Origin: a virus
Taxonomy: Duplodnaviria; Caudoviricetes
Virus record (IMG/VR): IMGVR_UViG_3300020045_016362
Location: 1 to 35,234 of that record
Length of the DNA stretch: 35,234 bases
Direction: 5' to 3' (one strand)
The notes under the pieces were generated by a model. It was given only the letters and a program-made list of their open reading frames with translations. It was not told the DNA's origin and did no database searches. Positions 1-35,234 of this stretch are shown in pieces. Each line of letters begins with the position of its first letter. Positions within the stretch are counted from its first letter, which is position 1. The position numbers and the translations under genes are program-made.

Positions 1-121
1 CTTCAGTCAAAATATGGCTAGCCGTAGGATCAAAATCAAGCAAAGAAAAACTCTGTATATTTTCATTTTCATATGTTAAAAATCTATATTTGCTATCTGC
101 TGTCTCTGCAAAAAATTTATC
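1..121. repeat. Terminal overlap identical to 35114-35234 (circular assembly)
   Basis: CTTCAGTCAAAATATGG...GCAAAAAATTTATC occurs exactly at both ends, and a reading frame continues across the junction. Confidence 0.95.
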
Positions 122-808
122 TTCAAATTTATTTATAGTATATGAATTAGGTTCTATTCTAACACATTTAAATAAATCTGTTTTCTTTGTTAAACAATTT
201 ATAACAGCATCATCAACTAAATTTTCACATTCTCTATTATTAGATAATACAAGATCACTAATTTTAGTATCTGTTATAAAAGCATTTTCAAACGTGTACT
301 CTCCTTTTCCTATTAGAGCTGTCATATAAATATACTGATCATTATTTTCATAACGATATAAAGGTGGCGCTATCAAAGAAGGATAAATTTTAAATGTTCC
401 GAAAATTTCAGGTATTGGCTCCTGGTTTTTAGCTCTCATTTGAGAGTCTTTCTGAGTATAAACAGTTCCGCCTGTTACTTCTTTTGTTTTTTGAGAATCA
501 GGTCCAAAAAATTTATTTAATAAATATCCTAGTACAAATGATATAACTAAATTTATTAAAATATTAACTACTAGAGTAGCATTTTGTTTTACTATAATTT
601 CTACATCATCATCAATAGTTATTATTTTGTCATAATTTACAGTTTTAATCAATTTTTTATTAACTAAAACCACTACTTTAAATCCTGAATCAATTTCATT
701 TCTTAGATTAATTAATAATATATCAAATAAAGAAACATTATCATATGAATATTCTCTGAATTCTTGTAATTTTAATACATTTTTAACTATTTTTATATTT
801 TTTTTCAT
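1..808 (-). CDS. N-terminal part of gpJ-like tail tip/host specificity protein (joins 35113-33741; 726 aa total)
   Basis: Missed by the ORF track. ATG at 808, open frame MKKNIKIVKNVL...AKNQEPIPEIFGTFKIYPSLIAPPLYRYENNDQY..., a motif typical of gpJ-like N-termini; in frame with ORF 33741..35156. Confidence 0.85.
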   Translation of the reverse strand, partial: MKKNIKIVKNVLKLQEFREYSYDNVSLFDILLINLRNEIDSGFKVVVLVNKKLIKTVNYDKIITIDDDVEIIVKQNATLVVNILINLVISFVLGYLLNKFFGPDSQKTKEVTGGTVYTQKDSQMRAKNQEPIPEIFGTFKIYPSLIAPPLYRYENNDQYIYMTALIGKGEYTFENAFITDTKISDLVLSNNRECENLVDDAVINCLTKKTDLFKCVRIEPNSYTINKFEDKFFAETADSKYRFLTYENENIQSFSLLDFDPTASHILTE

Positions 809-811
809 TGT

Positions 812-1198
812 TTAGTTCTCCATAATTTTATAGAATGAAAATTTTGTATATCTTAAATTAGATTTTATACATTTATGAATTGGCTGAGCTATTATTCCTA
901 ATTTTTCGTCTGAATGATAAATATAATCATTATAATATAAGCCTACGTGGCCGCTTGTTCCTATCTCTGTCTCGAATGAAACTAAATAATATTCGTCATA
1001 TTCAATCTCTGATAAGTCATACCTGATCAATCTTTCTTTTGCATATTCATTAGCTAGTTTTAGATTATAAAATTTTGAGTTTGGATTAGCATACCTTTGT
1101 AAATAATCATAAAATTCAGGTTGTACTAAAACTACGAATTCTACACAATTATATATTTTGCTACCGATTAAATCATTAGCCATTTTTTTATTAAACAT
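812..1198 (-). CDS. NlpC/P60-like tail assembly protein (gpK-like)
   Basis: YNCVEFV and GHVGLY...YHS catalytic-type motifs; position between DUF1833 and tail tip genes. Confidence 0.75.
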   Translation of the reverse strand: MFNKKMANDLIGSKIYNCVEFVVLVQPEFYDYLQRYANPNSKFYNLKLANEYAKERLIRYDLSEIEYDEYYLVSFETEIGTSGHVGLYYNDYIYHSDEKLGIIAQPIHKCIKSNLRYTKFSFYKIMEN

Positions 1199-1694
1199 AT
1201 TTTAATCCCCTGAAAATTTGTTTTGTAAATTTTTCTTTAGGAAATTTATTATTAATTAATTCGTGAATTTTTGCTGATACAACTAATCTATTTTTTTCAA
1301 TAGAAAAAGAATCAACTTCAAATTTTAAAGGACCCAAAATTGGGAATCTTGAATTTTGATCTGTAAATACTCTATATATAACATTAATAAATTCTCTTGA
1401 AGGATTCTCCATTAATTTTTCTATTTGTTGTATTAATTCAAAATTAACTATATCAATTGAAAATTGAAGAGTTGAATCTAATTTTTGAGAAAATGAAGGT
1501 GTTTGTACAGAGAAATTCTTAGCTAAAAATAATACTTTTTCGTTAGTTTCTAAATTTAAATATCGATCTTGTACATCTCTAGATATATAATATTTCTTAT
1601 CGAAAACACTATGAGATATTTCTAATGTTTGAATAATTAATTGCTGTTTAGTATTATTCTCGAATAAATCTATTTGCTCTTTTGATAGCGCCAT
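1191..1694 (-). CDS. DUF1833-family minor tail protein (gpL-equivalent)
   Basis: IIQTLEISHS N-terminal motif, VIYRVF, C-terminal NKFPKEKFT...FRGL; follows tape measure gene. Confidence 0.75.
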   Translation of the reverse strand: MALSKEQIDLFENNTKQQLIIQTLEISHSVFDKKYYISRDVQDRYLNLETNEKVLFLAKNFSVQTPSFSQKLDSTLQFSIDIVNFELIQQIEKLMENPSREFINVIYRVFTDQNSRFPILGPLKFEVDSFSIEKNRLVVSAKIHELINNKFPKEKFTKQIFRGLKYV

Positions 1695-1762
1695 TTAATA
1701 TCTCCATATTTTTTTAATATAGAGATATTATAGCGTTTTTTATTTTTTTTTAATAAATTTTT

Positions 1763-4312
1763 TTAGCGTCTTGCAATATTGTAAGATCCTGATAATGAAT
1801 CTGCTATGGATCCCCTTCCTGATTGAAGCTGTTTTGATACTGTTCCTATTACATCTTCAATAGTTAAAACAGTATTTCCGTTCCCATCTTTTGAAGAAGA
1901 AATAGACGAAGCTGAATAATTATTTATAATAACGTTTGCTCCACCATTTGTCTGAGCTACTACTCCCAAAGACCCGTTAGAAGTCCTTGTTAATGGCATA
2001 ATCGCTTCTGGTCCAGCTTCTCCGAATAGCGCCATTGGAGCCATTGTCGGACTTGTTGCTATAGAATTAGTAAAAGCACCACCAGTAGCGAACGCCTGCA
2101 CTCCACCGCTAAAAGCCCCACCTTTTGCAAATCCGAAAAAGTCCGAGAATGAAAAAGATCCTTTATCACTATAACCACCACCGAAACCTGCGCTTTGCAT
2201 TGCATACTGCATAGTTTGAGCTACTGTCATTTTAATAATCATTTCTTGAATAGATTTAATTATATCTGTGAAAATAGATTTAGTTAACTCTTTAAAGTCT
2301 CCGAATTTTTTACTTGTTCCATCGAAAAAGTTTACAAAACCACTATTTAGAGCGTCTGTTATATCTAATAATAATGACGTTGTAGTCTCTGAAACGTTTT
2401 TAGTTTCTGTTTCTAATTGTCTATAGAATGTTTCTATACCATTCTCTACTGTTTGAATTTTTTTAAGATCTTCATCTCTAGCTTTTTTAGCTTCTTCTGC
2501 ATATTCTTTTTGTTTAACGATAGCCATTTCTTGAATCTGCTCTTGAGTTAGACCTAATTCTTGCCATTTCATCTTGTCTTGTTCTAATTGAATTCTGTAC
2601 TGCTCTTCATAGTTTTTTACTACTGAATAATATTCTTTATTTGCATCTAATATTTCATTTTTAGCGTCTAATTCTTCTTTTAACTCTGATTTAATCCTTG
2701 CTTTTTGATCTTTATCAAATTCAATTTTCTGTTTTTCATTCATCTGATTAATTTGTTCTGTTGTTAAATTACCACGCTTAATCAATTCTTGATTAGATTT
2801 AGATACTGATATTGCAAATGAAGTCTCGTAATCTTTCATTGTTGTATAATAGTTTTCTAAATCATCTAGTATAGAATCAGAAGTTTTTTTCATCTCTTCT
2901 TTTAGATCTGTTAATGTCCCTTCTTTTCCAACTTCTGTTTTTACTTTTACTTTGATTTCTGTATCTTCAGATCCTGATTTTTCTATAGAATCTAAAAGTT
3001 TATCAAATTCTTGTTTTGATTTTCTTACTTCATCTGTAAAAATATCAACTTCTTGAGCTAATTTTTCAGTAGGAGAAACAGTTAACGGCACTTGTAATTT
3101 TGATATAAACGCATCTAATTCTTTTTCATTTTTATTCATTAATAACGCACTATCAAGTAAACTTTTATTTAACTCTACTTGTTCGTTTTTTAGAGCATTT
3201 ATATAATTTGAAGATTTATCTATTTTACTATTCATATCTCCGATTTCATTAGAATAATCTTTAAACGATACTGCCTGCATCATTTCATACATTGATTTAA
3301 CAGTTTTATATGTTATTAAATCTAAATATTCAAAATTTTGTTTCCATACATTTATAAAATTTATAACATAGCTACTAATTACCTTTAATCCTAAAGAAAA
3401 AGCATCTTTTACATAAGCTATAGATCCCCCAAGTTTTAATAAATCACTCATAAATTGACGAGTAGCATTAGCTAAATCGTACATACCTTCTTTATTATCT
3501 GAAAATCTATTAAATTCTGCTGAAATAATTTCTAATTCTTCCTTTAAAACATCAAATAATCCTGTATTTTTCATAAATGAATCTTGCATTTGAGAATATG
3601 AATCTTTTATGTTAGAAATCATACCATCATAAGATCCGCTTAATTTGTCCATATTTCCCTGATAACTATTATTAAATATAGCTAACAATGTTGATTTAAT
3701 TATCTCTGCATTATTATTAATTAAAGCTATTTTAGATTTTCCTGACGAATCTGTCCAAGCATAACCTATTTTATCACCATTGGATGTTGCTGTTATACCA
3801 TATTCTTTTAAACGCTCATTAGATCCTTGCATAGCGTCTGCCATCATCTCGACAGCACTCATTATAGGTCTTCCAAAAGCTGACGCTGTATCTCCTAGAG
3901 TTGCCAAAGTTCCATTTGTTGGGTCTATACCATAAGCTTTTAGACGAATAAAAGATTCTGTTAATTCTTTAACTTCGTAGGGAGTTTTTTTAGCAAAATC
4001 TTTAATCCAAGCAAAACTTTTATCTGCTTTAACTGAAGATCCTTCTAGTGTATCAAGAGTTAATTTCATTTTTTCGAAAGAAGCCGCTACGTTAACTGTA
4101 TCCAACGCTACTTCTTTTAATGTTGATGTTAACATAGAAATACCTACAAATCCAGCTCCAGCTGCTGCTAGTCCTTTTATTGATGATGTTAAACTATTAA
4201 TTCCTGTTTCTGCATTCTTAGAATTTTTACTAATATTATTTAATTCATTTTTTAATTTTGATATATCTGATGTATTTTGTTTTATATAAAACTCAATTCC
4301 AAAATCTAACAT
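1763..4312 (-). CDS. Tail tape measure protein
   Basis: 849 aa helical protein; FAKKTPY...GDTASA N-terminal tape-measure domain and lambdoid C-terminal FAKGGAF...GEAGPEAIMPL. Confidence 0.93.
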   Translation of the reverse strand: MLDFGIEFYIKQNTSDISKLKNELNNISKNSKNAETGINSLTSSIKGLAAAGAGFVGISMLTSTLKEVALDTVNVAASFEKMKLTLDTLEGSSVKADKSFAWIKDFAKKTPYEVKELTESFIRLKAYGIDPTNGTLATLGDTASAFGRPIMSAVEMMADAMQGSNERLKEYGITATSNGDKIGYAWTDSSGKSKIALINNNAEIIKSTLLAIFNNSYQGNMDKLSGSYDGMISNIKDSYSQMQDSFMKNTGLFDVLKEELEIISAEFNRFSDNKEGMYDLANATRQFMSDLLKLGGSIAYVKDAFSLGLKVISSYVINFINVWKQNFEYLDLITYKTVKSMYEMMQAVSFKDYSNEIGDMNSKIDKSSNYINALKNEQVELNKSLLDSALLMNKNEKELDAFISKLQVPLTVSPTEKLAQEVDIFTDEVRKSKQEFDKLLDSIEKSGSEDTEIKVKVKTEVGKEGTLTDLKEEMKKTSDSILDDLENYYTTMKDYETSFAISVSKSNQELIKRGNLTTEQINQMNEKQKIEFDKDQKARIKSELKEELDAKNEILDANKEYYSVVKNYEEQYRIQLEQDKMKWQELGLTQEQIQEMAIVKQKEYAEEAKKARDEDLKKIQTVENGIETFYRQLETETKNVSETTTSLLLDITDALNSGFVNFFDGTSKKFGDFKELTKSIFTDIIKSIQEMIIKMTVAQTMQYAMQSAGFGGGYSDKGSFSFSDFFGFAKGGAFSGGVQAFATGGAFTNSIATSPTMAPMALFGEAGPEAIMPLTRTSNGSLGVVAQTNGGANVIINNYSASSISSSKDGNGNTVLTIEDVIGTVSKQLQSGRGSIADSLSGSYNIARR

Positions 4313-4352
4313 TTTGTAAACTCCTTATTTTTTTATTTATTATATATTTATT

Positions 4353-4979
4353 TTATTTTTTAACAAAAAACATATAATAATTCTGTGTATTATAAAAAGA
4401 ATATGTTGTATAATCTGTTAAATTTAATTGAAAAAAAGCCATTCCAAACTCTACTGTATTTGCTGTAATTAAGAATTCTTTATTAACTGTTGCTGTTGCC
4501 ATATTGCTATTGTTCGTGAATCCTGCAAAATTTTTAATAAAAATATAATAATCGTTCGGATTGAAAGCTGTGTTTAATACTGCTTTCCATTCTGATACTG
4601 CATATGATGTTATACCTGCTGATTTTGATTTCATAACACCATTTGATATAGAAAACCATTCATCTATTTTTTTCCCTACGTATTCATACTCAGCTGTTGG
4701 AATTCTTGGATATACACCGATTGATATTAAAGTCGGGTCTATGTTCCATCCAATAATCCATTCAATAGTAAAACCTGTACTAGTTTTATTAGTAATACAG
4801 GCATCTGCATAAATATTACTAGGATTATTATAAATAGTATAAACTATATCATAATCGAATAAAACAGGACTATTAAATGTACATACATATTTATTCCAAG
4901 CTGTATTTTCTTGTACTGCTGTCATTCCGAAATTAGCTACTGTGGCTCCTTTCTTTTGATATAACGCTATAAATTTCAT
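4353..4979 (-). CDS. Putative virion/adhesin protein with two beta-rich repeat domains; paralog of the N-terminal two thirds of 4979..5953
   Basis: Shares MKxIAxYxKxG start and GKxxDExxSxxNGxxKxKSAGITS with its neighbour; TAATG translational coupling. Confidence 0.5.
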   Translation of the reverse strand: MKFIALYQKKGATVANFGMTAVQENTAWNKYVCTFNSPVLFDYDIVYTIYNNPSNIYADACITNKTSTGFTIEWIIGWNIDPTLISIGVYPRIPTAEYEYVGKKIDEWFSISNGVMKSKSAGITSYAVSEWKAVLNTAFNPNDYYIFIKNFAGFTNNSNMATATVNKEFLITANTVEFGMAFFQLNLTDYTTYSFYNTQNYYMFFVKK

Positions 4980-5953
4980 TAAAAACCCCCTATATTTATT
5001 ATTGATAAAGAAAAATTAGTTTTTACAGGATTAGACGCTGGATTATTAACATCCCATTCTATTCGATGTGGCACTGTGTGAATATATAAATGTTTACTAG
5101 TATTTGCTATAAAAGCGTCATTGTTTAATGATGTTATAATTGCTTGTTCTTCAATTGATGATAAAAATATTTGCATATTATTTTTATATACAAAAGAATC
5201 TTTAAATTTAATATCAACTATTCCATCTCTCAATACTGTAGTAGACTCTATATAACTTCCGTTATATTGACTAACTGTATTATTTGTGCTATTATAAATA
5301 GCTGTAAAATATGGCTCATTAGAAAAATCATAGATATTTAATGGCTTTTTAACTAATATCATATTAAAACCCTGAGCATATTCAAATTGACTATTAACAC
5401 CTGTCATCTGATTAGTACTGCCAGCTATTGTTCCATATGTGATAGTATTATCTGTTTTAGAAAACTGATAATGATATGTCATAAGATTAGCTGAAGCCTG
5501 ATTAACTGGATTAATAATAGTTATATAATCGTTTGTATTAAATGATGTATTTAATATAACATTAGATAATGATATAGTAGCTGATGTTATACCTGCTGAC
5601 TTATGTTTTTCTATTCCATTGATAACTGAGTAATATTCATCTACTATTTTTCCATCTTCAACGATTAAATCTTCTCTATATACTACGCAAGAGACTAATT
5701 TAGGATTTAAAGTTGTACTAAAAGCTCCATAAAAAAATAATGTGAATCCAGTTCCGCCTTCAAATTTTATAACATCGATTGCTTGATATTGTTTTCCTAC
5801 TTCATTAAAAACTGTACATAATACATTGTAATCTTCTAATATTGGCGTTTCGAATGTAAAAGAATAGTTATTATTGTTAGGTCTTGAGATAGAAGAAAAA
5901 CCCCATCCTACAGACTTCATTCCGTTTTTTTCATAACCTGCTATAATTTTCAT
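4979..5953 (-). CDS. Putative virion/adhesin protein with three beta-rich repeat domains
   Basis: N-terminal part resembles 4353..4979; C-terminal part (DFSNEPYF...GGF) resembles 5953..6438. Confidence 0.5.
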   Translation of the reverse strand: MKIIAGYEKNGMKSVGWGFSSISRPNNNNYSFTFETPILEDYNVLCTVFNEVGKQYQAIDVIKFEGGTGFTLFFYGAFSTTLNPKLVSCVVYREDLIVEDGKIVDEYYSVINGIEKHKSAGITSATISLSNVILNTSFNTNDYITIINPVNQASANLMTYHYQFSKTDNTITYGTIAGSTNQMTGVNSQFEYAQGFNMILVKKPLNIYDFSNEPYFTAIYNSTNNTVSQYNGSYIESTTVLRDGIVDIKFKDSFVYKNNMQIFLSSIEEQAIITSLNNDAFIANTSKHLYIHTVPHRIEWDVNNPASNPVKTNFSLSIINIGGF

Positions 5954-6438
5954 TAAAAACCCCCTGCGTTAACGAATACAATTTTAAAAGGAACATTTGC
6001 ATAGTATAATCCTATGTCTGTTGTACATACATAAATATTATTTGATGTATAATTTAAAAAATCTGCTACTGTGTGAATAGATAAAATGGCTCTTGATGTT
6101 AATACTCCGCCTACTGATCCAGTTACATTTCCAAATATCATAATATTACTTCTATCAAAATCAGTCTTAAAAACTAAAATAACTTTTCCTGTTTCTGTTT
6201 TAACTATATTATCTAAATAATTTCCGTTTTTCTCTACGAATGTAGTCGGAGAATCAGGTGTGTAATAAATAGTATAGTAGGGCTCATTAGTAAAATCGGT
6301 ATCAGGTAAAATAGGTTCGGGACCTGCTCCGTCATTTTTAGCTCCATATAATACTACTTTTTTACCGTTTTTATTATTAAATGTAATTCTTGATCTATTT
6401 TTAGTAATAATTTTTTTTTGATCTTTTAAAACAATCAT
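5953..6438 (-). CDS. Putative virion/adhesin protein (basic N-terminus, Pro-rich linker, one beta-rich domain)
   Basis: DFTNEPYY...GGF domain; AGGAG RBS and TATAAT upstream. Confidence 0.5.
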   Translation of the reverse strand: MIVLKDQKKIITKNRSRITFNNKNGKKVVLYGAKNDGAGPEPILPDTDFTNEPYYTIYYTPDSPTTFVEKNGNYLDNIVKTETGKVILVFKTDFDRSNIMIFGNVTGSVGGVLTSRAILSIHTVADFLNYTSNNIYVCTTDIGLYYANVPFKIVFVNAGGF

Positions 6439-6517
6439 TATAATGTCTCCTTTTTTTATTTATTATTATATCTTTTTCATAAGAAAATTAAAAATATTTA
6501 AAATTATATAAAAATTG

Positions 6518-6790
6518 TGTACATCGATGTCCCGATTAAAACCGTTGTACGCTCAAACGCCGACGTGGTGGGCATTCAATGGCTCGGACAACGGGACAAC
6601 GATTAGATCAAAAACTATATGAGATAATATGTGTATACCATAGCTATATACTATATATATAATATAAATACTTTTTAAATAATTAATGTCCCTGATGTCC
6701 CATAGTGTTTAAGCCCACCACTACGGGCTTTCAGCGTACAACGATAGGGACATTGATTAGTGTTTTGTACAATGATTCTATTGTACATAT
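6518..6790. repeat. Origin-like element, copy 1 (G[G/T]ACA iterons in both orientations around an AT-rich core)
   Basis: Imperfect direct repeat of 19400-19673; about 11 GGGACA/TGTCCC/TGTACA-type motifs; AT-rich core at ~6625-6686. Confidence 0.75.
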
Positions 6791-6795
6791 TATAT

Positions 6796-7169
6796 TTATT
6801 TGTTATTTTGTTTTAATTCTCTGTGTAATACAATTAACATATCAACGTAATCCTTTATATCGTTTTCTTCTACAGATAGTTTTAAATATGAAATAATATT
6901 ACTTATATCTAGATTTCCATTCATATCATTCATTGATAAACATTGAATTAAAACATTAATAATATAAGTTGACGTTGTATTGTGTTTGTAAGGTCGTCTA
7001 TGTATACACTCGAATTCTTTTGTTTCATTATTAAAATTATAAAAAGAATTATTTAAAGGAGCTGTTTTTAAAACGCAAGGGTGCAAGCCTGTTTTTTTGT
7101 CAGGCTTACATATTTTACATATTTTTTCAGAAAATAATATCCATCGAATTAATTTTTCTGTTTTTTTTT
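6796..7169 (-). CDS. Tail assembly chaperone, -1 frameshift extension (gpT-like)
   Basis: The -1 frame is open from the A9 run (7161-7169) as KKTEKLIRWILFSEKICKICKPDKKTGLHPC... to the stop at 6796; no convincing RBS for the TTG at 7086. Confidence 0.75.
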
Positions 7170-7523
7170 AATTTTTTGCATATCTTCAGTGAATATCTTC
7201 ATAATCAATTTAGCAAAATCAGACGAATATTCGAAAATTGCTTTAATATTTTCTTTAGTACATTCTAATTCTTTATTATCTGCTCCTATCCCTTCCCAGG
7301 AAATAATACTTTTTTGTAATAAAAGAATATTCAATTCGAACATATCAATATCTTCTTTTTCATTTTCTATCATTGTAGATTTTTTCAAGCTTTCGAAATG
7401 TTCTACTGATGATAACGATTTCATAGTAATTTTAAATTCAGAATCAGCATATATAGAGCCTTTAAAACCTTTATTTTTATTTGTAATTTCGATAGTTTCT
7501 GCTTTAATTTGTAAATTTAGCAT
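7149..7523 (-). CDS. Tail assembly chaperone (gpG-like)
   Basis: IISWEGI...LECTKENIKAIF motif; downstream of major tail gene; ends in a slippery A-run. Confidence 0.8.
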   Translation of the reverse strand: MLNLQIKAETIEITNKNKGFKGSIYADSEFKITMKSLSSVEHFESLKKSTMIENEKEDIDMFELNILLLQKSIISWEGIGADNKELECTKENIKAIFEYSSDFAKLIMKIFTEDMQKIKKKQKN

Positions 7524-7604
7524 TATCTTTTCTCCTGTTTTTTTGTTTTATTTATTATATCAAATGAAGAAAAAAATAACAAATTTTAAAAGGAGTTAAT
7601 ATGG

Positions 7605-7680
7605 TGGTGGAGAATAGCGGGATCAAACCGCTGACCTCCTGCGTGCAAAACAGGCGCTCTCTCAGCTGAGCTAATTCCCC
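7605..7680 (-). tRNA. tRNA-Ala(TGC) with variant A19/U56/U31 and an encoded CCACCA end (to 7602)
   Basis: GGGGAATTAGCTCAGCTGAGAGAGCGCCTGTTTTGCACGCAGGAGGTCAGCGGTTTGATCCCGCTATTCTCCACCA folds as a cloverleaf with G3-U70 and A73. Confidence 0.95.
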
Positions 7681-7685
7681 ATATA

Positions 7686-7701
7686 TGGGGGTTTCCCCCC
7701 A
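7686..7701 (-). other. GC-rich GAAA-loop hairpin between tail tube stop and tRNA 5' end (processing or stability element)
   Basis: TGGGGGGAAACCCCCA on the minus strand with no following U-tract. Confidence 0.5.
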
Positions 7702-7713
7702 GAAGTTTTTATA

Positions 7714-9084
7714 TTAATAACTTGCTACGTCGTTAACTAAATTAACAGTTATAGCGTCGTTAACACCGTCTTTAAACGGATTGTATGTTAAAGATACAGA
7801 GATTGAAGTCGGAGAGCTTATCTCTGGAGAACTTGGAGTTAATGTACCAGTTGGCATTAAAAACTCGATATAGTCTCCATCTGCTGATACTGCTCTAATT
7901 TTAAGATCGAATTTAGATCCCATCTTTGCTCTTTCAAGTAATCCTGCATTTTCAACTGTGAAAACCATTGTTAATTCTGCTGATACAGAAACCTTACCTT
8001 CTGAAATTTTTCCAAAAGATCCTTTAGAATCTATTGTTCTTTTACCTTCTGCGTTATTAGAGAATGAAAATTTAACACTTTCAACGTCTATAATAGAAGA
8101 TTCAGAATCTGAAAATACTTCAGCTTCGAAATTTTGGAAATAAACACCGTTTAATAAAACTGAAGCGCCTTCTCCATAAACTATATCTCCAGCGATAACT
8201 GCTGCTTTTAAACCTGGCTCAAAAGAAATAACATTTCCAACTACTCCAGTAATTTTATGAGAACTATTAACGCTTGCTACTGAGCTATCGATAGCATAAT
8301 CTTTTTCTAGAGCTCTAGAAAGATAAATTTTATTAGAAGAAATAACTTTAACTTGATAAAACTCACCTTTTTCGTCAATTTCTCCAATTTCTAAAAATTC
8401 ACCTGCTACTAATCCTGCTGCTGAATCTACTTCAATAACAGAAGATCCTTTTTTTGCTGCTGTAGCTAATTGTGATTTTAAATTTTTAAATGTTATAACA
8501 TCTCCTGTTTCAAAACCTGTAGCACTTAAAACTGTAATTGATTTAGAGTTAATTAAAGCTCCAGCTGTCATCTCTGTAGTAGCACTATCTACTGCAACAG
8601 TATTTAATGTTTCGTTTTTACCCATTAATTCATAAGTAGCATTTAATTGACCTTCTCCGCCTACATCTAGTGAAAATGAATTAATTTTAACACCTGTTGA
8701 TAAATAATTAAGGTTTGTACCATTAAAAGATTTTTCAATGTTAAAAGAAGGCAAACAAGTATCACTAATTGAATATGTATGTTTAAATTTAGCACCATCT
8801 GCAACAGTAGCAACTGCTCCAAAAAGACCTTTTAACATAATACCTGTACTTTTTGAATCCAACGGACCTTCTAAAGAACCTGAAATCTCAACGTTTCCGA
8901 AACCTGCTTGAGTAGGGCTTCTTCCGCTTGATATCGTAGGACTTTCTACTGAATTTTGATTGTATTTTAATGAAAAACTATTAAACGGAACTTGAATAAA
9001 CCCTGTTTTTTCTTGTAATCCGAAATCTGTTTCTTGTTTTAATTTTATAGAGCCGTTTGACCCTGAAATATCATTACACGCCAT
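7714..9084 (-). CDS. Major tail tube protein with an internal inserted domain
   Basis: Tube-type N- and C-terminal motifs (KQETDFG, VESPTISSGR, PSFNIEK, GVKINSFSL); insert at about aa 185-310 with repeated GFETGD/GLVAGE/VIAGD motifs. Confidence 0.85.
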   Translation of the reverse strand: MACNDISGSNGSIKLKQETDFGLQEKTGFIQVPFNSFSLKYNQNSVESPTISSGRSPTQAGFGNVEISGSLEGPLDSKSTGIMLKGLFGAVATVADGAKFKHTYSISDTCLPSFNIEKSFNGTNLNYLSTGVKINSFSLDVGGEGQLNATYELMGKNETLNTVAVDSATTEMTAGALINSKSITVLSATGFETGDVITFKNLKSQLATAAKKGSSVIEVDSAAGLVAGEFLEIGEIDEKGEFYQVKVISSNKIYLSRALEKDYAIDSSVASVNSSHKITGVVGNVISFEPGLKAAVIAGDIVYGEGASVLLNGVYFQNFEAEVFSDSESSIIDVESVKFSFSNNAEGKRTIDSKGSFGKISEGKVSVSAELTMVFTVENAGLLERAKMGSKFDLKIRAVSADGDYIEFLMPTGTLTPSSPEISSPTSISVSLTYNPFKDGVNDAITVNLVNDVASY

Positions 9085-9156
9085 TTTTGTATCTCCTGTT
9101 TTTTGTTTTTTAATTTTTAATTATATCATATTTAATTTTTTTTTTAAAATTTAATA

Positions 9157-9543
9157 CTAATAGCAATATTCTACATTAAAATCTATATAATTAACAAATA
9201 AATCTCCATCATTAACTCTAATAGCTGACGATAAAGAATCTAATTCTGTATATTTTAAATTATAATATTTATTATTTTTTAATAGCGTTAATATAGAATC
9301 TAATATAATCATATTTTGCGTTGGATTAATATTATAAATAAATATTCTTAAGTTTCCATTTTTTAAAAAATAGTTTTCTGATATTCCAAGCGCTTTAAAG
9401 TCCGATTTTGAAGGTGTATATTTTAATGAAACATATGGATCTTTTGAAATATAGTTATCATTAGAATCAAAACTAACATTACATAAATTAAAATCATCTT
9501 TAAAAAACTTATGTATATTTTTTATTATATATTCGTGTGTCAT
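9157..9543 (-). CDS. Putative tail terminator
   Basis: Size and synteny (between HK97-gp10-like and tail tube genes). Confidence 0.6.
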   Translation of the reverse strand: MTHEYIIKNIHKFFKDDFNLCNVSFDSNDNYISKDPYVSLKYTPSKSDFKALGISENYFLKNGNLRIFIYNINPTQNMIILDSILTLLKNNKYYNLKYTELDSLSSAIRVNDGDLFVNYIDFNVEYCY

Positions 9544-9548
9544 TATTT

Positions 9549-9875
9549 TTAGCTCCTTTTTTCAAGTGTTTTTTTCCATTGTCTAATAGTCGGTAATATA
9601 CCTTCTGGTAGCTGTGCGCTACCTTCTGGTTTTCCATTTTCTGTACGTCTTCCCAGGATTAAAACAGAATAGGCATATTGAGTATTATTAGATATTTTAA
9701 AACGATTATTATTATTAGAAACAGGATTAAAAGCTGACCTTAAAAAACCTGTGTCAACAGGAGTCATCTCAATTATTTTTTCATTAAGAGAAACAACTTC
9801 TTGTTCTAATTGTTTATTTAATTTATTAAAAATACTTTTTAATTCATTATCTATATTCTGTCGTGTTAGTTTCAT
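9549..9875 (-). CDS. HK97 gp10-like neck/tail completion protein
   Basis: TPVDTGFLR and NNTQYA...GSAQLPEG motifs. Confidence 0.85.
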   Translation of the reverse strand: MKLTRQNIDNELKSIFNKLNKQLEQEVVSLNEKIIEMTPVDTGFLRSAFNPVSNNNNRFKISNNTQYAYSVLILGRRTENGKPEGSAQLPEGILPTIRQWKKTLEKRS

Positions 9876-10240
9876 TTTTTCTCTCTGATAATCATTTTAT
9901 AAATAATATTATCTAATCCCAATTTTATTTCTTGCATATTTTTAATAACATATGATATAGAATCTATTATAATTATATTATCTATTGATATTAATGTATT
10001 CTCTGCTGTACAAAGAATCTTTTTATCTCCTGATTGTACAGTATATGTACTCTCTAAAAATTCTCCTGATTGAAAAGATAAAAATATAGCTTTTTCATTA
10101 AATGATATATATGTTTTATCTTTTTGTCCAGTTTCTAAATTAAACTCTTCATATAGAAAAGAATTAATTGTTATAGAAAATCCGAATTCTGATAACATAT
10201 CTAAAGCTATTTTTTTAAAATCTTTTGTTAATTGTAGCAT
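9872..10240 (-). CDS. Putative head-closure (stopper) protein
   Basis: Synteny; FG...VQSGDKKIL motif. Confidence 0.65.
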   Translation of the reverse strand: MLQLTKDFKKIALDMLSEFGFSITINSFLYEEFNLETGQKDKTYISFNEKAIFLSFQSGEFLESTYTVQSGDKKILCTAENTLISIDNIIIIDSISYVIKNMQEIKLGLDNIIYKMIIREKK

Positions 10241-10244
10241 TCTG

Positions 10245-10736
10245 TTATCCTCTGGCTAATTCTATAATTTTTGATGATTGTAAATATTTTTCTAATAATT
10301 TTGATGTAAATAAATTAATTTTATTTTTAAATTTATTTATATTTTTATTTTCAAAAAATTCTTGCTCTAGAACATCTAATTTATTTCTTTTTATTTGAGC
10401 TGATTCTTGTGTTTGAAAAATACTATCATCTGTAATTAATTGATATACGAAATGAGCTGTAGCTGTTTTAATATTATCATTAATAAAATTTGGATCTTCA
10501 AAATTTCTTGGAAATTCTAATTTTTGATTAACGTCATATTTATAACTAACATAATTAAAGAAATTATCTATTATTAGTGTACTATTGATTAAGAATTTTT
10601 CCAATTCTTCGTCTGTTTTTGCATTAATAACAGCTGAATCAATAAAAAAATCTGCATCTGATATTGATTTTAATTCTGCAACTGATATATAAGAATTAGC
10701 TGTTAATCTATTTTCATATGAATATGATAAAAACAT
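10245..10736 (-). CDS. Head-tail adaptor (DnaT-like family)
   Basis: ANSYISVAE and QKLEFPR motifs. Confidence 0.8.
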   Translation of the reverse strand: MFLSYSYENRLTANSYISVAELKSISDADFFIDSAVINAKTDEELEKFLINSTLIIDNFFNYVSYKYDVNQKLEFPRNFEDPNFINDNIKTATAHFVYQLITDDSIFQTQESAQIKRNKLDVLEQEFFENKNINKFKNKINLFTSKLLEKYLQSSKIIELARG

Positions 10737-11140
10737 TAAAACGCTCCTTCTTTAATTTTAATTGCATTATAAATAGCTGCATCTACTGCCTGCTCGAATC
10801 TTTTACCGTCTTTTGTTTCATAAGAACCGTTTTTTAAATAAATTCCTGAAAAAACAGGTGTTATATTTTCAATATCTATAATATTGTCTTCTTGAAAATT
10901 TTCATCTAAAATAGAATTAATAATAACTGTGTTTAAAGTTTCTGTTTTATTTTCTGATTGAATAACTGTATCTGTTTTAATCTCTGTATTGATAGTAGTT
11001 TCTTCTTCTGATGTTTCTGTATAACCTGTGATATCAATTTTGTTTTTTTCAATTAATAGCTCTAAGTCTGCTTTTTTCATATTCTCAGAAAAACCTATTT
11101 TATTATCTGTTAGAATTTGAATTAATCCTTGTTTTGTCAT
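10736..11140 (-). CDS. Hypothetical protein with N-terminal HeH/LEM-like motif
   Basis: TKQGLIQILTDNKIGFSENMKKADLELLI followed by an acidic T/E-rich linker; lies after the capsid gene. Confidence 0.5.
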   Translation of the reverse strand: MTKQGLIQILTDNKIGFSENMKKADLELLIEKNKIDITGYTETSEEETTINTEIKTDTVIQSENKTETLNTVIINSILDENFQEDNIIDIENITPVFSGIYLKNGSYETKDGKRFEQAVDAAIYNAIKIKEGAF

Positions 11141-11247
11141 TGTGTCATCTCCATTTTTTAATTTATAAATTATAACTAAAAAATAAGATTTTTAAAAATT
11201 TTGTATTTGTTTGTGATTGATAGTTTTAAAAGAAGTAAATATAAATA

Positions 11248-11268
11248 TATGGGGGAAAGACCCCCATA
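11248..11268 (-). terminator. Probable terminator after major capsid gene
   Basis: TATGGGGG/CCCCCATA stem followed by a T-rich tract on the minus strand. Confidence 0.7.
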
Positions 11269-11281
11269 ATTGTTTGCGTGA

Positions 11282-12256
11282 TTACGCTTTTGCTTTGATA
11301 GCAACGAATGGTGTTAACTCTGCGTCAACTAATCTTTCCCAGTTTGCTGCGTCTTGTAATTCTGCAAGAGTTGGAATTCCTGCGTCGTTAGCAACGTTTG
11401 CTCCAATGAAAGAGTATCCGTTTAAGTGAAGTAAATAAGCCATTCTATTTAATAGAGTTTCTTCACCTGCTCCATTTCCTGATAATGGATTTCTGAAAGT
11501 TTCTACAGGGTATTCTACTCCTGCTGGTGCGAATGTAAATGCGCCTGCTCTTAGTAAATACGCTGTATATACATCTGCTGCAAAAGGAACTTTATTAGAA
11601 ACAAAAACTCTTAAGTCATTGTAATATTCTAATTGAAGACCTGCTTCAGATGGAACTACTGAAAAAGAAGCTGCGTCTGCTTTTTTTAGAGCAGCTTTAT
11701 GTTTAGGGTGCATAACAACAGCAACGAAGGCGTCCATATTTTCACCTGCTAACGCTACTGCGTCAACAAAATCACCATATTTAATAGTAGCTGCTGATAC
11801 GATTACTGAGTCAGAAGCTTCGTCTGCGATATTAGCTGCTAAAGCGCCGTTTAATTGAGCAATTGCTCTATTAAAAATGTCTTTATTCCAGAATCTACCT
11901 ACAAGCGCTTGAGCTGCTGCTAATGGATCTGTTCCAGAGCCTAGTTCTTTAACAATTGATTTTTCAGCATAAGCGTCTGTATAAAAACCTACAATTGCTT
12001 GTGCCTGTACTTTTGAAATCGTTTTTGGAACAATTGCGTTATCGCTATCGTCCATAATTGACGGCTCAGAATAAGAATTCTCGATTATAACCGGGATTTG
12101 GATCTTAGTAGCTGCGTCTTCTGATAAAACTTTTGCTGAAACTTTTGGATCTTGTGTGAAAACACCAGAATTAATCAATTCGATATTTTCTGCTGTGTTA
12201 AGTATATCTTCGCTAGTCCACAATTCTCTAACGAAAACGTCTGATAATTTAATCAT
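11282..12256 (-). CDS. Major capsid protein
   Basis: 324 aa, Ala-rich, higher GC; LSDVFV, LINSGV, VETFRNPLSGNGAGEETL, PTLAELQDAANWERL motifs of siphovirus coat proteins. Confidence 0.9.
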   Translation of the reverse strand: MIKLSDVFVRELWTSEDILNTAENIELINSGVFTQDPKVSAKVLSEDAATKIQIPVIIENSYSEPSIMDDSDNAIVPKTISKVQAQAIVGFYTDAYAEKSIVKELGSGTDPLAAAQALVGRFWNKDIFNRAIAQLNGALAANIADEASDSVIVSAATIKYGDFVDAVALAGENMDAFVAVVMHPKHKAALKKADAASFSVVPSEAGLQLEYYNDLRVFVSNKVPFAADVYTAYLLRAGAFTFAPAGVEYPVETFRNPLSGNGAGEETLLNRMAYLLHLNGYSFIGANVANDAGIPTLAELQDAANWERLVDAELTPFVAIKAKA

Positions 12257-12521
12257 TGTAAATCTCCATTTTTTATTTTTTTATTTTTATTCTTTTTAAT
12301 TTAATTAATTTAATTTTATTAATCCAAATAAAATTTTCTTTAAATCCATAAAGAAAAACTTTAATTAAAATAAATTATGAAAAAATTATATCATAAAAAA
12401 ATATTTAATAAAAATTTTGTTTTTGTGTGAAATATTGCTGATTATTTTTTATGTTATAAATACTATAGAATAGATATTATCTATGAAATATATTTTATTG
12501 ATTGCGTATATGATTGCGGAT

Positions 12522-12636
12522 GTAAAAGAAAAATGAGATATCACTAATAGCTAAGAAAATGAAGGAAGGATTTTTTTGTGCTATGTTTTGTAGTGATATC
12601 TCAAAGAAAGAAAAGAAGTAATTCTTTTGAATTACT
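12522..12636 (-). ncRNA. Candidate sRNA (~115 nt) with two hairpins and C/U-rich single-stranded regions
   Basis: Starts behind a perfect promoter; AGTAATTC-AAAA-GAATTACT hairpin; 13-bp TGAGATATCACTA/TAGTGATATCTCA stem with loop TCCTTCCTTCATTTTCTT; U-rich tail; no evident ORF. Confidence 0.7.
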
Positions 12637-12641
12637 CCATA

Positions 12642-12670
12642 ATTATAGCTTTTTTAATTTTGTATGTCAA
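12642..12670 (-). promoter_or_regulatory. Consensus sigma70 promoter
   Basis: TTGACA-N17-TATAAT on the minus strand. Confidence 0.85.
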
Positions 12671-12673
12671 ATT

Positions 12674-13420
12674 TTAGAAATCGAATTTAATTCCTTTTTC
12701 TAACGCTCTCTGTTTTAATGTATTAGAAATAGTAGAAGTAGCTCCACCACTAATTTTATTTTTTGTATTAGTAAAACCTGATCCGCTTTTAACATCTTTA
12801 GAAAATAAGAATGAAAAGTCTTCTGAAGATTGAATTTCATCTAATTTATCTTTAACAGTTTTAGCAACTCCATTTTTTCTATCAATAGAGCCATCCTGAT
12901 TTTTATAAATTAGCATTCCGTTTTCATCGAATGTTAAAGATTGTTTTAATTCTTGCATAATCAAAGAGTGCGCTTTAGCATTAACTGATTTAACACCTGA
13001 AGTATTTTTAAACAACTCTAATTCTAGTTTTTTCTCTAGAGCGTCTTTTTGTGCTGTTGTTAATTTTGTTTCATATTCTGTTTTAACGATAGAGAATTGA
13101 TTCTCTAAATTAGATATTTCTGTTTTTAATTGTTTTTCAATCTCTGATTGTTCTGTTTTAACTGAAGATTTAATACTAGATATTTTAGTGTTAATATTTT
13201 CTTCTGATAATTCTTCTGTATCATCGAATCCTAGTTTTTGTTTAAATGTTTTTGATACATTTTTATATTTTTCTCTCGATTGTGTAATATCCAAAACTTT
13301 TGTCTCTAAATTTTTTACTTCTAGTGATAGAGTATTATAATTAGATTCTAAATTTGCAACTACTGATAGAGCTCCAGCTGTATCGCCAGCTTGTAATAAC
13401 GCTTTTAATTGTGAAAACAT
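12674..13420 (-). CDS. Capsid scaffolding protein
   Basis: Coiled-coil body, C-terminal FLF...SGSG motif, upstream of capsid gene. Confidence 0.8.
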   Translation of the reverse strand: MFSQLKALLQAGDTAGALSVVANLESNYNTLSLEVKNLETKVLDITQSREKYKNVSKTFKQKLGFDDTEELSEENINTKISSIKSSVKTEQSEIEKQLKTEISNLENQFSIVKTEYETKLTTAQKDALEKKLELELFKNTSGVKSVNAKAHSLIMQELKQSLTFDENGMLIYKNQDGSIDRKNGVAKTVKDKLDEIQSSEDFSFLFSKDVKSGSGFTNTKNKISGGATSTISNTLKQRALEKGIKFDF

Positions 13421-13483
13421 TTCTTTCTCCTGTGTTTTTTTATTATTGTTTATTATAACTATTTATAAATAAAAAAACAAATT

Positions 13484-13996
13484 TTATATAATTTTATCTA
13501 TTAAATTATATTCTAAAGATTGTTCTGCTGTTAAATATGTTTCTTTTTTAATTAATTTTCTTAATGTTTTGTCATCTATGTTAGATTTATTTTTAATACA
13601 TCTAAAGAGTTTATTCTCTCTCTCTGATATATCTGTTTTCAAAGAATCCTTAATAATCTGTCCGTTTCCTTCTATTGAAAATGTGGCTGGATGTATTAAT
13701 ACACGAGCATTATTAAACATATATCTCTCAAAACCAGCTTGTAAAATCATACCGCCCATCGAAAAAGCCATACCTGTATTAATAGTATAAATTTTATTTT
13801 CTTTTGTTTCATTGAAAAATTTAATAAAATCATATATAGCAAATCCAGAATCTATCTCTCCACCTACGCTATTAATAAATAAGTTTATGTCTTCTTCTGA
13901 CTCTTGATTAGCTTCTATAATTTCGCTTAGAATTCTTTCTGCAACGGCAACGTTTATTTCTTCAAATAGATATATTGATTTATTTTTAATATTCAT
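13484..13996 (-). CDS. clpP: ClpP-family serine protease
   Basis: INSVGG, GFAIYD, GMAFSMG (catalytic Ser), LIHP (His), ETYLTAEQSLEYNLID. Confidence 0.9.
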   Translation of the reverse strand: MNIKNKSIYLFEEINVAVAERILSEIIEANQESEEDINLFINSVGGEIDSGFAIYDFIKFFNETKENKIYTINTGMAFSMGGMILQAGFERYMFNNARVLIHPATFSIEGNGQIIKDSLKTDISERENKLFRCIKNKSNIDDKTLRKLIKKETYLTAEQSLEYNLIDKII

Positions 13997-14042
13997 TATT
14001 AAGTCCTTTTCTTTCTTTTTCTTTATTATATAAAAAAACAGT

Positions 14043-15014
14043 TTAAATTAAAAATTCTAACTCATCAATAGTAAAGAATTTACCTGTGTTTTCATTTATA
14101 AAATCTTTTATATCTAATTTATTATTTAAAAATAATTTAGCTCGTGTCTCACCCATTAATTTTATAGCTGTATTAGGATTTCTTCTCAAGAAACTATCAA
14201 AAGAAGTTTTACTATTCACCTGTTTCCCGCCTTCATCGCCTTTTGACGCTCTTGTATATGATAATTCGCTTGTTTCATCATATCTAACAATGATAGATCT
14301 ACAGTTAAAATGACGTGGTGGCCTGTCTTCTATTGAATCTCTAGTGTTATAACCGTCTTTTTTTAAATATATTTTTTTATCAAATAAAATACATTTAGAA
14401 GAAGTCCGACTATCTAACGTTGATAAAGATATAAAACCTTCAAAATTGCCAACTTCATTATCAATCTTCTCTCTCACGTCTTCTCTTAATTGTTTTGTTA
14501 TAGTTCGTGTGATAGTCTTTAATTTAGCATTAGAGCCTACTGATATAATATTATTTAATTCATTGATATAATTTTCTGGATTCTCTCCTGCTAATAAGTT
14601 CTGTGTTAAGAATGAATTTAATTGTCTAACTTGATTATTGTTTCTTATCTCTATCATATCTAATAATGTATATCCTAAAACCTGTTTTTCTGTGTTATAA
14701 ATTTCATCAAGGATATTTTTATCTAATTTAATATCTAAAAATGAAGATTCTTTTTTATAGAAAAAATTAATATGATTAACTATATCTTGATTAGCATTAA
14801 TATTAAACTCTGAATATATAACAGTTAATTCTTTTTTAATGTCTGTTAATAAAGCGTTAATTTGTCTTTTATTATAAGATTTAGTTTCATTAGATAATTT
14901 AGTTTTTAAATTATTAAATAATAATTCTAATTGTTCTACTGCTGTATTAACAGATACATATTTATATCGCTCAAAAAATAACTCTTGAGCTATAACTCTA
15001 TCAATTTCTTTCAT
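14043..15014 (-). CDS. Minor head protein (Mu gpF/SPP1 gp7-like)
   Basis: STLDSRTSSKC...D and PPRHFNCRS motifs. Confidence 0.88.
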   Translation of the reverse strand: MKEIDRVIAQELFFERYKYVSVNTAVEQLELLFNNLKTKLSNETKSYNKRQINALLTDIKKELTVIYSEFNINANQDIVNHINFFYKKESSFLDIKLDKNILDEIYNTEKQVLGYTLLDMIEIRNNNQVRQLNSFLTQNLLAGENPENYINELNNIISVGSNAKLKTITRTITKQLREDVREKIDNEVGNFEGFISLSTLDSRTSSKCILFDKKIYLKKDGYNTRDSIEDRPPRHFNCRSIIVRYDETSELSYTRASKGDEGGKQVNSKTSFDSFLRRNPNTAIKLMGETRAKLFLNNKLDIKDFINENTGKFFTIDELEFLI

Positions 15015-15035
15015 TTTATAGCTCCTAAGTTTTTT

Positions 15036-16379
15036 TTATAATTGATTTAATTCATCTTGTATTTTTTGTTTTTCTAAAGCAAAATCAAAATCTTCAAGAA
15101 TTTCACCTTTAATTAAAGAATTCCATAATGTCTCTATTGATATTAAATTTTCTCTTTTTAATGATATTAATTTATCTATTGTATTGCTATCAATTGCTAT
15201 ATCTGAGAAATCTTTAAATAATTCTAAATTAAAATTATAGTTGTCTCCTGCGAATTCTTCGCATATCAAAAGAATTTTGTTAAAAACTTCTTCTAAAGAT
15301 TTACTAATTTCAACTAAAAATAGACCTGAATTTTTGTCTGATATTTTCGCTTCTGTAGCTGTTCCAAAAGACTTTTGATTAAGAATATTTAAACTCATTT
15401 TATCCATAAAATCTTCTGTATTATGTATATAATTCTGCAATTTGTCAATAGAAGTACCTTGAATTTCTGATATCTCTACTCCGCCAGTTTGTTTATCATC
15501 AAATAAAAGGGCTGAGTTAGGTCCTATTTTAAGTTTATCTTTTGATCCACCATCTGTATCGTAGTTAAACAAAGATATAATAGGTGTTGCTGTCATATGT
15601 AAAATATAATCTAGATCTGAATTCTTATTGTAATGATGTAAATTAACATTAGCAAGATCATAAAACGGAATATCTGCATCTAAAAATCCTTTTTTAGACG
15701 AATATACAGCAAAAATAGGAATATATCCTAAATTATTTGTCCAGGAGTCAATCATATCGTAGTTTTTAGATTTTTGAAACACTTGTCCACCATTTTCATT
15801 TAATACAAAGAATAGTAAATCCTTTTTCATAGCTATTTCGCCATCTTCTGTATCTGTTTCTTGCACTATAACTATTTGAGATAGTTTTTTAATTCCATTT
15901 TCTATTTTAATTTTTTTTGAAAATACATTACCCCTATCAATTTGTTTAAGAATCGGATATACAGTATCATTTTTAGAGATAATGTTATTATCTGTTTTTA
16001 AAGAATCAACCCAGATATAAGTAAGCCCATCTTTTATCGCTTGTTTTGACGTCTTTTGCATAAAAATTTCTAAAGAAGAACCTTCACCATCAACGTTTTT
16101 AAAGAAGTTTTCATATTTTTCATCATAAGATAATTTTATACCTTTTCTAAATATAAGAGAGTTTAAATTGTTAATAGCTGGAGTTAAATAATTTTTAAAA
16201 ATACTATTCTTAAGTCTTTCTTTATATTTTTCTTCTGTTTCTAACGTGAATTTATATAAATATTTGCTGCCATTATTTTTAACTGATTTAGTTCCATCAT
16301 AAACATCTGAAATTGTCTGTAAATAGCTGATATTTTCTAAAAAATCATTATCTTTAAATTCTAGATTTTTCTTATTCAT
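15036..16379 (-). CDS. Portal protein (DUF4055-like)
   Basis: Follows TerL; YKERL...FKNY, NVDGEG, LGYIP, PFYDLANVNLHHY, TATEA motifs. Confidence 0.88.
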   Translation of the reverse strand: MNKKNLEFKDNDFLENISYLQTISDVYDGTKSVKNNGSKYLYKFTLETEEKYKERLKNSIFKNYLTPAINNLNSLIFRKGIKLSYDEKYENFFKNVDGEGSSLEIFMQKTSKQAIKDGLTYIWVDSLKTDNNIISKNDTVYPILKQIDRGNVFSKKIKIENGIKKLSQIVIVQETDTEDGEIAMKKDLLFFVLNENGGQVFQKSKNYDMIDSWTNNLGYIPIFAVYSSKKGFLDADIPFYDLANVNLHHYNKNSDLDYILHMTATPIISLFNYDTDGGSKDKLKIGPNSALLFDDKQTGGVEISEIQGTSIDKLQNYIHNTEDFMDKMSLNILNQKSFGTATEAKISDKNSGLFLVEISKSLEEVFNKILLICEEFAGDNYNFNLELFKDFSDIAIDSNTIDKLISLKRENLISIETLWNSLIKGEILEDFDFALEKQKIQDELNQL

Positions 16380-16451
16380 TTTTTTATCTCCATTTTTTAT
16401 ATTATTTGTTATTATATCAATTTTTATTATTTTTTTAAAATTCCATTTTGA

Positions 16452-17750
16452 TTACATAGGAGAATCTATTTTATTTTTAAAATTCTCTCGTCTAATAGGA
16501 AATCTAAAAAATACTAAATAACCTAATGCATCTAACATATGATCATTATTATGTTTTTTGTCCGGTTCTCCAGCATCGTTATATATCTGTTGCTCTAGAT
16601 TCTCTGTTAATGTTTTGCATATATCGCAATTAATAAAGAGTCTCTTTTCATTTTTCATATTTAAAAACATCGCTTGCACTGATAAAATTCTATCTTTAAC
16701 AAGTGGGTTTTTTGCTCCAACTTTTACTATAAAACCTGCATCTTTTAATAGTTTTATATCTGACGTTGACGCATTAACGCTTTTTCTAGCGTTTCCTGCC
16801 GCATCTGGATATACATAGATATTAAATCCTTCGAATCTCTTTTTTATTCGTGAGATCATATCTGGAGTGTCTTTAGCACCGAATATTTCGTCTATTACAA
16901 ATAATTTATTATTATGTATAATAGATATAACAGCACTCATTTTTCCGACGTTAAAATCCATCCCTATATGAAGATCTTTGTTGTTTTTAAATTCTTCTGA
17001 ATTAATATTTAATGATGTATCGTGTTCGTCTCTATTGAAATTTGTATAAACCTGTGAAGAATTAAGATTAACAAATTCTCCATTCAAATACGCTTCGATA
17101 AGATTTGCTGGATATTGACTCCTTAAATCATTAACATAAGAAGAAGGCAAAAATATATTATTTTCTGTTCTACCACGAATTATTTTAAATTTTTCTGAAG
17201 GCTCTTTACCCCATTTTTCATAAACAAACTTGAATCCTTCTGGTGTAGTAGTAATACTGCACGTATTAAGTTCGTCATTATCTTTCTTTAATCTGTTCCT
17301 AGCAATAATTTTTTCGAATGCTTCTTTAGCGTGATCTTTTTTTAAAGTGTCCAACTCATCTATTCCACAGTCTGCGTGCTCATAACCTATAATTTTATCT
17401 GAGTTCTCTAAAGATCTGAAAATAATCAATCCTACACCATAGATATTAAGTATTTTATCTGACTTATTCAATGAATATTTTATTTTCATTTTTGTTAATA
17501 TTTCTTCAAATCTAGGAAAAAGAATCATTTTAATTAGATCATAGGTAGGCTCATATAAACCATATATATATGTTTTTCCTTTCTTTTTAAAAGACGGTCC
17601 ATACTTATACATATAATGTAAACATCTAAATATAGCTGATTCTGTTTTACCACAACCGAAACCACCTATGAGAGCTGGGTATTGAGCATCGCAATTAACA
17701 AATTTATGTTGATGATCTAATAAATTAATTTTTATTTTAATTTTATTCAT
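16452..17750 (-). CDS. terL: Terminase large subunit
   Basis: Walker A GGFGCGKT, Walker B GIDE, TTTPEG coupling motif, nuclease GMDFN and DHMLDALGY. Confidence 0.95.
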   Translation of the reverse strand: MNKIKIKINLLDHQHKFVNCDAQYPALIGGFGCGKTESAIFRCLHYMYKYGPSFKKKGKTYIYGLYEPTYDLIKMILFPRFEEILTKMKIKYSLNKSDKILNIYGVGLIIFRSLENSDKIIGYEHADCGIDELDTLKKDHAKEAFEKIIARNRLKKDNDELNTCSITTTPEGFKFVYEKWGKEPSEKFKIIRGRTENNIFLPSSYVNDLRSQYPANLIEAYLNGEFVNLNSSQVYTNFNRDEHDTSLNINSEEFKNNKDLHIGMDFNVGKMSAVISIIHNNKLFVIDEIFGAKDTPDMISRIKKRFEGFNIYVYPDAAGNARKSVNASTSDIKLLKDAGFIVKVGAKNPLVKDRILSVQAMFLNMKNEKRLFINCDICKTLTENLEQQIYNDAGEPDKKHNNDHMLDALGYLVFFRFPIRRENFKNKIDSPM

Positions 17751-17753
17751 ATT

Positions 17754-18212
17754 TTACTCGTTTACATTAATAAATTCGAAACCTTCAATATCATAAGAAT
17801 TTTCTACCTGAATATTTTCTTGATAACCACGTTTTCTACCGATCGTTTTCAAATAAAACATTTGAGCAATAACATTTCCTTTTAATATATTATTAAATAA
17901 TTTATCTTCTACTATATCTATTTTTTCGTCCTTAATATCTTCTACTATCTGTTTGAATGTAGCGTTAGAATCAATCCAATTATAATAAGTTTGTCTATGA
18001 ATATGTACTGCTCTACAAGAAAACGCTATATTTCCGAATGATTTTTCAAAAAAATATAAAAATACAACGTGTTTAGATTCTAATAATTCATCGTCTATAT
18101 ATGATTTATAAATAGAATTAGATAATATCTCTGATCTAGTTATTTTTTTATCTTTTTCTTCATCTGTTAATTCATTTGATGTTTCGTTTGATTCTACTAA
18201 ATTATTTTTCAT
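17754..18212 (-). CDS. terS: Terminase small subunit
   Basis: HTH GNIAFSCRAVHIHRQTYYNW and FYLKTIGRKRGY; directly upstream of terL. Confidence 0.85.
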   Translation of the reverse strand: MKNNLVESNETSNELTDEEKDKKITRSEILSNSIYKSYIDDELLESKHVVFLYFFEKSFGNIAFSCRAVHIHRQTYYNWIDSNATFKQIVEDIKDEKIDIVEDKLFNNILKGNVIAQMFYLKTIGRKRGYQENIQVENSYDIEGFEFINVNE

Positions 18213-18651
18213 TATTTATCTCCAAAGCTGAAATTATTTCTTGTGAATAAAAAATTATCTCTACTAGTTCTTTTTTTAATTCTGTTTTTTTAGATTCTGA
18301 TAATTCATCTAAACATTGTTTTTCATTAACAATTAATAATATCATATGAAAAATAGAAGAGATTCCTTTTATATCTAGTTTTGATATTTTTCTGTATTTT
18401 TCTATATCTTCATTGAAAGACTCTAATATGTCATTGAAAACTAATCTATATTTCTCTAAATTTTTTTGTTCTGATAACTCATCGTTTAATTTAGATATCT
18501 GATTAAAGAGTCTTTTAAACTGAATAGAAGTTTTTTTATGTCTATCTATTAAATAACTCATATGTGTGTAAATAGCATTTAAATCAAAATCGTATATTTC
18601 TAAAATTTCTTCGTATAGTTCGTCTATTGATATTAATTCATTATTTTGCAT
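18202..18651 (-). CDS. Hypothetical helical protein (start revised to 18651)
   Basis: GGAG RBS precedes the ATG at 18651 (MQNNELIS). Confidence 0.6.
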   Translation of the reverse strand: MQNNELISIDELYEEILEIYDFDLNAIYTHMSYLIDRHKKTSIQFKRLFNQISKLNDELSEQKNLEKYRLVFNDILESFNEDIEKYRKISKLDIKGISSIFHMILLIVNEKQCLDELSESKKTELKKELVEIIFYSQEIISALEINNEK

Positions 18652-18928
18652 TTTTATTCTCCAACTTTTTTTCATTATATATTTTTTTAATTGATTCTAT
18701 TTTAAATTGATTCTCTCTATTAACAAAAAACAAGTCATTAATAAAAGTTTTTATCTGTTTTTCTTCATATGAAGAAGGAAAACTTTTTATTTCTGATTTT
18801 TCTAATAAATTATCAGGAATTTGTATATTACATATATCAATGTATTTTATCTCTGTTTTAACAATAAATTCTTTTTCAGCACAACCTGTTAATAATAACA
18901 TAATTATTAATAATAATATTTTTTTCAT
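18641..18928 (-). CDS. Outer-membrane lipoprotein, putative o-spanin
   Basis: Signal peptide with lipobox LLTGC; follows i-spanin candidate. Confidence 0.75.
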   Translation of the reverse strand: MKKILLLIIMLLLTGCAEKEFIVKTEIKYIDICNIQIPDNLLEKSEIKSFPSSYEEKQIKTFINDLFFVNRENQFKIESIKKIYNEKKLENKNAK

Positions 18929-19329
18929 TTAACTAACTCCTGATCATTTATATTTTTTAAATCATTAAATAGTTCTTTATATGAGCTATTATTATCTATG
19001 TTTTGTTTTATAACTGTTTTTTGTTCTAATGATTCTTTATCAAATATAATAATAGATTCATATGATTTTTCTAAATACATTTTTTCATTCTCATACTGAT
19101 TAATAGTAAAATTAAGATCATTTTTTAATTGAAGAATATTATCTTTATATATTGATATTGATGTTTTCATTCCTGCATTTTCATTTTTTAGTTCTTTGTT
19201 TTCATTTGAATAATTATATATTTGATATTTTAAAAATAATATATAAAGAATTATGATTATTGCTAAAAAAGAAAATAAATAATCTTTGATTGATAAACTA
19301 GATAAAAGAGCTTTTAAATATGTTAACAT
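18925..19329 (-). CDS. Putative i-spanin (start revised to 19329)
   Basis: AGGAG RBS and TATAAT upstream of MLTYLKALL; one N-terminal TM helix plus coiled coil; the ORF-track extension runs into the origin-like repeat. Confidence 0.75.
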   Translation of the reverse strand: MLTYLKALLSSLSIKDYLFSFLAIIIILYILFLKYQIYNYSNENKELKNENAGMKTSISIYKDNILQLKNDLNFTINQYENEKMYLEKSYESIIIFDKESLEQKTVIKQNIDNNSSYKELFNDLKNINDQELVK

Positions 19330-19399
19330 TAGTTTTCTCCTGTTTTTTATTTTTATTATATCTTTTTTGCTTTTTTTTAACAATTTTTGAAATATCTTA

Positions 19400-19673
19400 T
19401 GTACATCGATGTCCCGATAAAAACCGTTGTACACTCAAACGCCGACTGTATCGATGTTTTGAAGCCCGGACAACGGGACAACGATTAGATGAAAGACTTT
19501 ATGAGATAATATGTGTATACCACCATAGCTATACTATATATAATATATAAATACTTTTTAAATAATTGTTGTCCCTGATGTCCCATAGTGTTTAAGCCCT
19601 AAAGTAGGCACTTAGAGCGTACAACGATAGGGACATTGATTAGTGTTTTGTACATTGATTCTATTGTCCATAT
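19400..19673. repeat. Origin-like element, copy 2
   Basis: Imperfect direct repeat of 6518-6790; iterons conserved, spacers diverged. Confidence 0.75.
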
Positions 19674-19762
19674 GTTTTTCAATGAAAAATAATTACTCTA
19701 TTATTATGATGTAAAATTACTATAATATTATGTTAAATTGTCTCAATCTATAATATAATTTA

Positions 19763-20371
19763 TTATTGACTCATTTCATTATAATAAATAAATATTCTTT
19801 TAACATAATTAGTAGTTTCTGTATATATAAAACCGGCTGCTTGAAAGTGTGGCTGAATTTTATCATACTCTATACAGTCGTCCTGTTTTGTTAAACATAT
19901 TCTCTCTGATTTTAATATATTACCTGCACCTGCATTATATGCTGCAAAAGTTAATTTAAATTTAGTCTCTAGTGTTCTATTTTTATTATTAAAATATTTA
20001 AATTGCAATTGATCATAATAAACACCTAATATTATATTTGTTTTAACGTCAAATATATTATCTCTGATGATATCTGTATTAGAAAGAATTTCTTTGTGTT
20101 TTAGAATATCTTTGTAAGTTGTGGGCATTAGCTGCATTAAACCAGACGCTCCCACATATGACACGTCTGTTTCGTTAAGATTTGACTCTTGTATCGCTTG
20201 CGCTTTAATTATTTTATATGAATAAAATTCTTCATAAATAAAAAAACGCTTCTTATATTCTTTATAGAAAAGAATGTCATATTTATTAAAGTTTTTTAAT
20301 TTTTTAATTCCTGTATATTCTGCTGCTGATATATTTAAACATAAAAACATTAATATTAATAATAATTTCAT
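19763..20371 (-). CDS. Lytic transglycosylase (SLT) endolysin with signal peptide
   Basis: QAIQES, GASGLMQLMP, AAYNAGAGN, ETTNYV; N-terminal MKLLLILMFLCLNISA. Confidence 0.88.
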   Translation of the reverse strand: MKLLLILMFLCLNISAAEYTGIKKLKNFNKYDILFYKEYKKRFFIYEEFYSYKIIKAQAIQESNLNETDVSYVGASGLMQLMPTTYKDILKHKEILSNTDIIRDNIFDVKTNIILGVYYDQLQFKYFNNKNRTLETKFKLTFAAYNAGAGNILKSERICLTKQDDCIEYDKIQPHFQAAGFIYTETTNYVKRIFIYYNEMSQ

Positions 20372-20394
20372 TTATTTTTTCCTTTTTTTTGTTA

Positions 20395-20448
20395 ATTATA
20401 TATTCTTATTCTGATATTTGAGATTTTGTTTTTTAATTTTGCTATAAT
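20395..20448. promoter_or_regulatory. Divergent -10 boxes (endolysin / first early gene)
   Basis: TATAAT on minus at 20395-20400 and on plus at 20443-20448. Confidence 0.6.
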
Positions 20449-20474
20449 TATGTTAAGAAAAGAAGGAGAACATA

Positions 20475-20687
20475 ATGAAAATACAAATAATAGAAAATAA
20501 ATTAAATAATCTAGATGTTGATTATAAATCATTAAGAAATTTGGCGTCATTATTTCTAGAAGATTTAAAAAACATAGATTCATTTGAATTTAGAGTTGGA
20601 AAAAGAGAAACGAAAAAAACTATTAGATCTCATTTAGGTTTTTTAAAAAATGGAGAAATAGTTAAAATATTTGTTGAAAATATATAG
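20475..20687 (+). CDS. Hypothetical protein
   Basis: AAGGAG RBS and upstream TATAAT. Confidence 0.7.
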   Translation: MKIQIIENKLNNLDVDYKSLRNLASLFLEDLKNIDSFEFRVGKRETKKTIRSHLGFLKNGEIVKIFVENI

Positions 20688-20690
20688 TTT

Positions 20691-20804
20691 TTATTCGTAT
20701 TTTTGACGCAAAAGTTAAAAATTACTGTATAATATGTTATGTTTTAGGATTTAGAGTCCTATAACATATAAAGAAAAGAAAAAAAATACATAGGAAGGTA
20801 TTCA
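20691..20804 (+). promoter_or_regulatory. Early cassette copy 1 (lacks hairpin 2)
   Basis: TTATTCGT...TTGA-TATAAT, hairpin TATGTTTTAGGA/TCCTATAACATA, GGAAGGTA RBS. Confidence 0.8.
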
Positions 20805-21020
20805 ATGAAAAATTTAGATACAGTTTTAGAGAAACTTAAAAACTCTATTATATACATTATTAATAGTGATAGCGTTATATCTGCTGAGCATAGAGATAAT
20901 GTTGTTCTTGTTAAACAAACAAACAAAGAGACAGGTGAGAAATCTAATACATTAATTAAATTTGATTTAATTAGTTCTTTTCTAGAAAAAAATATAACTA
21001 ATTCTAGAATTTATTCATAA
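20805..21020 (+). CDS. Hypothetical protein
   Basis: Cassette RBS directly upstream. Confidence 0.75.
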   Translation: MKNLDTVLEKLKNSIIYIINSDSVISAEHRDNVVLVKQTNKETGEKSNTLIKFDLISSFLEKNITNSRIYS

Positions 21021-21041
21021 AAAAAACAGGGAAGGTAAAAA

Positions 21042-21356
21042 ATGAAAAAAGAATGTGGAAGAATAGCGCTTTTGAGCGATGTTGTAGAAAAAACAGTTTT
21101 AAATTATAATAATTATTTATTAGTAGATACATTTTCTAATACTATAATTACAGTTAAATTTAATCAATATTTTAATGTTGTTATTAAACAAATTAATAAT
21201 AGAAATTCAATAGAGCATTCATTTAATAGAGATGAATTAAATAATTATCTATTAAACTATCTATCTAAATATAGTCTAACTATTTTAAGAAAGTTTTTTA
21301 TCGTTGATCTAGAAAATAAAAATAAATTATCATTGATTGATAAGAAGGAGCTTTAA
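21042..21356 (+). CDS. Hypothetical protein
   Basis: GGAAGGTA RBS; weak similarity to 20805..21020. Confidence 0.75.
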   Translation: MKKECGRIALLSDVVEKTVLNYNNYLLVDTFSNTIITVKFNQYFNVVIKQINNRNSIEHSFNRDELNNYLLNYLSKYSLTILRKFFIVDLENKNKLSLIDKKEL

Positions 21357-21357
21357 A

Positions 21358-21513
21358 ATGTTAGAATATATTACACTATATGATGTTGTTTTATGTTTTT
21401 TTATGTATTGTTTATTTACATTAGTTCTTTTTGTTATTGATATAAAAAACAAAAATGATATTAACTATTTTAAAAATAGTAAATTAGATTTTAGTGTATC
21501 TAACAATGAGTAA
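21358..21513 (+). CDS. Small membrane protein, 51 aa (not in ORF track)
   Basis: AAGGAG RBS; MLEYITLYDVVLCFFMYCLFTLVLFVIDIKNK...; fills the gap and its stop overlaps the next ATG. Confidence 0.7.
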   Translation: MLEYITLYDVVLCFFMYCLFTLVLFVIDIKNKNDINYFKNSKLDFSVSNNE

Positions 21514-21793
21514 AAAATACTGTTCTTGTATACCTGACGTTATATTTAATATAGATATATCTGAAGCCTGCAAATTGCACGATAATATCTGTGGAGAAAA
21601 AGGTCCTTTAAATCCTTTTTCTTCTGTTATTCCGTTTTATAACTCTTTAATATCATTGAGAATTAATAAAATTCTTGTTATTATGATAGTTTTTGGCGGA
21701 ACTTTTGGATGTTTATTAAAATATCCTTATTTATTATATAAAAAAATTATCTGGAGAAAAGAAAATGGAAGAGAAAAAAATATACAATATTAA
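21506..21793 (+). CDS. Small protein with phospholipase A2-like CxxHD motif and C-terminal TM segment
   Basis: YCSCIPD...EACKLHDNIC; ATG at 21506 coupled to the upstream stop. Confidence 0.55.
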   Translation: MSKKYCSCIPDVIFNIDISEACKLHDNICGEKGPLNPFSSVIPFYNSLISLRINKILVIMIVFGGTFGCLLKYPYLLYKKIIWRKENGREKNIQY

Positions 21794-22136
21794 TTTAAAT
21801 ACTGTTAAAGAAGTAAAGAAAATAAAAAATATTGAGCATTTCGAATTTATGTGTTATTTATGTGATGAATGTATGTCGTGTAGAAATGATGCTCATTTAA
21901 ATATAGATAATTTATATAAATATATTACATATAATGATGATAGTAATATTAGTAAATTAATGTCATTATATAAAACTAAGAAATTAGAAAAATTAGTAGA
22001 AGATTTAATTAATGTTAAATATGAAAATTCTGTTTCTCCTGTTTTTTTAGTTGAGTTATTTTTTGAATTAGAATTAGAACATAAATTACAATTTGATCAG
22101 ATGATTAAATTATTGAAAAGATATTTAAAATTTTAA
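21765..22136 (+). CDS. Hypothetical protein with CxxCxxCxxC motif
   Basis: GGAG RBS; CYLCDECMSC. Confidence 0.7.
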   Translation: MEEKKIYNINLNTVKEVKKIKNIEHFEFMCYLCDECMSCRNDAHLNIDNLYKYITYNDDSNISKLMSLYKTKKLEKLVEDLINVKYENSVSPVFLVELFFELELEHKLQFDQMIKLLKRYLKF

Positions 22137-22204
22137 CAATAATCTAACTTTTTTCTAATTTGACTCCTATAACATCATATAAATAAAATTTAATAGGGGT
22201 CAAT

Positions 22205-22645
22205 ATGAAAAAAAGATTACTACTAGTGAATCAATTTAAGAAAATTATAAATACTGATTATGAATCAGATTTAAAAATTTTTAGCAAAACAGCGTTTAAA
22301 ATTATATGTGATGAAGATTATTTTTTAGCAGTTTCAAAATATGAAAATAAATACATTATAAAAAAACATAATCTAATTAATCTAGATTATATAATTTATA
22401 ATAAATTTATAATTATTAATAGATCTGTTTTAGTTAATAATGAGTTGATAAATAAAGAAAAATTATCTTTATTTTATTTTGAAAATATGAAAGAAGAAAT
22501 TAAAGATATTTTATCAATTGATGAAACTATATTTAATTCTTTTATGATAGATGAATTTAACAAAATTCTTTATGTAAAAAATAGTACTAATAGAAAGAAT
22601 TTATTATCAATATTCAATTTATTATTAAATTATTTAAAAATATAG
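22205..22645 (+). CDS. Hypothetical protein
   Basis: 146-aa ORF with AGGGG RBS. Confidence 0.7.
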   Translation: MKKRLLLVNQFKKIINTDYESDLKIFSKTAFKIICDEDYFLAVSKYENKYIIKKHNLINLDYIIYNKFIIINRSVLVNNELINKEKLSLFYFENMKEEIKDILSIDETIFNSFMIDEFNKILYVKNSTNRKNLLSIFNLLLNYLKI

Positions 22646-22660
22646 CCAGTTTTTGGCTAT
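22642..22660 (+). terminator. Possible terminator hairpin
   Basis: ATAGCCA-GTTTT-TGGCTAT at the stop codon; weak U-tract. Confidence 0.5.
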
Positions 22661-22701
22661 CTTTATAATAAAATGTATTTTTTTTATAAAAAATGCAATT
22701 A

Positions 22702-22851
22702 TTATTCGTGTTTTTGAGATTATTTTTAAAAATTACGGTATAATATGTTATGTTTTAAGAAAATGGGTCTTATAACATAGAAAGAAAAGTTTTTCTCGAA
22801 AGAGATTTAATGAATAAAAGAAATAAAAAAACCGACAGGAAGGTAAAAACA
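22702..22851 (+). promoter_or_regulatory. Early cassette copy 2
   Basis: Promoter, hairpin 1, TCTC-GAAA-GAGA hairpin, GGAAGGTA. Confidence 0.85.
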
Positions 22852-23058
22852 ATGAAAACTCAAAACTTAATTAATGTATTAACATTTAATTTTAAAAACT
22901 CTAAATCAATATCTAAAGAAGAAATTCAAAATATGATTAATAACTGTAAAAACATAGAAATGTTAGAAGCGTTTTATTTAGATGCACTAGAAACTGGAAA
23001 AAACTTTACTGTAGCTAGTTTTAAATCTATTATTAAAAGAATTAATGAAATTAATTAA
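22852..23058 (+). CDS. Hypothetical protein, 68 aa (start revised); paralog of the N-terminus of 23211..23714
   Basis: ATG follows the cassette RBS; shared LIN...FKNSK.I..EEI...FTV.SF motif. Confidence 0.8.
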   Translation: MKTQNLINVLTFNFKNSKSISKEEIQNMINNCKNIEMLEAFYLDALETGKNFTVASFKSIIKRINEIN

Positions 23059-23061
23059 TTC

Positions 23062-23210
23062 TTATTCGTGTTTTTGATAATAATTTTAAAAATTTAGATA
23101 TAATATGGTATGTTTTAAGAAAATGGTTCTTATAACATACCAGTTAAAAGTTTTTCTCGAAAGAGATTCAATGAAGAAGAAAAGAAAAAATTACGGGAAG
23201 GTAAAAAATA
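23062..23210 (+). promoter_or_regulatory. Early cassette copy 3
   Basis: TGGTATGTTTTAAGA/TCTTATAACATACCA, TCTC-GAAA-GAGA, GGAAGGTA. Confidence 0.85.
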
Positions 23211-23714
23211 ATGAAAACTACAACTAGAGCTTATTTAATTAATATGTTTGCAGAATATTTTAAAAATTCTAAAAATATAACTAGAGAAGAAATTTATGAA
23301 TCAGTAAAGGAATGCGATCCAGAAATTTTACACGAGTATTTTAAATTTAGAAAAACTACAAGATTTACAGTTTCAAGTTTTAGAGCAATGATTAAAAATG
23401 TTAAAATTCATATGAAAATTATTAACAAAATTAACGATAAAGAAGTTAAACAAAACATAGTACATTTTGAAAAAATTACAGATGAAGAAGAAAACTTATG
23501 TTATATTTTAACAGAAATTAATGATTATACAGATGAAGAATCTTTTTTAGATGATAATACAATTAGTCAATTAAAATATAAAAAAGATGAAACATTTGAT
23601 TATTTATTTTATAATACAGAAGAAGAAATTAGAGAAATATTAACAAAAAATAATTATGTTAATATTGATATTGATACAATTTCTTATAGATCACTAAGAA
23701 TCAGGGGGCTTTAA
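23211..23714 (+). CDS. Hypothetical protein
   Basis: Cassette RBS; acidic C-terminal half. Confidence 0.8.
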   Translation: MKTTTRAYLINMFAEYFKNSKNITREEIYESVKECDPEILHEYFKFRKTTRFTVSSFRAMIKNVKIHMKIINKINDKEVKQNIVHFEKITDEEENLCYILTEINDYTDEESFLDDNTISQLKYKKDETFDYLFYNTEEEIREILTKNNYVNIDIDTISYRSLRIRGL

Positions 23715-23932
23715 TGTTAAATAGAAAAAATTTATTAGAACAATTTAATATCTATGATATATTAATTAGTAATAAAAGTTATAATGCAAGCGATGCAGAT
23801 TTTTATTATCATATATTATTAGATGAAAAATTATGTTTAGATTTAGAATTTGAATTTATCATAACAGAATTATCAAGAGATAATTTTCAAGATTTTTTAA
23901 CTATCTATAGATTAGCTAGAAAATTAAATTAG
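23714..23932 (+). CDS. Hypothetical protein
   Basis: TAATG coupling with upstream gene; AGGGGG RBS. Confidence 0.7.
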   Translation: MLNRKNLLEQFNIYDILISNKSYNASDADFYYHILLDEKLCLDLEFEFIITELSRDNFQDFLTIYRLARKLN

Positions 23933-24071
23933 TTATTAGTGTTTTTGATAATAATTTAAAAAATTACAGTATAATATGTTATAAAACTTAATTTAGGTCT
24001 TATAACATATTAAAGTTTTTCTAGAAATAGATTTAAAAAGAAAGAAAAAAATTACAGGAAGGTAAAAAACA
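23933..24071 (+). promoter_or_regulatory. Early cassette copy 4
   Basis: AATATGTTATAA/TTATAACATATT, TCTA-GAAA-TAGA, GGAAGGTA. Confidence 0.85.
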
Positions 24072-24356
24072 ATGAAACGATTAAAGAGTTTTTCAATAGA
24101 TGATTTTATTGATGATATGAATGTTATGATAGATGTTTTTTTTGAAACAGAATCAGCTGATTTTAGAAATAAAATGTATGATGATATTATGAAATTATGT
24201 ATAACAAAAAGAATTAATAAAAATACTCTAGCAGAATTATTTATTAATTATAAATTAAAAGATTTTGTTATTAAAGCTGTTTTAAGAATTTTAATGAGAC
24301 ATTATATAGAAATAGATAATGAAGAAATTGAAGATAAAAAATTAGGAGAATTTTAA
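24072..24356 (+). CDS. Hypothetical protein
   Basis: Cassette RBS. Confidence 0.78.
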   Translation: MKRLKSFSIDDFIDDMNVMIDVFFETESADFRNKMYDDIMKLCITKRINKNTLAELFINYKLKDFVIKAVLRILMRHYIEIDNEEIEDKKLGEF

Positions 24357-24565
24357 TGACACGATTAGATTTTTTTTATAAAATTAGTAATGAAATTACA
24401 TTTATATCAGCAGAAGAAAAAACAGAGATTAAAAAATATTTGTTAATAACAGATGATTTTTATGATATAGCAGATAAAATTCTTTATCTATTAGATAATG
24501 ATAATCTAAATTATAAAAATTTTATGAGTGTTATTCGTATTTTTGATAATAATTTTAAAAATTAG
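24356..24565 (+). CDS. Hypothetical protein
   Basis: AGGAG RBS, TAATG coupling; last codons are read from the next cassette. Confidence 0.7.
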   Translation: MTRLDFFYKISNEITFISAEEKTEIKKYLLITDDFYDIADKILYLLDNDNLNYKNFMSVIRIFDNNFKN

Positions 24566-24676
24566 TGTATAATATGTTATAAAACTTGAAATAGAGTCTT
24601 ATAACATATTAAAGGTTTTCGCTTAAAGCGATTCAATGAAGAAAAAAATAAAAAATTACAGGAAGGTAAAAAAACA
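24531..24676 (+). promoter_or_regulatory. Early cassette copy 5
   Basis: AATATGTTATAA/TTATAACATATT, TCGC-TTAAA-GCGA, GGAAGGTA. Confidence 0.85.
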
Positions 24677-24976
24677 ATGAAAGATTTAAAAGAAGTAAAA
24701 CAGGTTTTAATTAGATTCGAAGATGAATCTAAAACAGCTAAATTAATACAAGAATTTGTATTTTCTAATTATGTGTTTAAAACAGGAGAAAATGAGTATG
24801 ATTTTGATAAATATTTTAATATCATAAGTTCCATAAATAAAATGTTTTTAAACTATGATACAAAATATGCTAGAGATTCATATGCTCTAATAGAATTATT
24901 CTATTTTATTAATCTAAAACAAGAAGAAAAAGAAGAATTATTATCTTTTTTGAAAGATTATTTAATTTTTATCTAA
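24677..24976 (+). CDS. Hypothetical protein
   Basis: Cassette RBS. Confidence 0.78.
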   Translation: MKDLKEVKQVLIRFEDESKTAKLIQEFVFSNYVFKTGENEYDFDKYFNIISSINKMFLNYDTKYARDSYALIELFYFINLKQEEKEELLSFLKDYLIFI

Positions 24977-24978
24977 TC

Positions 24979-25130
24979 TTATTCGTGTTTTTGATAATAA
25001 TTTAAAAAATTTAGATATAATATGGTATGTTTTAAGAAATTGGATCTTATAACATACCAGTTAAAAGTTTTTCGCTTAAAGCGATTCAATGAAGAAAAGA
25101 AAAGAAAAAAACCATAGGAAGGTAAAAACA
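24979..25130 (+). promoter_or_regulatory. Early cassette copy 6
   Basis: TGGTATG...CATACCA, TCGC-TTAAA-GCGA, GGAAGGTA. Confidence 0.85.
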
Positions 25131-25736
25131 ATGAAAACTCAAGAAATAAATTTAATGTTAAAAAAACAATCTGAAACAATCATAGAATCTATGAATAATG
25201 TTTTAGAGAATGTTAATGTTGCTAGAAAAAATAGTGCTTCTTTTGAAATTATGGATTATGATTTTGATAATAAATATTTTATATTAGAAAATAATAATGA
25301 TATAACAGTAGAAAATGATATCGTAGATGCAGATGTTATAGAAAAAAATACTGAATTACATATTTATACATATTGTAATACATATTTTAATGAATCTTTC
25401 GATAATACAAGAGATTTTATTATCATAGATAACATAATCTATCCGTCAAAAATGGCTTTCTATAAAATTTTTAAGAAAGAATTAAAAAATGCAGCTCTAA
25501 TTACTGGTTTAGATTATAAATTCTTATGTAATGTATTTAATAAATACTCTAAAGAAGTAGTTTTATTTTGTTTAAATTTAAGAAGAAATAAAAAATATTC
25601 TTCATTTTTAAAACTATTATTAATATTAACTGATTATGAAACTAATTTATCTAAATTTGATTATAACGATGTTGCTACAGCGTATTATAAAAAAATGTTA
25701 AAAATAGAATTCAAAGAATTTTTAGAGTTAATCTAA
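25131..25736 (+). CDS. Hypothetical protein, 201 aa (start revised)
   Basis: ATG at 25131 follows the cassette RBS. Confidence 0.8.
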   Translation: MKTQEINLMLKKQSETIIESMNNVLENVNVARKNSASFEIMDYDFDNKYFILENNNDITVENDIVDADVIEKNTELHIYTYCNTYFNESFDNTRDFIIIDNIIYPSKMAFYKIFKKELKNAALITGLDYKFLCNVFNKYSKEVVLFCLNLRRNKKYSSFLKLLLILTDYETNLSKFDYNDVATAYYKKMLKIEFKEFLELI

Positions 25737-25930
25737 TGAAGACTTTATTTCTTTTAGCTATTATATCAGTGTTTTTTAGCACTGATATATTGGCAGAAAC
25801 TAAATCTAATAATCTATTTAATAAAAAAATAGATAAAAAGTCTTTAGATAGTAAATTATTATCTAAGGATTTTGATAAAAAATATGAATTATTATGTAAA
25901 TTTGAAAAATGTAGAGTAATTCATAAATAA
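25736..25930 (+). CDS. Small exported protein
   Basis: Signal peptide MKTLFLLAIISVFFSTDILA; TAATG coupling. Confidence 0.65.
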   Translation: MKTLFLLAIISVFFSTDILAETKSNNLFNKKIDKKSLDSKLLSKDFDKKYELLCKFEKCRVIHK

Positions 25931-25939
25931 TTTTAATTC

Positions 25940-26090
25940 TTATTCGTAGTTTTGAGATTATTTTTTAAAATTACAGTATAATATGTTATGTTTTAAGAAA
26001 TAGGTCTTATAACATAGAAATAAAAAGAGTTTTTCGCTTAAAGCGATTCAATGAAGAAAAGAAATAATAAAAAAACAGGAAGGTAAAAAA
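25940..26090 (+). promoter_or_regulatory. Early cassette copy 7
   Basis: TATGTTTTAAGA/TCTTATAACATA, TCGC-TTAAA-GCGA, GGAAGGTA. Confidence 0.85.
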
Positions 26091-26378
26091 ATGAAAACAA
26101 TTAACTTAAAAAACTTAAAAACACTAACTAAAAGATGTAATTCTTATCTAACAGAAGATTTTAATACATATTTATTCTCTGTTGTTGCAGTAAATTATGA
26201 TAAAAGAACTTGTGCAGTAGTAAAATCGATAGCAGATGGTTATTTATATTGTGATTTTTCAGATGAATTTTCTATAAAAATATTTTCAGATGAAATAAAA
26301 GAGATGACATTCGTAGAAGTAGAACAATTTTTTAATGTTTCTATTAATTTTAATGTAAATTTAGATAAATTATTATAA
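26091..26378 (+). CDS. Hypothetical protein
   Basis: Cassette RBS. Confidence 0.78.
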   Translation: MKTINLKNLKTLTKRCNSYLTEDFNTYLFSVVAVNYDKRTCAVVKSIADGYLYCDFSDEFSIKIFSDEIKEMTFVEVEQFFNVSINFNVNLDKLL

Positions 26379-26495
26379 AAATATAGTATAATATGTTATA
26401 AAACTCATTTTGGGTCTTATAACATATTAAAGAAAGTTTTTCTCGAAAGAGATTCAAAAAGAAAAGAAAAAAAACCCATAGGAAGGTAATTATCA
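26359..26495 (+). promoter_or_regulatory. Early cassette copy 8 (5' part degenerate)
   Basis: TATAAT at 26387, AATATGTTATAA/TTATAACATATT, TCTC-GAAA-GAGA, GGAAGGTA. Confidence 0.82.
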
Positions 26496-28169
26496 ATGAA
26501 AAATTTAACAGCAGAACAAATAGAAAAATTAAACTCAATTAAAGAAACTGGATTTTTAGATGAGCAAAAAACTAAAAAACTTGTATATGATTTAGTTAGA
26601 GAAAAATATATTTTATTTAATTATATTAATCAAAATGACTATGATACAGACATTTTAAACAAAACAGAATCAGCTATGAAAATAGCTAAATCTTTTGCTA
26701 GTTTTGTACCTTCAAACGCTGTATTAAATGATACTAAAACAGTTAAATATGTATTTAACCCACGAAATAACGATCGATCGTATAACAGGGGTGGGATTAC
26801 TCATATAAACTCTTTTGACATCAATAAGACACGATTAAACGACACTATGAGCGAATTTAATAAAGTGGATTATAGTTTTTTCTATGCAAATTTTAAGGCT
26901 TACAAATTATTACTATTAAATCTATTTTCAACTGAAGAGAGAGCAAATTATTTTATTAATTGGCTATCTACTATTGTTAATACAAGAAAAAAAGTTTTAA
27001 CTTCAATAATTATCAATGGTGTTGAAGGATCAGGAAAAGGCGTTTTAAAGGACACCATAAAAACTATTTTTGGAGATAAATATGTTTTAGAAGCTGGCAA
27101 CGAGATAGTTTCTGGCTCATTTAATGGTGAATTAGACGAGAAATTATTTGTATTTTTTGAAGAAATTATAGTTGATTATAACAAAAATAAACAAATAGCA
27201 GGAAAATTAAAACGATGGATTACTGACCCTGTTTTATCAATAAACGCTAAATATGGTGCTCAATTTTCAGTAGAAAACTTCTTTAACTGTATGTTTTTTA
27301 CTAATGAAGAAAACCCGATCGAAATTAAAACAGGAGATAGAAGATATTCTATTTTTAAATCTCAGAATAAACTATTAGATATCATAGATGAGTCCGAATT
27401 TGATTCTTATAATGATTTTTTTAATTGTTTAGAATCTGAGAAAATAGATTTTATTAATTTTCTTTTTAGATTAAAATATGACGAAAAAGCGACATTGAGA
27501 CCTTTCGATACAGAAGAAAAGGACGGTATCATTCAGAGCACTAGTACAAAAATAGAAATTCTTAATGGATTGTTAAATAAAGGACTTTATAATGAATTAG
27601 AGTATAAAATTGAAGAATTAATAGAGCTAAAAAAACAAATGAATCAGTTTTATCCTAGAAATTATAAAGAAATTTTAAAGGAAATTCAAGATGATATGAG
27701 TAAATCTAGAATTCAATTAAAACTATTGCCTTTTTTATATACTACTCTAGTAGACGAAAACGAAACATCAGTTATTAAAATCGGAGCTAAATTTAATAAC
27801 CTAGGAGAGAAAAAATCAGGTAGGGGAATCTCTTACAGAAAATTAAATAAACCTTATAATTCAGTTGATACATCAGCAGAATTTATTAATAATAAAAATG
27901 TTGTTATAGATGAAAAATTTAATGAAATTATCATAGAAAATTCAGATAATGTATTATCTAAAAATGACGTAAAAAGAGTAGAAGTTTTTTCTTTTAGTGA
28001 ATTTGTAAAATATGCTAAAGAAAACGAAATATCTTTTTTAGATATAGAAGAATTAGATAATGTTGTTTCTTATTATGATAAAACAACTAAAACTAATTAT
28101 TTTTTAAATAAAGAATTGATAAATAAAGATCAATTATCATCATTAAGTAATGTTTTATGCCCATTTTAA
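26496..28169 (+). CDS. SF3/D5-like replicative helicase (DUF5906, NrS-1 polymerase helicase-like)
   Basis: Walker A GVEGSGKG, Walker B VFFEE, motif C FFTNE, GDRRY; no evident primase domain. Confidence 0.88.
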   Translation: MKNLTAEQIEKLNSIKETGFLDEQKTKKLVYDLVREKYILFNYINQNDYDTDILNKTESAMKIAKSFASFVPSNAVLNDTKTVKYVFNPRNNDRSYNRGGITHINSFDINKTRLNDTMSEFNKVDYSFFYANFKAYKLLLLNLFSTEERANYFINWLSTIVNTRKKVLTSIIINGVEGSGKGVLKDTIKTIFGDKYVLEAGNEIVSGSFNGELDEKLFVFFEEIIVDYNKNKQIAGKLKRWITDPVLSINAKYGAQFSVENFFNCMFFTNEENPIEIKTGDRRYSIFKSQNKLLDIIDESEFDSYNDFFNCLESEKIDFINFLFRLKYDEKATLRPFDTEEKDGIIQSTSTKIEILNGLLNKGLYNELEYKIEELIELKKQMNQFYPRNYKEILKEIQDDMSKSRIQLKLLPFLYTTLVDENETSVIKIGAKFNNLGEKKSGRGISYRKLNKPYNSVDTSAEFINNKNVVIDEKFNEIIIENSDNVLSKNDVKRVEVFSFSEFVKYAKENEISFLDIEELDNVVSYYDKTTKTNYFLNKELINKDQLSSLSNVLCPF

Positions 28170-28252
28170 ACATTATTGTTAAAAATTAAGCTATAATAAA
28201 GAATAAAAGGGGAGTTATTCCCCTAAAAAAAAACCATAGGAAGGTAAATTAA
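28170..28252 (+). promoter_or_regulatory. tnpB promoter/leader
   Basis: TATAAT at 28192, AGGGGA/TCCCCT hairpin at 28208-28224, AAACCATAGGAAGGTAA RBS as in the early cassettes. Confidence 0.75.
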
Positions 28253-29479
28253 ATGGAATCAGTATTTTATGCAAAACAAAAGTTAAAAAAAATTAGTGAT
28301 CTTGATAGTAAAGTTTTATATTTATTATTTAAACACTCAGCAAAATTATATAACGAAGCGTTATATTTAATCAATAAAAACTTCGAAAAAGATAATAAAT
28401 ATACTACATATGTAGACGTTGATAATTATTTAAATCATTGTAAAGATAATTTTCAATCAAAAAATTATGAGTTATTAGGTTCTTCTTTATCATTATCTAT
28501 CATAAGAAATTTAGATATTAATTTTAAAAACTTCTTCAGTAATAGAAAAAAAGAAGGAAATCTTGAGCGCCCAACTTTTAGAGATAAGAACTTCTTTATA
28601 TCTATTTTTAAATCTATTTATTCTGTTAAAGATAATTTTATAACTATACCATTAACTAGAAAATTTAGAGAAACTTATAATATTCCATCAGATTATAAAT
28701 TACAGTTTTATATATCTAAGAATTTTCAAAAATTAAGCTTTAATCAAATTAGAATATCGCAGTTTAATGATAATAATTATTATTTAGTATATCATTATAA
28801 GAAAGATATTATAGAGAAAAAAGAAAACAATAACAACTATCTTTCTATTGATTTTGGAGTTGATAATCTGTTATCTTGCTATCCATATATTCACGAACAA
28901 AACGATCTAACTCCATTCATAATTAAAGGTGGAACTATTAAATTTATTAATCATAAGAATTTTTTATATTCAAAAATGCAATATGAAAGAAATAATAATA
29001 ATTTTAATTCAGAAAAAATTAGTAAACATCTTCAAAAAAGAAATAATCAAATAGAAGATTATTTTAATAAATGTTTAAAATATATTATAAATTACTGTGA
29101 ATTTTATAATATTAATACTATAGTGTGTGGTTTTTTTAAGAATATCAAGCTAAAACTAGTAGCAAAGTCTTTTTTCTATATTCCATATTTAAAATTAAGA
29201 AGAAAATTTAGAGATTATTGTTTAAAAAGCGGAATAAATGTTTATTTTATAAATGAATCTTATACATCTAAAACATCTTTTTATGATTATGAGAGTGCTA
29301 CAAAAAGCGACGATTACGCTGGCTCAAGAGTGAAAAGGGGGTTATTTAAAACAAAAGAAGGCCTTCGAATTAATGCTGATATTAATGGTGCTGCTCAGAT
29401 TTTAACTAAATTTATTAATTTTAAGATTAATGATAGAGAAAATATATTAAAAAATCCTATTATATTAAAGATTTCTTAA
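28253..29479 (+). CDS. tnpB: TnpB-family RNA-guided endonuclease, stand-alone
   Basis: N-terminal KLYNEALY helix, RuvC-I SIDFG, IVCG with rearranged Glu in NESYTS, RVKRGLF, RuvC-III NADING; no Zn-finger cysteines. Confidence 0.9.
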   Translation: MESVFYAKQKLKKISDLDSKVLYLLFKHSAKLYNEALYLINKNFEKDNKYTTYVDVDNYLNHCKDNFQSKNYELLGSSLSLSIIRNLDINFKNFFSNRKKEGNLERPTFRDKNFFISIFKSIYSVKDNFITIPLTRKFRETYNIPSDYKLQFYISKNFQKLSFNQIRISQFNDNNYYLVYHYKKDIIEKKENNNNYLSIDFGVDNLLSCYPYIHEQNDLTPFIIKGGTIKFINHKNFLYSKMQYERNNNNFNSEKISKHLQKRNNQIEDYFNKCLKYIINYCEFYNINTIVCGFFKNIKLKLVAKSFFYIPYLKLRRKFRDYCLKSGINVYFINESYTSKTSFYDYESATKSDDYAGSRVKRGLFKTKEGLRINADINGAAQILTKFINFKINDRENILKNPIILKIS

Positions 29480-29482
29480 TTT

Positions 29483-29525
29483 TTATTCGTAATTTTGCCG
29501 CAAAAGCAAAAAATTATGATATAAT
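29483..29525 (+). promoter_or_regulatory. Cassette-type promoter downstream of tnpB
   Basis: TTATTCGT...TTTTG...AAAAATTA TGATATAAT (extended -10). Confidence 0.75.
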
Positions 29526-29530
29526 GTCTA

Positions 29531-29646
29531 TGTTAAAGAAGAATATTATAGAATAGACTTCTTAAGATTTGATTTAGTCTTAACGTGTTGTTTAAAATAA
29601 ATCATCCAATACCACGTCCTAGAGCAAGATTCTAGGACCTTTTTTT
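29531..29646 (+). ncRNA. Candidate TnpB-associated structured ncRNA (~115 nt)
   Basis: Own promoter; successive stems AAGAAG/CTTCTT, TTAAGA/TCTTAA, ACGTG/CACGT; terminator GTCCTAGA/TCTAGGAC plus T7; no RBS. Confidence 0.7.
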
Positions 29647-29647
29647 C

Positions 29648-30040
29648 TTACTTAACAAAAACAAACGCTTTAACTGCAATAGCGCAAAGAGCTGTTATAA
29701 TCCCAAATCCTACTTTAATCATAATATTCTTAACTTTTTCTATCTCTTGTTTATTATCTTTAATTTTTTCATCTAAGTTTTTTTCGCTTGATTTTAAGAA
29801 TTCTTCTTTAATACAAACTTTTTTATCTTTTTGTGTTTCTTTAAAATCTTCTTTAAGAGCCTTCAATTCTTTATCTAATGATATTAATTTTTCGTCGTGT
29901 CGTATTTGAGCGTGAAAAATTTCTGAGAGATCGTTTACTACCCTAGATAAATTAGATTGTTCTGTTTTTATAGCGCCTATATCTTGTTTTATATTCATTA
30001 ACATATTAAACATTTCGCTATTTGATTTAGTCTCGTCCAT
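29648..30040 (-). CDS. Coiled-coil protein with C-terminal TM helix (XhlA-like holin/antiholin candidate)
   Basis: AGGAG RBS; architecture and position after the tail genes. Confidence 0.55.
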   Translation of the reverse strand: MDETKSNSEMFNMLMNIKQDIGAIKTEQSNLSRVVNDLSEIFHAQIRHDEKLISLDKELKALKEDFKETQKDKKVCIKEEFLKSSEKNLDEKIKDNKQEIEKVKNIMIKVGFGIITALCAIAVKAFVFVK

Positions 30041-30070
30041 TTTATAACTCCTATTCTTATTTTTTTACAT

Positions 30071-30115
30071 AAAAAAAAGGAGTTATATACAATATATCTA
30101 GTGTATATAATTCCT
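30071..30115 (-). terminator. Long hairpin plus T8 upstream of 29648..30040
   Basis: AGGAATTATATAC...GTATATAACTCCT followed by a T-run on the minus strand. Confidence 0.65.
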
Positions 30116-30165
30116 GTTTATAAAATTATAACATACAATTATAATTATTAAATTTTTTAAATATC

Positions 30166-30468
30166 TTACATTAATATTAATGATGTAGATATTGCAACTG
30201 CTAAAAATCTAATTGAAAAATAGATTGATGCTGCTATATCATTATCAAAAAAGTTTTGTTTCTTGAATTCTTTATGTAATATATAATCTAAATTTCTTAA
30301 TAATGTTATTAAGAAAATATAAAACACTGTTAAATTTAAGACCTTACTAACATATGCTGATGTTATAATATTTCTTAATTCATCTGTTGATATGAAAAAG
30401 AAAACAGAACACGAAAACGCTATTAATACTAATAACGTTAATACTGATTTATATAAATTTGATTTCAT
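30166..30468 (-). CDS. Putative holin (3 TM segments)
   Basis: 100 aa with three hydrophobic helices; GGAG RBS. Confidence 0.6.
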   Translation of the reverse strand: MKSNLYKSVLTLLVLIAFSCSVFFFISTDELRNIITSAYVSKVLNLTVFYIFLITLLRNLDYILHKEFKKQNFFDNDIAASIYFSIRFLAVAISTSLILM

Positions 30469-30477
30469 TTTTATCTC

Positions 30478-30855
30478 CTAAAATATATTTAATTTTTGTA
30501 AAAATTCTGGAATAACAGGTAATTTTATAGTAGAATTTCTTAATTCATCTCTAAAAACAATTAAAGAATTAATCTCGTCTTCTGATAATTTTTTAGGATT
30601 ATCAATTAACAAAAGAAAATCTGTTTTTGTTAAAAAGTTTTTAACATTTTTTTTCGTCTCTTCTGAGTTAAATTCTAACTCTGCTTCTTCATCTATAATT
30701 ACATTTTTATCTGAATCATATTTTAAAAAATATGAATCTGGAACTAAACTATCTTCAATTTCTATATAATTATTAGTTGATAATAAAAATTCTTTATTAG
30801 CATCTGATGATATAAAAACTCTATATAATTTATTTTCTTCAATTCTTAATAACAT
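30478..30855 (-). CDS. Tail fibre assembly chaperone-like protein
   Basis: C-terminal LTKTDF..L.DNP...FRDELR...P..PE motif; follows putative fibre genes. Confidence 0.65.
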   Translation of the reverse strand: MLLRIEENKLYRVFISSDANKEFLLSTNNYIEIEDSLVPDSYFLKYDSDKNVIIDEEAELEFNSEETKKNVKNFLTKTDFLLLIDNPKKLSEDEINSLIVFRDELRNSTIKLPVIPEFLQKLNIF

Positions 30856-30915
30856 TCTTTTTCTCCTTTTTTTTATAAATTAATTATATCTTTTTTAGAT
30901 ATTTATTACAAATTA

Positions 30916-31536
30916 TTATTTTGAATAAACAGCAATATAATAGTTTTGAGCACTATCTGAAAACTGAGAACTGTTATTACCGCAATTTCTAAATCTGATA
31001 ACTCTCAATGATGTAGTCAAATGATAAGAAAAATAATCATAATACTGCTCATATATTGAAGTTCCTTTTTGAGCCTGGCCTATGATAGCGCAATAATTAA
31101 CAGAAGGCAATGTTATAGAAAGATTTATTTGATATGTATATACATTAACTACTGTTAAAGAAGCAACATTTTTAGAACTAACTAAAACTCCATTTTGTAC
31201 TACTGCATAAGCGATAACATTACCAGAAGTAAAATAAGTTTTCGGCTCTTTTTTAGTCCAATAGTAATTTTGTGTAAACGGGTCCATACCTGTATTAAAA
31301 TCGTATCTTGAGATAAAAAATTCTCCATATCTTTCTACTATATCTCCTAACTCATAAACTTTTTCGCTATTCCAGCTCGAACACGTAGTATTTAATAAAT
31401 TTAAAACTGATTCTTCAAAACCATAAACTGTTTTTTCGTCAATGTCTATATCTGTAGTTTGCACTGGTTGTTTTAACCACGTATAAAGTTTTTGTATATT
31501 CTCTGAAAATTTGTTTTTACATTGTGATAATGTCAT
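30916..31536 (-). CDS. Putative tail fibre/RBP subunit 3 (CBM5/12-like plus beta-rich domain)
   Basis: WNSEKVYELGDIV...P...YW; AYAVV...SKNVAS...YQI...NY. Confidence 0.65.
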   Translation of the reverse strand: MTLSQCKNKFSENIQKLYTWLKQPVQTTDIDIDEKTVYGFEESVLNLLNTTCSSWNSEKVYELGDIVERYGEFFISRYDFNTGMDPFTQNYYWTKKEPKTYFTSGNVIAYAVVQNGVLVSSKNVASLTVVNVYTYQINLSITLPSVNYCAIIGQAQKGTSIYEQYYDYFSYHLTTSLRVIRFRNCGNNSSQFSDSAQNYYIAVYSK

Positions 31537-31551
31537 TTAATTACTCCTTTG

Positions 31552-32172
31552 TTATATGATAACTATATTAGCTAAACAGTTGTCAGTCTGTGAAAAGGCC
31601 GGCGCTGAATAATATATAGTTTCTGTAAATTTAAATTTAAAACTTGTAGAGCTTTTGTCATAAACAGCGTAGTTTTGGGCTTTTGAGCCTAAACTAGTAA
31701 TATGTACTGCATAATTTGTATCTGTTATAAACGCTGCTGCACTAAAAAATACTTGATAATTCAGGGGGTCTAATACTGATACTGACTCAATATTGTAGGA
31801 CTCTAATACTGCTGGAACGTGATTAGAAGATAAATTTATCTGGTAATAAACCCAAGCTTTAGCCTGCTCTGACCCACGCTCAAGCTGTGTCAAAGATAAT
31901 ATTTTCCAAGTACCAGTATTATTTTCTGGTATAATATTAATATTATTAGTTAAAGCTAGATAAATCTCAAAATTATATGATATAATATCTCCTGCAAGAT
32001 AATTTATAGTATTATTCCATTTTTTACCCAATTTTCTGCTTGAAGAAGATTCTAAATTTGCTATACAATCTACTCCCGGCTCTGTATATGTCGTACCTTT
32101 AGGATCGAAAAATACTTGTCTCATCAATTCAGACCATTTTTCTAATCCGATTTTTAATTCTGAAAATGTCAT
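31552..32172 (-). CDS. Putative tail fibre/RBP subunit 2
   Basis: WNNTINYLAGDIISY...P...W; AKAWV...SYNIESVS...YQVFF...DTNY. Confidence 0.65.
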   Translation of the reverse strand: MTFSELKIGLEKWSELMRQVFFDPKGTTYTEPGVDCIANLESSSSRKLGKKWNNTINYLAGDIISYNFEIYLALTNNINIIPENNTGTWKILSLTQLERGSEQAKAWVYYQINLSSNHVPAVLESYNIESVSVLDPLNYQVFFSAAAFITDTNYAVHITSLGSKAQNYAVYDKSSTSFKFKFTETIYYSAPAFSQTDNCLANIVII

Positions 32173-32189
32173 TTATTACTCCTTTATTT

Positions 32190-32786
32190 TTAAACTTTTG
32201 ATATACAAGCGATAGAATATGTTTCTGCATCTGCTAATACAGACGCTAATGTACAATTCCAGGATTTAAATTCTACATAATTTGTAAAAACATTCTGAAT
32301 CATAACATTAAAAAAATCATTATTTATATTAGTTTTTTCTGTTTTTATAATACATAGATAATTTAAATCATTAAAATTTTCTACAAAATGTACCTTGAAA
32401 TGTCCCGTTGCTACTTTTTCTATAGCTAAAATAGTATCAGACCCACGCAATAGAGCACCTGCACCGGTAAAAAGTCCGAATTTGTCATAACCTACTGTTC
32501 CCGCAATCGTATTATATGTTTTAACAGTCCAGTTTGTTAATAGAGTTGGCACAGAGTTAATATTTGCATATTTAGCATAATAAAATTTATTTCCATAAGA
32601 GATAATGTCGCCCTTATTATATTTCTTCGTTGCACTCCAGACTGACCCTGTTTTATCTGTATTCTCTGTAATTATTTTTCTTAAAGAAGGAATTTCATCA
32701 AAAGAAGAAACGTTATCTAATGTTAAACAGTTTTCAATTATATTTAAACAGTCTTCTCCTACATCAATTGATTCTTGATATGTCAT
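32190..32786 (-). CDS. Putative tail fibre/RBP subunit 1
   Basis: WSATKKYNKGDIISYGNKFY...P...W; KVATGHFKVHF...DLNY. Confidence 0.65.
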   Translation of the reverse strand: MTYQESIDVGEDCLNIIENCLTLDNVSSFDEIPSLRKIITENTDKTGSVWSATKKYNKGDIISYGNKFYYAKYANINSVPTLLTNWTVKTYNTIAGTVGYDKFGLFTGAGALLRGSDTILAIEKVATGHFKVHFVENFNDLNYLCIIKTEKTNINNDFFNVMIQNVFTNYVEFKSWNCTLASVLADAETYSIACISKV

Positions 32787-32821
32787 TTTATCTCTCCATT
32801 TTTTTATTTATTATACAATTT

Positions 32822-33199
32822 TTAATATAATTTTTCAATTTCGTATATTTCTATTATATCAAAATTTATATTCACACTATTTTCAGAAAAACTATTATTT
32901 ATTTCTGAAACTATTTTAACAATTGAATTAACCATAAGCTCGTCTTTCTTTATATTAACAGAAAAAGGAAGCATTCCATTTTTAATAGTCATAAAATAAA
33001 AATCTTGGAAAATACTAAAATCCTTCTTTAACATAGATATGTTAACAGAGAATTTTTCTTTTGCTTTTTGCTCTAATTTTTTATTTATAATTAAATTATT
33101 ATCATCACTAAGAAAAGTAAAATATTTTCCTTTTTCTTGAATGTAATTACTCAAATCAAATAATCCTAAAATTTTTGGAAACTCTTTATATTTTATCAT
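32822..33199 (-). CDS. Distal tail (gpM/Dit-like) protein, paralog 2
   Basis: FQDFYFMTIKNGMLPF motif. Confidence 0.55.
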   Translation of the reverse strand: MIKYKEFPKILGLFDLSNYIQEKGKYFTFLSDDNNLIINKKLEQKAKEKFSVNISMLKKDFSIFQDFYFMTIKNGMLPFSVNIKKDELMVNSIVKIVSEINNSFSENSVNINFDIIEIYEIEKLY

Positions 33200-33210
33200 T
33201 AGTTACTCCT

Positions 33211-33723
33211 TTATTTTTTATTAATTATTTTTAAATTATTCTTTATTTTTTCTATATAATTTAAAACTTGAATAGTTAAAATATCACAAGATACATTATT
33301 TTCAAAATCTGAATTAATATCTTTTAAACAATTTGTAATAACATCTATATATTCTAAAACATTTAATGTATCAATATCACAATAGCTATTTTGTTTTGCT
33401 AATACACAGTTAATAGTATAAATATCATTAACACCTTCTTCATATGATATTTGTAAATTATCATAGAATGAATAAATTTCGAAAACATTTTCAATCTCAA
33501 AATCAGCTAAAAAATTATCAAGACCTTTATTTAATGTCATATTATAGAATTCCATAAAATCTAAATATTCAATTTCTTTTAATTTAAAACTAACAGTAAC
33601 ATACACGATACCCTGAATTTTTGGACGTGTTTTTATTTGCTCATTCTCTGATACAAATAAAGAAAAATTTTCATCTTTATAGCTCATAGAAACAGGATAT
33701 ATACCAGTAATAAAATTTTGCAT
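33211..33723 (-). CDS. Distal tail (gpM/Dit-like) protein, paralog 1
   Basis: FMEFYNMTLNKGLDNF motif. Confidence 0.55.
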   Translation of the reverse strand: MQNFITGIYPVSMSYKDENFSLFVSENEQIKTRPKIQGIVYVTVSFKLKEIEYLDFMEFYNMTLNKGLDNFLADFEIENVFEIYSFYDNLQISYEEGVNDIYTINCVLAKQNSYCDIDTLNVLEYIDVITNCLKDINSDFENNVSCDILTIQVLNYIEKIKNNLKIINKK

Positions 33724-33740
33724 TTTTTTAATCTCCTTTT

Positions 33741-35234
33741 TTAATTATACATTCTTTCGTCGTAATTTTGAGCTGATATTTTAATTTCATTATCAGATAT
33801 AGGCTCAATCTTCTTAACAATATATTCTTTAATTCCTATTTCTTCTGTTCCAACGATAACAGCTACATAATTAAGATTTAATAATGTTGCTACATCAAAC
33901 TCTATAATATCAAAATAAATTTTATTAGTCCAGTGTTTTTCTGTATTAATTATTTTAACATAATTATCTAAATTAGTATTCTCAGATCTAATAATACAAA
34001 AATTATCTTCTGTATCATTTAAATATATTTCTGTTTCTAATATTAAACTATTATCAGCTGTATTTATATCAATTACAGAAGAAGAAAAACTATCATTAAT
34101 ATAATACTCAGCTATTCCTATTTTATCGTCAATCTCAGGTATAAAACCTTCTAATTCAGTATAGAATTCAGCAAGTTTTACCTGGTATAACTTCTTGTTA
34201 TAACCCAGTTTAGCGTGAGTTGCTGCATCTTCATAATTAGTAATACCTATTAAAATATTCTCGTCAGGAGTCTCTCCATTTACAGGGTATATAACTGTTT
34301 GATTATCTCCATTTTCATCGATATATACAGAAGCGAAACTATCATTTTCTTCAATAGAAGAAAAATTATATGTTATTTTCAATGAATCTTTTTTAATATT
34401 ATTCTTATCAAAGATATACGTTAATACATTTCTTTTTTCGTCTTTTTTAATCTCATAACCTGTTATAGTAGGAATTAATGTATAATCTCTAGGTCTTAAT
34501 ACACTATTTAAAGCGTCAAATACAGATAGTTTTTCTTCAAACATACAGTTTATAGGTGTATATTGAGTAATTAATTCTGCTCCGCCTAATTCAAGATAAT
34601 CATAACCAGCTTTTCCCCATATGTATTTAATTGCATCTGCTAGAGTGTTAATGTTCTTTCTTTTAACTCTTAATCCTAATTTTAAATTATTTTGCTGAGA
34701 AAATATAGCACACGCTTTTAATCTAAAAATAACACACGTAGAGTCTGTATAATTTTGAATTTCATCTCTAGTTATAAAAGATTTAATTCTTTCAATGATA
34801 TATGTATTATTTATATTATCACCAGGATTAGATTTAACAGTATTATTATAAAATTCTATATAATAAGTTTTTCCAGTTGCTACTGTAATCTCTATAGTAT
34901 CACGAATAGGTGTTGAATACATAGACGTTCTAGTATAAAAACCGCTTGTATAGTTAACTCTGTTTCCTAACGCATCATAATAAAATAATCTATAGAAAAA
35001 ACTAATAGTAGCATTAACAGGTTCTCCTGTATCATTAACTCCATATAAACCGTTAGAAGCTACAACATCTATTTCTATTTTATCTATGTTTTCATCTTTA
35101 TTTAAACAAACCGCTTCAGTCAAAATATGGCTAGCCGTAGGATCAAAATCAAGCAAAGAAAAACTCTGTATATTTTCATTTTCATATGTTAAAAATCTAT
35201 ATTTGCTATCTGCTGTCTCTGCAAAAAATTTATC
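33741..35234 (-). CDS. C-terminal part of gpJ-like tail tip protein (continues from 1..808)
   Basis: IEIDVV..NGLY, F.TELEG...NYDERMY terminus; frame open to the window end. Confidence 0.85.
   Translation of the reverse strand, partial: DKFFAETADSKYRFLTYENENIQSFSLLDFDPTASHILTEAVCLNKDENIDKIEIDVVASNGLYGVNDTGEPVNATISFFYRLFYYDALGNRVNYTSGFYTRTSMYSTPIRDTIEITVATGKTYYIEFYNNTVKSNPGDNINNTYIIERIKSFITRDEIQNYTDSTCVIFRLKACAIFSQQNNLKLGLRVKRKNINTLADAIKYIWGKAGYDYLELGGAELITQYTPINCMFEEKLSVFDALNSVLRPRDYTLIPTITGYEIKKDEKRNVLTYIFDKNNIKKDSLKITYNFSSIEENDSFASVYIDENGDNQTVIYPVNGETPDENILIGITNYEDAATHAKLGYNKKLYQVKLAEFYTELEGFIPEIDDKIGIAEYYINDSFSSSVIDINTADNSLILETEIYLNDTEDNFCIIRSENTNLDNYVKIINTEKHWTNKIYFDIIEFDVATLLNLNYVAVIVGTEEIGIKEYIVKKIEPISDNEIKISAQNYDERMYN
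35114..35234. repeat. Terminal overlap identical to 1-121
   Basis: Exact 121-bp match. Confidence 0.95.

Follow-up and report, generated by a model that had tools for sequence, protein, structure and literature searches.

Predicted small RNA from the head module of a phage as a candidate antisense repressor of early and replication genes

A promoter-hairpin unit was found between the scaffold and major capsid genes of a phage genome of 35,234 nucleotides, which was analyzed over its full length and is referred to here as the window. Judged from sequence, we consider with moderate confidence that the unit specifies a trans-acting antisense RNA, which would likely repress translation of early and replication genes. 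The element is likely a variant of the phage RNA repressors and new as such. Early-gene shut-off is largely an open question in small phages that have no sigma factor, antiterminator or recognizable repressor. If the prediction is true, this shut-off would be explained simply by a trans-acting RNA that tracks a repeated early leader, repression would extend to an entire class of genes, the replicative helicase among them, and a compact, Hfq-free repression module would be available to Campylobacterota. To our knowledge, the phage RNA repressors known so far act on one locus.

The record represents a complete 35-kb phage with direct terminal repeats at its ends and a G+C content of 18-35% per kilobase. 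The minus strand encodes the structural genes, mostly with GGAG-type ribosome sites. The plus strand encodes small genes of unknown function, a D5/P4-type helicase (primase C-terminal family, 26496-28169), which matched a P4-family primase model weakly, and tnpB (NF040570, 28253-29479), which has no accompanying transposase. A tRNA-Ala(TGC) gene (7605-7680, minus strand), located directly 3' of a terminator-like hairpin, differed at 3 of 73 positions from 12 of the 119 bacterial loci compared, and the seven titled loci among those 12 were from Arcobacteraceae, Campylobacter or Helicobacter. One of the three changes from the Campylobacterota gene sits in the T-loop. The tRNA comparison bore out the Campylobacterota context assumed in the earlier note, and the host likely belongs to this phylum. 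No repressor or integrase family was found with Pfam (30 + 22 window proteins), PHROGs (27) or NCBIfam (18), and no antiterminator family among the window ORFs scanned with Pfam and PHROGs. An atlas search with a 201-aa early protein yielded no usable match. Near-identical DNA was present in contigs of wastewater runs; of the substitution rows for the strain contigs, 40 of 191 were covered.

The element lies on the minus strand, downstream of the scaffold gene (12674-13420, phrog_206) and upstream of the major capsid gene (11282-12256, PF20036). A sigma70-type consensus promoter, TTGACA-17-TATAAT (12642-12670), begins 4 nt past the scaffold stop codon. It agrees with the consensus at 12 of 12 positions, as had been reported, and is the only perfect one of two near-consensus matches in the whole window. 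The predicted small RNA of ~115 nt would span 12522-12636 (both ends deduced), with its +1 placed 6-7 nt past the -10 box. Hairpin 1 forms the predicted 5' end (12615-12638) and is followed by a U/C linker (12603-12618) complementary to A/G tracts of early and clpP-like leaders. Hairpin 2 (12534-12603), followed by a U-rich tail, has a 13-bp outer stem, a 5-bp inner stem and a 28-nt loop, and the loop contains the seed CCUUCCU (12563-12569), complementary to the early ribosome site AGGAAGG. The folded two-hairpin sequence that the earlier note placed in this gap was confirmed, with a folding energy of -30.1 kcal/mol (z -6.69) that was reached by 0 of 200 shuffles; z ranged from -6.7 to -7.5 across computations. 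The element had no Rfam match, the only gathering-score match of the window being the tRNA, and searches of L001, L225, L227 and L228 gave no Rfam match at E<=1. On the same strand, 3' of the predicted RNA, GCAAT recurs with a 12-base period (12501-12517). The base preceding both copies was altered in strain contigs, and the related phage L008 carries CCGCAA with the same 12-base period.

Hairpin 1 together with its U tract scored as an intrinsic terminator 36 nt past the scaffold stop. It is thus conceivable, if unlikely, that the unit is a leader resembling that of lambda pR' or a plain terminator block, in which hairpin 1 terminates the scaffold mRNA, the attenuated leader of a strong promoter is read through late into the capsid operon and the complementarity to early leaders is incidental. 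The late genes of lambda are controlled by pR', tR' and Q antitermination. In the window, too, late genes are preceded by a strong promoter and a terminator, U-rich tracts also follow hairpin 1 in relatives, and near-perfect promoters precede ordinary late genes there. However, the arrangement of one promoter with an antiterminator was not found in the window. The capsid gene has a separate extended -10 promoter, TGATATAAT (12385-12393, minus strand, ~128 nt 5' of the capsid start), and a capsid promoter is present even in L145, a relative without the element. In addition, TATAAT was located <=60 nt from the start in 14 of 31 late genes, which argues against a single late promoter. The own-phage complementarity of three relatives described below (z -4.3 to -6.9) is also left unexplained. 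A terminator or late-leader function can, in any case, be compatible with an antisense RNA.

The antisense prediction rests on the leaders of the early genes. The motif RGGAAGG occurred 13 times in the window, compared with 1.63 expected. Eleven of these occurrences were on the plus strand and comprised ten early ribosome sites (8 AGGAAGG and 2 GGGAAGG) and the complement of the small-RNA loop. AGGAAGG was nearly absent from late genes and from proxy host genes. The ten predicted target sites (plus strand, 20792-28244; at 20792, 21029, 22837, 23195, 24056, 24660, 25116, 26077, 26480 and 28238) lie mostly in repeated cassettes consisting of a promoter, a TATGTTAT/ATAACATA palindrome, a covarying hairpin, a purine tract and AGGAAGG. 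The reported match of the loop to the (A/G)GGAAGG sites of ten plus-strand genes was therefore confirmed, but since the leaders are copies of one cassette, they do not count as ten independent matches. Approximately nine such cassettes are repeated across 20659-28250 on the plus strand. In six early promoters, an operator-like TATGTTAT-N19/20-ATAACATA palindrome overlies the start site; because of this overlap, the proposal that the RNA acts in place of a protein repressor is unproven. The palindrome has a covarying form, TGGTATG/CATACCA, at 23106 and 25022, and the cassette hairpins also covary (TCTC-GAAA-GAGA, TCGC-TTAAA-GCGA and TCTA-GAAA-TAGA). Palindrome and hairpin are possibly an operator and an RNA signal, respectively.

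Pairing of the RNA within the window was assessed with shuffled controls. The loop scored -11.5 against 16 plus-strand starts compared with -7.4 against 32 minus-strand starts, and 2 of 500 base shuffles matched this strand preference. With dinucleotide shuffles, the score of the loop was matched by 6/200 for 11 cassette leaders and by 102/200 for 20 late leaders; for four foreign leader sets, the corresponding values were 75-188/200. The linker matches to early leaders that had been noted were present (11 nt at 20475 and 12 nt at 24072). However, a significant linker seed could not be substantiated, because the linker did not beat shuffles on early leaders (55/500). The whole 5' domain did not reach significance either, with 21/200 against the own leader set and 61/500 for the helicase. 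Pairing is supported by the loop, whose seed is 7 nt long, and not by the linker, and the window alone provides modest to moderate support for it. The best start-region partner of the linker was the late-strand clpP-like gene at 13996 (13 nt, -16.9). This gene (13484-13996, minus strand) lies between the minor head and scaffold genes, and its leader (13997-14030) was the best partner of the RNA 5' part in the window. Targets predicted in G565 and on contig L144 occupy the same scaffold-adjacent slot, which suggests that the clpP-like gene may belong to the regulated class. Relatives have different accessory genes in this slot, frequently encoded on the opposite strand.

Host AAGGA-type mRNAs had also been suggested as targets. 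The loop contains UCCUU twice, and the host phylum employs RNAs such as RepG and CJnc190 that repress in this manner, according to the part of the literature accessible to us (PMC8687705). As a proxy, 300 kb of one Arcobacteraceae genome (G001), which is not the true host, was scored, and AAGGA was present at 57 of its 209 starts. Nevertheless, the proxy starts averaged -5.5, 70 of the 209 were no better than shuffles (4/40), and GGAAGG was found at 1 of the 209. An energy of -10 kcal/mol was reached by 14/209 proxy starts compared with 9/11 phage cassette leaders. The suggestion of host mRNAs as main targets was not sustained by this comparison; we regard it as highly improbable that the RNA acts mainly on the host, and a few host targets are possible.

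Scans with capsid and terminase identified five close phages that span the scaffold-capsid gap; L142 and L225 among them are the same as G564 and G565, respectively. A promoter followed by hairpins occupied the gap in five of the six close phages (the window, L008, L141, L142 and L225). The promoter is located right after the scaffold stop and is perfect in L008, L141 and L225, whereas L142 has an extended -10 promoter. At all five loci a hairpin begins a few bases from the predicted +1, and in the relatives the first hairpin is followed by pyrimidine-rich loops and linkers. Folds of the element in the close phages had z values of -2.1 to -5.9. A second promoter was found 5' of the capsid gene in L141, L142, L225 and L145, with candidate sites in L008. 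The sixth phage, L145, lacks the element, and its gap contains the capsid promoter only. In the distant relatives L002, L005-L007, L009, L010 and L132-L134 the gaps were <100 nt and contained no such unit; L003 and L004 begin too late for the gap to be scored, and L137-L139 were left out. The five RNAs could not be aligned to one another (mean column identity 52%), and the alignment was too poor for a covariance model to be built. An exact-stem pattern search of viral contigs gave 0 matches, and scaffold and helicase as single queries retrieved no relatives. No match of the capsid profile to genome contigs was confirmed; the profile matched in 1 of 184 family genomes and 3 of 401 phylum genomes, all distant. 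The early promoters of G564 (13850-17230) and G565 (23655-26050) share AAAAGTCCC ~17 nt 5' of TATAGTA and are unlike the late promoters of the same phages.

Complementarity to own leaders was then compared across the five phages by scoring the RNA 5' domain of each phage against the early or opposite-strand leader sets of each. Own-phage complementarity was strong in G565 (0/200 shuffles), in L141 with contig L233 (0/200) and in L008 with contig L144 (1/200), with z values of -4.3 to -6.9. None of the 20 cross-phage combinations stood out, the best being 15/200. The leader sets included targets that had been added after scoring well (G565 315 and 26525, G564 19103, window 13996). The L141/L233 and L008/L144 checks used contigs that had not been seen when the idea was formed. 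For G564, complementarity to its own leaders was not significant (20/200 and 33/500; early set 39/60).

L141 and L233 are linked by shared repeats of 93-94% identity and a tetranucleotide r of 0.83, with no exact overlap. The L141 linker forms 15 bp with the helicase leader of L233, which ranked first of 28. The first loop covers the start AAAAGUUAUG; of all gene starts on both contigs, only five early ones of L233 have this sequence. The whole 5' domain of L141 gave a co-linear duplex of -35.8 kcal/mol, an energy that none of 500 shuffles reached. When 30 starts were ranked for this RNA, early cassette genes took the first four places. A leader of the L233 type is also present on L141 itself (-36.3), and the best single partner of 29 starts was a site internal to the portal gene (-36.9). 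L008 and L144 overlap by 119 identical bases. The best partner of the L008 RNA among 29 starts was the L144 opposite-strand gene 6193, paired over the ribosome site, and the fourth best was the opposite-strand gene 10342, paired via a motif that is single on that strand. An L008 helicase starting M-R-I was also considered; there was none among the 36 helicases listed, and the idea was dropped once the loop matched the L144 ribosome site. In G565, the top 2 of 46 starts were those of the helicase (-30.6; 1/500 shuffles) and of a 51-aa opposite-strand gene. CCUUCC was found in the window RNA only, among the five RNAs.

In three complete genomes, each RNA paired best with its own helicase leader. 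Because the helicase was noticed post hoc, all 21 shared gene families were scored. The helicase leader ranked first (Fisher p 0.0015, ~0.03 corrected), with the own RNA best in 3/3 rows and 3/3 columns, and the tnpB leader ranked second (p 0.09). The preference for the own over the two other helicase leaders was matched by shuffles in 1/400 (window), 26/400 (G564) and 9/400 (G565). Among the predicted targets, the helicase leader is the one best conserved across the phage group. When whole genomes were scanned for segments antisense to the helicase leader, the RNA ranked 4 of 2532 windows in L141/L233 and 6 of 3194 in G565, outranked in both cases by direct complements of leaders, and only 53 of 3520 in the window and 30 of 3376 in G564. 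Antisense control of early genes, as the earlier note had inferred it, thus gained support in relatives, whose RNAs vary in step with their early leaders, and had moderate support in the window, but it did not reach significance in G564.

The same complementarity might arise at the level of DNA, from a protein site shared with the early leaders or as the relic of an inverted cassette, with no RNA pairing involved. We consider this distinctly unlikely. The mismatches in the paired segments comprised 33 G-U and 48 A-C; with no wobble excess, they do not favor pairing between RNAs over a DNA site common to both. ATAACATA, the half-site of the early palindromes, is present at 12450-12457, and relatives often carry opposite-strand gene insertions near the scaffold gene. 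On the other hand, the matching segments lie in predicted loops and linkers just past a conserved promoter, where they cover start codons and ribosome sites, and they track the present-day leaders of each phage although the RNAs do not align. In L141 and G565, moreover, the ribosome-site part of an inverted copy is degraded and the flanks match.

A product of the opposite strand was given still less weight and appears very unlikely. It could be a cis-repressed small peptide, as in type I toxin-antitoxin systems of the AapA/IsoA style, or an RNA with a GGA loop that binds CsrA or sponges the small RNA. The plus strand has a ribosome site and GTG opening a 41-aa frame (12578-12703), frames led by ribosome sites lie opposite four of the five loci, and the plus strand folds at -33.6 kcal/mol with GGA in a loop. 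However, the frames range from 13 to at least 48 aa, are mutually unlike and are missing in G565, so that no conserved small toxin ORF was found. In strain contigs, indels of one base at 12590 and 12626 shift the window frame (one contig each, depth ~8). Furthermore, the conserved promoter faces the other way, and the opposite-strand ribosome site is the mirror image expected of any loop directed against ribosome sites.

For the preferred reading, an antisense RNA acting in trans, the following mechanism is proposed. A host sigma70-type polymerase would transcribe the RNA from the start of infection, and the small RNA would be kept stable by its 5' hairpin. The exposed loop would seed on a ribosome site or start codon, in the window with CCUUCCU against the unusual AGGAAGG site, and in relatives pairing would extend to a co-linear duplex of 35-45 nt. 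Translation of early, replication and accessory genes would be blocked through pairing of the RNA with the leader they have in common. In four of the five phages the ribosome site or start codon falls within the paired stretch, which makes repression likelier than activation, and the odd early ribosome site may confer specificity on the RNA. Since a host-type promoter should fire from entry, the RNA would build up and throttle the early and replication genes, with less helicase and other early protein being made as it accumulates, and would in this way time the early-to-late switch or restrain replication. A wider proposal is tentative, namely that an RNA repressor without a protein repressor runs the early-to-late switch or a carrier state and that the head-module RNA co-evolves with a standardized leader that precedes each of the early genes. 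Roles as a tRNA-Met anticodon decoy and as a Rho decoy were dropped, as no shared motif was found.

The C4 RNA of phage P1 is located in the operon it controls. In the sections of the sources available to us, C4 is described as a 77-nt antisense RNA that represses Ant synthesis (PMC8546580), and CI of P4 as pairing with seqA and seqC and so keeping the P4 replication genes silent (PMC4825925). Like these, the element would be a small structured RNA made by a phage that pairs in trans, with a loop or linker complementary to phage leaders (strong in three relatives, moderate in the window and not significant in G564). CI differs in that it arises by processing of the very leader under its control and acts by causing termination. 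The element was found neither within nor processed from a regulated operon and matched no curated RNA family; it has its own promoter in the head module, and its many predicted targets are 8-16 kb away on the other strand. CJnc190 of Campylobacter jejuni and RepG of Helicobacter pylori, from a phylum without Hfq, are described in the accessible text as pairing through a C/U-rich loop with a G-rich ribosome site (PMC8687705), and the window RNA likewise presents a C/U-rich single-stranded loop to a G-rich ribosome site. They are chromosomal with host targets, whereas the predicted targets of the window RNA are the phage's own, and CJnc190 is processed by RNase III and has an antisense partner. 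Homology was not indicated by Rfam, in which either RNA may lack a model. The element would therefore work like P1 C4, P4 CI and CJnc190 by analogy and be a member of none of these families.

Lambda 6S RNA (from pR'), StxS, PreS and SviR of PLE are likewise small RNAs encoded in a phage late region. As far as the partial texts show, 6S has host targets plus one in the early operon (10.1101/2024.10.31.621285), SviR, made by a phage satellite, acts in trans on multiple targets and represses the helper phage (10.1101/2022.04.08.487710), the named lambda RNAs are Hfq-dependent and mostly host-directed, and none of the four is described there as a match to a leader repeated ahead of its own phage's early genes. 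No published head-module RNA antisense to the phage's own early leaders was found in a search that covered subscription literature poorly. The 38 uncharacterized phage sRNAs in Table S1 of a review seen in part (PMC12197685) could bear on novelty; the comparison literature, in its accessible part, also includes PMC6733600.

Several further features were observed. The capsid leader of the window (12257-12393, minus strand) and those of L003, L004, L008, L142, L145 and L225 are ~125 nt long and contain TGGA/TGGAT motifs, often two, which we take to resemble CsrA sites. In the window, G564, G565 and L233, tnpB is located directly after the helicase or one gene after it and is possibly domesticated; a hairpin at ~29610-29635 may end a tnpB guide RNA. 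Two non-coding copies of ~275 nt, ~90% alike, are present at 6515-6790 and 19397-19673. They have a G+C content above that of the genome, long inverted arms and GGGACA/ACAACG motifs repeated on both strands, and they fold at -80 to -97 kcal/mol. No Rfam model matched the copies, which may represent a MITE, a large RNA or origins of replication used by the D5-type helicase. Repeats were also observed at contig ends in relatives.

Follow-up and report, generated by a model that had tools for sequence, protein, structure and literature searches.

At the end of the early gene block of a tailed phage, a tnpB gene lies between a P4-like primase/helicase gene and a convergent late gene, and a predicted non-coding RNA with a promoter-like box of its own follows the tnpB stop codon (Table 1). 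The stretch of DNA analysed, referred to here as the window, is a complete phage genome of 35,234 bp with direct terminal repeats and a G+C content of about 24%, and encodes terminase, capsid, ClpP and SLT proteins in addition to the P4-like primase. Early genes occupy the plus strand behind repeated promoter-leader cassettes and late genes the minus strand, with tnpB closing the early block. Eight early cassettes at 20685–26494 have in common a promoter, the palindrome ATG(G/T)TAT...ATAACAT and a GGAAGGTA site, and most of them contain a second small hairpin between the palindrome and GGAAGGTA. The initial annotation had placed tnpB behind the phage's own early leader and a cassette-type promoter behind its stop codon; both are recognisable from the letters, the first as copies of repeat families D2 and D7 and the second as a further D2 copy, and a −10-like box likewise precedes the RNA in six other loci. 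The palindrome, which may be an operator or a leader hairpin, is present after all eight other early promoters tested and absent from the tnpB leader and the RNA promoter, a hint of common regulation for both. Neither of these two promoters is reported by a plain sigma-70 scan, because both lack a −35 box.

Table 1 Coordinates of features at the tnpB–RNA locus of the window
Feature	Position	Strand	Basis or remark
P4-like primase/helicase gene	26496–28169	+	PF19263; TIGR01613 below cut-off
Early-type tnpB promoter, −10 TATAAT at 28192–28197, without palindrome	28149–28197	+	Repeat family D2, 67% to reference copy
Leader hairpin (28207–28224) and phage-type ribosome-binding site GGAAGGTA (28239–28246)	28207–28246	+	Repeat family D7
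tnpB, 408 aa, without zinc finger; triad D200/E335/D376, G293 at the canonical position	28253–29479	+	
Second early-type promoter, for the RNA, −10 TATAAT at 29520–29525	29477–29525	+	D2 copy, 84% to 20685–20733
Non-coding RNA, predicted, about 115 nt; candidate for the partner (guide) RNA of TnpB	29530–29646	+	Fold z −2.89
RNA 5′ hairpins, 29536–29563 and about 29563–29582	29536–29582	+	Fold prediction
Possible pseudoknot, loop 29570–29576 exactly complementary to 29598–29604	29570–29604	+	
Box, ATCCAA here and TTCCAA in 4/7 loci; likely scaffold end, or conserved seed	29604–29609	+	
3′ segment that varies, reaching the terminal loop; candidate guide as revised here	29610–29624	+	
Terminal 9-bp hairpin with CAAGA loop, then T run	29616–29646	+	Loop identical in G193 and L172
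Convergent late gene, coiled coil and C-terminal hydrophobic stretch	29648–30040	-	
14-nt exact match to RNA 29567–29580, antisense to the first codons of the convergent gene	30020–30033	+	Probably chance

The host is likely a Campylobacterota bacterium, as judged from a tRNA-Ala pattern taken from the phage that matched Campylobacterota in 110 of the 120 loci listed (29 of 64 parts scanned). The tRNA-Ala(TGC) gene that served as this marker is of Campylobacterota type and lies at 7605–7680 on the minus strand, behind a terminator-like hairpin. Strains about 90–96% alike to the window are present in wastewater runs from four studies, and these, together with the G+C content, point to Arcobacteraceae as the host family. 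When 184 Arcobacteraceae genomes were searched for CRISPR spacers or prophages matching 20 kb of the window, AT-rich noise was all that came back, a weak result since mostly two candidates were scored per genome. Elsewhere in the window, a non-coding direct repeat of about 280 nt (families D6, D16 and D19) occurs in two copies 12.9 kb apart, at 6515–6790 and 19397–19673; the copies are 90–94% alike and GC-richer than the genome, and may be an origin, a packaging site or a recombination site.

TnpB protein and active site

The tnpB open reading frame matches the profile NF040570 (guided_TnpB) with 119 bits against a cut-off of 100. An AF2 model of the protein (pLDDT 86) aligns end to end with Cas12f, ISFba1 TnpB, ISDra2 TnpB and Fanzor2 with Z scores of 20–24 over 343–364 residues, and a sequence search of the PDB with the window TnpB gave no match. 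As judged from the profile match and the bilobed REC–WED–RuvC fold of the model, aligned over 321–364 residues, the protein is a member of the TnpB/Cas12f superfamily.

The initial annotation had recognised three acidic RuvC residues together with a shortened region after IVCG and a QILTK motif. The three residues are present in a rearranged form, in which a glycine (G293) takes the place of the canonical RuvC-II glutamate, with E335 42 residues further on. This D-E-D triad is kept in 22 of 22 proteins of the clade described below, with a Gly-to-Glu spacing of 42–44 and an NADxN-type RuvC-III motif, and none of the 22 has a CxxC (zinc finger) after the glutamate. The shortened region and QILTK are likewise real and are traits of the whole clade (22/22) instead of damage; a damaged RuvC domain was ruled out, since every member of the clade shares the unusual motifs and the rearrangement is of a kind already described. 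The alignment of the model and the motif count further indicate that the full recognition lobe is kept along with the triad. A sub-clade of 10 TnpBs (P0013, P0014, P0038, P0044, P0053, P0121, P0122, P0127, L082 and L170) carries a C-terminal extension of about 60–80 residues that is missing in the window TnpB, and its RNAs are the shortest.

A rearranged RuvC-II site, with Gly or Pro at the canonical position and an alternative Glu about 45 residues on, is described for TnpB2/RIIr-5 (PMC10530073, PMC10691335), and this triad type is reported as active in TvTnpB and a Fanzor (PMC10530073). By its motifs the window TnpB has an active site of the TnpB2/RIIr-5 type, and the nuclease of the clade is predicted to be active. 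The likeness consists in the canonical RuvC-II glycine, the Glu 42–44 residues on, the NADxN RuvC-III motif and the full TnpB/Cas12f fold. The clade differs from TnpB2/RIIr-5 in having no zinc finger and in a gene inherited with the phage; it may be an unnamed branch in the data of PMC10691335.

Inheritance of tnpB and comparison with insertion sequences

Together with its closest homologues the window TnpB forms a group of 22 proteins, which a long branch (SH-aLRT 100) separates from 49 other TnpBs in a quick tree with a midpoint root and outgroups picked from hit lists. DNA context was read for seven of these 22, namely the window, L002 (G001), L080, L082, L170 (G002), L172 (G003) and L445 (G193), and all seven sit among tailed-phage genes in phages of 30–35 kb, likely of Campylobacterota. 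Of the other fifteen, P0006, P0012, P0038 and P0044 are examples that come from contigs of 36–42 kb. Five longer relatives have several orthologues in common with the window, and L080 has the primase in common. The primase lies upstream of tnpB in six of the seven loci, directly or across one to three small ORFs, with orthologues in L080, L082, L170, L172 and G193; L002 is an incomplete record with no primase match. In all three complete family genomes tnpB is beside the primase, G193 having been recovered via terminase alone, and three further family fragments end short of the tnpB region. Identity to the window is 31–47% for TnpB, 27–37% for the primase, 26–44% for the capsid and 50–65% for terminase, so that TnpB identity lies within the primase and capsid range and its divergence resembles that of phage backbone genes.

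Among 301 Campylobacterota genomes there is no member of the clade; only distant IS TnpBs were found, in six genomes and at no more than 146 bits, compared with 450–647 bits for the phage clade members. Strain contigs span the primase–tnpB junction and the junctions from tnpB through the RNA to the next gene, and in four runs no joint skipping tnpB was listed, the contigs showing presence and not absence. Within tnpB, silent changes make up 22 of the 27 differences listed (pN/pS about 0.05, from the best-supported 40 of 291 differences), and by this measure the gene is under purifying selection. As for further loci, scanning viral contigs with single proteins or with N-terminal sequence added none, 11 of the 12 matches of a TnpB pattern search were not TnpB, and a search with the RNA motif pattern returned the known L170 record only.

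Neither a Y1 (PF01797) nor a serine (PF00239) transposase was found in four records, the window and three related ones, in searches whose controls matched in 6 and 12 of 14; a missing transposase is not decisive alone, as tnpB-only elements exist. The window tnpB is a single copy in the genome. Its stop codon coincides with the start of the phage promoter copy, and no right-end hairpin or end motif lies at or just after the stop in the window, whereas ordinary relatives have right-end hairpins and variable flanks close to the tnpB stop. The best hairpin near the window stop reaches −8.0 against a median of −12.7 in 138 other loci, a comparison confounded by AT content, and a C-terminal G-x-P coding motif occurs in none of the seven clade loci versus 69 of 138 non-clade loci. 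As there is no right-end hairpin, we ruled out a guide that begins in the 3′ part of tnpB and runs into the promoter. The initial annotation's claims of no tnpA, no IS-type ends and phage domestication hold up under these searches. Because clade, synteny, co-divergence and selection agree, TnpB has very probably been domesticated as a transposase-free gene that is inherited as a fixed part of the phage.

Related tnpB genes occur in large phage records (L008, L019, L025, L029, L041, L056, L058 and others). In these a 3′ coding hairpin has a loop, GTAGT, that by eye is complementary to TAACTAT 40–50 nt past the stop. In one phage record, L011, two tnpB copies less than 10 kb apart have an identical right end and different 3′ flanks.

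The predicted RNA downstream of tnpB

The region 29530–29648 of the window folds with a z score of −2.89, and one of 200 shuffles was as good; the terminator-like hairpin at 29616–29638 contributes to this value. A non-coding unit of 95–115 nt with its own −10 box is present in all seven loci, each consisting of the −10-like box, an N-T-N-(C/G)-A-A box 57–89 nt from the start of the −10-like box and then a hairpin, a motif defined after the sequences were seen. The RNA lies within 0–130 nt of the tnpB stop in six of the seven. In G193, L172, L170 and L082 it forms three helices in which 8 of 17 pairs are changed on both sides, a number that none of 500 shuffles equalled, and the helices are 78% paired versus 31–47% in slid controls; this set consists of four related sequences, and the structure was drawn from the same four. 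The alignment thus provides good but not conclusive evidence for a covarying RNA family in the relatives. A model of these four sequences, built without L080, finds the L080 RNA as its best match (E 0.027) and has no match at E ≤ 1 in 63 non-clade tnpB loci.

The window RNA matches the family weakly, at rank 3 and E 1.6 with the four-sequence model and, with L080 added to the model (R2), at rank 1 and E 1.8 in 70 kb; the match falls in a 168-nt segment named beforehand (prior about 0.001). As such, the separate structured RNA proposed by the initial annotation is borne out as a predicted unit that is conserved and covaries in five relatives, while the window copy itself stays at E 1.8. The RNA region of L002 gave no match to the family model at E ≤ 3 and has TATCTTCCAA in common with G193 and L172. 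That region, at 3559–3870 after tnpB, spans about 310 nt and comprises three diverged units, all with AAAAGACT; the middle unit has a tRNA-like acceptor stem, a T-arm and CCA, and is called by neither ARAGORN nor Rfam. Rfam covariance models matched no family in the window RNA or its relatives, a negative of little power because ordinary IS relatives also gave none.

In L172 the lysis block (5906–7610) is inverted relative to G193 and L170 and has carried the RNA gene along. The RNA and its −10 box now lie about 1.6 kb from tnpB on the opposite strand, and a leader-like stub and a terminator were left behind tnpB. This relocation of the RNA with its own −10 box marks it as a unit under its own selection. 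From their sequences, all seven phages are predicted to carry a structured RNA behind a promoter-like box. We infer that TnpB binds this RNA, which is on balance probably its partner RNA.

The position of a guide would differ from that first proposed. The initial annotation had placed it at 29585–29615, a segment that is mostly conserved core: in the family alignment it falls where the RNAs are conserved best, and its positions 29598–29604 are complementary to the loop at 29570–29576. Equivalent pseudoknot pairings of 4–5 bp, with the letters changed, occur in L170, L082 and L080; the pairing has 3 bp only in G193 and L172, and L002 has a plain stem instead. The box that follows reads TTCCAA in four of seven loci, and TTAGAA, CTTCAA and ATCCAA in the other three. 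Between G193 and L172, the core is identical at 30 of 31 positions and the next 14 nt at 8 of 14; in this one pair the sequences would fit a conserved scaffold with one varying segment, the pattern that the annotation had suggested looking for in related phages. In ordinary relatives a hairpin loop likewise pairs, as read by eye, with the final nucleotides of the right end. The conserved core, the loop complementarity and this pairing in ordinary relatives together place the probable scaffold end at 29604–29609 and a guide at about 29610–29624; a variable guide, if there is one, would be the 3′ 15–17 nt from about 29610. Alternatively, the box itself could be a short conserved seed. One strain contig over 29499–29629 shows seven differences and no gap, so no exchange of the whole guide is seen in that strain.

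Searches for a target gave no candidate. The RNA (29526–29645) found nothing better than E 0.3 among INPHARED phages and PLSDB plasmids, and 29530–29616 gave scattered matches in 121 Arcobacteraceae genomes (best E 2e-4), of which 45 loci inspected were unrelated genes. The 15-mer from the box, with up to two mismatches, showed no excess over control in 184 Arcobacteraceae genomes, and no exact match was among the 150 matches listed of 1181 in these genomes. Seeds searched against the family genomes, and RNA duplexes with start regions in six genomes, revealed no common orthologous target. These blanks are weak, Arcobacteraceae being only the probable host family; as they stand, the proposed aim at host or competitor DNA has found no target in phages, plasmids or the 121 and 184 Arcobacteraceae genomes. 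As the initial annotation had found by eye for its proposed guide, no target was found in the window itself, where matches of 14 and 15 nt are at chance level. The longer of these, between the 5′ end of the RNA and 33023–33037, was discarded, as it includes untranscribed letters and a 15-mer match has a 9% chance.

Possible functions and known systems

The reading that we prefer, tentatively and somewhat below an even chance, is that a transposase-free fixed gene and a conserved RNA together form an early TnpB–RNA nuclease with a fixed guide against non-self DNA. In this scheme, host-sigma70-type promoters that lack the palindrome present at the remaining early promoters would drive early transcription of tnpB and the RNA, and TnpB would bind a short scaffold (about 60 nt in relatives and 80 nt in the window) composed of two hairpins and a small pseudoknot and ending in a (U/A)UCCAA box. 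This box resembles the TCAA-type right end of IS605-group elements, a resemblance also seen in the loci of ordinary relatives. The 15–17 nt between the box and the terminal-hairpin loop would be trimmed into the guide, and cleavage by the complex would fall on one fixed target, whether in a co-infecting phage, a plasmid or the host, with competitor exclusion in the manner of free-standing homing endonucleases as the outcome. A 3′ guide with cutting of foreign DNA is possible rather than probable. Against the proposed nuclease, the terminal hairpin takes up half of the candidate guide, the L172 RNA moved with the lysis block and not with tnpB, and gene and RNA may both simply be core features.

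It is unlikely, though to be weighed seriously, that the RNA belongs to the convergent lysis block as its terminator module, or is one of the phage's small RNAs, and that TnpB uses another RNA, acts unguided, for instance as a replication or recombination nuclease near the primase, or serves to decoy guide RNAs of the host. Opposite the RNA, six of seven loci have a similar convergent coiled-coil gene (one ORF intervenes in L082), gene and RNA moved together in the L172 inversion, the L080 RNA overlaps the end of the convergent gene, conservation extends over almost the full length with the terminal loop included, and the target searches are negative, all as such a module would have it. TnpB nevertheless retains its recognition lobe and triad, and its 3′ end offers no right-end RNA as a substitute. 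The RNA, besides its position close to the tnpB stop in six of seven loci, comes with a promoter of its own, a pair of covarying 5′ hairpins and a conserved single-stranded box, more than a terminator would require.

That the TnpB–RNA pair is mainly an RNA-guided DNA-binding regulator like the TldRs is improbable. The UUCCAA box would then not end the scaffold but be a seed directed at some conserved motif of the host. One example is the reverse complement of the sigma-54 promoter, whose consensus is presumably TTGGAAC...TTGC; a literature search for this consensus gave no usable source. The box is TTCCAA in four of seven RNAs although the TnpBs are only about 35% alike, and five of five Campylobacterota genomes have sigma-54 genes and TTGGAA-N6-TTGC sites. 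TldRs bind by a TAM and a seed of about 6 nt (10.1101/2023.11.30.569447). The intact triad (22/22) is unlike TldR, however, the other three loci have different boxes, and the site counts are not above a reversed-pattern control, itself biased, in two of the five genomes. Control of the neighbouring late gene through the 14-nt match, as antisense or as a TnpB guide, is very improbable: only 0.6% of shuffled RNAs match any start region so well, but the start-region test was chosen afterwards, 25% of shuffled RNAs match as well somewhere in the genome, five relatives tested have no equivalent, six genomes have no common orthologous target, and the letters concerned sit inside a hairpin. An ordinary IS200/IS605 or IS607 element, or a decaying remnant, inserted in the phage is scarcely credible and this reading is largely refuted, for although ordinary multi-copy IS that have right-end hairpins and variable flanks do carry TnpBs of the wider zinc-finger-less group, and phages often bear IS tnpB (10.64898/2026.02.14.705889), the position is constant in phages with primases only 27–37% alike, the single-copy gene has no transposase, no right-end motif and mostly silent changes, and the clade is absent from 301 genomes of the host phylum.

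With IS200/IS605 (IS1341-type) and IS607 elements and their reRNA or omega RNA, the locus shares the TnpB profile and an RNA downstream of the gene, and it differs in having no transposase, no ends, a single fixed locus and no Rfam match. IS guide RNAs normally overlap the gene and take their guide from flanking DNA, whereas the window RNA has no gene overlap, the L172 RNA is about 1.6 kb away and the 3′ segment is not flanking DNA; the TvTnpB RNA adjoins the transposon right end (PMC10530073), and here there is no right end and the RNA has its own promoter. The fliC(P)-TldR of Enterobacteriaceae prophages and oppF-TldR are similarly domesticated without transposon ends, phage-borne in the fliC case, with a fixed-guide RNA encoded downstream of TldR (10.1101/2023.11.30.569447, PMC13622181). 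TldRs have a broken RuvC triad, scaffolds of 95–97 nt and known promoter targets; the clade has kept its triad, in 22 of 22 proteins and hence is not TldR, and has a shorter predicted scaffold and a place beside the primase.

Free-standing Seg/Mob homing endonucleases (PMC13565253) also lie as nuclease genes between conserved phage genes with phage expression signals and could cut competing phages; the system proposed here would differ in being RNA-guided. No recipient allele or target site for homing was found, and all three complete family genomes carry tnpB; homing stands without a demonstrated recipient because no tnpB-free family genome is known. Phage tnpB is otherwise reported as IS copies or beside CRISPR arrays in PMC12607003, 10.64898/2026.02.14.705889 and 10.1101/2024.08.14.607894. 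The last of these describes Thermus Lalka phages, which likewise have a phage TnpB with a neighbouring RNA locus; the window differs, with no repeat-spacer array among its repeat families, and three diverged units occur in L002 only. The same absence of an array among the window repeat families answers the test for a type V CRISPR-Cas (Cas12f) system. By three tested features the locus is not an IS, and it is not a CRISPR system. A literature search that left subscription journals mostly uncovered found no account of the clade or the RNA, and none on TnpB with Campylobacterota and phage.

The current view of active TnpB is that it assists a transposon and depends on a guide bound to the end of that element, and to our knowledge the described phage domestications of TnpB are nuclease-dead repressors. 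Here, a TnpB with an intact site has been kept by a phage lineage over deep divergence, alongside a candidate guide RNA encoded by a gene of its own. Should this RNA turn out not to be the guide, the findings of the clade and of the RNA family would be unaffected. If binding is confirmed, the locus would represent a route from a transposon RNA to a free guide gene without CRISPR and a natural, very short scaffold for a nuclease of 365–466 aa, and the role of TnpB in phages would become directly testable. It is conceivable, on the doubtful side, that an active TnpB as a core gene and a free-standing guide gene with a scaffold of about 60 nt serve as a fixed-target weapon or regulator against the Campylobacterota host or competitors. 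Were that reading true, the phages would have a guided nuclease system without CRISPR or transposon, in which the guide gene can move apart from the nuclease gene, and the three-unit RNA of L002 would be a start of multiplexing.
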